A model generated the notes under the pieces. It was not told the origin of the DNA and made no database searches. It saw only the letters and a list, made by a program, of their open reading frames with translations. A stretch of DNA of 64,000 nucleotides from Malacoraja senta (lineage: Eukaryota), in the NCBI GenBank assembly GCA_038087875.1, contig CM075979.1, positions 12,028,001 through 12,092,000 on the forward strand. Reading direction: 5' to 3'. This document shows positions 1-64,000 of this stretch, one piece after another. Position 1 is the first letter of the stretch; every line of letters starts with the position of its first letter. The translations under genes and the position numbers were made by a program.

Positions 1-58
1 AATCCAACGCAGATTGGAGGAACAGCACCTCATATTTTGCTTGGGATGTTACACCCTG
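1..58 (+). mobile_element. Penelope-like element fragment (C-terminal end of GIY-YIG endonuclease region)
   Basis: Translates as ...QRRLEEQHLIFCLG, resembling the EEQHLIFRLG end of fish/chondrichthyan Penelope ORFs (recognised, not searched). Confidence 0.5.
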
Positions 59-253
59 CATTTACGGGCCTATTAAATAGCAGCAAGTAAGAATATCATT
101 ATTCCATGGCTGGTACATATGACAATTAAACAGTCCTGAGCTGGGAGTTTCAGCTGGGAGTGGGTGTTGCCCCTGTCCTCTACCCATTTGCTGGGTTGGC
201 TTTGACCTTTGCTGGTTTACCACTGACCTGTCCTTTTTGTGATCTCACGCTAG

Positions 254-417
254 GAGCTGAGAAAAGAACTGGAAGAGACAATTCAAGCTGTTGTGCAGAA
301 GCTTCACCTCTTGGCACCATTTAAGGAATCTTGGGATGAATCGATGGAGGTTCTGGAAAGTGCTTGCACACAGTGTCAGCAAGAATACCTCAACACCAAA
401 CACAAACTGGCCAACAC
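254..417 (+). CDS. Internal coding exon of an unidentified coiled-coil protein gene (ELRKELEETIQAVVQKLHLLAPFKESWDESMEVLESACTQCQQEYLNTKHKLAN-T)
   Basis: Pyrimidine tract plus ctag acceptor (AG 252-253), open frame of 54 codons + 2 nt, consensus donor GTAAGT at 418-423. Its phase-2 end (AC) joins the G at 1999 to give ACG and stays in frame with the 2057-2815 ORF. Confidence 0.72.
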
Positions 418-524
418 GTAAGTTAACCTAAACACCCCTAGCCCCCCTGAAATGGAGAAGAGAAAGAAAAGGGTTACATTTCTCTGTCATGGATAGCCAG
501 GGGTTTTTAATTTTAAAAAAAAAG

Positions 525-821
525 TTTTAGAGATACAGCACGGAAACAGGCCATTCGGCCCACCGAGTCCACACCGACCAGTGATCCCCGCACATTAACA
601 CTATCCTACACACACACTGGTGACAATTTACACATACACCAATTAACCTACATACTTGTACGTCTTTGGAGTGTGGGAGGAAACCGAAGATCTCGGAGAA
701 ACCCCACGTGGTCACGGGGAGAACATACAAACTCCGTACAGACAGCACCCGTAGTCGGGATCGAACCCGGGTCTATGGTGCTGTAAGGCAGCAACTCTAC
801 CGCTGCGCTACCGTGGCCGCC
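525..821 (-). mobile_element. tRNA-derived V-SINE (HE1-like), full length
   Basis: - strand: A box GGTAGCGCAGCGG, B box GGTTCGATCC, V-domain (GTTTGTATGTTCTCCCCGTG...GGTTTCCTCCCAC) and CR1-type tail GGGCCGAATGGCCTGTTTCCGTGCTGTATCTCTA. Confidence 0.85.
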
Positions 822-837
822 CTATAACTTAGTGAGG

Positions 838-1185
838 TACCCGAAAACTATAGGGTGGCTCTATTTCAGATAGGCTGCGAGGAAAAGCCTAGGAACTGCA
901 AATAGGTGAGCCTCACATCAATGGTGGCTACGTTATTGGAGGGGACTCGAAGAGACAGGATCTACATGGATTTTCAAAGGCAAGGAGTGATTAGGAATAA
1001 TCAGCATAGCTTTGTGCATGCAAAATCATGTTACATCAATTTGATTGAGTTCTTTGAAGAGGTGACTACAAAGATGGATGAGAGCAGTGCAGTAGACATC
1101 GTGGCACAGCGATAGAGGTACCTCATGGTAGGCTGGTCTGGAAGGTTAGATCACATCGGATCCAGGGAGAGCTGGCCAACTTGAT
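838..1185 (+). mobile_element. Decayed CR1 LINE ORF2 (RT N-terminal) fragment
   Basis: Translation ...IRNNQHSFVHAKSCYINLIEFFEEVTTKMDESSAVDIV matches the CR1 QHGF..GKSCLTNLIEFFEEVT..VD motif. Confidence 0.75.
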
Positions 1186-1320
1186 ACAGTTGAAGAAGGG
1201 TCTCAACCCGAAAGGTCACCTATTTATTTTCTCCCGAGATGCTGCCTGACCTGCTGATTTACTCCAGCATTTTATGACTATCTTCAGTGTAAACCAGCAT
1301 CTGCAGTTACTTCCTACACA
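1186..1320 (+). mobile_element. Penelope-like terminal repeat (pLTR) fragment
   Basis: TGAAGAAGGGTCTCAACCCGAAAGGTCACC...GATGCTGCCTGACCTGCTGA...CCAGCATCTGCAGT, the same unit found dozens of times in the window. Confidence 0.7.
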
Positions 1321-1880
1321 GTCCAAAGTGTTTAACTGTCATATGCATGAGCAATGGAACAATAACAGTCTTACCTGCTTGAGCGTAACAGGTCCATTAA
1401 CGCAATAACACACAAATAAATATACAATCATTAGTAATATAATAAATGAATAAACATATTACTAGGTAACCATAATAGTGCAAAACCAAAGTCTGCAGTG
1501 CAACCATTGACACAGTCATAGAAGATCATAGTTGTGGGGTTAGCGTTGTTTATTGTTCAATAGCCTGCTGGTTGTTGGAAAGAAGCTGTTTTTGAACCCG
1601 GAGGTCATGGTTTTCAGGCTCCTGTACCTTCTTCCCGATGGTCATAGCAAGATGAGAGCATGGCTCAGGTGGTGTAGGTCTTCGATGATATCAACTGGCC
1701 TCTTGAGGCAGTGCCCACTAACCTCCCCACATGGTGAGGAGGTCAGTGCTTGTAATGTCTATCACTCTTCTTTGTTCCTGGGCGTTTGTGTTGTCGAACC
1801 AGGTCATGATGCAACCAATCTGTATGCTCTCTACAACACAACTTGTTGAAGTTCAAGAGAGTATTCATGGACATACCACA
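1321..1880 (-). mobile_element. Rex1/Babar-type LINE 3' fragment
   Basis: - strand encodes GRRYRSLKTMTSGFKNSFFPTTSRLLN (Rex1-type C-terminal motif) followed by the family 3' UTR. Related copies lie at about 11760-12260, 19100-19560 (+), 22160-22640, 38140-38930, 41940-42245, 45660-46700 and 57990-58180. Confidence 0.7.
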
Positions 1881-1998
1881 CATCCTCTTCCCTCTGGCAT
1901 GATGGTAAGTCCTAAGGTTGTGAAAACCTCTGGAGAAATGCAGGCTCTTTAGCTCCTTGCAGACACCCTAATGTTAAAACTGTTGTTGATTCCATCAG

Positions 1999-2815
1999 GA
2001 TCCGGGAGCTGGAACTTGAGAATGTTCTCAGGAAAGAGGCCGAAGAGCTAACAGTTGTGGCAGAACTGAGGGCAGAAGAAGCCATGCTTGAGGCAGAGGC
2101 CATCAGAACCCGATCACTTGGAGCCTCGAAGCTGGACGAGGCCTGGGAAGATGTGGCTGCACTGGGGCGAGATGTTGAAGTTCCTACCCTGGAAGCGGAT
2201 GGAAGATCACTGACGTCCAACCAGAATGAAGAAAAGTTGTGTCCTCTGGAGCTAAAGGTTTGGCAGCCGGTCAGCGAGGCCAAGGCAGAGGCCTTGGAGA
2301 AGATGGCAGCAGCCCTGGATGCAGCTGAAGCGAGAGTGGCAGCCTGGAAGGTCAAGGCCAGTGAGGCGGAGAGGAGGATGGTGGAGATGGAACAGGCTGT
2401 TGCTGCTGCTGGGGTAAAGGCAGACACTGAAGGAGACAAGGCCTTGCTCTACCTGGCAGAGGCAGAAAAGCTGAAGGGGGAGATCGAGAGCCTGATGATG
2501 CAGGCCGAGGAGTCAACCAAAAGGACGTCTGCCATGGAAGAGCAAATGGCCGAGCTCAGTCAGATGCTATCAGCAACACAGCTAGAAGCCTCTTCAGCTC
2601 AGCACAGAGCTGCGCTGGCAGAAGAGGGACAATTGGCTGCGTTGGCCACAATCCCGGGAGGTGACAGCCAATGGAAGATAGCAGCTGAGCAGGTGGGCAT
2701 GCTGGTCCCGTCCAACACTCTCTCTGGAGAGCTCCAGTCGAACTTGGAGGGCTGGGAATTCTCATCAGCTCAGGCAGCTTCTGTGGCGAGAGAACGAGAT
2801 TTGATGATTCAATAG
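1999..2815 (+). CDS. Large, probably terminal exon of the same Ala/Glu-rich coiled-coil protein
   Basis: Acceptor ttgttgattccatcAG (1997-1998); open frame IRELELENVLRKEAEELTVVAELRAEE... continuing into ORF 2057-2815; heptad-like A/E/L/K composition. The stop lies in a CR1 tail; an internal donor (CAG|GTGGGC after 2692) is an alternative 3' end. Confidence 0.7.
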
Positions 2816-3315
2816 ACAATAGGTGCAGGAGTAGGCCATTTGGCCCTTCGAGCCAGTGCCGCCATTCAATGTGATCATGGCTGATCATCCCCAAGCAGTA
2901 CCCCGTTCCTGCCTTCGCCCCATATCCCCTGACTCTGCTATTTTTAAGAGCCCTATCTAGCTCTCTGTTGAAAGCACCCAGAGAACCTGCCTCCACCGCC
3001 TTCTGAGGCAGAGAATTCCACAGGCTCACCACGCTCTGTGAGAAAAAATATTTCCTCGTCTCCGTTCTAAATGGCTTACTCCTTATTCTTAAACTGTGGC
3101 CCCTGGTTCTGGACTCCCCCAACATCTGGAACATGTTTCCTGCCTCTTGCGGGTCCAAGCCTTTAACAATCTTATATGTTTCAATGAGATCCCCTCTCAT
3201 CCTTCTAAACTCCAGAGTGTACAAGCCCAGCTGCTCCTTTCTCTCAGCATATGACAATCCCGCCATCCCGGGAATTAACCTTGTAAACCTACGCTGCACT
3301 CCCTCAATAGCAAGA
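2810..3315 (-). mobile_element. 5'-truncated CR1 (HER1-like) LINE, young
   Basis: ORF 2556-3416(-) contains LAIEGVQRRFTRLIPGMAGLSY...LEFRRMRGDLIETYKI...RTRGHSLRI...FFSQSVVSLWNSLP; 3' UTR ends in a CTATTGT repeat tail. Confidence 0.92.
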
Positions 3316-3899
3316 TACAGGTCAATGACCTTCCATAAGAACTTGTAGAAGTGCGAGATGAAACAACAGTCTGTGGAGGCTGACGGGTTATTGGAACGCT
3401 CAAGATCGGAGTTCAATGGAGATCAGCAAAACACAAAGTACTGGAGGAATGCACTGGGTCAGACAGCATCTCTGGAGAAAATGGACTGATAACTTTTCAG
3501 GCCAGGACCCTTCTGCAGAAGGGACATGACCTGAATTGCCGTCAGTCCATGACCTCCACAGATGCTGCCTATCCCGGTGACTTTCTCCAGCACTCTGCAA
3601 TTTGCTCAAGATTTCATCATCTGTGGTCTCTTGTGTATCTGTTAATAGAGATGCGTTAGGCGAGACGTGATAAAGGTATATAAATTATAACGAGGTGTAG
3701 ATCAGCCAAAAAATAGGAAAGATGCTGAATGGCCTCACAGTCACTTAGCACAGGAACAGGCCCTCCGGAGCACCACATCTACGCTGTCCTTTCAATGCCC
3801 TAATCCTACATCAGTGCAGTCATTCCTGGTGAGGTAATGTTCCTGACACCAACATTACTGAGATGAATTAATGTATTACCTTGCTGAGGATGACATTAT

Positions 3900-4370
3900 T
3901 TTGGAAAAAGTGTCGAAAATATTTATAAGAATGTTGCAAGGACAAGGGCCTGAGCTATAGTGAGAGGTTCGGCAGGCTAGAACTTTATTCCTTGGAGAGC
4001 CGGAGGCTGAGGGTTGATGTTATAGAGATGTATTAAATCATGAGGGGAATAGATAAAGTAATGTTCAGAGTATTTTCCCAGGGTAGGGGAATCAAGAACT
4101 AAGTGACATAGGCCTAAGATGAGAGATTTAATAGGAACCTGAGGAGAAAACGTTTCACAGAAAGAGTGATAGGTGTAATGAACGAGCTGCCAGAGGAAGC
4201 AGTTGAGGCAGAAACAATAACAACATTTAAAAGACATTTTGACAACGATCTTGATAAAAGTTTAGAGGAATAGGGTCAAACGCGGATAAATGGACTAACT
4301 TAGATGGTGCATCTTGGCCAGCATGCATGAGTTAGGGTGAAGGGCCTGATCATTGCTCTATGACTCTCGG
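3900..4370 (+). mobile_element. Decayed CR1 3' fragment
   Basis: AGGCTGAGGG..GATGTTATAGAG, TTTTCCCAGGGTAGGGGAATCAAGAACTA, GAGCTGCCAGAGGAAG and CTATGACTCT tail. Confidence 0.75.
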
Positions 4371-5648
4371 ACCCTTCACTATAGCATCGAATGCTGGTCA
4401 TTTGATGAGAGGGTGACGTGATGGTGTAAAAGATTCTTTGCTATTGTTCAGCGATGAGGGTAGGAGATATCTCCGATAGTTTGGCCAAACTTTACTCCTC
4501 TGCCACTCCAATGATCTGTCCATCTGTCTTGCTGATGCTGCTGGGAGCTTGTTCTGCACAGATAGACACATCGCCATGGCAACTGCACTTCCAAAGTTAT
4601 AAATGGCATTGGGATTCCTTGAGGTGGGAAAAAAAGCTGTAGTAACCGCTTGGAGAGTTGGTGAGCTGTTAAGCCACCTTGTATTAGCAAGGTTAATGGA
4701 GCTATTGTTCTTTAGGCTTTGGTGTAACTGATGATCAATTGGAATACAGTGCTCGGTTAGTGTGGTTGAATTGCCATGACAACAGAACAAAACCTATAAA
4801 AACATTGACCATGTAAGCTAAACAGCGCATTGTTAAAAATATACCCTTGACTACCATACCACTTGACTTCCTGTTTGTTTTAACATGTTAAATATAATCC
4901 AAAGCCTTATGAGGGATTCATTTGGATTAATTATGCGGGGAATAGTTTAATTTTGGAATGCACCAATCTTCACCAATATGCTCCTTTGCTTAAGATGATT
5001 GCCCTGAAAATCCTTGGCAGTCCTGTGTGATTCAACAACCACATCCAATTAAAGCTTCCATGCAAGTGACCACCACCTCTATCTTTCTTGGAGTTTCCAT
5101 TGCTAGCTGTCTTGTTATTTAACTAGTATCCAAAGGTCTGGTCGAAAGACCCAAGTTCAAGTCTACCCAAGCAGTGTAATAGTTAATTAAATGAATCCTC
5201 TTAAATCTTTCCCCTCTTACCTTAAACCTATGCCCTCTTCTTCTTCATTCTGCAACCCTGGGAAGAAGACTTTGCGCATTCACCCTATCTATTCCCCTCA
5301 TGCTTTTATACACCTACATAAGATCACCCCTCATCGTCCTGTGCTACAAGGAATAAAGCCCTAGCCTGCCTAACCTCTCCTTCAAGTCCTGGCAAAATCC
5401 TCGTAAATTTAGATGGATTTAGTTCTTAGGGCTAAAGGAATCAAGGGATATGGGTAAAAAGCAGGAACGGGGTACTAATTTTAGATGATCAGCCATGATT
5501 GAATGGCTCGAAGCGCCAAATGGCCTGCTCCTACACCTATTTTTCTATGTTTCCATGTAAACATTCTCTGAACTCTTTCCACCTCAAGTACATTTTCCCC
5601 TATAGCAGGGTGACCAAACCCGTACATAATCCTCCAAGTACCGCTTCA

Positions 5649-5769
5649 AGCATTTCGGCCCGAAACGTTGCCTATTTCCTTCGCTCCATAGATGCTGCTG
5701 CACCCGCTGAGTTTCTCCAGCATTTTTGTGTACCTTCGATTTTCCAGCATCTGCAGTTCCTTCTTAAAC
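5649..5769 (+). mobile_element. Short Penelope-like insertion with TSD, inside an older CR1 fragment (about 5190-5860, -)
   Basis: Flanked by ACCGCTTCA at 5640-5648 and 5770-5778; near identical to the 38611-38793 and about 10062-10190 copies. Confidence 0.75.
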
Positions 5770-5989
5770 ACCGCTTCAGCAACGTCTTGTACAGCTTCTA
5801 TACTCAATTCCCTGACTGATAAAGGCCAATGTGCCTTCTTCACCATGATCTACCTGCAACGGACACAAAATGCTGGAGTAACTCAGCAGGACAGGCAGCA
5901 TCTCTGGAGATAAGGAATGGGTGATGTTTTGGGTCGAGACCCTTCTTCAGACCTCTATCTACCTGCAACACTACTTTCAGGGAACTTTA

Positions 5990-6291
5990 GACTTTAAACT
6001 TTAGAAATACAGGGTGGGAACGGACCCTTCGGCTCACCAGGTCCGCGCTGACCAGTGATCACCCCGTACACTAACACTATGCTACACACTAGAACTGTTA
6101 CAATTAACAGGTCTATTAACCTACAAACCTGTACATCTTTAGTGTGTGGGAGGAAACCGGAGCACCTGGGAAAACCCACACTGTTACGGGGAGAACGTAA
6201 AACTCTGTGCAGACAGCATTTGTAGTCAAGATCGAACCCAGGTGGCTGGTACTGTAAGGCAGCAACTCTACTGCTGTGCCACTGTGCGGCC
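5990..6291 (-). mobile_element. tRNA-derived V-SINE (HE1-like)
   Basis: Same A/B box head, V-domain and CR1-like tail as 525-821. Confidence 0.8.
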
Positions 6292-7776
6292 CCTATACTA
6301 TGTTCTTGTACTCGAGAGCTCTCTGCTCTACAACATTCCGTTCACTGTGAAAGATACGAGCAGAATTAGGCCATTTGGCCCATCAAGTCTCCTCCGCCAT
6401 TCAATCATGGCTGATCTATCTTTCTCTCTAAACCCCATTCTCTGCCTTCTCCCCATAACGCTTGAGATCCACACTAATCAATTCTACCCTGGTTTAACTT
6501 CCTAATATCCAACAGCTCACACTTATCGGAATGAAACTACATGTGCCATTCCTCGGCCCACTCCCCAAGCTGATCCAGATCCCGCTGTAATTCTCGATAA
6601 CCATCTTCACTAAGATGCCACCTGTTCCCGTCTATTTAAGTGTCATTCATCAACACCATTGATTTTAGTGACTTGGATTTGAGATGAAACTGGATAAACA
6701 TGAGAGAGTCCAGAAAGGAGGTGGGGAGTTGTGGGTGGCAGCTGGTGTTCTATAGAGTTGCTGATCGACTGGTTCCCCTGCTGTGCACTTCATGTAATCG
6801 CTGAAAGTGGGGTCATTGAAGGTTTTGAAACTAGGCTGGGTAATTGAAGTTGAGATAAAGCATAGGTTAGTGGGATGAATGGTCTGTTAATTGTCCCACG
6901 TTTCTTTATAGAGACGATTCAGTCACATCCTAAGACAAAATGATTCCTCCAAGCTGGTGACAAAGGTGTTTGAGTGAGGGGTGAGGTTAGTGGGATGCTT
7001 GCTCCTCTGATTTGGAGGTGAGTAGATGTCCAGAGTTATAGTGCTTGGAATCATGAAGTCATACAGTACAGACCTGGCCCTTTGGCCCAACTCATCCATG
7101 CTGACCAAGATGGCCCACCTGTGCTCGTCCCATTTGCCCGTGATTGGCCCATATCCCTCCAAACCATTCCTGTCCAATGTACCTGCCCAATTATTTTTAA
7201 AATGCTGTTACTTTAGCGTCCAGGCTTTTGTCTGTGACTGTGGTCGCTCTCACCCAGTGGCCTGTGTTGTTTTGTTGCCATGGTGAAGTGCTTTATCTGG
7301 AACTTTGTGGGGTTTTTTTGGATTGAGTTCAATTTTCAAAATGAGCAACATTTTCAATATCTTCTCGATCTAATATGTTTATTTTCTCTTGCTCCTTTTG
7401 GGTCACGGTGGGAGTATCATGCGCATTAGTGGGATTAATCAGAGGAAAGCCGTTGAATATTGAAATGAAACAAACCTACTTTGAACTGGGCAATTTTACC
7501 TTGGACTGGACAGTACCAGCAACAGGGGTATTATAATTGCAGAGGGAAGGCTTTAAATTGGTCCCACACCAAAAGACATTCGGACAGATATAGGCCAAAT
7601 ACGGGCAAATGAGGTTATCACAAAGTGGGTCGAAGGGCCTGTTCCGTCCCATACAGCTTTATGACACTTGATTGATGCACAACCCATACATATTGATGCA
7701 GAATCTAGGCTCCTCCACATGTGATCTCTTGCTTGCCCCCCCCCCCCCCCCCAATACGTTCTTGATGATCATACTC

Positions 7777-7976
7777 NNNNNNNNNNNNNNNNNNNNNNNN
7801 NNNNNNNNNNNNNNNNNNNNNNNNNNNNNNNNNNNNNNNNNNNNNNNNNNNNNNNNNNNNNNNNNNNNNNNNNNNNNNNNNNNNNNNNNNNNNNNNNNNN
7901 NNNNNNNNNNNNNNNNNNNNNNNNNNNNNNNNNNNNNNNNNNNNNNNNNNNNNNNNNNNNNNNNNNNNNNNNNNNN
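7777..7976. other. Assembly gap (200 N)
   Basis: Run of N, preceded by a poly-C tract. Confidence 0.99.
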
Positions 7977-8404
7977 ATTCCAGCCTTATGTATTTAGCTT
8001 CCATCCATCACTTGCCAGCTCTTGCCTCACCCCTTCCCCTCACCTCAGTTTACCAGATATCTCCCCACTACTCCATCAGTCTGAAGAAGGATCCCACCTG
8101 AAACGTCATCTGGCCGTTTCCTTCCACAGATGTTGCCTGACCCACTGACTTCCCCCAGCACTTTGTGTTTTGTTCAAGATTCCAGCATCTGCAGTTTCTT
8201 GTGTCTCTCTTATAATGGGAACCTCCGATGCCAACATCTTGTTGTAGTTACACCCGGCTGCCAGCAGTGGTGCAGGCGAGCTTGAAATGACAGCATTCAA
8301 CCATGGACTCTCGTTGTCACGAATGCAGGATCTGGGACAGAATTGCTGGGAATTGGATGCAGGCTTTTTAAACATTATGGTGATATTAAATACACCAGAA
8401 ACAC

Positions 8405-8823
8405 AAGTTCACAAGTTATAGTAGAATTAGGCCATTCGGCCCATCGAGTCTACTCCCGCCATTCAATCATGGCTGATCACCGCCTCCTAACCCTATTTTC
8501 CTGCCTTCTCCCCATAACCCTTGACACCCGTTCTAATCAAGAATTTGTCTATGCCTTAAAAATATCCACTGACGGTCACCACAGCCCTCCGTGGCAATGA
8601 GTTCCACAGATTAACTACCGTCTGACTAAAGAAGTTCCTCTTCACATTCTTTCTAAAAGAGCGCCCTTTAACTCTGAGGCTTTTACCTCTGGTCCTAGAC
8701 TCTCCCACCAGTGGAAACATCCTTACCACATCCACTCTATCTATGCCTTTCATTATTCTGTAAATTTCAAGGTCCACCCTCAAACTTCTAAACTCCAGCG
8801 AGTAGCGGCCCAATGCTGTCAAC
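8405..8823 (-). mobile_element. 5'-truncated CR1 LINE fragment
   Basis: ORF 8556-9185(-) C-terminal part YSLEFRSLRVDLEIYRIMKGIDRVD..MFPLVGESRTRG..FFSQTVVNLWNSLP. Confidence 0.85.
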
Positions 8824-9720
8824 TTGAACCAGAAGGAGGGCTGGTGCCGCTCCGGCTCGGAGCACACACACGTATCTCCTTGGGACTGGGCTCGGTGCAC
8901 ACACTCTCTTGTGATATGCTGCGGCAGAAGGTTCCCAAGATGCGCTGCAGCGCTGAATGAAGAAGGACCCGGCAGGCCACTGCGAAGAAGGACCCAGTGG
9001 GGCCGCTGCCTGGAGGGAGGAAGCTCGGAAGCTGCCGAGCTTGGCCCTGAAGACTGGCGAGCCGAGGCGGATGGAGCTGCTGCTGGGACCGGGGCATTGC
9101 CAACAGCGCCTGCAAGATCGGCTGCAGGAGGTGCCACCCCTCGCAGGACACAGAGACGGTCGCAGCGCTGCCAACTCTCATGCATTGAGCGTGAGACTCA
9201 CGCATTTCATCACCACCCTGACGCAGTGCAATAAGTGCCGTGACGTTTTCAGTTGTCGCCGACGGGGTCGTAGCTTGTCGTATCTTGTCGCGGGCGGGCG
9301 TAAGTTGACTTTGGTTGTCGTAGGTAGTCGCCTGTGTGGTCGTAGGTTGTCGTAGGTGTGGTCGTAGGTGGACGTCCCAATTCGCGAGGAATTGTGTTGC
9401 CGGTCGACGTAGCTTGTTGTAGCTTGACGCCGACTAGGTGGCAGCTCGTCGCAGACATTGTCGTGGGTGGGTCCAGATTTCTCACTCTCACCTCTCACCC
9501 AATGTTGGCAGCCCTGCAGTCGGGTGAGGAGAGGGACGTCGGTTTGTGGGCCGAGCCGGTCGAGGGTGACGGAGGAGGCCCTGCAGCAGCCTGGGGCTTA
9601 CCTGGATCGGGGGCCGCTCCAGTACATCGTGCACGTGAACCGCCTTTCAAGCTTTTGTAAATGGCGCCAAAATATGCGAATCTTCCAAGTGCGAGCTGTG
9701 CTAAAGGGATTTCACTGTGC
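8824..9720 (+). pseudogene. GC/CpG-rich coding-like segment, possibly a decayed (retro)gene fragment split by a MITE fragment
   Basis: Sharp GC increase and codon-like composition with frame breaks; segments 8824-9236 and about 9500-9720 flank the 9237-9485 repeat. No family recognised. Confidence 0.3.
9237..9485. mobile_element. Internal fragment of a CpG-rich non-autonomous (probably PIF/Harbinger) element
   Basis: Repeated GTCGTAGGT/TTGTCG motifs and very high CpG, compositionally similar to the 10729 and 62161 elements; termini absent. Confidence 0.45.
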
Positions 9721-10540
9721 AGTGTATACGTGACATTGAACCATTGAAATATACATGAAGGAATTTTGACCATCACATTATGATTTATTGGAATGAAAAT
9801 GAAGCAAGAGGCTAAACTGGAAAGAAAAGCTGTCCTTTCAGAAAACACTCCAAATTTGTCAGCTTCCAGCTGTGACCCTTGCCCATTGAAAATTTGTTCT
9901 ATGATGCTGTGCTGCACAAACAATTCACTGCAACTTGCCCTGTGTACATCAGAGTCCATGGTGACCAGGCACTAGATTCCTTTGAGAAACTAATGGCATT
10001 ACCTTCCAGTGATCTTAATCTGGGACTCTCTACTGTTGGAGATGACAACTTTGCAACATGCTTAAGAAGGAACTGCAGATGCAGGAAAATCAAAGGTGGA
10101 AAAAAATGCTGGAGAAACTCAGCGGGTGAGGCAGCATCTATGGAGCGAAGGAAATAGGCAACGTTTAGGGCCGAAACCCTTCTTCAGACTTTGCAACATG
10201 CGAGGATGTAATTACTGACAAGCCACACTGGGCTGGGCCTCTGTGAACAGAACAAATGAGGGCTGACTGGATGAAGGCTTGTTAATCTTGTGAAAGCTTT
10301 GGTGGAACAGAGACAGATGGAGAGTTTCCACTGGCCGTGAGGGGCCGACTAAAGGTCATCGATGTAAGGAAATCAGGCAGGGAATTCAGGAGAATCTGTT
10401 CTCCCCAGAGTGTGGTGAGAATTGTGGAACACATTCCCACGGGGTTTGGTGAGGGGAAGAACAAAGTTTAAGTTGTGAGAAAGCTGAATAAACACAGGAG
10501 GGAGGAAGGAATGGATGGATGCAGTGAGGAAGGGAGGGAG

Positions 10541-10660
10541 TTCAGTTTAGTTTATTGTCACGTGTACCAAGGTACAGTGAAAAGCTTTTGTTACGTGCTA
10601 ACCAGTCAGCGGAAAGACAATACATGATTATTACAATCGAGCTATTTACAGTGTATAGAT
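10541..10660 (-). mobile_element. Rex1/Babar-type LINE 3' tail
   Basis: - strand AAAAGCTTTTCACTGTACCTTGGTACACGTGACAATAAACTAAACTGAA. Confidence 0.6.
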
Positions 10661-10728
10661 AGATTTTAATGTGTGGAGTGATTGTAATATGTGATTGTAG
10701 ATCTGCTTTTGTGGCTAGAACACAAATA

Positions 10729-10963
10729 AGGGCCTGTCCCACTTGGGCGTTATTTGCGCGTCATTTACGCGACATCATTTACGCATCACGACGCTCGCGT
10801 AACGCGCGCATGGCGTGCATTACACGCGCATGGCACGTGGTGAGAGGTGGTGGCGTAGGCAGTGACGCGCCGTAACGCGAGGCGCCCCAAGATTTTAGGA
10901 TTCTCAAAATCCTCGTGCGCCACCTGCGTGACGCGCAAATGACGCCCAAGTGGGACAGGCCCT
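10729..10963. mobile_element. Complete PIF/Harbinger-like MITE
   Basis: 35-bp TIR AGGGCCTGTCCCACTTGGGCGT(T/C)ATTTGCGCGTCA with one mismatch; 3-bp TSD ATA at 10726-10728 and 10964-10966. Confidence 0.85.
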
Positions 10964-13900
10964 ATAGTCGCCTGGGTTGGGCGCCAGGAAGCTTGCCAGG
11001 GTTGGATTTCCCCCACCCAGACGCATACACTCACAGAGTTATTAAGTCATTGTACAGAAACTGGCTCTTTGGCCCAACTCCTCCATGCCCAACAAGATAC
11101 CTCATCTAAGCTAGTCCTATTTGCTCTTGCCAAGCCCATATTTCTCTCAGCCTTTCCTATCCATGTACCTCTCCAAATGTCTTTTAAGTGTTGTTATTGT
11201 ACCTGCCTCAACCACTTCCTCTGTCAGCTCGTTCCAGAACCCACCACCGTCAGTGTGAAAAGATTGCTCTTCAGGCTCCTATTAAATTTTTTTGCTCTCA
11301 TCTTAACCTATGCCCTCTAGTTTTTGATACCCCTATCATGGAAAAAATGACTGTGTATTCACCCAACCTATTCCCCCATGATTGTATACACCACTATCAG
11401 ATCACTCTTAGCCTCCTGCACTCCAAGGATACACACAACTACACATGCACAGACATGCACGTGAATCATTGCTGTGCAAGTAAATCACTGTTTACCTGGA
11501 ATGACAGATTGGTTCCCTTAATGATGGGAAAGGATAAGGTGAAAGGATCTCCTTCAGTTGCAGAGGAAAGGCTTGTAAAGAGGGGGATTGTTGGCTAAAG
11601 ACCCAGGATAGGAACAATCCCTTTAAAATGCTGAAAGGGGAGGAAATGACGTGCCTGTTGGTGGTAGCTTGTTGGTGTTGGTGCAAATTTCGGAAGATGA
11701 TCTGTTGAAAGCGAAGGGCAGTGGGGTGGAAGGTTTGGATGAGGGGAGTGGATAAGATGACGAGTATTTAATTGTCATATCGACTGGCAACGGAACGGTT
11801 AAATTCATACTTGCTGCAGCTTAACAGGCTCGTAAAATGCAATAACACAGTTAAATATACAATAATCAATAATGCACTGAAGTAATAACCATAATATTAG
11901 ATAATCATAATAGTGCAAAACGGAAGTCCTTAGTGCAACTGAGGGACAGTCCATGAGACATAATTGTTGCTGAGGTTATGGTTGTGCAGAGTTCAAGAGT
12001 CTGATGTTTGCTGGGAAGAACCTTTAGACTTGTGGACTTTGGACTTTAGAGATACAGAACAGAAACAGGCCCTTCAGCCCACCGAGTCCGCACAGACCAG
12101 TGATCACCCCGTCCACTAGCACTATCCTACACACTCGGGACAATTTACAATTTTACCGAAGCAAATTAACCTGGTGGGCACGGTTTGCAGACTCTTGTAC
12201 CTTCTTCCCGATGGGAGTAGTGAGATGAGAGTGAAGGAACCAGGGTGGTGTGTGTCTTGCCTTTTTGAATAAATCATTTAGTGGCTGATTCTAATACCAA
12301 TGTAATTAACCGGATCCAAATAATGCAGCATTTAAAAAACATATAAGTTTAAATAAAAACAACCAGAGAAGAGCAGTAAATAGCTGAGAAAAACAGACTT
12401 TCCATATTTTATCAGACTAAATATTACTGCCTTCCTGCAGTGATTTATGAGGGTCCAGTTTCAGCTCATGGTCAAAGCCCTGGACAGCAAGTTAAGTGTA
12501 AGGTCGTTAAGAAAAGGCTACTGTCTTCCCATAATAAAGTTAAGTTAACATTTGATTTTCAAAATAAGAGTTCAGTTACTATTATGAAATACATGCCTTT
12601 CAATCATTTAATTCTATTTAAATTTTATTTGAATTAGAACTTCAAGTTACCGGAAAAAAATGTGGAGTTTTTTTTAAAGCGACAGAGTATTTTGATTTTT
12701 TTTTTTAAGTTGCTGGAGTAATTCAGTGGAGCAAGCGACATCTATGTAGGGAAAGGACAGTCAATGTTTCAGGTCGGAATTTTTCTTCCATACAATTCAG
12801 TCAGGATTCTTTCTCTAAATCTATGGGTCTCTGGTTATTTTTTCTGGTTTTTGATTTATTACAATCTTAATTTTATCATTCTGAATTTATGAGTACTTTA
12901 TTTGGAGTGTAATGAGGAGGAAATTACAGGAAGTTAGGAGGCTGCTTTACTATTGATAGTTTAATGGATTTATAAAGCCTGTCCAAGTTCTCGACAAAGA
13001 ATAAATGAACTGTTGTATTGGTGAATCCACATTTAAGAAGGACCACAGGGGGAACATTTTCATTCAGAGGATAGTCGATATCTGGAAGGCACTGCCTGCA
13101 GATACTATACAAGCAGAATTTTGAAAGATATTTGGAGGGATATATGGATAGGAAGGGTTTAGAAGGATATGAGCCTAATACAGGCACAGCCCACAATACC
13201 AACTTGGTTGGCATGGACAAGGTGAGCTGAAGGGTATGTTGCTGAGCTGTGCAGCTCCATGAATCTGACATGTAAACTCTAATGACTCTTTGCTATGGTT
13301 TAGACAATGGGAACCCACCCATCTGGATCCAGCACCAGCCACAGCACCAAGATGTTTGTTGGAGAGCTCCAATCTTGTCCAGGCTCTGAGAAGAATGTTG
13401 CTAACGGTAAGGACTTCAGGACTGACAAAATCCCCATTAAGCTCCAGGTTTCTGAGGTCCAACTGTCCTGCTCCACTTCCCTGTGCTTCTGCATTAGAAT
13501 ATTACATGTGGCAGCCTCACATCCTCTCATGTCAACAGGGAGCGCGGTGTTCCAATTGTAGTTGGTCATTTGGAATGGATGGCAGTAGGAGTTGTAAGTA
13601 TGAACAGATAATGAACAGATAATGAACTGCTGGAGGAACTCAGCAAGTCAGGCAGCAATCTCAACCCAAAAATTCCGACCATCCCTCTGCTTCCACAGAT
13701 ACTGCCTGACCTGCTGAGTGCCTCCAGGAGTTTGTTTTGTTCCCCCAAAATCAACATAGCACAGCAACAGGCCCTTCGGCCCACAATGTCTGTGCCGAAC
13801 ACCTGCAGTTCTGTCACTGCAGTCTATTGTGTCGCCTAAGTATGAACACATCTATTTTACAAGCATAGCTTTCCCTCCTTGTTGATTATTGTCAATGTTG

Positions 13901-15834
13901 TCATTAGTAATGTGATGTAGGTCACAAAACACCCCCATGATTCAGCCCTGTGTCAAAAGGTCATTGGTTTAAGCGCACCAAGATCTTGAGTATAACTTGT
14001 AGACTGTTACTTCTACTGCTAGTTCGCCCTGACGTTCAGCCCAACATATCCAGCCTCTCCTCAATACTGAACTGCTCCATCCTAGGCCAGGCCTACTGAA
14101 TCTCCACTGCACCCTGTCAGTACAATCACGTCCTGACCACAGTGTGCCAACCAGACTGCATGAGGTCTGCAGTGGCGCAACCAATGATTTATAGAGCTAT
14201 ACCTTGACCTCTGAGCTCTTATATTTGGTGCCCCGGTAAATCTGGGCGATAGTTTCGATGTTTTCTTAGCCATCTCATCAACCTGTGGTTCCACTTTCAG
14301 AGATCCATGAGCACGTATGCCGATGTCCCTCTGGTCCTCAATATTCCCCAAGTTCCTGCCCATATTGGGACAGATATATGTATTGGAAGGGTTCAGATGC
14401 AATGGGCCAAAAGCAGAAAAAGGGGACTAGCCAAATATGCCACTGGTCCTGTTTCCGTGCAGTACGGCTCTGTGGCTCTGTGGCACCTAATTCTTCCAAA
14501 AATGTACCACCTCACAATTTTTAGGATAAAGTTTCCATCTGCAAATGTTCTGCCCATCTTCCCAACTAATCAATATCTTGCTGCAGCCAGAGACTACCTT
14601 CCTCACCATCAACAACTTCATGTCATCTTGCTAATCAGAGCTTGTACATTCACATCCAAATCATTACCCTTTTCAACAAACATTAATAGTCCCAGCATTG
14701 ATCCCTGCAGAATACCACTGTTCCCAGCATTCTGATCACAAAACAACATCCAAACAGTACTCTTCGTCTCCAGTTTTGGATCCAGTTTGCCACCTTGCCC
14801 TGTGGGCTCCAACTGTTAGATCAGTCTCCCGTGTGGGATTTTGTCAGTCGTTTCACTGATGTCCACGTGGACTGCATCAACTGTATTGCCCTCAGCAATA
14901 CGCCTTGTTACCTTTTCCTGCAGAAATTCAGTCCCACCTCTGGCGGAAGGAGGCTGAGGGGTGACCTTAATGAGGCACAAGATCATGAGTGGTATAGATA
15001 AAGTGAATGCTCACAATCTCTTTCCCAGGGTAGAGAAATCTAAAACTAGAGGACATCTTCTACAAGAAGGTTCTTAAAAGAACAGTAGGGTGGAGACAGT
15101 TAAGTTTGAACCCCTTACCCATCCAATGCCTCACCAAAGTTACACTTGCCTTTCATTCCACGGGAATTTTATCATGTTTTAGTATGCATTTGTGTCTAAT
15201 TTTTTTCCCTCTGGTCAATGTATCAAGCACTGCCCCTTAGTCACCTTCTAACAAAAGCACTCGATGAATTGTCAGCTCATCCGCGCAGGACATTCACGTT
15301 CAACAAGTGGACAGTTGTTCCAGAAATAACCGGGTTTATGGGAAGAAAGCTGTCTCTGGTACTGGGACTGGGCTGAGCCACGACAAACAGCTTGCCCTGA
15401 CCGCTCACTGACTTCAGAGGTTCAAAGAATTCAAGTGTGGTACAGCTGTAGTCGTGAGGAATGAACTCCATTTTAACTCCTTGCTACCTTCACCCCGAGG
15501 GAGATGAAAAATACAAGTGAGGAACAGCAGGAGCCACTCAGACCCTCTGCCCACCATTAACTAGATCGTCACTCATTGTTACCTCAGTTCCACATTCCCG
15601 CCTACCGCTCATAACCTTTCACTCCTTTGCTTTTCAAATATTTAATCACTTATGCCATAAAAATATTCACTCTGTTTCCACTGCCCATTGAGGAAAGGTT
15701 GTGGAAGCAGACTTGAGGGAAAAATCTCTCTGAGTGAAAACTTAAATGGGCATCTCCTTATTTTTGAACAGAGACTCCACAAGAGGAAACAGTAGTGGGA
15801 GAGTCTATGACCAGGGGGAAAATCTCAGAACAAA

Positions 15835-16220
15835 AACGTACAAAATTCTTATGGGGTTGGACAGGCTAGATGCAGGAAGATTGTTCCCGATGTTGGGGGA
15901 AGTCCAGGACAAGGGGTCACAGCTTAAGGATAAGGGGGAAATCCTTTAAGACCGAGATGAGAAAAAACGTTTTCACACAGAGAGTGGTGAATCTCTGGAA
16001 CTCTCTGCCACAGAGGGTAGTTGAGGCCAGTTCATTGGCTATATTTAAGAGGGAGTTAGATGTGGCCCTTGTGGCTAAAGGGATCAGGGGGTATTGAGAG
16101 AAGGCAGGTACGGGATACTGAGTTGGATGATCAGCTATGATCATATTGAATGGCGGTGCAGGCTCGAAGGGCCGAATGGCCTATTCCTGCACCTATTTTC
16201 TATGTATCTATGTATCTAAA
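15835..16220 (+). mobile_element. Young CR1 3' fragment
   Basis: TYKILMGLDRLDAGRLFPMLG..SRTRGHSLRIRGKSF..FTQRVVNLWNSLP with CTATGTAT tail; near identical to the 38339, 45835 and 60505 copies. Confidence 0.92.
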
Positions 16221-18150
16221 AGTACATACCTTTAGGATGAAGACGAGGAGGAATTTCTTTAGTCAGAGGGTGGTGAATCTGTGGAATTAATTGCCACAGA
16301 TGATGCTGGAGGCCAAGTTATTGGTTATTTTTTAAGTAGTTTTATAGTCTGTCCATTCCCTCCTGCTGCCTGGACCGCCGAGTTCCTCAGAGGACATTAC
16401 AGGTTAGATGCTGCGATGGTGTCACAATGAACTGCAGATGCTGGTTTACAAAAAAAGACATAAAGTGCTGGAGTAACTCAGCGGGTCAGGCGGCTTCCCT
16501 GAAACGTCATCTATCCATGTTCTCCAGAGATGCTGTCTGACCCGCTGAGTAACCCACTCCAGCACTTTGTGTCTTTAGATACCGAGAAATTTCCACTTGT
16601 GGCAAAGTCTCGGCCAAGGGGACATGGTTACTATGACAGGGGTCGGTCATTTAGAACTGAGGTGGCTGGGAACTTCTCCCAGAGGGTGGTGATTGTTGTT
16701 CTCCTGCAAGTAAGAATTTCATTGTTCTGTTTTGGACACGTGACAATAGAACGCTCTTGATTCTTCTCTGGAATCCTCTCCACGGAGGGTTGTGCAAGTT
16801 GGATCTCAGGAGATTTTTAGGGGAGATAGATACATTTTTGAAAGATCGGTAAAGATGGGGCAGGCTTCATAGGCCGAGTAGCCTACTGCTCACGTTTCCT
16901 TTGTTTCTATGAGTATGGCCAGCCTATTTCTTATATTTTTATCCCGGGAATAACTTGAGTAAACTTTTTCTACACATGGCCAAGCCCATCCCATCCTTCC
17001 TAAAGTTAGATGACCAGAATTAGACACAATACTTGTTCCCGTAGATTGTAGAAAAGCTTTGATAGTTTTATGAAGACATCTGATAGACAGGAAACAGAAC
17101 ATTCTCGTGAGGTCTGTCACTGCAGAATAACTGCGGTTTCTCAAGTGGAGCAGGCTCTAGCCCTTTCAAGGCCTTTGATGTCTTTTACAATGAATTTACA
17201 CCTTCTAACTAACTGAGGTGTTAAAAATGACTCGAGGAGGTGGAGATAGTGACAGAGAGGCTGGTGTTGGGTGGCAGTTCCAGACAATGGTAATAACTTT
17301 TATAAAAGCAAAGTTCTGGAGGAACTCGGAGGGACTGGCAGCATCTGTGGAGGGAAATAGACAGAAGACATTTCGGGCCAGGATCTTTCTTCAGACTGAT
17401 TTGAGTAATGGGGAGAATGCTGGAAAAGAGCATGTCACCATTTCAATGACTTCCAATTCCTAGGTTCTCATCGCCACATCTTTACCATGGAAGTCCAGTC
17501 TCTTTACAGCTCCATTCACCACCCAGAAAGCTTCAGACCCCTACAGTTCTTCCTTGAATAAGGACCCCTGTCGGTTTGCCGCAACTGACACTCAACTAAA
17601 AATAAAACTCTTTTCCGGGCCTTTCCCTCCCTCCCCCTCCCACCACTCCAATCATCTGAAGAAGGGTCTCAATGTCATCTGTTCATTCCCTCTACAGATG
17701 CTGTCTGACCCACTGAGTTCCTCCAGCACTTTGCATAATGCTCAAGATTCCAGCACCTGCCATTTCTTGTGTCCCTGGACAGCTTTGGCATTGCAACCAT
17801 ACCAGGGGTGATGATAGGAAGCATTTCTCAGCCAGGGTGGTGGGAACTTGGAACACTTTCGCAGAATAGCTTAGAGTCTGAGAGTTGGCTTAATTATTGG
17901 TGAAACTAGGCATCAAAAAACAAACCAGTTAAACAGGGAAATAGCACATATCAAACAGTGCTTTTGTTCTAAAATATTAACCGAGAGCCTTTTAAAAAGG
18001 GATCAAAGCAGCAAAATTGTTAAAGTACAGATGACGTACTTCTGAATAATTTTCCCTATAAGTATAAAGAAACTGGACTCTGGGTCCTTGTGAAAATCTA
18101 TCAGATGCTTATCATTACCAAAAGAGGTACCATCGTTAATTAGCATCCCT

Positions 18151-18200
18151 TTGATTGGTTCCACACAGTTGCCTGGTGATTGTTGCTGTGGTTTATATAA
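18151..18200 (+). promoter_or_regulatory. Candidate Pol II promoter (inverted CCAAT box + TATA box)
   Basis: ATTGG at 18154-18158 and TATATAA at 18194-18200 in repeat-free sequence, followed by a CpG-enriched segment and splice donors. Confidence 0.4.
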
Positions 18201-18224
18201 GGCACTGGTCACAAACGATGAGGA

Positions 18225-18491
18225 ATATTGTAGAGGTTCAAGTGTCGATCGCATCCGCCACATTCCCCGACTCCTCTTCTCCCCCAAATGCATCACCATC
18301 TTCAGATGCCTCGTACGCCGGCCCTGGTGTAGGCTTCGAAAACCGGCTTCACAGACTGAACCGGTTAATCTTATTCGGGAGCAAACCTGGCGCCATGTGA
18401 GTTGCTAACGTAGAATTTGGTTCGTACAGAGGGAGCAGCCCAGCCACCATGCGAGGCAGCAGATGAAGCAAACGACAGCAGCGCTAACAGG
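18225..18491 (+). other. Candidate first exon of a + strand host transcript
   Basis: Unique CpG-enriched sequence ending at donor AGG|GTAAGG (GT 18492-18493); contains GCCACCATG. The start coordinate is estimated from the TATA position. Confidence 0.35.
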
Positions 18492-19744
18492 GTAAGGATA
18501 CTTCACGTGTAAATTGCTAGAGTTTAGAAAAGTGCTTGCCGTGCAGATTGGAATGTGCTGTTCAATATATTGAATCCAGGAGCAGAGAAGTGAAGGGGAT
18601 AATGGCTAAACACAAAGCAAAAGGCAGCTTCACAATTAAAGTGAAGTGTCCAAATGACACTCTGTGAGATGTACCATATTGACTTTAGCTTTGATAAAAA
18701 CTTCTTAGCTTTGATAAAACCATCTTGTTAGGGACAGGAAATAGGAGCAAGAGTAGGCTCTTTGGCATGTTGAACCTGCTCCACTGTTGCATGAAGTCTC
18801 GGCTGACCATGCCCTTGCATATTCCTGCCTGATCCCCTTACTGTCCAGAACTCGATTGAAGAATCACCAAAAACAGTATGACAGAAGTATCACAGAAGGC
18901 TCTGGAGGCTGTCAATGGATATTTTTAAGGTAGAGGTGGATAGATTATTGATTAGTATGGGTGTCAGGGGTTATCTGGAGAAGGCAGGAGAATGGGGTTG
19001 AGGGAAAGATAGATCAGCCATGATTGAATGACGGAGTAGACTTGATGGGCCGAATGGCCTAATTCTGCTCCCATCACTTATGAACTGATGAAAAATCAAA
19101 CACATTGATCCTACAGTCAAGAAACACAGCAACACCTATCCTTCCTCGGAATACTAAGGTAATTTGGCATGTCTCCAATGACCCTTACTAACTTCTAGCT
19201 TCCTATTGGGTTGTATCAGTTTGGTATGGAAACTACTCTGCCTAAGAACACAAGAAATTGCAGAGTTGTGGATGTAGCCCAGTCCATCACGTAAACCAGC
19301 CTCCCCACCATCGACCCCACCTGCACTTCACGCTGCAAAAACACAGCCAAATAATTGAGCATCCCTCACTCCCACATCACTCACTTATCTCCTCTCTCCC
19401 ATCGGGCCGAAGGTACAAAAGCTTCAAAACACTTGCCACCAGCTTTGTCCCCACCGTTATTACACCACTGAACAGACTTCTTATAAACTAAGGATGAATT
19501 CCTGATCCCCCAATCTACCTTGTTATAGCCCTTGCACTTTTTTTTGCTGCACTTTCTATGTAGCTTGTCCTCTGTGGAGGACAGAGGTATGTGTTAGAAT
19601 GTTCACAGCACTTTCTGGCTGCTGCACTGCAAAGACAAGGCAATGTTGTTTACGTGTGATGTGATTAATGGCTTTGTGTCCGTGACGTTTCTGCACATTA
19701 CATGAAACGGCTACCCAGTGCCGCTTTGCGTTGGCTGTTAGCGT

Positions 19745-19843
19745 TCTCCCTCTGCCTCCCTCTGCCTCTCTCTGCCTCTCTCTGCTTCTCTGTTTATCTC
19801 TGTTTATCTCTGTCTCTCTCTGTCTCTTTCTGTCTCTTTCTGT
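19745..19843. repeat. CT-rich simple repeat abutting gap
   Basis: TCTCTG/TCTCTTTCTG iterations. Confidence 0.9.
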
Positions 19844-20445
19844 NNNNNNNNNNNNNNNNNNNNNNNNNNNNNNNNNNNNNNNNNNNNNNNNNNNNNNNNN
19901 NNNNNNNNNNNNNNNNNNNNNNNNNNNNNNNNNNNNNNNNNNNNNNNNNNNNNNNNNNNNNNNNNNNNNNNNNNNNNNNNNNNNNNNNNNNNNNNNNNNN
20001 NNNNNNNNNNNNNNNNNNNNNNNNNNNNNNNNNNNNNNNNNNNNNNNNNNNNNNNNNNNNNNNNNNNNNNNNNNNNNNNNNNNNNNNNNNNNNNNNNNNN
20101 NNNNNNNNNNNNNNNNNNNNNNNNNNNNNNNNNNNNNNNNNNNNNNNNNNNNNNNNNNNNNNNNNNNNNNNNNNNNNNNNNNNNNNNNNNNNNNNNNNNN
20201 NNNNNNNNNNNNNNNNNNNNNNNNNNNNNNNNNNNNNNNNNNNNNNNNNNNNNNNNNNNNNNNNNNNNNNNNNNNNNNNNNNNNNNNNNNNNNNNNNNNN
20301 NNNNNNNNNNNNNNNNNNNNNNNNNNNNNNNNNNNNNNNNNNNNNNNNNNNNNNNNNNNNNNNNNNNNNNNNNNNNNNNNNNNNNNNNNNNNNNNNNNNN
20401 NNNNNNNNNNNNNNNNNNNNNNNNNNNNNNNNNNNNNNNNNNNNN
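19844..20445. other. Assembly gap (602 N)
   Basis: Run of N. Confidence 0.99.
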
Positions 20446-21267
20446 GTTTGAGGAAGAGGGATCCTTGTGTATTTTGGTCAATAATAGTCATGGAGCTGTA
20501 AAGCACGGTAGCAGCCCTTCGGCTTACCTTGTTCATGCCGACCAAGTTCTCATATTGAGTTAGTCCCATTTGCCTGCATTCTGCCCATATCCCTCCTAAA
20601 CCTTTCCGATATATATATATATATGTCAAAATATCTTTCAAAGTCATAATTGTATCTGCTTCTCTGCTTCCTCTGGCAGCATATTCTAGATACAAACTAT
20701 CCTCTGACTAAATATATTGCCCCTGAGGTCCCTCTTAAATATCTCCCCTCTCACCTTAAGCCGATGTCCTGTAGTTTAAGAATCCTTCACCCTGGGGATA
20801 AAGACTAGGACCATGCCCCTCACAATCTCATACACTTCAATAAGGTCACCCCTCAGCCTCTAACGATCCAAAGAATAAGGCCTGAGCCTATCCAGCATCA
20901 GTCTGTGTCCATTTCCTTGGCCTCTGGTTGCAGACACGTAGGACTCTCCCACTCCATATCATTTGTCATTCTAAACCACAGCCTCCTATCAATCGTCCGA
21001 CAGCTTGTGAAATATGAATAATTTATACAGTATAATCTAAATATAGTCAGATACAGAAAGTAAAACTGCCTTTGACTTTGCAGTGGCTTAATGAGCTGCG
21101 TGGAACTGTGGCTCACACATCCATCGATCTTTCGACCGAGGGAATCGGGGGACATGGTTGTTGGGTGGGCCAGCGAACCACCGATCGGGAGCTGTGATCT
21201 AGTTCCATGGTGGAGCAGCACAGCACAGAAACAGAGGGTAGTCCATACTTGGAATAGGCTGCCGGAG

Positions 21268-21570
21268 GCGGCACAGTGACGCAGCAGTTAGAGCTGCTGC
21301 CTCACAGCGCCAGAGACTCGTGTTCAATCCTGACCTTTGGTGCTGTCTGTGTGGAGTTTGCACGTTCTCCCTGTGATGCCGCGGCTTTCCTCTGGGTGCT
21401 CCGCCTCCATCCCACATGGCAAAACCTGTGGATTTGCCGGGTTAATTAGCCTCTGTAAATTGTCCCGAGTGTGTGTCGGGAATGGATGCCAAAGTGGGAT
21501 AAACAGCTAGTTTGCACGGGAGGTCGGTGGTTGGCGGGACTGTTTGCTTGCTGGATCTTTCAATCAATCA
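21268..21570 (+). mobile_element. tRNA-derived V-SINE (older subfamily)
   Basis: GCGGCACAGTGACGCAGCAGTTAGAGCTGCTGCCTCACAGCGCCAGAGAC..GTTCAATCC head; V-domain GTTTGCACGTTCTCCCTGTG; TCAA tail. Confidence 0.8.
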
Positions 21571-21814
21571 ACGGAAGCTGATAACTGTTCGGAATGAGGC
21601 AAATTTTCAAGAAGGAGTTCTGTGGGTGCCAGAAATAAGTATTTGGAGAGGGGCGGTCAGCATGGATTCGTGAGGTGGGGACTGAGTCTGTGTACGAGAG
21701 GAGTGTGCTGTGAGGCTGTTTTCAATCAATGTTTAGCAGGGTCGAAGGGAGCTGAGGAAAAGCTGTCCCACTGAGCCATGTGCAGGAGGGAACTCCAGAT
21801 GGTGGTTTACACCG

Positions 21815-21968
21815 AAGGTAGACGCAAAACCGTGGAGTAACTCAGTGGGACAGGCAGCATCTCTGGAGAGAAGGAATGGGTGACGTTTCGACCCGAAACA
21901 TCACCCATTCCTTCTCTCCAGAGATGCTGCCTGTCCTGCTGAGTTACTCCACGATTTTCTATCTACCT
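21815..21968. mobile_element. Penelope-derived palindrome (inverted pLTR pair)
   Basis: Imperfect inverted arms of about 70 bp centred on GTTTCGACCCGAAAC. Similar hairpins lie at about 3425-3600, 13625-13735, 16455-16578, 26160-26340, 33131-33235, 43498-43680, 45340-45500 and 47865-48035. Confidence 0.75.
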
Positions 21969-22723
21969 CCACTGAACCAGTTGTTTGGGTGTGTAAGCCG
22001 GAAGAGATGCCAGAGGTAGGAACACTCCTTTGGCTGAGCACCTACCTGAAGGAGCAGGGGAACTATAGACCGGGAGCTCTGCCAATGAGCATGGGCTAGA
22101 GGGGCCGAGAGGCCTGTTTTTGCGTGCTTAAGCGATTGATTTCCACAGTCAAAAGCCAAGAGAGTTTAATTGTCCTATATACCAACAACGGAACAATGAT
22201 ATTCTTACTTGCTGCAGGCCCGTAAAACCCAATAAACACACAGATAAATATATAATAATCAATTGTACGATTAATTACCAACTCCAATTCTAGGTAACCA
22301 TAACAATGCCAAGCTGAAGTCCGTAGGGCCATCAAAGACGATCACAGTTGTTATCAGAGGTTGGTCATGTGGAGTGTTCAAGAACTTGGGAAGAAGCTGT
22401 TCCTGAACCTGGGAGTCAAGGTTTTCAGGCTACTGTACCTTCCTCCCGATGGTAGTAGTGAGGTGAGAGTGTAGCCGGGGTGGTGTGGATCTTTGATGAT
22501 ATCGGTTGCCTATTTGGGCAACGTCTCCAATGGTGGTGAGGTCAATACCTGTGATGGACCAGGCAATATCTACCACTCTCTGTAGTCTCCTTCGTTCCTG
22601 GGTGTTGGAGTTGCCAAACTGGCAGTGTACCAGTTAGTGTGTCTCTTAGCTGTGCCTCTCTAACTGGGCAGCGCTCCATCGGTTGCTTGACCTGCTTTCC
22701 AACAAGTTGCTGCTCCTCAGAAA

Positions 22724-23063
22724 GTCCACCACAGACTGGTGTCCAGCACAGACTGGTGTCCAGCACAGACTGGTGTCCAGCACAGACTGGTGTCCAGCAC
22801 AGACTGGTGTCCAGCACAGACCGGTGTCCAGCACAGACCGGTGTCCAGCACAGTCTACTGTCCACCACAGTCTACTGTCCACCACAGACTGGTGTCCACC
22901 ACAGACTGGTGTCCAGCACAGACCGGTGTCCACCACAGTCTACTGTCCACCACAGTCTACTGTCCACCACAGACTGGTGTCCAGCACAGACCGGTGTCCA
23001 CCACAGTCTACTGTCCACCACAGTCTACTGTCCACCACAGTCTACTGTCCACCACAGACAGGT
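22724..23063. repeat. Minisatellite, 20 x 17 bp, GTCCA(G/C)CACAG(ACTGGT/ACCGGT/TCTACT)
   Basis: 340 bp parses exactly into 20 gap-free 17-mers with a few recurring variants. Confidence 0.95.
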
Positions 23064-23724
23064 GTGAGCCTTGGGACATCCTGAGGACAGGGGTACGTGC
23101 CCTTCCCTCCCTCCTGGTGTGCATGTTCCAGGGAGCCTGGGGTGGAGTGCGTGCTCCTGTAGGCCTGGATCTAGCTGTTGTCATTGACCCCAGCATCTGC
23201 TGGGAGCAGGGGGAGTACAAATGATGAAGGGCTATGTTGGGGAATGGGGGGTGGGGGGGGGGGGGGAGGGAAGGGGAGGTCAATGATTTTGCCGGTAACC
23301 ATGTTGCAGTCCTGCACTTGGGGAGTGGGGATTTGAGGTCGCCTGTTACAGTGCCACTGGTCGGTACCCCTGACGTCACCCATTCCAGCAACTTTTACTT
23401 CCACAACACGGGGAAATTCTCATTCATGCTTTAGTATTTATCTTCAAAGATGCAAAGTTTAACAAAGTTCCTTTAGAAAGTTTTGTGGGGTCGGCCCAGA
23501 GGCAGGCGGGGAGGGGGGAAAAAGAGTGAGTGATATCTCGAAAACATTTGAAAGAGAGGAGAGACACGGGGAGAAATGGGGAAGAATGTGATTTTGGGGG
23601 ACAATAGAGGGGATGGGGAGGGAAATAGAAGGACTGCGTGTGCAAGAGAGAGAGGGAAAGAAAGGGAGAATATGATATGGGGGAGAAAGGAGGGGAAGGA
23701 GATGGAGGGACTGTATGTGTGTGA

Positions 23725-23746
23725 GAGTGAGAGAGAGAGAGAGGGG

Positions 23747-23790
<44 letters not shown>

Positions 23791-23792
23791 GA
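23725..23792. repeat. (GA)n microsatellite (second tract at about 24108-24142)
   Basis: Direct reading. Confidence 0.95.
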
Positions 23793-24109
23793 GCATGAAC
23801 AGGACCAGATGGAACATTGTCCATAAATGGTAAAAGCTCCCAAGAGTGAGAGAGAGGCTGGGCTCAGAATAGCAGGAATTATCCCGTCAGTCCGTCCTGA
23901 GTCTGTGTTTGGGGGATCCATATAACTAGATCTGAGCACTTGGACCCTGCCGACTGTGTACAGAATCCTTCTTGTGGCTTTTGCCCCCGAACAAGGTACA
24001 GTACCGTTGTCTGAAGTTGAAAACATCAGTCGGAGGAATGCTGCTGCAGCTTTTAAAGATAGCATCTTGCCGACGCAGTTAATTAACTGTATGCAGTAGT
24101 TTATGCTGC

Positions 24110-24143
<34 letters not shown>

Positions 24144-24479
24144 GGGTGGTTTCTCATGTAGTTTGATAGCTGTGTGTTGCGATGTTGTGATCTGCATGGA
24201 AGCTTGCACAGCCTGTTGCTGACTGACATTAACACTCGGAGTGAAAGAGTGGTCCTCGGGTACCATTCTCTTCTGTATAATCGAACCACGGGAGCGATTC
24301 GGTGCTTATCTTCATGTAAACATCTTGTTGGCAGATTAAAGGTAGACACAAAATGCTGGAGTATCTCAGCGGGACAGGCAGCATCTCTGGAGAGAAGGAA
24401 TGGGTGACATCTTCGTCACCCTTCGCTCCCTTCCCTTGTTGGCAGATGACTTCTGTCCTTACCAGTTCAGTGCAGAGGA

Positions 24480-24812
24480 AGAGAGTCCTTCATTTCTGTA
24501 GCGCCTTCCACAGACCGAGCACTACCCAAAGCAGTTGACAACTTACGAAGTGCTTTCACAGTGTAAGCCACGGCCAATTCGTGCACAACCCAATCCCATA
24601 AACTATAATTGGATAATCTGTTACCGCGATGTCGATTGAGGGATTAAATATTGACCCCAGGACATCAGGAGGACTTCTGGGTTCTTTACAGATAATGTTA
24701 AAGGAATGCCTGGGTTTACATTAGAGAGCAGAGGGCGTTCAGCTCTGGGCTTCGATTCCACGATCCACTCTGAGAGAGCACTCCTGCAGTCTTGCACTGG
24801 GAGCATCACTGG
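24480..24812 (-). mobile_element. DeuSINE (SacSINE1/AmnSINE1-like) remnant
   Basis: + strand CATTTCTGTAGCGCCTT..CCCAAAGC..GCCAATTCGTGCACA..GATAATCTGTT..GATTGAGGGATTAAATATTGACCCCAGGACA..GCACTCC..TGCACTGG follows the antisense Deu-domain order as I recall it. Shorter remnants at about 57910-57990 and 58695-58790. Confidence 0.65.
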
Positions 24813-27800
24813 GCTTTGACGTTTATTATGACAGTTAAAAGACCCATGGAGTGGTACATGGGTAGGATAGGTTTGAAGGGATATGGACCAAGCACAGGCT
24901 GGGTTAGATTACTTGGTCAGAACGGACGAGCTGGGCTAAAGGGCCTGTGTCCATGCTGTGTGACTCTCTGACTCTATAACACAAAGGCGCTTAATCTCAG
25001 TATTATTACTGGTGTGGACATAAATAGATTATAATGCTGTCCATGGACATAACCAGATTTTAATGGTGTCCATGCAGCTAAGGAGCGGTGTATGAAGGAG
25101 GAATTTCATTTCATGCTTTGCTGGCACCAATAAGTAGCAGGTACGATTAATGGGACGCCTGAACTCTGTTAGGATTGGGAAAGGCAGATGGTTTACAGGA
25201 CAACAAATGTGATAGTTGATGGCTTCCGTCCATCTGTGAGAGATGATGGTGTGGCTTTGATGTTGTGCTACTAAGAGAGGGGGATGTTTCAACTGTGGTT
25301 GCATTTCCTGCTGTGGCTGACTAGGCCTATCCTTGACAGGCAGACCAACCCACAGCTTCCACAGGTGAAGTTGTCTCTGGCCATTGGATCGGGGAGTGAG
25401 TGGCTGTTGCCGTTGACCATGTTGTGGGGTTGACACTGGGCCTCCAGTCTTGAATCACATGCTCTGTTTGAGGGGTAACCTTATTGAGGTGTACAAGATC
25501 ACAAGGGGCATGGATAAATTGAACGCTTGCCCTCTTTATCCCTGGGTAGAGGACTAGAGGGCATGGGCTTGAGGTGAGATGGGAGAGATTTAAGAGGGAC
25601 CTCAACGCTTTAATATTGACCCCAGGGCAAGTATCCATGATGCCTTCTTAACTATCTTATCAGCATATGTTTCTACTTTCAGAGGTCATTGAACCTGTAG
25701 TGCAAGGTCCCTCTGTTTCTGAATATTCCTCAAGATCCTTCCCACATTTGGACGGATATATGGATAGGAAGGGTTTAGAGGCCTATGGGCCAAATGCAGG
25801 CAAATGGGACTAGCCCAGCATGACAACTTGGTCGGCATGGACAAGGTAGGCTGAAGAGCCTGTTTCTGTGCTGTGCAGCTCTTTGCCTGTCGCCCACGAG
25901 CGAAAACAAATCAGCCTTAATCTCAAGGAACTGCTGAACGGCTGAAAGGGAAAAGAGTGGATTAATGTTTAGAATCTGTGCTTCACAATTGCTGCAGCTT
26001 TACAGGCAAGGATATCATTGTTCTGTTCCCAGTGCGTGTGAAATTAAGCACTCTTGATCCTTGACTCTGCCCTCCGATGTTTTGCCGAGACAATTCTTAT
26101 TTCCCCTCTTCTGGTTTCATTACTTTGCATCTTTCAGTTTTCTCTTTATCTGTAGACACAAGAAACTACAGATGCTGGAATCTTGTGCAAAACATAAAGG
26201 GCTGAAAGAACGCAGCGGGTCAGGCAGCATCCGTGGAGGGAAATGGACAGGAAGACTGAAGAAGGGTCCTGACCTGAAATGTCATCTGTCAATTCCCACC
26301 ACAGATGCTATCTGACCTGCTGAGTTCCTCCAGCAACGTGTCTTCTCTTCTTTATCTGCGGTGCCTAAAGCACAGTTACTGGACAATAATCCACTCTTTT
26401 GCTGTTCTCTTGTTTTCATCTCCTTAGACAGTTCCTTGGGATATAGGCTAGGGTGTCTGGGAATATTCGGTGTTCCTGATACAATGGGAAAGGGATTCAA
26501 GGGATAAGCCGAATGACAGGTGAGAATTAACTGTGGAGAGTGTGATGCTGTAGCCGTGGGAAGATAGTCAGGCCTGGAATGGGCCAGGTTACAAGGTCTG
26601 TGGAGGTTTTATGAAAGAATTGTGTAATAGAAAGTAATTTAAATCATAAAGTTGTAGCGAGATACAGCACAGACACTGGCCCTTCACTCATCAAGTCTAT
26701 GCTGACCATTAATCACACATTTACACTGATCTTGCGTTAATCCCATTTTTAATTCTCCTCACATTCATCCAACTAAAAAGGGCAATTTCCAGGAGCCAAT
26801 TAATCTACCATCTCACCTATCGCTTGTCAGTCCCTGTTTTGCCCCCTCCCTCTCACCTCTATATGCCGGCACTCAGCGCTGATGCAGGTTCTGTCCATTT
26901 CCTTCAACAGATGCTATCTGACCCACTGAGTTCCTCCAGCAGTTTGTTTTTTTGCTTCAATTTACCTACCAATCTGCACACATTTGGGACGTAGGAGGAA
27001 ACTCGAGCACCCGGGGGAAACCCAAGCAGTCAAAGGGAGAACGTGCAAACTCCGCACAATCTGGGATCGGGATTGAAAATGGGTCTCTGGTGCTCTGTGG
27101 CAGTGGCTCTATTAGCTGTGTCACTGGGCTGGCCTTATAGAGGAAGCTGTGTACCAATCCTGTGGCAGCTGCTGTGATGTGATGGAGTATATAAATTCAG
27201 AGATCTGTAAAAGCAGGGTTATTTATCATTCATATAGAGTGGGATTAATAGGTTATCTTATGTTTGAAAGGTAGTTAGGGTGGTTTTCTGAAGCAGTATG
27301 TGTCAGAACTAACAAAGGAGTAAACCATAATGGATTTACTAAAAGGTAATTAACCAGATTTAGTTGGTGGCCTAACAGTGTGTGAGCATTTATCAAACAG
27401 TGACTTATCATAAATTCATAGTTACAGACCCTTTGACCTAACTCATTAATGCCAACTAAATTGTCGACCTGACCTTGTCCTATTTACCTACATTTGGCCA
27501 ATATCCTATCATGAGTTGTCGAAACATTCTTTAGATGTGATAATTATACTTCCCTCCACAGTCGGCTCTGACCACTCCATATACCCACCATCATCTGTGT
27601 GAAAAAGATGCCCCCCTCATGTCCCATTTAAATTTCTCCCCTCTAATTGTAGAATCCCGTACCATGGGGAAAAGACTGTGACCATCCATCCTACCTAAAC
27701 TGAATTTAAATTCAACAGCTTCAGGGTGGGCTTTGTCTTTGGCTCTGACAAAATACACCTCCATAAAACCTTCAGTTTTCTGCTCCAGGGGATAACAAAC

Positions 27801-28839
27801 ACTTTCTAAGAAAAATTAAAAGCTGGCTGATTCTGGAAATCTGAAATAAAAACAGAAAATGCTGGAAACACTCATCAGATCAGGTCAGGCAGCATCTGTG
27901 TGGAGAGAAACGTAACCAGGACAGAGAGAAAGCAAGTTATGAACACGTAAATGGATAGGAGGAGTTTAGAGGGCTATGGGCCAAATGCAAGCAAATGGGA
28001 CTAACCCAGTATGCCTACTTGTTAGGCATGGACAAGGTAGGCCGAAGAGCCCTGCTTCTGTGCTGCTCTATGTGCTTTTGTGCTAATTTCAGTGAGAACT
28101 TTTCAGCTTAGCTAAGAAAGCTTAACCAATGGGTAAAACCACATCAGAGCAGCTGGAGGTGTTCAAAAGAGAATTTGCTTGATATCCAGTTAATATGTTT
28201 CTGGGGGCAGAGGCTGAACTTATGGATCATTAACGAGGCAAGGGCTGCAAGAAATGTATAAAAGGAAAAGCAGTGAGGAAGTAATTGAGGTTGACAGGTA
28301 GTCACAAAATGCTGGAGCAACTCAGCGGGACAGGCAGCATCTCTGGAGAGAAGGAATGGGTGACGTTTCAGGTCGAGACCCTTCTTCAGACAAGTACATG
28401 GATAGAAATGGTTTTGGGGGATATTGTGCAAACGCAAGCAAATGGGACACTCAGATGAGGCATCTTGGTTGACATAGACAAGTTGGACCAAAGGATCGGT
28501 TTTCAAGCTGTATGCCAATGATACACAAAAATTCAGAAAAGAGTGCAAATCCTATCAGGAAGGAGATAAAGAACAACAAAAATAATAATGGCAGCAAAAA
28601 TGTGGAAAATGGAGAAGGGAAAGAAATTTCCGTGACGTCAAGGTCAATGGAAGCACAATTACAATTTTTTAAAGATATCTGGACAGATATATGGATAGGA
28701 AGGGTTAAGAGAGCAACGGGCCAAATACAGGCAAATGAGACTGGCCTAGTATGCCAACTTGCTCAACACGGACAAGGTGGGCCGAAGAGCCTGTTTCCAT
28801 GCTGAGGAACTCTATGACTATGATGAGGAACAACATAGG

Positions 28840-30200
28840 CCCCTTGAAATCTGATTGTGCTGACTTGTAAATGAAGCTGCGAAACAGACAGATACTGAAC
28901 TAGGATTACTTTGCATCAATATTTACAGTGGAGAATAAGGATGGATGCCTGACATTCCGAGAAAAGTATTATGTCGGAGGCAGTGCCGAACCAAAATCCA
29001 TGGGAGCAGGTCATTGCAATAAATAAAGTGTCATTGAGTAGCATTAATCCCCAGGATTGGGTTCTTCCTTAATGAGAGTCGAATCAAAATGGATTATAAT
29101 GGAGGTTCCGAGCTAAAAGTTGTTCCAACAAAAGTTGTTTCTTCATTCATGAACCTTAGAAAAAATCCACATTTTTCTTCCCTATGTACTAAACATGAGA
29201 GATGGAATTACAGGAATTTGCCTAACATCTGATATCTGAAAATTACGAGCCTATAATTAGGGAAAGAATGACTGAACACCTTGAAAATGTTCAGTTTGTC
29301 AGAGAGCCAGCATGGATTTATGAGGCATTCCTCATACTCGACGACTATTGAGTATTAAGAAAGGTTAATGGAAGGAGTGTGTAGGGAACTGTCTATTTAT
29401 GTGATCTACCGGATGATACATTTCTTCACAGGAAATTCTAGTCATAGAGTTGTACAGCATGGAAACATGCCTTTTGGCCCACCTTGTCCATACTGACAAA
29501 GTTGGCTTATTGGACTAGTCCTATTTGCCTGTATTTGGCTCATATCCCTCTAAACCTTTCCTATCTACTGTATATATTTGTCCAAATGTCTTTAAAAGTC
29601 GTAATTGTAACTTCTTCTATCGCTTCTTCTGGCATCATTTTCCAGATACGGGCAACCTTCTGAGAGAAAAAGTTGCCCATGAGGCTCCTCTTAAATCTTT
29701 CACCATAAACCTATGCCCTCTAATATTAGTATCCTCTACCCCGGGGAAAAAGACTGAGTTTATCAATGCTCTCATGATCTTGTACACTTCAAAAAGGTCA
29801 TCCCTCGACCCGATATGCTCCAAACGAAAAAGTTCCAGACTATCCAACCACTACCTATTACTCAAACCCACAATCAAAGGTAACATCCTGGTGAACCCCT
29901 TCTGCACCCATTCCAATTTAATGTCATCCTTCCTGTAGCTGGGCAACCAGAACTGCACACAGCTACTTAAATTGTCACCTAATTTTAAAACTCATCAAAG
30001 ACAAATTATTGACCCAGCTTGAAATTTCCTCTAGAATGTTATACATGGTCTTCGTTAGGGTCCCAAATATTTGCCATATTTAATAATGATTTTGGATAAA
30101 GTAAAGAAAGCATGCATTCATTGACGCCATAGGATATGAGCAGATTAAATGAGCAGACTAAATTATGTTGCAAATGGACTTTAAAGCAGGCAATCAAATG
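28840..30200 (+). mobile_element. Old decayed CR1 ORF2 region interrupted by an antisense CR1 3' fragment (about 29440-29965)
   Basis: TACTTTGCATCAATATTTACAGTGGAG and CAGCATGGATTT motifs; the nested copy encodes RDDLFEVYKIMR..FFPGVEDTNIRGHRF. Confidence 0.55.
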
Positions 30201-33200
30201 TCAAGAGTCAAGAGTGTTTAGTTGTCATTTGGACTGGCCACTGAACAATGAAATGATCACTGCAGCTTGATCTGGGTATATTGCAGGGCTGGCGGACATT
30301 ACGGGGTGGGAGTGGGCAAAGCTGCAGGTAATTGAATGGGAATCTTTAATTCAAGGCCATGCTCAGTTAAATTTGTTAAACCAGACCCACAATCCCAACA
30401 ACGCAGTCTGGTAATAATTGTACATAAACGTATTTTCTTGCTGCTTGAAAAAGTGGTTTAGTAATTTGAAGAAGCAATAATTCAAAATAAACGTGGGACA
30501 GCATGCACTGTTGTGTTTCCCTTGGAAAGGTTTGCGTTTGAACTTCAAGCTGCCATCTCCTGGACAATGCTCTCTGAAGCAGCAACTTTAAGGCTTCTTT
30601 CCAAAACAACGAGTCCTGTTTAAATCCCAGAACTGCTTGTCAGAGTTGGAATCAAGTGCGTCACTTCTTGACCCGGTGCTTAGAGCGTGGAGATCTTCCC
30701 CTTGGGGATAAAGAAATTAGAAGTTGTCCCTTCTCTGCCCGTTCCCTTCCCTGTCCACCCCCTCCCCCCAGACTCACTTCTTCATTTCCTGCCCGCAGGG
30801 TTCTTTGGCAATTAGGAGAGTAAAGAGATGACATGTTAAGGAATGGAAATCTGAGAAAAGAAGACAAGAAACTTGCAGATAATGGATGTAAACGGGATGG
30901 ATGTCATTAAATGTTGACGCACGAGAACTACAGTGGTGGTGCAGAGCTGAAGTCTCCAGGCTACAGAGCCAAGGACTAAGCCCACCCTGCCAGCAGTGGA
31001 ATTTAAAGTCAGTTAAGTGCGCTGAAGCGAGGGCAGTGGAGATTCCCCAGGATGTTGCCTGGAGTGAAGGAGTTTAGTAATGGGGAGAGCTTGGATAGAC
31101 TGGGCTTGTTTACCCTGGAGTGAAGGAGGCTGAGGGGTGATCTGATTGGAATACATGAGAGCAGGAGTGACATAGGCAGCAGGGTAGACAGTCAGTGTCA
31201 AACTGGATGCAGGTTTAGGGGTGCGGAGGGTTTTAAAGGGGATGTGAGGGGTACCATTTTTACTCTGTTAGTTGTTGATATCTTTAATGTGCTGCCAGAA
31301 GAGATGGTCGAGTCAGATACAATTACTGTGTATGATAGTCTTAGAAGAATACAGTCTCAATGTGGGCATATGGGATTATTGTCAATGGGCAAAAAGGTCA
31401 ATATGGACGTGGTGGGTTGAAGGTGTGCATTGCAACTCTGGGACTTAATTTGAGATTTAGAACAATTTCTTGTCTCAGTAACAGTGACCATCAAAACTAC
31501 TGGATTGTTATAAAAACCCACGTGCTCCTTCAGAAGATTAAATCACTATCCTTCATGGTGTGGTCCGCTCGTGACTCTGGACCCACCTCATGCTGTTATC
31601 TCTGACGTGGCCCAGAGGACCACTCAGTGTCTGTGGAGCAGCTCAGCTCCACCTCAGAGGGGAATGAATGGTGACCTTGCAGCTACGTCCAGATCTCACA
31701 AATGGACAAGGTGCGCTTGGATCTGAACATTGCGAGACCATCATTGAATACTGACCAATGTTCGTTGACCAGTGTGGGGCATGTGGAGAGTTCCCATTAA
31801 GAACTAATGACCAAAAACCCTCCATCACGCTGTGCATTACTGTGCCTCAAAGCATTGCTCCTGAACTTTCCTTCTCTTCATTTAATGTCTGGCCATTGCA
31901 TTCACTGGGGCTGGCCTACAATTAAATACCATCGTCACCAGGATAGAGGTGAAGAAGAAAGAAGTTCTGTTAAACAGCCATTGAAACAGTTAAACAGCAG
32001 TTGGAGAATGGTGATTGATTTGGTCTCCAGACTGAGGTGTACAAGACCATGGGGAGCATGGATAAGATGAACGCTCAACGTTTTTTCCCCAGGGTAGAGG
32101 ATTTTAAAACTTGAGGGCGGAGACTTAAGATGAGAGGGAAGAGATTTAAGAAGGACCTCAGGCGCAACTATTTCACTCAGAGTGTAGTCTATCTCAGGGA
32201 TGAGCTGCCAGCAGAAGCTCTTGAAGTGGATACAATTACAGCCTTTAATGTGGATATGTAGGGTTTAGATGGGCTGTGAGCCAAATGCAGGTAAACAGTA
32301 AGCCAACTTGGTCAGCATGAACAAGATAGTTTGAAGGGCCTGTTTTTGTACTATACAGCTCTATGATTCTATAAATATCCTGGGAAGGCGCAAACAAGAT
32401 TTAGAATCGAAAGGATGAACCCATCAAGAAGAATTGAACAGGCTGGGGCTCTTTAGGTGAAGATTTAAAAAATAAAAATGGATTTGATGAGGTAGATGTG
32501 GAGAAAATGTTTCCACGTGCACAGGAACAGAGCTATGAATTGGGAGAGCTTTCAATAGAACTGGGAATGATAGCCCAGTGGGTAAGTTACTCGTCAAGAA
32601 GTCTGCCCTTGACTGAATTTCTTCACTCATCGAGAGGATTTTAACACTAGATTATTTATTTGTTCATTTTTGCGGATCTGAGTGTTGCTCATATCAGAAG
32701 AGAAAGAAACAGAGTCAATGCATCAATAGTCATTGTTTGGCCTTCCCTGAGAACTGGAAAAGATGAGAGATGAAGCAGGGTTTCAGCTGCAGAGTGAGGG
32801 GGGAGGTGACGTGACAAAGGGAATGTCCCAAAAGATAGACACAAAAAGCTGGAGTAACTCAGCGGGTCAGGCAGCATCTCTGGAGAAAAGAAATAGGTAT
32901 CGTTTTGGGACGAGATCCTTCTTCCCTTCAGTCAGGGGAGAGGGAAACGAGAGATATAGAAGGTACATAGAACAAATGAATGAAAGATATGCAAGAAGCA
33001 ACAATGTTGAAGGAACGGTGAAGCCCACAATGGTCCATTGTTGGTTGTGGGGGAGGTGATAATGAGTGATACAGGGAATGTCCCTGCAATGCTGGAGGCC
33101 GAAAGGGACTGAATGATACAGTGGTGATAGTAGACACAAAATGCTGGAGTAACTCAGCGGGATAGGCAGCATCTCTGGAGAGAAGGAATGGGCCCCTGCC

Positions 33201-33627
33201 TGTCCCGCTGAGTTACTCCAGCATTTTGTGTCTACCTTCGATTTAAACAAGCATCTGCAGTTCTTTCTTACGCAGTGGTGATAATGCTTGCAGAATGAGG
33301 GGAGTGAAGGCTTGTTAATGTCAGCTGATCCGTCTGGGGAGGTGTAAATAGGAGGGGATTGAGAACAGAGGAGGGTGGACAATAAACCTGGAACGGTGAG
33401 ATACAAAATATTGCAGATTCTAGAAATATCAAATAAAATAGAGAATGGGCAAAATACTCAACAAATCTGGCAATATGTGAGGAAATGTTACAGATTGGTG
33501 AAATATGAGACATGGTCAGCTCTTAGGCACGCTGGAATGGCTGTGTATAGAGTCATAGAGTGATACAGTGTGGAAACAGGCCCTTCGGCCCAACTTGCCC
33601 ACACCGGCCAACAATGTCCCAGCTACA

Positions 33628-36400
33628 CTAGTCCCACTTGCCTGCGCTTGGTCCATGTCCCTCCAAACCTGTCCTATCCATGTACCTGTCTAACTGTTTC
33701 TTAAACGATGGGATAGTCCCAGCCTCAACTACCTCCTCTGGCAGCTTGTTCCATACACCCACCACCCTTTGTGTGAAAATGCAACCCCTCAGATTCCTAT
33801 TAAATCTCTTCCCCTTCACCGAGAACCTATGTCCTCTGGTCCTCGATTACCCTACCCTGGGCAAAAGACTCCGTGCATCTACCCGATCTATTCCTCTCAT
33901 GATTTTATATACCTCTGTAAGATCTCCCCTCATCCTCCTGCGCTCCATGGAATATAGACCCAGCCTACTCAAACTCTGCCTATAGCTCACGCCCTCTAGT
34001 CCTGACAACATCCTTGTAAATCTTTTCTGAATCCTTTCAAGCTTGGCAATATCTGTCGTACGACATGGTGCCCAGAACTGAACACAATATTCTAAATGCG
34101 GTCTCACCAACGTCTTATACAACTGCAACATGACCTCCCAACTTCTATACTCAATACTCTGACTGATGAAGGCCAAAGTGCCACAAGTCTTTTTGACCAC
34201 TTTATCTACCTGCGACTCGACCTTCAAGGAACCATGCACCTGTACTCCTAGATCCCTCTGCTCTACAACACTACCCAGAGGCCTACCATTTACTGTGTAG
34301 GTCCTGCCCTTGTTTGAAATCCCAAAATGCAACACCTCACATTTTCTGTATTAAATTCCATCAACCATTCCTCTGCCCACCTGGCCAATTGATCCAGATC
34401 CTGCTGAAATCTTTCACAACCATCTTCGCTATCTGCAAAACCACTAACTTTTGTATCATCAGCAAACTTGCTAATCTTACCCTGTGTGTTCTCATCCAAA
34501 TCATTGATGTAGATGACAAACAGTAACGGGCCCAGCACCAAACCCTGAGGCACAACTCTAGTTACAGGCCTCCAGTCCGAGAAGCAACCTTCCATCATCA
34601 CCCTCAGCTTCCTTCCATGGAGCCAATTTGCTATCCATTTAACTATCTCTCCTTGGATCCCATGCGATCTAGCCTGCCAGAGCAGCCTACCATGCGGAAT
34701 CTTGTTGAATGCCTTACTGAAGTCCATGTACACAACATCTACAGCTGCCCTCATCAACCTTTTTGGTCATATCTTCAGAAAAATCAGATTTGTGAGACAC
34801 GACCTCCCACGAACAAAACCATGCTGACTATCCCTAATCAGCCCTTGCCCATCCAAATGCCTGTATAACCTATCCCTCAGAATACTCATCAGTAACTTAC
34901 CAACTACCGATGTTAAGCTCACCGGCCTATAGTTCCCAGCATTTTCCCTGCAGCTCTTCTTGAAAAGAGGCACAACATTTGCCACCCTCCAGTCTTCCAG
35001 CACCTCACCTGTATTTAAGGACTACTCGTAAATTTCAACCAGGGCTCCCGCAATTTCCACTCCAGTTTCCCACAATGTCCTCGGATATATCTGATCAGGC
35101 CCTGGAGATTTGTCTACCTTCAAACATGACAGTACCTTCAGTTCTTCGACGGTAACCCTGACTGCTCTCAAGACACGCTCCAATTTCCTCCATCCGACTG
35201 TCTTGCTTCTCAGTAAATACAGAGGAGAAATTCCCATTGAGTACTTTGCCCATCTCCTCTGGATCCACACAGAGGTGACCGCTTTGATTCCTGAGAGATC
35301 CCACTCTCTCTCCGGTTACCATTTTCCCCCTTATGTATTTATAAAATCTTTTGAGATTGTCCTTAATGCTACCCGCCAGAGCTATCTCCTGGCCCCTTTT
35401 TGCCCTTCTGATTTTCTTTTTTAGTTTACTCCTTAGTTCCCGAAACTCCTCCAGGGATGCACTTGATCCCAGCTGCCTATACCTGTCCTATGCATCTTTC
35501 TTGTTTTTGACTAACGTCACAATTTCCCTCGTCAGCCAAGCTTCCTCACGTTTGCCTGCTTTGCTCTTCACTCTAACGGGGACGTGCACATCCTGAGCTT
35601 TCTTCAGTACACTTTTAAAAACATCCCACTTGGCCAATGTTCCTTTCCCCTCGAATAACCTGCTCCAGTCAACTTGAGCGAGACTGTCTCTCAAAGCCTC
35701 AAAGTTGGCCTTACATTTCAACACGTGGGCCCTCTCCGTCCCTATCTTAAACCTAATCAAACTGTGGTCACTGGTCCCAAAAGGCTTCTCTACGTTCACT
35801 TCATTAACTTGCCTTTCCCAATTCACAACGTGTGGGGGCCTCCATATACTGCTCAAGAAAACTCTCCTGAACTCTTTTGAGGAATTGAACCCTATCTGAA
35901 CCCTTCATGCTATGATTTTCCCAGTCTATATTGGGAAAGTTCAAATCCCCTACTACAACAACCTTATTTGACCTGCAGCTGTCTGCAATCTCCTGGCACA
36001 TTTTTTCTTCTAATTCCCGTTGACTATTCAGGGGTCTGTAGTACACCCCCAACAAGGTGATCATCCCTTTCTTGTTCCTCAGCTCCACCCATATAGCCTC
36101 ACTAGAAGAACTGTCTGTAACGTCACCTCTGAACACAGCCGTGACATCCTCCTTAACCAACAATGCAAACCCCCCCCTCCTCTTTTTCCCTCACCCCTGT
36201 CTCTCCTGAAGCTCCTGTACCCCAGAACATTGAGCTGCCAGTCCTGCCCCTCCTTTAACCAGGTTTCAGTCATGGCTACAACATCCCAGTCGCCCCTACC
36301 AATCCATGCCCTAAGCTCATCTGCCTTACCCGTCAGGCCCCTTGTATTAAAATACGTGCAGTTTAAACCAACCCTCCTTCCTTGCTCTCTGCCTTTCACC
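33628..36400 (-). pseudogene. CR1 ORF2 (APE endonuclease + reverse transcriptase), frameshifted
   Basis: NCTYFNTRGL..DWDVVAMTETWL; GVYYRP; VVVGDLNFPNIDW; SDH; NYRPVSLTSVVGKLL; QHGF..RSCLTNL; VDVVYMDFSKAF; VPQGLVLGPLLF; SKFADDTK; [11 protein letters not shown]. Confidence 0.92.
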
Positions 36401-36489
36401 TGCCTATTCTGTCCACTAACCTTTCCCACACCACCCTCCATACCAACTTCTAGCCTCTGTCCTGCACGAGATCTCACCCCCCTGCCAAT

Positions 36490-37401
36490 CTAGTTTAAAC
36501 CTTCCCGTGTAGCATGAGCAAACCTGCCTGCTGGGATGTTGGTCCCCCTCCAGTTTAGGTGCAACCTGTCCCTTTTATACGTCACCTCTGCCCCGGAAGA
36601 GATCCCAATGATCCAGAAATCTGAATCCCTGCCCCCTGCACCAACTCCTCAGCCACACCTTCATTTCCCCTATCTTCCTGTTCTTACCTTCACTACACGA
36701 GGTACTGGAAGCAATCCTGAGATCACTAACCTGCAGGTCCTGCTTTTCAGTCTTTTACCCAATTCCATAAATTCTTGTTGCAGAACCTCCTTCCTCTTTC
36801 TACCTATATCATTTGTACCAACATGCACAACAACCTCCGGCTCCTCCCCCTCACTCTTGAGGATGCCGTGCAGCCTCTCCTAGACGTCCTGGACCCTGGC
36901 ACCAGGGAGGCAACACACCATCCTGGAGTCTCGCCTACTGCCGCAGAATCTCCTTTCCACATCTCTGACAATGGAGTCTCCCACTACGGCTCTGCCTGAC
37001 GTCACTCTTCCCCGTTGAGCTTCGGCACCAGGGTTAGGATCGTAGCCCTGACTACCACTCAATCTTGTCGTGTCGTCCTCTCCCAAGAAGGTGTACCTGT
37101 TTTCATTAGGTACGGCCACCGGGGGCTCCTGCACTCCACGTTTACTCCTCTTTCTCATCGTCACCCACCTTCGCTCTTCCGGTATCCTTGGTGTGACAAG
37201 CTCACTGCAGGTCCTGACCAGGAAACTCTCATTTTCCCGGATGACCCCGAGGTCATCCAGCTGCTGCTCCAGTTCCCCAACACGGTCATTCAGGAGCTGC
37301 ACCTGGACACAATGTCTGCAGGTGTGATTGTGAGAAACACCAGCGGTGTCCCTGACTTCCCACATCCTTCGGGAAACACACTCTACCAACTCACCTGTCA
37401 T
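36490..37401 (-). pseudogene. CR1 ORF1 (Cys-motif/coiled coil + SGNH esterase-like domain), premature stop at 36880
   Basis: VECVS..MWE..HTCRHCVQVQLL..RVGELEQQL; VVGDSIVR (GDS block); reading through the TAG continues ERLHGIL..VVVHVGTNDIG (GxND block). Confidence 0.85.
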
Positions 37402-38338
37402 TTCGACTCAAGTGTGGCCTCCTCGCCGAAGACTCTTGAGCCAAAGACTCACACTTTACCTCCCAAGGCACTTCACCTCAAAAAGGCCACTCCTCCTAGA
37501 GCAAGCCCTACTTTTATTTGCTTTAATTAGCTAATTTCGCAAATTAACGAATTAGCTAATTTACAAAGTTGATTACCGGTTTTTAAATGACCCACTCTGG
37601 AAAAACTCCAAGGCTCTAACTTCTGCACTCAATCCCCGCACTCACTCCTTCACCTGCTGCTCCTCCGCCGACCTTGAAGGTATGTGTTGCAGGCTGGCCC
37701 CAACTGTTTTTTAATGACCTGCTCTGGAAAAACTTACCAAGGCTTTAACTTCTGCAGCCAAACCCCCACTCGCTCCGACACCTGCCGCTCATCTGCCGAC
37801 CTTCAAGGTATCTGAAATGGTTGAATTCAATGTTGAGTGTTGATGATGTATCTTGTTGAATCTTGGTGAGGGTTTAAAATGGGGCTTCATTGGCAAAGTG
37901 TAGGAAGCCAAAGACAATGGGTCAGACGGGGAGTGGGACAGAGAATCAAAGTGTAAGGTGATGCGAAGCTCAGTGTCGCCGCAGAGGTATTTTATGAAGC
38001 ACTTTCCCAATCAGCATTTAGATTTTGTAGTATAGAGGAGGCCACATTGTGAGCGCTGAATGCAATACATTGAATTGGAACAAGTGCAAGTGAATCACTG
38101 CATCACATGAAAAGATGTTTGGGTCCCTAGATGGGCAGGTCAAGAGTTTAATCATCGTGTGCACCAGGAATGGAAAAATGAAATTCTTACTTGCTGCAGC
38201 TTAACAGGCCTATAATCACAAATAAATATACAATAAACAATAATATAATAAATTATTTGGTAACCAGAACATAACAATGCAAACCAAAATACATTGTGCA
38301 ACTTATTAAAAAGTCCATATTAGTTCAGTGCTGATGTT

Positions 38339-38560
38339 AACTCTCTGCCACAGAGGGTAGTTGAGGCCAGTTCATTGGCTATATTTAAGAGGGAGTTAGA
38401 TGTGGCCCTTGTGGCTAAAGGGATCAGGGGGTATGGAGAGAAGGCAGGTACGGGATACTGAGTTGGATGATCAGCCTTGATCATATTGATTGGCGGTGCA
38501 GGCTCGAAGGGCTGAATGGCCTACTCCTGCACCTTTTTTCTATGTATCTATGTATCTATG
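38339..38560 (+). mobile_element. Young CR1 3' end nested in a Rex1-type fragment
   Basis: Near identical to 16000-16220; CTATGTAT tail. Confidence 0.9.
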
Positions 38561-38610
38561 TAGGGCTGTGCAGTGTGGTTCAATAGTCTGATGGTTGCTG
38601 GGAAGAAGCT

Positions 38611-38793
38611 TTTAAGAAGGAACTGCAGATGCTGGAAAATCGAAGGTAGACAAAAGTGCTGGAGAAACTCAGCGGGTGCAGCAGCATCTATGGAGCGAAG
38701 GAAATAGGCAACGTTTCGGCCCGAAACGTTGCCTATTTCCTTCGCTCCATAGATGCTGCTGCACCCGCTGAGTTTCTCCAGCACTTTTGTCTA
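38611..38793. mobile_element. Penelope-like short insertion with perfect 73-bp inverted repeat and 14-bp TSD
   Basis: Arms 38647-38719 and 38721-38793 are exact reverse complements; GCTGGGAAGAAGCT at 38597-38610 and 38794-38807. Confidence 0.88.
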
Positions 38794-38929
38794 GCTGGGA
38801 AGAAGCTGTTCATGAACCTGGAGGTGGTGGTTTTCAGGCTCCTGTACCTTTATCCCGATGGTAGGTGTGGCCAGTGTGGTGTGGTGTGGGTCTTTGATAT
38901 GACTCACTTTCTGGAGGCTATGCCTCTTG

Positions 38930-40830
38930 TGGATCCCTGCAGTGTTGGGGGCAGTATGGCTTCCCCCGCGGTCGCATGGAACGGTGCTGTGAGAAGGAGG
39001 GCATGTAGGGCACAGCTCCCTTGGAACACCGGGAGGGGAGGGGAAGATATGCTTGATGATCCCATCCGTTTGTAGGTGGACGTCATCCCCGTAAGGGGAG
39101 CGATCCATTAGTGGGGAGGCTGGTGGGGCGAAAGGTGAGGAGCAGGGGAATAGATTCACAGGAAATGGAACTGCTACAGTGACAGCCCTGTCAACTGTGG
39201 TGGGCCTTGGTTAAGGAAAAAAAGGGAAGGCTGCTGAGGAAGAGTTCCTCATCAGAACCTGGGAAAAAGATGGAGAACGGAATGGAATTCTTATGGCGAT
39301 CGGGGTGGAAGTGCAGTTGAGTGTGATCCCTTGTACTTGGAATGGATATTGGTGACCTCTCCTGTGAAGCAAAGTCAGGGAAGAGAAGGTGAGAGGCAGA
39401 GCCAGACTGATGGACGGTGAGACAGGGTGGAAACTGGCAGCAAAGTTAATGACACGTTTGAGTTCTACAGGAGAACGGGAAGCAGCACTGATACACTCAT
39501 CAATGTACCAAAAAGCGGGAAAGGGGAATGTTGGAGACTGTTCTGCAAAATCCTGCAAAGATATAGCTATAGCTTGGACCCATCCAGGTTTCCATAGCTA
39601 CGTCCTGGATTAAATACAGAGATCTTCCAGTCCAGTTCAAGCCAGAGGTGTGAGAAGGGACACGATTAAAGGTTGTAGGAGTCATGCGGCTCGGTATGGT
39701 GGATGTGGAAGGAGGTTTGACCTTGGGAAGACCTAGAATCAGGGGGAATGATATTATTTTTATTAGAGTGATTTTAAGCTCTCTTCCTCATCGAGCTGTG
39801 GATGCAGTTCAGATCATGGCTGCACATCAGCAGGTTACATGGTTGATGGAGGATGAGTGGTTGGTTTCATGAGCATAAGAATTGGAAGAGGACGAGGTCA
39901 TTTGTAATCTTTCAGTAAGATCATCGTTAATGGAACATGAAAGAGAACAGCACAGAAACATTCCTTTTGGTCCACGTGTCCACGCCAACCATGATGCCAA
40001 ACTAAACCGCACCGGCTCTTTCTATTCCTCCCTGCTTGTGTGTCTATCAAAAAGCCTCTTAAATATTGCTACTGTATCTGCTTCCACCACCACTGCTGTC
40101 ACTGGGTTCCAGGCATCCACCATTATGTGTGGATAACGTGCCCCACACATCTCCTTTTAACTATCCCCTTCTGACCAGAAAGTTACAGTATGCACTCTAG
40201 TATTTGCCAAATCCATCCTGGGAAAAAGACTACCTACCTGATATATCCCTCTCATAATTTACTACCCTATCTGCTTTAGATGCCAATTTCACACAGTCTT
40301 TGAGGCAGAAATGAATTCTTGGTAGGCAAGTGTAATGAAAGGTTATCTTGGGTTGGTGGGAGTGCATAGTTCAGCCAACAGGTTGAGCAGCCATTATTAT
40401 CTTGTTAAATGGCAGAGTCATTGAGGAACTGAGTGGTCTACACCTGCTCTTCACTGGTCTGTTTGTATGTCCATCTTTGTATGTGATGGTGCAGAGAACA
40501 TCAAAGGTGTTGCAGATGTAAGTGGGAATGGGGAGGGTAAGAAGCATCCAGTTAAGCGAGGAAGAAGTAGGTTCTGTGGGGCAAGAACAGGATGAAACAA
40601 TGGGTTTACGCAGACTGTGGACTTTGGGGCGGTGGTGGAAATAGACCTTGTGGAAATAGGGCACTGTGAAACTGTGTCCTTGCTGGGAAGATCTCCAGAG
40701 GTGAGCACGGCCTGACGTTCAGTGGGGTGGCCGTGATCCAAGGAAGGTACAAGGACCGAGAGCTGATGTTTGACCTCACTGAGGAAGAGGTCATTTCATC
40801 CGACAGCAACAGTGCCACTTTGTCAGAAGG
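38930..40830 (-). mobile_element. Decayed Penelope-like RT / GIY-YIG coding fragments
   Basis: YLIQDVAMETWMGPSYSYIFAG (GVAMGTRMGPSYA-like), FWYIDECISAAS..INFAASFHP (RYIDD-like), and YICNTFDVLCTI near 40480-40530; interrupted by CR1 pieces. Confidence 0.65.
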
Positions 40831-43800
40831 TTTGTTGACTGTGATGGGATTGCTCCATAATTGTTTTTAAAAAAATGGCAGGCACTGTAAATCTGAAATG
40901 CTCAGCAGGTCAGGCAGCATCTGCGGAAAGTGAAACAGGATTAATGTTCAAGTCATTGTCAGAAGTGAATGTGCTACAAAACAGCAACAAGCAATAGTCT
41001 CCAAACAAGGTCATTTACCTGAAACATTGACTCTTTCATAGATTATGTTGTCGATCTGTTCAGCACGGAAACAGGCCCTTCAGACCACCCAGTCCACGCT
41101 GACCAAGTTGGGCTTGTCCCATTGTCTACATTTGGCGCATAGCCCATCCGAAGCCTTTGTATTCATTTCCAAATCTGTCCAAATATCTTTTAAAATATGT
41201 AATTGTATCCGCTTCTGTAGCTTGCTCTGGCAGCTCATTCCAGATACCAACTAACCAGGGTGATAATGTTGCCTCTGAGGTCCATCTTAAACCTCTCCTC
41301 TCTCACTTTAAGCCTGTAATGTCTACTTGGGGAATAGACTGTCAGTGTTCTTTATCCCAGCCTCTCATGATCCTGTACACCTCAATCAAGTCACCCCTCA
41401 GCCTCCTAGGCTCCAAAGAAAAAAAGTCCCAACCTATCCACCTTCTCTCTAAACTCAAGCTTGCAAGCCCCAGTAAAGGCCCGGTGAACCCTTTTCCAAC
41501 TTAATGACATCCTTCCTATAGCTGGGCGACGGGAACTGCACACAGTACTCCAAGTGTGGTCTCACTAACAACTTGTAAAGCTGCATCACCACGTGCCAAC
41601 TTTTCATTTCTGTCTCTCTAGAAACATGCTTTGTGCTTGTTTTACATTATTACACTGACTTGTTAACCTGAGATAACTTTTAGTGAAGGCATGTTACTCC
41701 CTATTTATCAAGATACTATTTAACTTTGCCTTACCAGTATTCAACGACTCTGCTGCCACTGCCTTTTGTGGAAGAGAGTTCGAAAGACTCTGAGAAAAAA
41801 ATGTTCATTTCTTTCTTAAATGGGCAATCCCTTCTTTTTAAACAGTGACCCCCTACTTCTAGATTCCCTTACAAAAGGAAACATTCCCACCACAACCACC
41901 CTGGCAATGTTCATTAACATCTTTTATAATTCCGTCAAGAGTGTTCAATTGTCATGTACTGTCAACGGGACAATTAAATTCTTATTGCCTGCAGCTTTAC
42001 AGGCCTGTAAATGCAATTAAATATGCATAAACCTATAATAATCAATAAAACAAATTAATAACCATAATATTAGGTAACCTTAATAGTGCAAAACCAAAGT
42101 CTGTAGTCAAAGATACAGCCCACAGGAGATCATAGTTGCTGAGCTTTGTGTTGTGCAGTGTTCAAGAGCCTAATGTTGCTGGGAAGAAACTATTCGTGGT
42201 TTTCAGGCCCCTGTATCTTCTTCCCAATAGTAGTAACGAGATGACCAAGTATAATAACTTGTAAAACAGAAAGTGCTGGAGGAACTCAACGGGATAGATT
42301 GCATCTGTAGAGGGAATGGACAGGCAACGTTTCAGGGCGAGAGCCTTCTTCAGACCAAAGATACTAGCTCTTTGCTTCAGACTATGATAACGAAATATGA
42401 TGAGGTGGCCAATTATTTAGTTGAAGAGAATGTGTGAGCTTGATGTTTAGCTCTTTGAATTCTACAGATATCAGTCATGACAGAGGTTGATACACGCGAA
42501 TCCTTATATCACAGCTCAATATCAGGATTCACATTGATGACCGGAACCTCTGGTTAATGCGTCAGTCCAGGGAAGGGGCAAATGTGAAATAAGATGACAA
42601 AGTGAGAATCGCAACAGGGGCTAATCTCTTTCGTGATCTTAGCTTATTTCCCGTTTGAGAGGAAGCGAGTCCTATTTCTAGATTGCAGCGTTCTGTTACT
42701 TCTAAGTAATTGTCAATCTCACCTCACGGCCACAGTTGATGCGATGCTGATGCAGAGTCGAGAATAGTTCACAACCCCAGATCCAGGAGCATCTGCAATA
42801 TAAACTTCTCCAGCTGGTGTTAACGGCTTTTTTTTTAATCGCCTTTGCATTTATAAAAATAATGCTACAAGACCAAGCAAAATTTGATTTTGGGGTGAAC
42901 AATCGTGCAATTACCAAACAAAAACATTTTAGTGCTCAGAGGCATTAATTTGCAGCGCACCACTTCACAGTGGTACCATGGCAGCAGATACTTTGCTTCA
43001 GGTGACCTCTCGTTTCGCAAGGTGTGGCTGCAGAGTTGGGTACACTTCCAATTATTTCCCCTTGTGCATCGATCATAAATGAGCAGAACCACAAGTCAAA
43101 TTGAACAGTTTTTTTTCTTTTCAAGTTATTGTGCAGCATCTCAGTATTTTGAACATTGTTCTGACTTTAAACTGGGATACATCTAGATTACTGATTTAGG
43201 CCGAAATAGAGTTAAACAGCATGGAAACAGAATCCTCAGCCCAACATCCATGCCAACCAAGATGCCCCATTTAAGATAGTCCCTCTTCCCTGTGTTTGAC
43301 CCATTTCCCTTTAAACCTTTCCTATCCATGTACATGTCCAAGTGTCTTTAAAATGTTGTTATTGTACTTGCCTTGGCTACTTTAATTGGCAGCTTGTTCC
43401 ATAAACCCACCACCTTCTGTTTTGAGAAGGTTGTCCCTTGCGTTCCTATCAAATCTTTCCACTCTCACCTTAAACCTATGCCCTCTGGTTCTTAAAGATA
43501 GACACAAAATACTGGAGTGACTCAGCCGGGCAGGCAGCATCTCTAGATAGAAGGAATGGGTGACTTTTCGGATTGAGACCCTTTTTCAGACTGAAGACGG
43601 CTCAACCCAAAACATCTTCAACCCTATATCTTCCATCCAGAGATGCTGCCTGTCAGGCTGAGTTACTCCAGCATTTTGGTTTAAACCAGCATCTGCAGTT
43701 CCTTCCAACACATTCCATCTGGTTCCTGATTCCCCTCCTTTGGGAAAAGGCTGTCATTCACCCCTATCTATTCTCTTCATTAATTTTATACCCCTCTATA

Positions 43801-43844
43801 AGATGCTTGTTCCAGGAAGCAAAGGGATATCATCTGGCGTGGTA

Positions 43845-44070
43845 CCACCCCTCTGACACTTCTGTACCATCCCCACAACACTGCAGCGCTGCACAACTGC
43901 CCATCAAACAGTTGGCACGCCCTCAACACTGCCCCTCTGACATTGCATCGCTTGCTCAGTACTGTTCTTGCGACTGTGTCACACTCCCTCTGTACTGTCT
44001 CTGTGACTGTGCCACACTCCCTCAGTACAGTCCCTCTGATGGTGCTCTCTTCCCTGCACTGGGAAGTGCT
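43845..44070. repeat. Degenerate tandem repeat of about 33 bp (CCCTCTGACAGTGC..CACTCCCTCAGTACTG type), likely SINE-derived
   Basis: Recurrent CCCTC(A/T)GTAC(T/A)G and CTCTGAC motifs; a related unit at about 47283-47330. Confidence 0.55.
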
Positions 44071-45834
44071 GCATGCTCGCTCACCTTGTGGGTTTGAGTT
44101 ACAGGGAGATGTTGGATAGGTTGGAATATTTTTGATAAAGTGAACGCTCAGTCTTTTTCCCAGGGTAGTGGATTCCAAAACTAAAGAGCATAGGATTAAG
44201 GGGAGAGATTTAAGAGCGATCTCAGGGGAAATCTTTTTCTCAGAGTGTAGTCTGTATCTGGAATGAGCTGCCGGAGGTAGCTATAGAAGCAGATTCAATT
44301 ATGACCTTTAATGGACAGCAGAGAGATATATGGATCGAAGGGTGCAGAGGGTTATGGGCGAAATGCTGACAAATGAGACTAGCTTAGACAAGGAAGGCCA
44401 AAGGGTCTGTTTTCGTGCTGCACAGCTCTATGACTCGAAGATCAGACTGTATCATGGGATCAAGTTTGCAATAGGATGGTAATCTGGGTGATGTCTGCGG
44501 TGCTGGACTGCAGTCTGGGGGGTTACTGGGTTTGTGTTGTTATCATTCTCATATTTGCAAACACATTTTCTCTAAGAAATAATGCAGAACAATTTCAGTT
44601 TCATTATCAGGGTTAACATTTGTTTTTGTAGAACTATAAATAAACTTGGTTATCATCGTGAATCATGGTGCTGTAATGCACGGTTTCATTATAATTAATG
44701 AAGCAATAACCTTTTTTCTTTGCATGCATTTCTGGCTTTTATGCAAGGTCAGTTAAAGTGACACTCCCCTTGAATACACCAAGCATCGTGCAAAAGTGCT
44801 GTAGCTCCGACAGGTTTGCTGTTGTGTACATTTAAAGGATGATCCTCAAAACAGATAGTGTGAGGTGGAGTCTGTTGCCCCATTCTCAGTTGAGGGTCAT
44901 GTGTGGAGTGGCTATGTCCTGTACTGAGTCGGTGTTTGATGTGGAGTTGATGTGTGGTCTTGTTCTCATTTCAGATGAACCCATTCGGAATTAGGGTCTG
45001 GTGAGTCATTTCGCACAGAAACAACTCCTTCAGCCCATCCAGTCCATGTCAACCATCAAGCACCCATTTACACAAATCCTACATTAATCACAACATGCTT
45101 GGCAATCTGGGAAGCATCCACCACGCCTAATTGATAGAACGATGTCCAGCAGTCTGTTGGATGCCTCCACTGCCTCCTCACCACAAACCTGGCTCAATGC
45201 TGCCTCCAGAGGTAGAGAGAGAAACTGTTCTAATGTGGTAGACATGATCACGTCCCATTACACAGCCACAGACAGCCAGGCAGGATCAGTAGAGTACAAG
45301 TGTGTAGGAAGAAACTGCAGATGCTGGTTTAAATCGAAGATAGGCACAAAAAACTGGAGTAACTCCACGGGACAGGCAGCATCTTTGGAGAGAAGAAATG
45401 GGTGGACGTTTCGGATTGACCCGAAATGTCACCCATTCCTTCTCTCCAGAGATAGATGCTGCCTGTCTCGCTGAGTTACTCCAGCTTTTTGTGCCTATCT
45501 TCAGTAGAGTGTAATCTGATTCTGAACCTGAGATCCTGAGCCTTGTGCAAGGAATGAGCGGATGAGGATAGACTCTTCAGGGAGAGTTGTGGGATGTAAG
45601 TGGTATCTAGGCGAGGGGTGGGTTGTAATGAGATGGCGTCAAGAGTAGGATGAGATAAAATCAAGAGCGTTTAACTGTCCTATGTACCGACAACAGAATA
45701 ATAAAATTGTTGCTTGCTGCAGCTAAACAGGCCCATAAACACAATAACACAAAGATAAATATATAAGTTATTGACCATAATTCTAAGTAATCATAATAGT
45801 GCAAAACTGAAGTGTGTAGTGCAACTGAAGACAC

Positions 45835-46470
45835 ATACATAGATACATAGAAAATAGGTGCAGGAGTAGGCCATTCGGCCCTTCGAGCCTGCACCGCCAT
45901 TCAATATGATCATGGCTGATCATCCAACTCAGTATCCCGTACCTGCCTTCTCTCCATACCCCCTGATCCCTTTAGCCACAAGGGCCACATCTAACTCCCT
46001 CTTAAATATAGCCAATGAACTGGCCTCAACTACCCTCTGTGGCAGAGAGTTCCAGAGATTCACCACTCTCTGTGTGAAAAATGTTTTTCTCATCTCGGGC
46101 TTAAAGGATTTCCCCCTTATCCTTAAGCTGTGACCCCTTGTCCTGGACTTCCCCAACATCGGGAACAATCTTCCTGCATCTAGCCTGTCCAACCCCATAA
46201 GAATTTTGTAAGTTTCTATAAGATCCCCTCTCAATCTCCTAAATTCTAGCGAGTATAAGCCGAGTCTATCCAGTCTTTCTTCATATGAAAGTCCTGACAT
46301 CCCAGGAATCAGTCTGGTGAACCTTCTCTGCACTCCCTCTATGGCAATAATGTCCTTCCTCAGATTTGGAGACCAAAACTGTACACAATACTCCAGGTGT
46401 GGTCTCACCAAGACCCTGTACAACTGCAGTAGAACCTCCCTGCTCCTATACTCAAATCCTTTTGCTATGA
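45835..46470 (-). mobile_element. Young 5'-truncated CR1 nested in a Rex1-type fragment
   Basis: ORF 45929-46486(-): [35 protein letters not shown]...GIRGYGEKAGTGY, uninterrupted. Confidence 0.93.
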
Positions 46471-48094
46471 AAAGGACACAGTCCATAGAAGATCATAGTT
46501 GCTGAAGTTAGTATTGTGCAGTGTTCAAGAGCCTGATGATTGGTGGGAAGAAGCTGTTCTTGAACCTGGAGTTCACGGTTCCCAGGCTCCTGTACCTACA
46601 TCTCGATGGTGGAGGTGAGATGAGAGAGCGGCCAGGGTGATGTGGGTCTTTGGGCACCTCTATCGATGGTGGGGAGGTCGGTACCTTTGATGGACGGGGC
46701 ACTGTCAAGGAGAAGGTGGGATATGGATGGTTGTGACTGATGGAGGTGTGAAATTTTGGGGTGTGGAGGGGTGCCAGTAGGAGGGGCCTCCAGCTGAGGG
46801 GTGGTGTAGCAGGAGGGATTTGGGTGGGAGGCATGTAGGAGGCGGGTGAGTAAAGCAGTGGGTTATCAAGGGAGAGTTGGAATGCAGTGGAAGGGTGCAG
46901 GATGCTGTAGAGTTTTGAGGCTTATGGTCAGAGGCTGCAAGGTGTGTTTGACTTCAGTGAACTAATCCGCCTGGATTCCAGACACGTTCTTTGTGCTCTT
47001 CTGAGCGCAACATTCTAGCAGTGTTGCGGTGACTGAGTGAACCATTGCACAGAAACTTCAGAAATGTCACTTCGACATTCTGTATTGCAAAACTATTTTG
47101 CCAGAAATATTTGGCAGTCAAACAATGGATATTGGACCTGGCCACGGGCCGCTGTTCACTGGGCGTCCTGGTGCACGAACCAGGAAGCAGACAGGAGACC
47201 TGTGGAAACACCTCCGTCCTCCATGGAGACTAAACCCAGTCTCCCAAATGGCTGAATAAGCTACAGCATACGTTATTGAGCTCCCTCAGAACTGCCCCTC
47301 CCACAGTGCGGCGCTCCCTCAGTACCACTTTGACTGTGAGGTGCTACTCTAGTTTATCCCTGGTGCATGGACTGTGTTTCCCTGCCTGTGTTGCATATGG
47401 AGCTACAGCTGGCCCAGTGCAGGATGTAAATCAGTGAAGAATGCCCTGCACCTCAACGTAGTATCGAGTGACTGGGCTGCTGCCAAACGGATGATCTAAG
47501 CTCAGAAAAGCAGCAGATCAGCAGGACACTCGGTTCTTGACGCAGAGCCCAGCACCATCAATCCTTATCCTGTAGGGGCCTGCATTAGATCTCATAGATG
47601 TGCTTTGATCTCCACCTGGCCTGGGAGACAAGTGTTGCCTGTTGGCGGTGATCACCGCTTCCCAATGTAAAGCTATTCTGTTGATAGCTCCTCTCTCCTG
47701 GCTAGATCTCCTGGCAGACGGCAGGGGACTGTACCGGTTGAGATTTTCCCAAGGATTGCGATCTGAATATGTTCACCGACAGGCCAGCATGTCCAACCAA
47801 GGACACCGCAGGAAGAGATGAAAAAACACTGCCCTGTGCTGTGGCTGATTGAAATTTGTTCCCTGGAAAGACACCAAATGCTTGAGTAACTCAGCGGCTC
47901 AGGCAGCATCCCTGGATAGTATGGATAGGTGACGTTACGGATTGGGACCCTTCTTCAGACCCTGAAACATCACCTATCTAAGTTCTCCAGAGATGCTGCT
48001 TGACCCATTGAATTACTCCAGCATTTTGTGTCTTTCCTTGGGAAACCAACATCTGTAGTTCCCTGTTTCTATGAGATGCCCCCCCCCCCCCCTT

Positions 48095-49105
48095 GTAGCA
48101 ATGTCACAACATTTTGAGATTTTAAACATCAAGTCTGCAATTTATCCCATCAGATAAAGCATAAAAAGAAGTTTAATTTGACACCTAATTCACTTTCATA
48201 TCTTCAGTATTAAAAATGTTATGGCCATTTTCATACTCTGAAATTAGCATCTTGTTCCCTATTGCTTTTCCATTGACTTAACTCAAAAGCTGTGATCAAG
48301 GACAGTCAAAAGCCCATAACTCTCTTAAAAATTAAGAGAACAATGAAATGTTCAGTTATTATAGATTGAAGCATTCTGAAATAAATATGAAACAATCTTA
48401 CTTGGATGACCTACAATTAGTTACCTAATTGTAGCTAATTACAAAATTCAATTACTAGATCTAAACATCTATCCATTTCTTAAGAAAAGGTTAACATTTT
48501 TAAATAGCCTGTATCCAATTAACATTCACACAAGAATTCACAATATAACATGATTTTTAAATCTCATTGTCATGAATTTATAGGCCAAATGGAAGGAATT
48601 TAATGTTTAATTCCCGTAAATTAATGGGCATTTTAATCATCTTGTGAGTGGGGTTTTGTGGAACGCGATCGATTGGAACGTTGCGGTTGCAGTGAATTTG
48701 AATCCCATATCGGCAGGAAAAACACTGCCGGTTCGTATGGGGCCAAAATCACATTTTCGCCAATGAAATTTGGATTAAAGTCATCCTAAGAAGCAAGTTT
48801 ATATGTAAAATAAACGACTTACCTTATGTTTTGTCCCCTACGTGAGATCCGTCACGTTGTAAGCGTTGACGGCATTAGAAGTAGCTTTTTATTTTACTCC
48901 AGGGATTAAATTGTCCCTCGATATTTTTTTAACTTCCGAGAACGGAAGTCAGAACGATTTTTCTGCAGCAGCTGAACAACCTGAGAACGTTCGACTCCGA
49001 CAGGCAGGAGAAAACGGCATTTTAATCCCGCCTCCCCCCTCAAAGGCGCCAAAGTCAGTGGCAGAACTGCAGCGCCGCTGAAGGTAGGTATTGTAACATC
49101 GCTAC
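48095..49105. mobile_element. Non-autonomous DNA-transposon-like element (about 1 kb), superfamily undetermined
   Basis: 15-bp TIR GTAGCAATGTCACAA (48095-48109) vs TTGTAACATCGCTAC (49091-49105), 13/15 match; AT-rich left half, CpG-retaining right half; no transposase ORF. Confidence 0.6.
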
Positions 49106-50060
49106 CCTTTGGGTAGTTTGTATAGAATTTGGCTACTGCTCATAGGTGGTGGAGGGAATTCATATTTTATGGTGTGGAGGAGGTTCTGATCAGCGAGCTT
49201 CATTGTCCCAGACAGTGCTAAGCTTGTGAGTGTGTTGGAGCTGCATTCATTCATTCAGGCAAGTGGACAGTGTCCCATCACACTCCTGACTTGTGCCTTG
49301 TTGATGGTGAAAAGGCTTTGGGTTGTGTGTCAGTTGGACAGTTCTGACAGTTTGGCTGTTTGACTTTGGCAATTCTGGTCACCTCATGAAAGGAAGGATT
49401 ATAGAGGGTGCAGAAGATGCTTGCCAGGATGCTGACCGGATTAGAGAGCATAAACCGTAAGAAGAGACTGGACAAAACTTGGCTTGTTTTCTCTGGAGCG
49501 TCAGATGCTGAGAGGAGACCTGATAGATGTTTATGAAATTATGAGAGGCATAGACAGTTTAAAGCAGATGTGTGGAACAGGTTTCTTTTACACAGAGAGT
49601 GGTGGATGTCTGGAACGTGCTGCCATGGGTGGTGGTGGAGGCAGATACGATAGTGGCATTCAAGAGGTTTTTATGTGGATTTGTGGGTATGAAGGGATGT
49701 AAATCACATCAAGGCAGAGGAGATTCATTGAACCTGGCATCACATTCGGCACAGACATTGTGTGCAGAAGGGCCTGTTCCTGTGCGTTACAGTTTGTTTT
49801 TCATGCTCCATATGTGTGGAGATAAATCTTTGACCACAGGATCCCCAGCCTCTTTGACCAGCTCTCCTGGGCCAGTTTTTATGTGGCATGTGTATCTGCA
49901 TTTCTGATCAATGGTGAATTGTTAATTTCATTCTGAGATGTATACAATTTTTTGATTGCTCAAGAATATACAGGCGATTCTGTATTCTACCGCTCAGGTA
50001 GAAGGTAACTCGCCCTTAGAGGATTCACTAATCGGCACCGGAAAAATTTGAGACATGGTA

Positions 50061-50172
50061 TAAAATAGTAAGATTAAACGAGAACTTACCAGTTTGAAGT
50101 TTGATCTGTATTTTATGAGGAGTTACGATGAGGGATTACGTGAAGAACCCGCTCAGTGCGCAGGCACGGCAT
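50061..50172 (-). repeat. DIRS right terminus: ITR (50139-50172) plus 3' extension (50061-50142)
   Basis: 50139-50172 is the reverse complement of 54861-54894 (1 mismatch); 50061-50142 is the exact reverse complement of 50291-50372. Confidence 0.95.
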
Positions 50173-50290
50173 ACTTCCAAGCAGCGGTGTGGAATCACAG
50201 ATAGACACAGGTATTTGAAGTAAACATAGTAAAGAAAAGGAGACATCAATTTATTAGTTTGATCCATATAATGAGGGTGGGAGCGGAGGG

Positions 50291-50403
50291 CACGTAATCC
50301 CTCATCGTAACTCCTCATAAAATACAGATCAAACTTCAAACTGGTAAGTTCTCGTTTAATCTTACTATTTTACTTCGGAGTCACGTGAGTGACTTCGTGA
50401 AGA
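50291..50403 (-). repeat. DIRS internal complementary region (ICR)
   Basis: 82/82 match to the right extension plus 37/37 match (50367-50403) to the left end (54887-54923), overlapping at ATTTTA. Confidence 0.95.
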
Positions 50404-50571
50404 TTTCAAAGCTCTGTGATTTCAAACCGTGTAACAGTTTTATTTCACTCACTGCCGAAAGTTCTTGAGGGAGGAAGTGTTATCGTAATCAACCAATGAA
50501 TCCGTTTCTCAAGAAACAAAAAAGGTATTTATTAACAATAACAAAATTAAATAGCTCCCCCGGGCTTTAAA

Positions 50572-51555
50572 TTATATATTTGCAGCTTCTAATATTTTCT
50601 CTGCAAATAAATCTGGTTTCATCAACGGCTTATTATAAAAAGTTCTGAATGTCGTTTCCCTCGACCATCCTGCTGTATTCAGAATATGGTCAACCGGTAC
50701 GTCCATTCTTTCCGCCGTTGATGTAGATGCTGCCCTAGTGGAATGAGATTTAAATGTATTAGTATCTATTCCGGCAGCCTTCAGCACCTGTTTGAGCCAT
50801 CTTGCAATGGTTTGGCTCGTTACCCGGCCATGAGGTTTCTTGTGGCTGACCCATAAGGCTTTTTCACTCCCTCTGATAATGTGGGTTGTGTCTATATAAT
50901 GTTGTAGATGAGTCACGACACACAACCGTGGCTCTTGTGGGTAGGCCCGGAATACCACCAGTGGATTCGCTGTTCCTGGCCTGCTTTGCTTCACCAGACC
51001 CTGTATGATGAATGTGATCTGATCTGGGGTGGTCACCATGTTGTCCAGCCTTAACTGGTGTAGTGACTGAACCCTCTGAGCGGATACGAGTGCCATCAAC
51101 ATGAGCATCTTTAATGTAGATTGCTCGAGGCTGAGGGATCTGGCTGGTGGCCATTCCCTGAGGTATGTCAGGACCACACTGATATCCCAAATATGGGTAT
51201 ACCTGGGTTTAGGGGGCTTGATATTATAAATACCCTTCATCAGTTTTACCACCAGTGGATGTGATCCCATTGCCTGTTGTCCTGCTGGTTTGAGATACGC
51301 AGAAAGAGCACTCCGCGCTGTGTTGATGGCACTGTAACTAATCCCTTCATCATGGTGTAGATGGGCCAGGAACTCCAGTACGTTGGTGGCTGTGGCTGTT
51401 GCATACGTTGTTCCTGTTTCCTGGCAGTACTTCTCCCATTTTCTTATGCTGCTTAAGTACTGCCTCTTGGTGGATGTTCGAAGGGATGCCGACATGGTGG
51501 TGATGGTACGTTCGGACAATCCCAGTTCCAGATAAGGTCTATTCAAAACCTGCAA
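50572..51555 (-). CDS. DIRS tyrosine recombinase, intact frame
   Basis: Catalytic set R (SAQRVQSL), K (VKQSRP), HxxR (SHSTRAASTS), W (AGWS), Y (FRTFYNKP); N-terminal core-binding region (KRQYLSSIRKWEKYC..YSAINTARSALS). The frame opens at TTG and has no nearby ATG. Confidence 0.95.
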   Translation of the reverse strand: MQVLNRPYLELGLSERTITTMSASLRTSTKRQYLSSIRKWEKYCQETGTTYATATATNVLEFLAHLHHDEGISYSAINTARSALSAYLKPAGQQAMGSHPLVVKLMKGIYNIKPPKPRYTHIWDISVVLTYLREWPPARSLSLEQSTLKMLMLMALVSAQRVQSLHQLRLDNMVTTPDQITFIIQGLVKQSRPGTANPLVVFRAYPQEPRLCVVTHLQHYIDTTHIIRGSEKALWVSHKKPHGRVTSQTIARWLKQVLKAAGIDTNTFKSHSTRAASTSTAERMDVPVDHILNTAGWSRETTFRTFYNKPLMKPDLFAEKILEAANI

Positions 51556-53567
51556 CCCAGGAGTTTAATTTTCTCATGACATGGGTGGCTTATGCCTGTT
51601 ACTGGGTGAGTTAATAATCCTGGATCACTGGGAAAGACCATTGGTGACTCAACCACCATGTCATGTAGAACCGGGAACCATGGCTGTGTAGGCCAGTCGG
51701 GCACCATCAAAATTCCAGAAGCAGAGTCCATCTGTATTTTGCGAAGTACCCGACTGATGAGGCAGAAGGGAGGGAAAGCATAGAAGAAGAACTTTCCCCA
51801 ATCCAGCGTGAAGGCATCTAGCGCTGCTGCCTCTGGGTCTGGTTCCCAAGCGACATACATAGGTAACTGGTGATTTAGTCGTGATGCAAATAAATCAATA
51901 TCTGGCGTTCCATACTGCTTAATAACTTTAGCAAATACTTTAGGGTTTAACATCCATTCTATGTTATCATTGAATTTGCGTGACCTGGTGTCTGCCACTT
52001 TGTTTAGCTTACCTGGTAGATAAGTAGCTGATAGCCAAATATGTCTTTCGACACACCATTGCCAAATCACATTGACCAATTTGTCGCATGATAGTGATTT
52101 TATGCCGCCCATATGGTTAATATAAGCCACCACCGTAGTATTATCTATTTGTAACCGAACATGCAAGTGCTGCACAGTAGATACATATGCTTTTAAACCA
52201 TAAAAGGCTCCCAACATCTCTAGATAGTTAATGCCCAGTGTCAGTAGTAACGATGACTCTAGGTTAGTCCATCTACCACCTGTGCTGGATATGGAGTTAG
52301 TTGCTCCCCAGCCTTGAGCACTGACATCTGTTTGAAGAACTAAAGTAGGATTAGTGATAATGATAGAGCTGACACTATGCCAAACATTTTCTGCCCACCA
52401 CTGTAGCTCTGATATTGCTTCAGTGGGTAATTTCATGACACGATCATAGTGACCTGTATGTCGCTTTAGTGCCTGTACCTTTGCTCTTTGTAAATTTTGA
52501 TAGTGCAAAGGTCCGAATTGTGTAGCCGGAAATGCTGCTACCATTTTCCCAATCACTCTTGCTACTTGTCGAATAGTTGGTCGTTTGTTGACCATTAAAT
52601 TGTTGCATGATTGTGCTAATGCAACCATTTTTTCCTTTGGCAAGGTAACAGTCATATGGACTGAGTTAATTGTGGAGCCCAGGTAGTCCATGATAGTGGA
52701 TGGCTTCAACTTAGATTTATCTGGATGGATGATGAACCCCAGAGTTTCGAGGAGCTGTTTTGTAGCTGATACTGCTGCCACAGCCAATTCCTTCGTTTTC
52801 CCTACTATCAGAATATCATCCAAATATGCCATGACAATATGTTTTCGTTTTCTTAGTATTGCCATGGCTATTTTCAATATTTTGGTAAATAATCTTGGGG
52901 CCGAAGTTAGCCCATTGGGCAATGCTTTGTACTGCCACAGCTGCCCCAACCAGATAAATTTTAGGTATCTGCAATGATCTTTGTGTATGGGGACTGAATA
53001 GTACGCATCTCTAAGATCAATGCTTGCCATGAAATATCCTTTGGAAATCAGTTGTTTGGCAGTAACAAATGTTTCCATTTTGAAATGTATATACTGAACA
53101 AACTTATTTAGTGATCTTAAGTCGATGAGGATGCGACATCCCCCATCTTTTTTGGTTTTAGTGAATATATTTGATACAAATTCCAAAGGTTCATGTTTGG
53201 TCTTTTCGATGACCCCCTTTGTGATAAGTCTCACCAGTTCAGCTTGTCCCTCACGTTTCTCTTTGACGGAGGGAGAAAATACCCTTTGGGGCCAATGCTG
53301 AACTGGCGGCGATTGTTCTGACATGAACTGAATTTTATATCCACTAATGCTGTTGAGTATATACTTGTCACTCGTGACAGTAACCCATGCTTCTTTAAAC
53401 AAGTGTAATCTCCCCCCTGTTAGTAAAGCACCCTTATTCTCTATATGCTGGCAGGAACCAGACCCACCTACCTCCATGGTTATTGGTGTTTCTTTTGTTT
53501 CCTGAGGTTTTTGTACGGTTTGTTTGTCTGACGTGCTGGCGATGTTGGGGGGTGGCGCATTTTCCAT
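51543..53567 (-). CDS. DIRS pol: reverse transcriptase + RNase H + adenine-methyltransferase-like domain, intact frame
   Basis: RT: SIDLRDAYYSVPI, LPNGLTSAPRLFTK, YLDD. RNase H: LQTDVSAQGWGA, INYLEM, LQIDNTTVVAYI, ADTRSR. MT-like: PDIDLFAS...YAFPPF...ILMVPDWPTQPWF. Confidence 0.96.
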   Translation of the reverse strand: MENAPPPNIASTSDKQTVQKPQETKETPITMEVGGSGSCQHIENKGALLTGGRLHLFKEAWVTVTSDKYILNSISGYKIQFMSEQSPPVQHWPQRVFSPSVKEKREGQAELVRLITKGVIEKTKHEPLEFVSNIFTKTKKDGGCRILIDLRSLNKFVQYIHFKMETFVTAKQLISKGYFMASIDLRDAYYSVPIHKDHCRYLKFIWLGQLWQYKALPNGLTSAPRLFTKILKIAMAILRKRKHIVMAYLDDILIVGKTKELAVAAVSATKQLLETLGFIIHPDKSKLKPSTIMDYLGSTINSVHMTVTLPKEKMVALAQSCNNLMVNKRPTIRQVARVIGKMVAAFPATQFGPLHYQNLQRAKVQALKRHTGHYDRVMKLPTEAISELQWWAENVWHSVSSIIITNPTLVLQTDVSAQGWGATNSISSTGGRWTNLESSLLLTLGINYLEMLGAFYGLKAYVSTVQHLHVRLQIDNTTVVAYINHMGGIKSLSCDKLVNVIWQWCVERHIWLSATYLPGKLNKVADTRSRKFNDNIEWMLNPKVFAKVIKQYGTPDIDLFASRLNHQLPMYVAWEPDPEAAALDAFTLDWGKFFFYAFPPFCLISRVLRKIQMDSASGILMVPDWPTQPWFPVLHDMVVESPMVFPSDPGLLTHPVTGISHPCHEKIKLLGCRF

Positions 53568-54781
53568 GGGGTCCGCTGTGGGCCCTGATCTAAAAAAGAT
53601 CTTTGGGGATAAAATGCGGTCCCCGAGCTTTCACCAGTCCCATATTGAGGACGTCGACTGGTGGATGCCATGGGGTGCTGCCGCTTGGGTATTGCAGCTC
53701 TTGGTTTGCTCGTCCCGGGGCCTGCCCTCATGAGGCCGAAAGTTTTCGCTGCTTCCTCCATGTCCCTCAGTTTTTTATTGAGGTCTTTCCCAAATAACAG
53801 AGCATCCGTCTCTGCAGCTGGGGCTCTGCACAACCCAGCAAATTTGGGATTGAGGGCAGGTCTTATGTTTTCGCGCCGGAGATTGTTGATTTCAAATTGT
53901 GTGTTGCACATCAGTGCCAGCACATCCTGCTGGCACGTATCCATCTCCGTACTATCCACAGAACGAGCAAAGGCTGTTATGGCCGACGTCAGGAGCCTCA
54001 GGATCCGCTGTAGCTTGACTTCATGGTTACGCATGTTTGACCCCACGTGCCCCCAGATCTGGCTGTTCACAGTCTTCACTCTGAGGGCCTCACAGTTCTC
54101 TGGTGCTGTGTACAGTTCAAGCGCCTCTAGCAGTACCTTCTCCTGCTAGGGCTTATTTGATAGATGATTTATGCTGGCTGCCATTTTTGGTTCCAGCGGT
54201 CTTCCAGCACGTGGGGTTGCTACATAGCGGTCCACGACACCCAGCAGCTCTTCCTGCTCCTGCACCCCTTGCATACCGCCGAATTCGTCCGCCAGCCCCT
54301 GTTCCAGACCAGCCCAACCCTGGTCGCCAATGCTAGCCTCCAGTAATGAGGGAGCAGAGGGCAGTGCACAAGACACTGTGGAGGAGGTGCCTGACCTACC
54401 TCCGCGGGAACGCTCCTTCTGCGCATCCCGCTGGAGCATCTGCTCCAAGAGCTGTTGTAAGCTCTGGCGGCTGTCTCTCCTCCGTTTCGGTGGAGACATG
54501 TCCCCCTCCGACGAATCAGAAATGACCGGCCGGATACTTTTCCTCATGGCTTTCCTCCCTGTCCGCTGTGCAGGCATTAGCGGGACTGGGCTCGGCTCGG
54601 TCTCGGGGATAGCGGAGCGCTCTATGAGCGTTCCTGCCGCCTGTTGCTGTCCCCCTGCGATTGAACGCTCCTCTGGTGGAGATGAGCTGGGGGCAGTTCT
54701 CTTCGAGAGTCTTTTCTTTTGTGAACTCATTTCGTAAGTACACGTCTTTAACTCTCCTTCTCCGTTAGATAACTTCAGCAT
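53480..54781 (-). pseudogene. DIRS gag-like ORF1 interrupted by one in-frame TAG at 54146-54148
   Basis: ORFs 54146-54781 and 53480-54079 share a frame; the intervening 66 nt are open (NKP*QEKVLLEALELYTAPENCEALRVKTVNSQIW); conserved-looking PENC..L.V..VN..IW, RRENIRPALN and LLFG motifs. Confidence 0.85.
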
Positions 54782-54860
54782 ACTTACCCAACGGTCCGTC
54801 TTTTAAACTGCAGCCGGAGAGCCTTCCTCCAGCTGCCGCCGCTGTTGCACTGCTGGCGTA

Positions 54861-54923
54861 ATGCCGCGCCTGCGCACTGAGCGGGTTCTTCACGAAGTCA
54901 CTCACGTGACTCCGAAGTAAAAT
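54861..54923 (-). repeat. DIRS left terminus (ICR-complementary end + ITR)
   Basis: - strand ATTTTACTTCGGAGTCACGTGAGTGACTTCGTGAAGAACCCGCTCAGTGCGCAGGCGCGGCAT. Confidence 0.95.
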
Positions 54924-55139
54924 TTGCTAATATGAAGTGTATGTGAAATATAGAAAATAAACAGACATTTTTTTTCAAGTTACGTTTCTTGACATATGGA
55001 CGTGTGTAATGGAAAATCGCGATTATAGACCGAGTAATTCCTCTTCCTGCTGTAAAGTGGGGTGATCTGTAAAGGAAAGCGGGAAAAGATTGATATAAAA
55101 ACGACAAAGGAAAAGAAAATAATGTCCACATAATGTCAG

Positions 55140-55880
55140 GACTTCAGTGGTACACCGAGCGGCGCTAGTAATGGCTGCCTCGCCAACAGTCTGTCCCTTC
55201 CTTCTTTTGTTGTTTGTTTGTATGTGTTAAATGTCTGTTTTAATGTTCTTTAGCTTATTTTATGTGGGGGGAGGGGGTTGGGGGAAACTTTTTCGAATCT
55301 CTTACCTCGACGGAGATGTGATTTTTTTTCCGTAACGTATCTCCGTCCGCACTGCGGCCTAACATCGAGGAGTTGGTGACCTTTGCTGGAGACCGACTTC
55401 GAGAGCTCCACCGCGGGGAGCCTGCGGATTTAACATCACGGAACTGGCGATCCCTTTGCCAGGCATCGGCCTCTGAGCTGTACCGCGGGAGCCTGCGGAC
55501 GTTTAACATCGCGGAGCTCTCGGTCTCTGGTCAGAGACCGACTTCGGGAACTCCGAGCCGCATGAGCTTCGACCCCTCTGATGCGGGAACTTCGATCGCC
55601 CCGACGCAGGGGCTTCGATCGCTGGCTGCGGGAGGTTTGATCGTCCCCACTGTGGATGGTTCCACTGCCCCGACCGCGGGAGAATAAAGAGGAAGAAGAA
55701 TGGACTTTATTGCCTTCCATCACAGTGAGGAACGTGGGGAACGCGCTGTGGCGGATGTTTATGTTAACTTTTATGTAGTTGTGTGTCTTGTTGCTTTTTT
55801 TTTTAGTATGGCTGTTTGGTAATTCGAATTTCACTGTACCTTAATTGGTACATGTGACAATAAGCTGACCTGAAACCTTG
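55140..55880 (+). mobile_element. Non-coding, CpG-rich retroposon with internal tandem duplications and a Rex1-type tail
   Basis: 3' end TTTCACTGTACCTTAATTGGTACATGTGACAATAA resembles the tail at 10541-10600; internal CTGCGG..TAACATC..GGA occurs three times and GAGACCGACTTCG twice. Confidence 0.6.
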
Positions 55881-56789
55881 ACTTCTGATACATTGCACAG
55901 AGGTGGTGACTGAGATTCATCAGATGGCTTCCTATAAAAGGTCAGCATTGAGTCAGGAACACTGGTGTAATAACGTAAATGTCAGGTATAAATAATTCTG
56001 GTCTCGACAATCGAAAAACGTATCGTAGCATTTGAAGGAATACCAAATGATCAGATAATGAGAAACAATCGTGTAAGTTGGAGCTGTACAGCACGGAAAC
56101 AGGCCCTTTTGCCAACCTTGCCCATGCTGACTATGTCAACATATTGGGCTAGTCCCATTTGCCTGCATTTCAGCTGCCAGAGGAAGCTAGAGAGGTGGAT
56201 ACAATTACGTCTTTTGAAAGACATTTGGACAGATATACAGATAGGAAGGTTTTCGAGGGCCATGGGCTAAATGCAGGCAAATGGGCCTAGACCAGTATGC
56301 CATCTTGGTTGGCAAAAACAAGTTAGATTGATAATCTTGTTTCCATGTTTTTTGCTCTGTGTCTCTATGGGAAACTGTGTTTTAAGTAGTAGGGTGGGGG
56401 AAGGACGGAGAGAGCATTGTTGTCAGGTGATACAGAGCTCTTGTTACATCTGGATGGACGAAGATCATTAAAAGGGAACAAAAAGTACTTGGCAGAACTG
56501 TGAAGATGCAGATGATTCCCTCAAATCTGGCAGATCCGAAGCACAAGTTCCCACAGCTGCTGCCGACGCTACTGAGTATTTCCAGCACCTTCTGTTCTTA
56601 TTTCCAACAACTGCAGTATTTTTTATTTTCAACCAGAGGGCAAGGCATTTCCTGGGGCAGACATACAAATCGCAGTGTTGAGGTCATTGAGTCAGTGAGA
56701 GGTCGCACCATGAACAGGTTGATGGTGGAGACACTGGAGGAAGAATCTGGTGATTCCTTCAAATGTAAATGGAAATTTCATCCAGGAAG

Positions 56790-57106
56790 TAAGAAATCCA
56801 GAACCAGGGGTCGCAGTCTTAGAATAATGGGGAGGCCATTTAAGACTGAGGTGAGAAAAAACGTTTTCACCCAGAGAGTTGTGAACTTGTGGAATTCCCT
56901 GCCACAGAGGGCAGTGGAGGCCAAATCACTGGATGGATTTAAGAGAGAGTTGGATAGAGCTCTAAGGGCTAGTGGAATCAAGGGATATGGGGAGAAGGCA
57001 GGCACGGGTTATTGATTGGGGACGATCAGCCATGATCACAATGAATGGCGGTGCTGGCTCGAAGGGCCGAATGGTCTCCTCCTGCACCTATTTTCTATGT
57101 TTCTAT
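56790..57106 (+). mobile_element. CR1 3' fragment
   Basis: SRTRGRSLRIMGRPFKTEVRKNVFTQRVVNLWNSLP..GIKGYGEKAGTGY with TTCTATGT tail. Confidence 0.9.
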
Positions 57107-58784
57107 AAATGGGGTCCCATCACTGAGTAGCCGACTTATAGTCAATGGAGTGTATTCAGTGGAGACACACAGCATGAAACAGGGCCTTTGGCCCGCCATG
57201 CCTACACAGACCCTCACGACCCTTTACACTACCCCTTTCCTATTTTATTCTCCCCCATATTCTCATCAACTCCTCCCTTAATTTACCCCTTACCTACACA
57301 CTGGGGGCAATTTACATTCACCTACCAACCGGCTCATGTTTGCGATGTGGGAGGTGACCGGAGTGCCCAGGGGAAACCCATGGGAACACAGGGAAAACAT
57401 GCAAACTCCATACAAAAATTATGGAGGTCAGGTTTGATCCTGACCTCCATAACGCCGGAGGTCAGGATCAAACCTGTGCTGCTGAAACCTTGTGCTGCAC
57501 CACTGTGCTGTCAGAGGAACCCTTATCCCAGAGGTTTCCCCCATGGGGGCACCCTGTCCTTGTCTCAGGGGTCTGCAAGGGACCCATAGATGGAGAGTGC
57601 TTGCTGGGGTGGATGGACTCAGCCACCTATGGAAGGGCAGAACCTGTGGGCTGTTTCCTGGCAGACTGCCCCAACGTTCTCTTGCAATACCAGACCTTCC
57701 CCAAGTTACAATAATGTTTTAACTCTTGTCTGAGATCAAGCTGACAATCAAATATCATCTTGTGATTCAGAAACAGAAACCAGATGTGCAGCATTTATCT
57801 CAGGAGACCCTCGGGCAGTTACACCACCACGGCCTGTGTCCTTTCGCTGGACGGTGCAAGGGTCATGGCAGCTCAGGACACTGCCCTTCTCTGCTCGGTA
57901 AGGACAAGAGAACTACATTTCTGTAGCGTCATTCACCACTGCAGTATATCTCAGAGCACTTTGTAGCCAATAGAACCACTGTGGTCACTACTGAGTCAAG
58001 AGTCTTTCATTGCCAGGTATAACAACAACAGAACAATAACATTCTTACTTGCTGCAACCTTACAGGGCTGTAAACACGCAGATTACAACAATCAATAATG
58101 CAATAAATCAATAATCAGACCATAATACTAGTGCAAAGCTGAAGTCCGTAGTGCAACCAACACAAAGTCCAAAAACCAGCTGTTCTCTGTCCGCTGGCCA
58201 TTTGCACGCACTTGCTAACTGCAGGCATGTACCATCCCTGTCATACCATTCATTGTTTTGCACCGCTCTTTCACAGATGCCTTAATCTAGAACATTGCTG
58301 GAGTTGCCAGCCATTTGTAATCCAGAAGCACTTTAGACCATTGTCGTTGGATCGACATCGAGAGGGAGTAGAGAAACCTTCACCATCAGAGGAGCACCGG
58401 ACTGAAGCGGGAGAGGCGCAGACCGCAGCCAGGTGAGATCACCTTGCACGTACAGTACATCATGGTCTGTCTACACTTGAGCCAGCAGTACTGGCCACTG
58501 GACCTGACTGCCGGAGGATAGTCAACCAGTGCAGAGCAAGGTCGGGCACCTGAGAGGTCAGGCCTGGAACTAAAGATCTCGGCTCCAGGCCTAGGGTAGC
58601 ACCTAACCACAGCGGGTCTGCTGCATGGGACAGAGGGTTGGGGGAGATCAGCATCTTTCCCCGGGCTTGAAAATATCCAGAGAGGAAGGGAAGGATCTGT
58701 ATTTCTGCAGCACCCATCCCATCCCTTTCAGGATGTCCAAAGCCCTCCCCAGCCAATGCAACACTTATTTGGAAGTGGTATAAT

Positions 58785-59420
58785 GTTATAGAGCTGTACA
58801 GTAAGAAAAGGCCCTGCAGCCCACCCTGTCCATGCTGATAAATTGGCATATTGGGCTAATCCCATTTGCCTGCATTTGGCCCATAGCCCTCCAACCCCTC
58901 CAATCCATATATCTGTCCAAACATATTTTGAAAGTTGTAATTATATCCGCTTCTATAGCATGTTCTGGCAGTGCATTCCAGATACAGACTACTTTGAGTG
59001 AAAAGGTTGTCCCTCAGATCCCATTTAAATCTCTCCCCTCTCACCTTAAGCCGATGCCTTCTAGTATTAGAATACTCTACCTTGGGGAACAGACTGTGCG
59101 TGTGCATGTTATCTATGCCCCTCGCGATCTTGTACACCTCAATGAGGTCACCCCTCACTCTCCTATGCTCCATGATAAAAAGTCCCAGCATATCCAACAT
59201 CTCCCTATAACTCAAGCCCGTAAACCCAGGTGACATCCTTGTGAATCTCTTTGGAACCTTTCCGACTTTAATGGCATCCTTCCTATCGCTGGGCGATCCA
59301 AACTACAAACAGTACTTCAAGTGTGGTCTCGCCAACTACTTGTACAGTTGGATTATGATGTCCCAACGTTTTTGCTCAGTACTTTTCCCAATGAAGGCAA
59401 GCATGCCAAAGGTCACCTTC
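58785..59420 (-). mobile_element. Older CR1 3' fragment
   Basis: ORF 58856-59236(-): PGFTGLSYREMLDMLGLF..RRVRGDLIEVYKI. The same older family occurs at about 11040-11430, 20490-20895, 32030-32370, 41050-41600, 44110-44435 and 49380-49800. Confidence 0.85.
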
Positions 59421-60504
59421 TCGTGTCCCAGACACCCCCCATCATGGGAAAAAGATTCATACCATCTACCCTACAAACCCCATCATGATTTTGTCCGGTT
59501 CCCCCTCAGTCTCATATCGTGGGAGGTACAATGCTATGACTCCATAAAAACAAGGTCATACAATCCGTCAAAGGTTTTACTGGAAGCATTTAAGGAAGAC
59601 ATGTTATTTTGCTAAAATGAGTATGGAAATATAGGCATCTTGGCCGGCATGGACAAGTTGGGCCAAAGGGTCTTTTTCTTTGTTGTCTGAATGTCTGAAC
59701 TGCAGCCTAATACGCGAAGCAAGTAGATTGTTTTCCTGTTTGGCATCACTCTCAAATCAATTCTTTGTTTTGTTAATTGTTTTGGTCCACAAGGAACATC
59801 TTGGGTGGAACCAGGTCCCTGAAGGCAGATGAGGAGCAAGCACTGAGCCCAGAGGCTGAAGCACAACTTCCTGCCACCACTGTGAGTCTGTACAGTCCGA
59901 ATTCCTCTGAAGAAGTGCTAACAATTACCAGGGCAACATGATCTAAATTCAGAATCCTTCAAATACTTCATCCATGTTTGGAATATGTCCCCTGTGGCCT
60001 TCCATTGCTGGCGATTTTGTCTGAATTCCACAGAGAGAGATGAGCTTCGATAATCTACTGATCTTTATCCAACAACATATTTCTGTTTCCTCATTCCTGC
60101 TCCTTGAACAGAAATAGCAGACACAGCTAATTACTTCATGACAATAATACACGATAGCATAATGGGAATGGTTGTATCACACTGCACAATGAGTCTATTC
60201 GTCGCCCCATCCCTGTGCTAGCCCCTTGAGAGAACTCTGCATCCAGGCCCACTAGGAGAGCCACAGAGCCCCACAGCATGGAACAAGGCCCTTCGGCCCA
60301 TCATGTCCATGCCACCAAGTTGCCAAGCTGGGCTGGTCCCATTTGCCCGCATTTAGCCCATATTCCTCTAAACCTTCCCCTTCCAAACATCTTTAAAAGT
60401 CGTAACTGTATCCACTTCTATAGCTTCCTTTGGCAGCTCATCCCAGATGCACACAACCTTCTGTTGCCTCTGAGGTCCCTCTTAAATCTCTCCTCTCTCA
60501 CCAT

Positions 60505-61263
60505 TATCTGAATGGTGGCCGATTAGGAAAAGGGGAGATGCAACGAGACCTGGGTGTCATGGTACACCAGTCATTGAAAGTAGGCATGCGGGTGCAGCAG
60601 GCAGCAAAGAAAGCGAATGGTATGTTGGCATTCATAGCAAAAGGATTTGAGTGTAGGAGCAGGGAGGTTCTACTGCAGTTGTACAGGGTCTTGGTGAGAC
60701 CACACCTGGAGTATTGCGTACAGTTTTGGTCTCCAAATCTGAGGAAAGACATTCTTGCCATAGAGGGAGTACAGAGAAGGTTCACCAGACTGATTCCTGG
60801 GATGTCTGGACTTTCATATGAAGAAAGACTGGATAGACTCGGCTTGTACTCGCTAGAATTTAGAAGATTGAGGGGGGATCTTATAGAAACTTACAAAATT
60901 CTTAAGGGGTTGGACAGGCTAGATGCAGGAAGATTGTTCCCGATGTTGGGGAAGTCCAGAACAAGGGGTCACAGTTTAAGGATAAGGGGGAAATCTTTTA
61001 GGACCGAGATGAGAAAAACATTTTTCACACAGAGAGTGGTGAATCTGTGGAATTCTCTGCCACAGAAGGTAGTTGAGGCCAGTTCATTGGCTATATTTAA
61101 GAGGGAGTTAGATGTGGCCCTTGTGGCTAAAGGGATCAGGGGGTATGGAGAGAAGGCAGGGATGGGATACTGAGTTGGATGATCAGCCATGATCATATTG
61201 AATGGCGGTGCAGGCTCGAAGGGCCGAATGGGCTACTCCTGCACGTATTTTCTATGTTTCTAT
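60505..61263 (+). mobile_element. Young 5'-truncated CR1 nested in an older antisense CR1 (about 60265-61460)
   Basis: Uninterrupted ORF2 C-terminus YLNGGRLGKGEMQRDLGVMVHQSLKV...GYGEKAGMGY; the older host copy resumes after 61263. Confidence 0.93.
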
Positions 61264-61733
61264 AAACCTACACTTTTTAGTTTTAGAATCCTCTCCCCTG
61301 GGAAAAAAACTATGAGCGTTCACGTTATCCATGCCTCCATGGTCTTGCACACCTCAGAAAGGTCACCCTTTAGCTTCCTATGCTCTGAAGAAACAAGTGC
61401 CTGCCTATCCAGCGTTCCCTATAATTGAAGCTCTCAGGTCCAGGTAGCATCTGAGAGGTGTAGAATTCCCACCCACAGCTGCAGGAGATGTTCAACTCTT
61501 GATTGGGAATCCCAGAGTAATAGAATTTAGCCAGACGTCTGGCGCCAAGGTGCGGGATATTAGCTACAATGCTTCCTCTAGCTCCCTTCGATGGTGGGGA
61601 AGTCGGTACCTGTGATGGTCCCAGCAATGTCTAGCACTCTCAATAGTCCATTGGCTTCCATTCGATTGGATTGTGATGCTGGAGTGAGTGGGTCAGGGTG
61701 TTCTGGGTCTGACGGACTCTCTCTTTCACACAG

Positions 61734-61940
61734 TTGCCAGAAGACGAAGATTCTGCCCCGATCTCCTCCTTGCGGCTGCTGCTCATCAACTTCACTCTAC
61801 CAGGGCTCGACCCTTCCTGCCGTTCCACTGGCTCTTCAACTCGCGGCCCTCGCTGTACTGTAGCCCCCAGCATGCCCACCCTGCCTGAGGAGGAGGAAGG
61901 CTCTGAGCACCGGGACACAACGCAGAACTCTAAGCCCAAC
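61734..61940 (+). CDS. Candidate host-gene exon (207 nt), possibly carrying the start codon (MPTLPEEEEGSEHRDTTQNSKPN)
   Basis: Strong acceptor CTCTCTCTTTCACACAG (AG 61732-61733), donor GTAAGA at 61941, GC-rich unique sequence, open in phase 0-0; ATG at 61872. Confidence 0.5.
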
Positions 61941-62160
61941 GTAAGAAATGGAAATAACGGTCATCGTGAACAAGCAGATGGGGAGACCAGGGGGAGTTTA
62001 GCGGCTCATGTGTGGATGTGGATTGTGACAAATTGTGTTCTAAAGGCTAGTCCCATTCATTGCAAAGATACGCACAAAATGCTGGAGTAACTCAGCGGGT
62101 CGGGCAGCATCTCTGGATACAAAGGTTGGGTGACGTTTCTGGTCAGATCTCTCTTCAGTT

Positions 62161-62460
62161 AAACCCCTGTCTCACGGTGCGAGCTGACCCACGAGGTACC
62201 CCGAGCATAAAACAAATTTAAGTCGTGGTAATCACGTGGATTAACGTAGCGGGAACGTCGGAACTCGTGGACGCAACTTAGCGACTCTTGGCGCTAACGG
62301 CAGGTACCCGTGACGCTTGTTCACTCTTGGAAAAATTCAAACATGTTTAAACTTTTCCACGAGTAAAATGAGGTTAAAATTTGAAACATTTAAACACGTT
62401 GTAAGAACGCAGTGGCCCGTGCGTTTACCTTAGTGACTCGTGAGTCTACCGTGGGAACTC
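62161..62460. mobile_element. Truncated PIF/Harbinger-like MITE between Penelope pLTR pieces
   Basis: Starts AACCCCTGTCTCACGG, resembling the CCTGTCCCAC terminus of the 10729 MITE; CpG-rich; right end only partly complementary (CCGTGGGA). Confidence 0.5.
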
Positions 62461-62748
62461 TTTAACTCAGCGGGCAGGCAGCATCTCTGGAGAGAAGGAA
62501 TGGGTGATGGGATGACGTTTCCAAATTTCTGCTGTGTCTTTGTGTAACTCCAGCACCGTGTGTTCACTTTTTGTCAACCAGCATCTGCCCTTTCTCGTGT
62601 ATGATATTATTTGTATCCGTGGCAGTTGATTGTCGCTCCCTTCAGTTTCCCAGAGGGTCGGGACGGGACTGGAGTTGGGAGGGAAAGGTGTGGGGGGGGG
62701 GGGGGTGGGGAGGAGGGAGGGGGGAGGGGGTGGGGGGGGTTGGGGTGA

Positions 62749-63551
62749 CTTAGTACGGGAGACAAGTGTACTGACTGTGTGGGCAGACACTTTGGTAGTG
62801 ATTGCCCATGGGGTTCACTGTCGAGGACTTCATAATGCAGGAAGCATTATAAACAGTGGAGCGGGTGGGTTAGGTGAGCAGGAGAGTGGGGTTGTTTGCA
62901 GTTGCAGAGGGAGGGGCCAAGGGCGGTACAGTTCCCAGTCTCAGCTCCTGTTCTACCGAGCGTGTGGACATGGACGGGTGGCTTGGTTGGCGGTGGCCCA
63001 TGGTGTGGCAGAGCCGGCGTGCCCGCTGACTCCCATCCCCCCCCCCCCAGGTCCGGGGCCACGCTGGGAGAGAGCCCCCGAGCATCTGCCCCGGGGCGAC
63101 GGGCACTGACCTGCTGGCATCGCTGACGTGAAGACAGTGCAAAGCCCCCGCGCCCGGTGCAATGGGCGGGGAGCTGGAGAGGGGAGGGAAGGGGTCACAC
63201 ACATGGCCGGGAAGCAGAGGGGTGGGGGTGGGGGTGGCGACAGACAGGGCCAACAATGAGATGGAGAAAGACAGAAACACCGACGTGTAAAGGAGACCTA
63301 CAATAGTTCATGATCTCTCTCGCGTTATGGCGGGTGATTGTCGCCTGCCCGCTGTTTCTGACGCTAAAGCCTTGGGATCGTTGCCCTTCGTGTTGGCGTG
63401 GAGGGGGAGGGGGGTATTGTGCTGTTTGATCGCCCCCTGCTATCCCAGGGACAGGGAGACACAGCGGCTTTTGAGATTGGTGGGCAATCACTACCAACGT
63501 GTCTGCCCACACAGTCAGTACACCTCTCCTACACTTGTCCCCCGCACTAAG
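62749..63551. mobile_element. Element of about 800 bp with long terminal inverted repeats
   Basis: 62749-62808 is reverse-complementary to 63481-63551 (CTTAGT.CGGG.GACAA..GTGTACTGACTGTGTGGGCAGACAC.TTGGTAGTGATTGCCCA) apart from an 11-nt indel and 3 mismatches. Confidence 0.75.
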
Positions 63552-64000
63552 ATCATCCCGCAGAGAATGATCCCAGCCTAACCCAAGAGCCTTGTCACCC
63601 CGGGGAGATTAATGACGCCCTCCCTCTACCTCAACTCACGCCTGGGCACCAAAGCAGCTCAGGAGGCGAACCCTGAGCTCCGTCTCCCAACAATCTGATG
63701 CGCAACTGATGTGAAAGAACAGCGGCTGCGGCCGGCCGGCACCCGGCATGGACTTCTCACACCCTCACACACGAAAAGTGTGTGAGAATAAACAAAAACA
63801 AGGAACAAAACCAAAGCCCGGCTTGAAAGGCATCTAAAAATATATTCCGCTTAGAACGAGCAGGCGCGGAGACATCCGTCCACATTCAAAGATTTCATCT
63901 CCCGTCTCCCCGCAGTGTGTAGACCTGGCAGTAAATTCAATTAAAATATAGCAAACCTCCGCTCGCTGGTCTTCTAACTACGTGATGTGTATTTCAAACA

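Follow-up and report, generated by a model that had tools for sequence, protein, structure and literature searches.

Candidate signals for a -1 frameshift and a pol-removing retained intron in a DIRS1-type retrotransposon of Malacoraja senta

The window analysed here (64,000 nucleotides of contig CM075979.1 of Malacoraja senta) carries a DIRS1-type retrotransposon, for which the best explanation of the expression signals is that a single frameshift site serves two enzymes and a retained intron selects which of them is made; from the sequence we consider this reading probable. The full-length unspliced RNA would give Gag, and a fraction of the ribosomes would slip by -1 at T TTT TTA (53597-53591) to give Gag-RT-RNaseH-MT. 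Part of the transcripts would be spliced from a donor just behind the gag stop (D2) to an acceptor at the start of the tyrosine recombinase (YR) frame (A2) with the removal of pol, and this RNA would give Gag or, via the same slip and a short linker, Gag-linker-YR. Both enzymes would thus be Gag fusions made at a low ratio and could be packaged through Gag, and the weak splice sites would keep most of the RNA unspliced, as template.

The element is a young member of its group, and all three ORFs of the DIRS1-like superfamily (gag, pol with RT and the tyrosine recombinase) are present. Its inverted terminal repeats (54861-54904 and 50129-50172) match at 91%, and both arms of the internal complementary region (ICR) pair at 100% with the termini, 50367-50403 with 54887-54923 and 50291-50372 with 50061-50142. 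The Pfam search of the window's proteins gave RVT_1 for pol (E 3.5e-21) and no match for the gag ORF; the RNase H and methyltransferase parts also had no Pfam match in the window's protein, and full-length homologues (43-50% identity) have PF17917, PF05869 or PF12237. Only RT matches were present among the best 60 PDB matches listed, and the viral contigs searched with pol and YR gave no match. The gag stop at 54148-54146 is peculiar to this copy and is missing from other copies. The coordinates of the features are collected in Table 1.

Table 1. Features of the DIRS1-type element, in positions of the window
Feature	Position	Strand	Basis or remark
Full-length DIRS1-type tyrosine-recombinase retrotransposon, family A, ~4.86 kb	50061..54923	-	copies at 95-99% identity share both ends
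5' terminus and left inverted terminal repeat	54861..54923	-	inverted pairs I17, I20
Candidate donor D1 TGG/GTAAGT, 5' leader	54786..54787	-	families B, C, D have CAG/GTAAGT in the corresponding position
Upstream ATG, not a conserved gag start	54779..54781	-	28 copies compared
gag ORF, 416 codons	53480..54730	-	assigned by position and size; interrupted in this copy by the stop at 54148-54146
pol frame: RT, followed (by homology) by RNase H and methyltransferase-like parts	51543..53630	-	695 open codons
Slippery heptamer T TTT TTA, gag phase, -1 into pol frame; with G 53590 the proposed acceptor A1	53591..53597	-
First-pass pol-frame ATG, overlapping gag Pro-Trp codons	53565..53567	-	ATG in A, B and D, replaced by GTG in C
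Second pol-frame ATG, 2 nt past the gag stop, two codons before D2	53475..53477	-	kept in A-D and P0121
D2 donor GAG/GTAGGT, 8 nt past the gag stop, pol phase 0, 18 invariant nt	53454..53471	-	homologous donor across families
Predicted retained intron, 1,922 nt, containing nearly all of pol	51550..53471	-	inferred from D2 and A2
pol FPPF-C codons; FPPF-S (AGY) with the YR acceptor in most relatives, no AG in the window	51762..51776	-
A2 acceptor TTGCAG/G, weak tract	51550..51551	-	no other phase-0 YAG in the five codons that are open ahead of YR
YR frame, 325 codons counted from A2	50572..51549	-	Pfam Phage_integrase and Phage_int_SAM
AATAAA between YR stop and ICR, a lead only	50528..50533	-	kept in families A, B (the pattern did not place C, D)
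ICR; its two arms are complementary to the two termini and share 50367-50372	50291..50403	-	inverted pairs I4, I20, 100%
Right inverted terminal repeat and 3' extension	50061..50172	-	inverted pairs I4, I17

The comparison set consisted of 60 family representatives, four from this genome (families A-D) and 56 metagenomic ones, the latter being cluster representatives out of 80 loci. The start of RT could be placed in 49 of the 60 (11 dropped) and that of YR in 50 (10 dropped), and other counts rest on subsets of 28, 31, 33, 34 and 44. Splice sites were scored by simple consensus counts, with a maximum of 12 for the acceptor tract. The RT tree of the families contains no named DIRS reference elements.

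The first-pass annotation of the element had proposed that Gag, Pol and YR are expressed by alternative splicing between four sites, and this observation proved real in part and its reading right in part. The four dinucleotides (GT 54787-54786, AG 53591-53590, GT 53471-53470 and AG 51551-51550) are present, as are the ATG at 54781 and the ATG at 53567, which lies 22 nt past A1 with no ATG between; D2 follows 32 pol codons, and the D2-A2 join, when computed again, was of phase 0-0 and gave the same product of 32 + 325 = 357 aa. The claim that the sites exceed chance was borne out at D2, at a YR acceptor and, with the site taken as a frameshift heptamer, at A1; the D1 donor is kept only in this genome's families. 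Every family-A copy that spans these positions has the GT and AG dinucleotides, which says little because the copies are 95-99% alike; across families, conservation extended to D2 and to the YR acceptor and failed for D1-A1.

The sequence taken for acceptor A1 is better read as a -1 frameshift heptamer. In the window it has the form X XXY YYZ in the upstream frame and the -1 frame is open onward. Of 44 families, 31 have T TTT TTA or A AAA AAC in the gag phase and none has it out of phase. In 15 of these 31 families there is no AG at the heptamer, so that an acceptor is impossible there, and the AAAAAAC and TTTTTTAT sites, which cannot be acceptors, are homologous to the heptamer of the window. 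Stops in the pol frame make up 422 of 6200 codons (6.8%) before the heptamer compared with 2 of 1712 after it, and at least six changes between the T-type and the A-type were counted on the family tree. Moreover, the RNA folds better downstream of the heptamer than upstream (z -1.30 vs -0.11, n=33, p=0.003); in families A-D no hairpin was found after it (z +1.4, -0.2, +0.5 and +0.1) with a model that covers structures other than pseudoknots.

The D2 donor, whose motif is common to the sister families of this genome (2,576 exact matches), has a homologue in most of the families compared. In the 150 nt that precede the RT start, the best donor scored at least 9 in 37/49 families and in 11/469 control RT windows, and by pol phase the best donors of the 49 families were distributed as 37.7 in phase 0, 11.3 in phase 1 and none in phase 2. 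The codons at the donor vary and the match to U1 stays; therefore, the constraint acts on the RNA. Likewise, six consecutive four-fold sites at D2 are identical in families A-D (~0.25^6), compared with 33/130 in the RT/RH core. The donor follows the gag stop in 32/33 families and lies no more than 50 nt from it in 31/33, a placement that the 50-55 nt rule for RNA decay is expected to favour.

At the other end, the TGCAG of A2 is kept in families A-D and in the sister families L061, L062, L064 and L122, and D2 and A2 together present a conserved GT donor and YAG acceptor of matching phase, as expected of a retained intron. The weakness of the A2 pyrimidine tract noted in the first-pass annotation was borne out by a score of 7 of 12; across A, B and D the score is only 7-8 and A2 is not the top-scoring site, and a better-scoring phase-0 YAG 204 nt upstream is separated from YR by stops. 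The YR frame was said to have no ATG of its own for 21 codons; its first ATG is in fact codon 19 after A2 (51495). The glycine at codon 10 of the frame, upstream of this ATG, is nearly invariant, and 19/50 families have no YR-frame ATG up to codon 10.

Across the families, an acceptor scoring at least 10 was found in 46/50, as against 22/227 controls, and the best acceptor in 273 nt is of phase 0 in 45/50 and also lies within the open YR frame in 42/50. The position of the acceptor shifts between lineages, and in these 42 of 50 families the YR frame is open back to the phase-0 acceptor. It runs without a stop from the FPPF codons onward in 29 of the 31 families with an AG there and in 2 of the 16 without one; a stretch of 71 open codons has p=0.002 under the background stop density. 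When this covariation was counted on independent pairs it was not significant (3.2 agree, 0 disagree, p 0.25). Each of the eight lineages without the FPPF AG has another phase-0 acceptor within the open stretch, with a chance of 0.012-0.295 each and cut-offs for this lineage-by-lineage test that were chosen after the sites had been inspected. If P0121 and P0282 are taken as one family, pol S-R replaces C-R there and the frames still imply CAG before YR, as inferred from the two proteins.

That YR is produced from RNA in which a D2-A2 splice has taken out pol, as the first-pass annotation had it, is thus well supported by the family comparison, and on these sequence signals the splice looks real. 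In a brittle star (P0255), the RefSeq gene model XP_072015819.1 connects Gag with YR through the homologues of this donor and this acceptor. Of 40 long YR proteins, it alone has Gag and YR cleanly joined at the sites predicted; in other gene models pol and YR are connected at different points. Several candidates for spliced products were rejected: the YR homologues of 360-420 aa, considered as carrying spliced leaders, as well as P0282 and P0284, represent genomic overlap with pol in the -1 frame, and the pol-YR fusion P0002 looks like a frameshifted copy.

The predicted junctions had no match among the 15 joints listed of 50, which come from contigs of three divergent-species runs guessed to be RNA and of one other run; at least five of the contigs cross A2 unspliced. 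These joints are evidence neither for nor against splicing. Three junction probes (D2-A2, D1-A1) gave no intron-less DNA copy, compared with 2,576 unspliced D2 motifs; the RT of DIRS-1 is able to act in trans (PMC7192593, in the part available). A polyadenylation signal ahead of the ICR was considered as the reason for the missing spliced copies and dropped, since AATAAA is not enriched there across families (8/28 vs 4.3 expected, with 6 on the opposite strand).

The 5' leader is free of ATGs within the element, as claimed, the ATGs at 54968 and 54995 being outside its 5' end (~54923). The placement of D1 directly before the gag ATG was not upheld. Across 28 copies, the ATG at 54781 is in frame with gag in nine, out of frame in nine and ATA in ten, and the gag start common to families A and B is the ATG at 54730 (416 aa); D1 therefore lies 57 nt before gag rather than adjoining it. 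Families B, C and D have a clean acceptor 48-54 nt past D1 that is absent from family A. A possible hairpin masking D1 was also seen, whose complementary stretch differs in older copies. A donor scoring at least 9 upstream of gag occurs in 8/33 families, and only 1/33 has a donor together with an acceptor close to the start of gag. D1-A1 splicing finds no support as a general mechanism for Pol and the YR leader; it may serve as an extra, lineage-specific route.

As the main route in this lineage, the scheme would lead from D1 to A1 and to Pol from the ATG at 53567 (or 53477), with D2-A2 adding a YR with a short leader and the heptamer inherited and now mainly an acceptor; we regard it as unlikely, though it deserves more weight than the other alternatives. 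It accords with D1 being a good donor in A-D, where other families have no regular counterpart, with the nearby acceptor of B-D, perhaps too near to be used, so that D1 would turn to one further downstream, with the conserved ATG at 53477 in its strong context and with the lack of a stimulatory hairpin in A-D. The first ATG after TTTTTTAG is moreover in the pol frame in 9/16 families (three of the nine being A, B and D), compared with 1/14 with non-AG heptamers. However, A1 coincides exactly with a gag-phase heptamer homologous to sites that are not acceptors, the sequence before the six Ts is purine-rich in C and D, another AG lies ~12 nt upstream in A-D, and the ATG at 53567 is GTG in family C. 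A pol-frame ATG ahead of the donor occurs in only 11/34 heptamer families and is missing from 23/34, and the junction probe found no DNA copy of D1-A1.

Expression without any splicing, in which ribosomes would reach YR through a further -1 slip from pol, by reinitiating past the pol stop or at an ATG of the YR itself, and Pol perhaps by reinitiation at 53477, appears improbable. Relative to pol, the YR occupies the -1 frame in all families in which its position could be placed, an arrangement for which frameshifting was suggested in Ngaro (Poulter and Butler, as quoted in the available part of PMC13003380); an ATG stands at YR codon -2 in several relatives and at codon 2 in family B, the gag stop adjoins a pol-frame ATG in A-D, and intron-less DNA copies numbered zero. 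Against this, only 6/50 families have a slippery heptamer in the right phase where pol and YR overlap, and its position there is scattered; the early YR ATG is absent from the 19 families mentioned above, and the conserved phase-0 donor and the YR frame open to the acceptor are left unexplained. That the splice-like motifs are by-products of protein motifs (E-V-G, F-P-P-F-S, C-R, F-L) with no function in RNA seems very improbable. Every site does overlap coding sequence, A2 is weak here, the FPPF and CR codons supply pyrimidines and AG anyway, and the independent-pairs test was not significant; yet the U1 match persists over varying donor codons, synonymous sites are frozen at D2, the codon that follows FPPF starts with AG in families whose YR frame is open, and P0121/P0282 imply CAG before YR with S-R in place of C-R in pol.

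The shared frameshift with a retained intron, the reading we prefer, has partial counterparts in known systems. Gag-Pol frameshifting by -1 occurs in retroviruses and Ty3/gypsy elements, with U UUU UUA in HIV-1 and A AAA AAC in MMTV/HTLV. The DIRS families carry the same two heptamers in the same phase, often with a predicted hairpin downstream, though none in A-D; unlike those elements, the one in the window has no protease or env that was seen, and one slip would serve two enzymes chosen by splicing. We know of no frameshift shared by two alternatively spliced enzymes in retroviruses or LTR elements. Retroviral env and foamy-virus pol are expressed from spliced RNA in which a leader donor removes gag. 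There, too, a downstream gene is reached by excising upstream coding sequence, but the supported DIRS donor lies after gag, and gag stays in the spliced RNA. In the Ty1/Copia element EVD, alternative splicing of a retained intron balances the proteins, the splice giving Gag alone and being tied to early termination, according to the available part of PMC5580714; the DIRS plan likewise has a retained intron but would swap pol for the recombinase. In Ngaro, as described in the accessible text of PMC13003380, the end of pol and the YR, which is in the -1 frame, likewise overlap, whereas the DIRS1-type families tested show acceptors, not slippery sites, in the overlap. With the DIRS1-like superfamily (Dictyostelium DIRS-1; PMC3266345, in part) the element shares the gag, pol and YR frames, the inverted terminal repeats and two overlapping ICRs, and differs in its short pol/YR overlap and in the proposed splice and frameshift signals. 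The available parts of PMC3266345 and PMC9210276 give no mechanism for pol/YR expression: neither mentions splicing or introns, the former has no mention of translation and the latter none of frameshifting. In a literature search that did not extend to the main DIRS reviews, no such scheme of frameshift and splicing for DIRS was found. The sources examined, seen in part, give no answer on how the second and third ORFs of DIRS are expressed, and the one proposal met was the Ngaro frameshift; the plan may thus be undescribed in DIRS1-type elements.

On balance, we lean towards the view that a broad group of animal DIRS1-type elements follows an undescribed plan, in which one -1 frameshift and a pol-removing retained intron yield Gag, Gag-Pol and Gag-YR, with the donor just behind the gag stop, within the decay-avoiding distance, and the acceptor usually in the pyrimidine-rich FPPF-S codons. 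The exact junctions and the slip site are predicted in dozens of families and can be checked with existing RNA-seq of corals, echinoderms, molluscs and fish. If true, the plan would account for the pol/YR overlap of ~70 codons, would correct the annotation of YR and Pol (N-termini, Gag fusions), and would explain how a recombinase that lacks a start codon is produced and enters particles.

The element, a DIRS1-type retrotransposon, is full-length and lies on the minus strand; it has gag, pol and tyrosine recombinase (YR) frames, inverted terminal repeats (ITRs) and two overlapping internal complementary regions. Copies within the genome (family A) are 95–99% identical, and a protein search of the genome brought up B, C and D, three sister families of 70–81% DNA identity; the closest named protein is from skate. 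For comparison, 80 metagenome loci were fetched by pol alignment (35–52% identity in the best segment) and reduced to 56 representatives, making 60 families with A–D; an RT start was locatable in 49 of them and a YR start in 50. Signals, phases and conservation were read directly from these sequences, and splice sites were scored by simple consensus counts devised for this analysis. Next to four family-A copies (L010, L011, L023 and L024) lies a piece of a sister family (74% identity); this suggests that these copies inserted within or alongside other DIRS copies. The window also carries a 633-nt repeat in two oppositely oriented copies, 96% alike, and an older copy; these are probably retroposon ends.

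Positions of the features in the window (element features on the minus strand)
Feature	Position	Remark
DIRS1-type element	54923 to 50061	full-length
Donor-like site, left ITR	54905	CAC/GTGAGT; potential partner of the acceptor that precedes gag in families B–D
Donor D1	54787-54786	GT
Upstream ATG	54781	first-pass gag start
Gag start	54730	conserved
Heptamer	53597-53591	T TTT TTA in gag phase
Acceptor A1	53591-53590	AG
Pol-frame ATG	53567	GTG in family C
Pol-frame ATG	53477	2 nt after the gag stop
Donor D2	53471-53470	GT; score 8
Acceptor A2	51551-51550	AG; score 7/12
Donor-like site, near 3' terminus	50089	CTG/GTAAGT
633-nt repeat	45839-46471	
633-nt repeat, opposite orientation	60631-61263	
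633-nt repeat, older copy	56793-57109	

The first-pass annotation proposed that unspliced RNA gives Gag, a D1-A1 splice gives Pol, and D1-A1 together with D2-A2 gives YR. The sequence bears out its four splice dinucleotides, its two ATGs, the 22-nt spacing and the phase 0-0 join giving 357 aa. Its gag start is not the conserved one: of 28 copies, 9 have the upstream ATG in the gag frame, 9 have it in another frame (L002, L004-L006, L009-L012 and L016, within the 54781-54728 region) and 10 read ATA there. The YR frame, described as ATG-free for 21 codons, has its first ATG at codon 19, and the gag of the window copy contains a stop absent from sister copies. In L002 the short ORF from the upstream ATG ends on the gag start (ATGA overlap).

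A −1 slip at the A1 site would lead from gag into the pol frame. T TTT TTA or A AAA AAC, both classic retroviral heptamers, occurs in gag phase in 31 of 44 families examined and out of phase in none; twelve of the 31 sites are AAAAAAC and three are TTTTTTAT, neither of which can be an acceptor, and the tree requires six or more switches of heptamer type. Stops in the pol frame make up 422 of 6200 codons 5' of the heptamer and 2 of 1712 codons 3' of it. Across families, RNA 3' of the heptamer folds better than 5' RNA (p 0.003), which A–D do not show. Gag and pol share a single frame in seven families, most of which keep a phase-0 donor. On this sequence evidence, A1 would be a frameshift site first. 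Four loci (L103, L104, L112 and L137) have TTTTTTA out of pol phase, 150–310 nt before the RT start, running directly into a GTRAGT donor in L103 and L104; they are possibly another architecture, or frameshifted copies.

The production of Pol from a leader ATG after D1-A1 splicing cannot be general, since ATG 53567 reads GTG in family C and 23 of 34 heptamer families lack a pol-frame ATG before the donor. As the main route in this lineage it is unlikely, and as an additional one somewhat less so. In its favour, ATG 53477 is kept and no hairpin follows the heptamer here; 9 of 16 families with TTTTTTAG have their first subsequent ATG in the pol frame, vs 1 of 14 for non-AG heptamers. D1 is a good donor in A–D, and B–D have a clean acceptor 48–54 nt after it, immediately before the gag ATG, that family A has lost; such a leader intron may be too short for splicing, a further point for D1-A1. 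Of 33 families, 8 have a donor scoring at least 9 upstream of gag and one has a donor/acceptor pair there. Stop-restart translation may provide a further route: the gag TGA overlaps a pol-frame ATG (ATGA) in B, C and D, and in A the stop lies 2 nt before ATG 53477.

D2 looks like a real donor. Over the 150 nt preceding the RT start, the best donor scores at least 9 in 37 of 49 families, compared with 11 of 469 windows within RT; the window's own site falls slightly below this cut-off. Sorted by pol phase, 37.7 families have the best site at phase 0, 11.3 at phase 1 (often in tandem, 4–5 nt from a phase-0 site) and none at phase 2. The U1 match is constant while the donor codons vary between families, and six consecutive four-fold sites after D2 are identical in A–D (RT/RH core: 33 of 130, longest run 4). 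In 32 of 33 heptamer families the gag stop precedes the donor, and in 31 the two are no more than 50 nt apart, so under the 50–55 nt rule the spliced RNA would be spared nonsense-mediated decay. In L076, L081 and L083, where gag and pol share one frame, two donors in tandem, spaced by 5 nt and differing in phase (0 and 1), lie ~60–150 nt before the RT start and could yield Gag-YR and Gag alone.

YR occupies the −1 frame of pol. Within 273 nt around its start, 45 of 50 families have their best acceptor in YR phase 0; it lies inside the open frame in 42 and scores at least 10 in 46, vs 22 of 227 controls. In most families it is made by pol codons F-P-P-F-S, ~71 codons upstream, and the YR frame is open from FPPF in 29 of 31 families with the AG vs 2 of 16 without (Fisher p 4e-8); on the tree, 3.2 independent pairs agree and none oppose, too few for significance (p 0.25). 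Eight lineages without this AG each have a new phase-0 acceptor in the open stretch, at thresholds set post hoc. The window's clade belongs to these: Cys follows FPPF, the open YR stretch spans just 5–8 codons in A, B and D, and its single YAG is the weak A2. YR would thus have an acceptor whose position moves between lineages. In a brittle star, the predicted RefSeq gene model XP_072015819.1 connects Gag with YR through the homologous donor and FPPFS acceptor. A second frameshift into YR is unlikely, as only 6 of 50 families have an in-phase slippery heptamer; an early YR ATG is absent in 19 of 50. In the family-B copy L048, a short deletion around the pol end (~3366) improves the pyrimidine tract at A2 and alters the pol end.

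Against splicing, three DNA junction probes had 0 matches in the genome beside 2,576 occurrences of the unspliced D2 motif common to A–D; spliced RNA, if made, is therefore not copied back. Literature searches, covering available text of PMC6681497, PMC9210276, PMC5633606, PMC3266345, PMC12477816, PMC9341512, PMC9940879, PMC8547959 and PMC5580714, gave no description of native splicing of DIRS1 elements. In three further papers, splicing concerns an engineered marker and RT acts in trans (PMC7192593), Poulter and Butler are cited for Ngaro frameshifting (PMC13003380), and shorter sense RNAs are reported, not mapped (PMC3950715).

The first-pass scheme had located the key predicted intron, D2-A2, and probably misread its upstream partner. 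The element is of a known kind, with an expression plan that is probably undescribed so far, for which we infer splicing, slipping, the resulting proteins and their packaging. Unspliced RNA would serve as template and yield Gag, or Gag-Pol after a −1 slip, and D2-A2 RNA would yield Gag and, by the identical slip, Gag-linker-YR.
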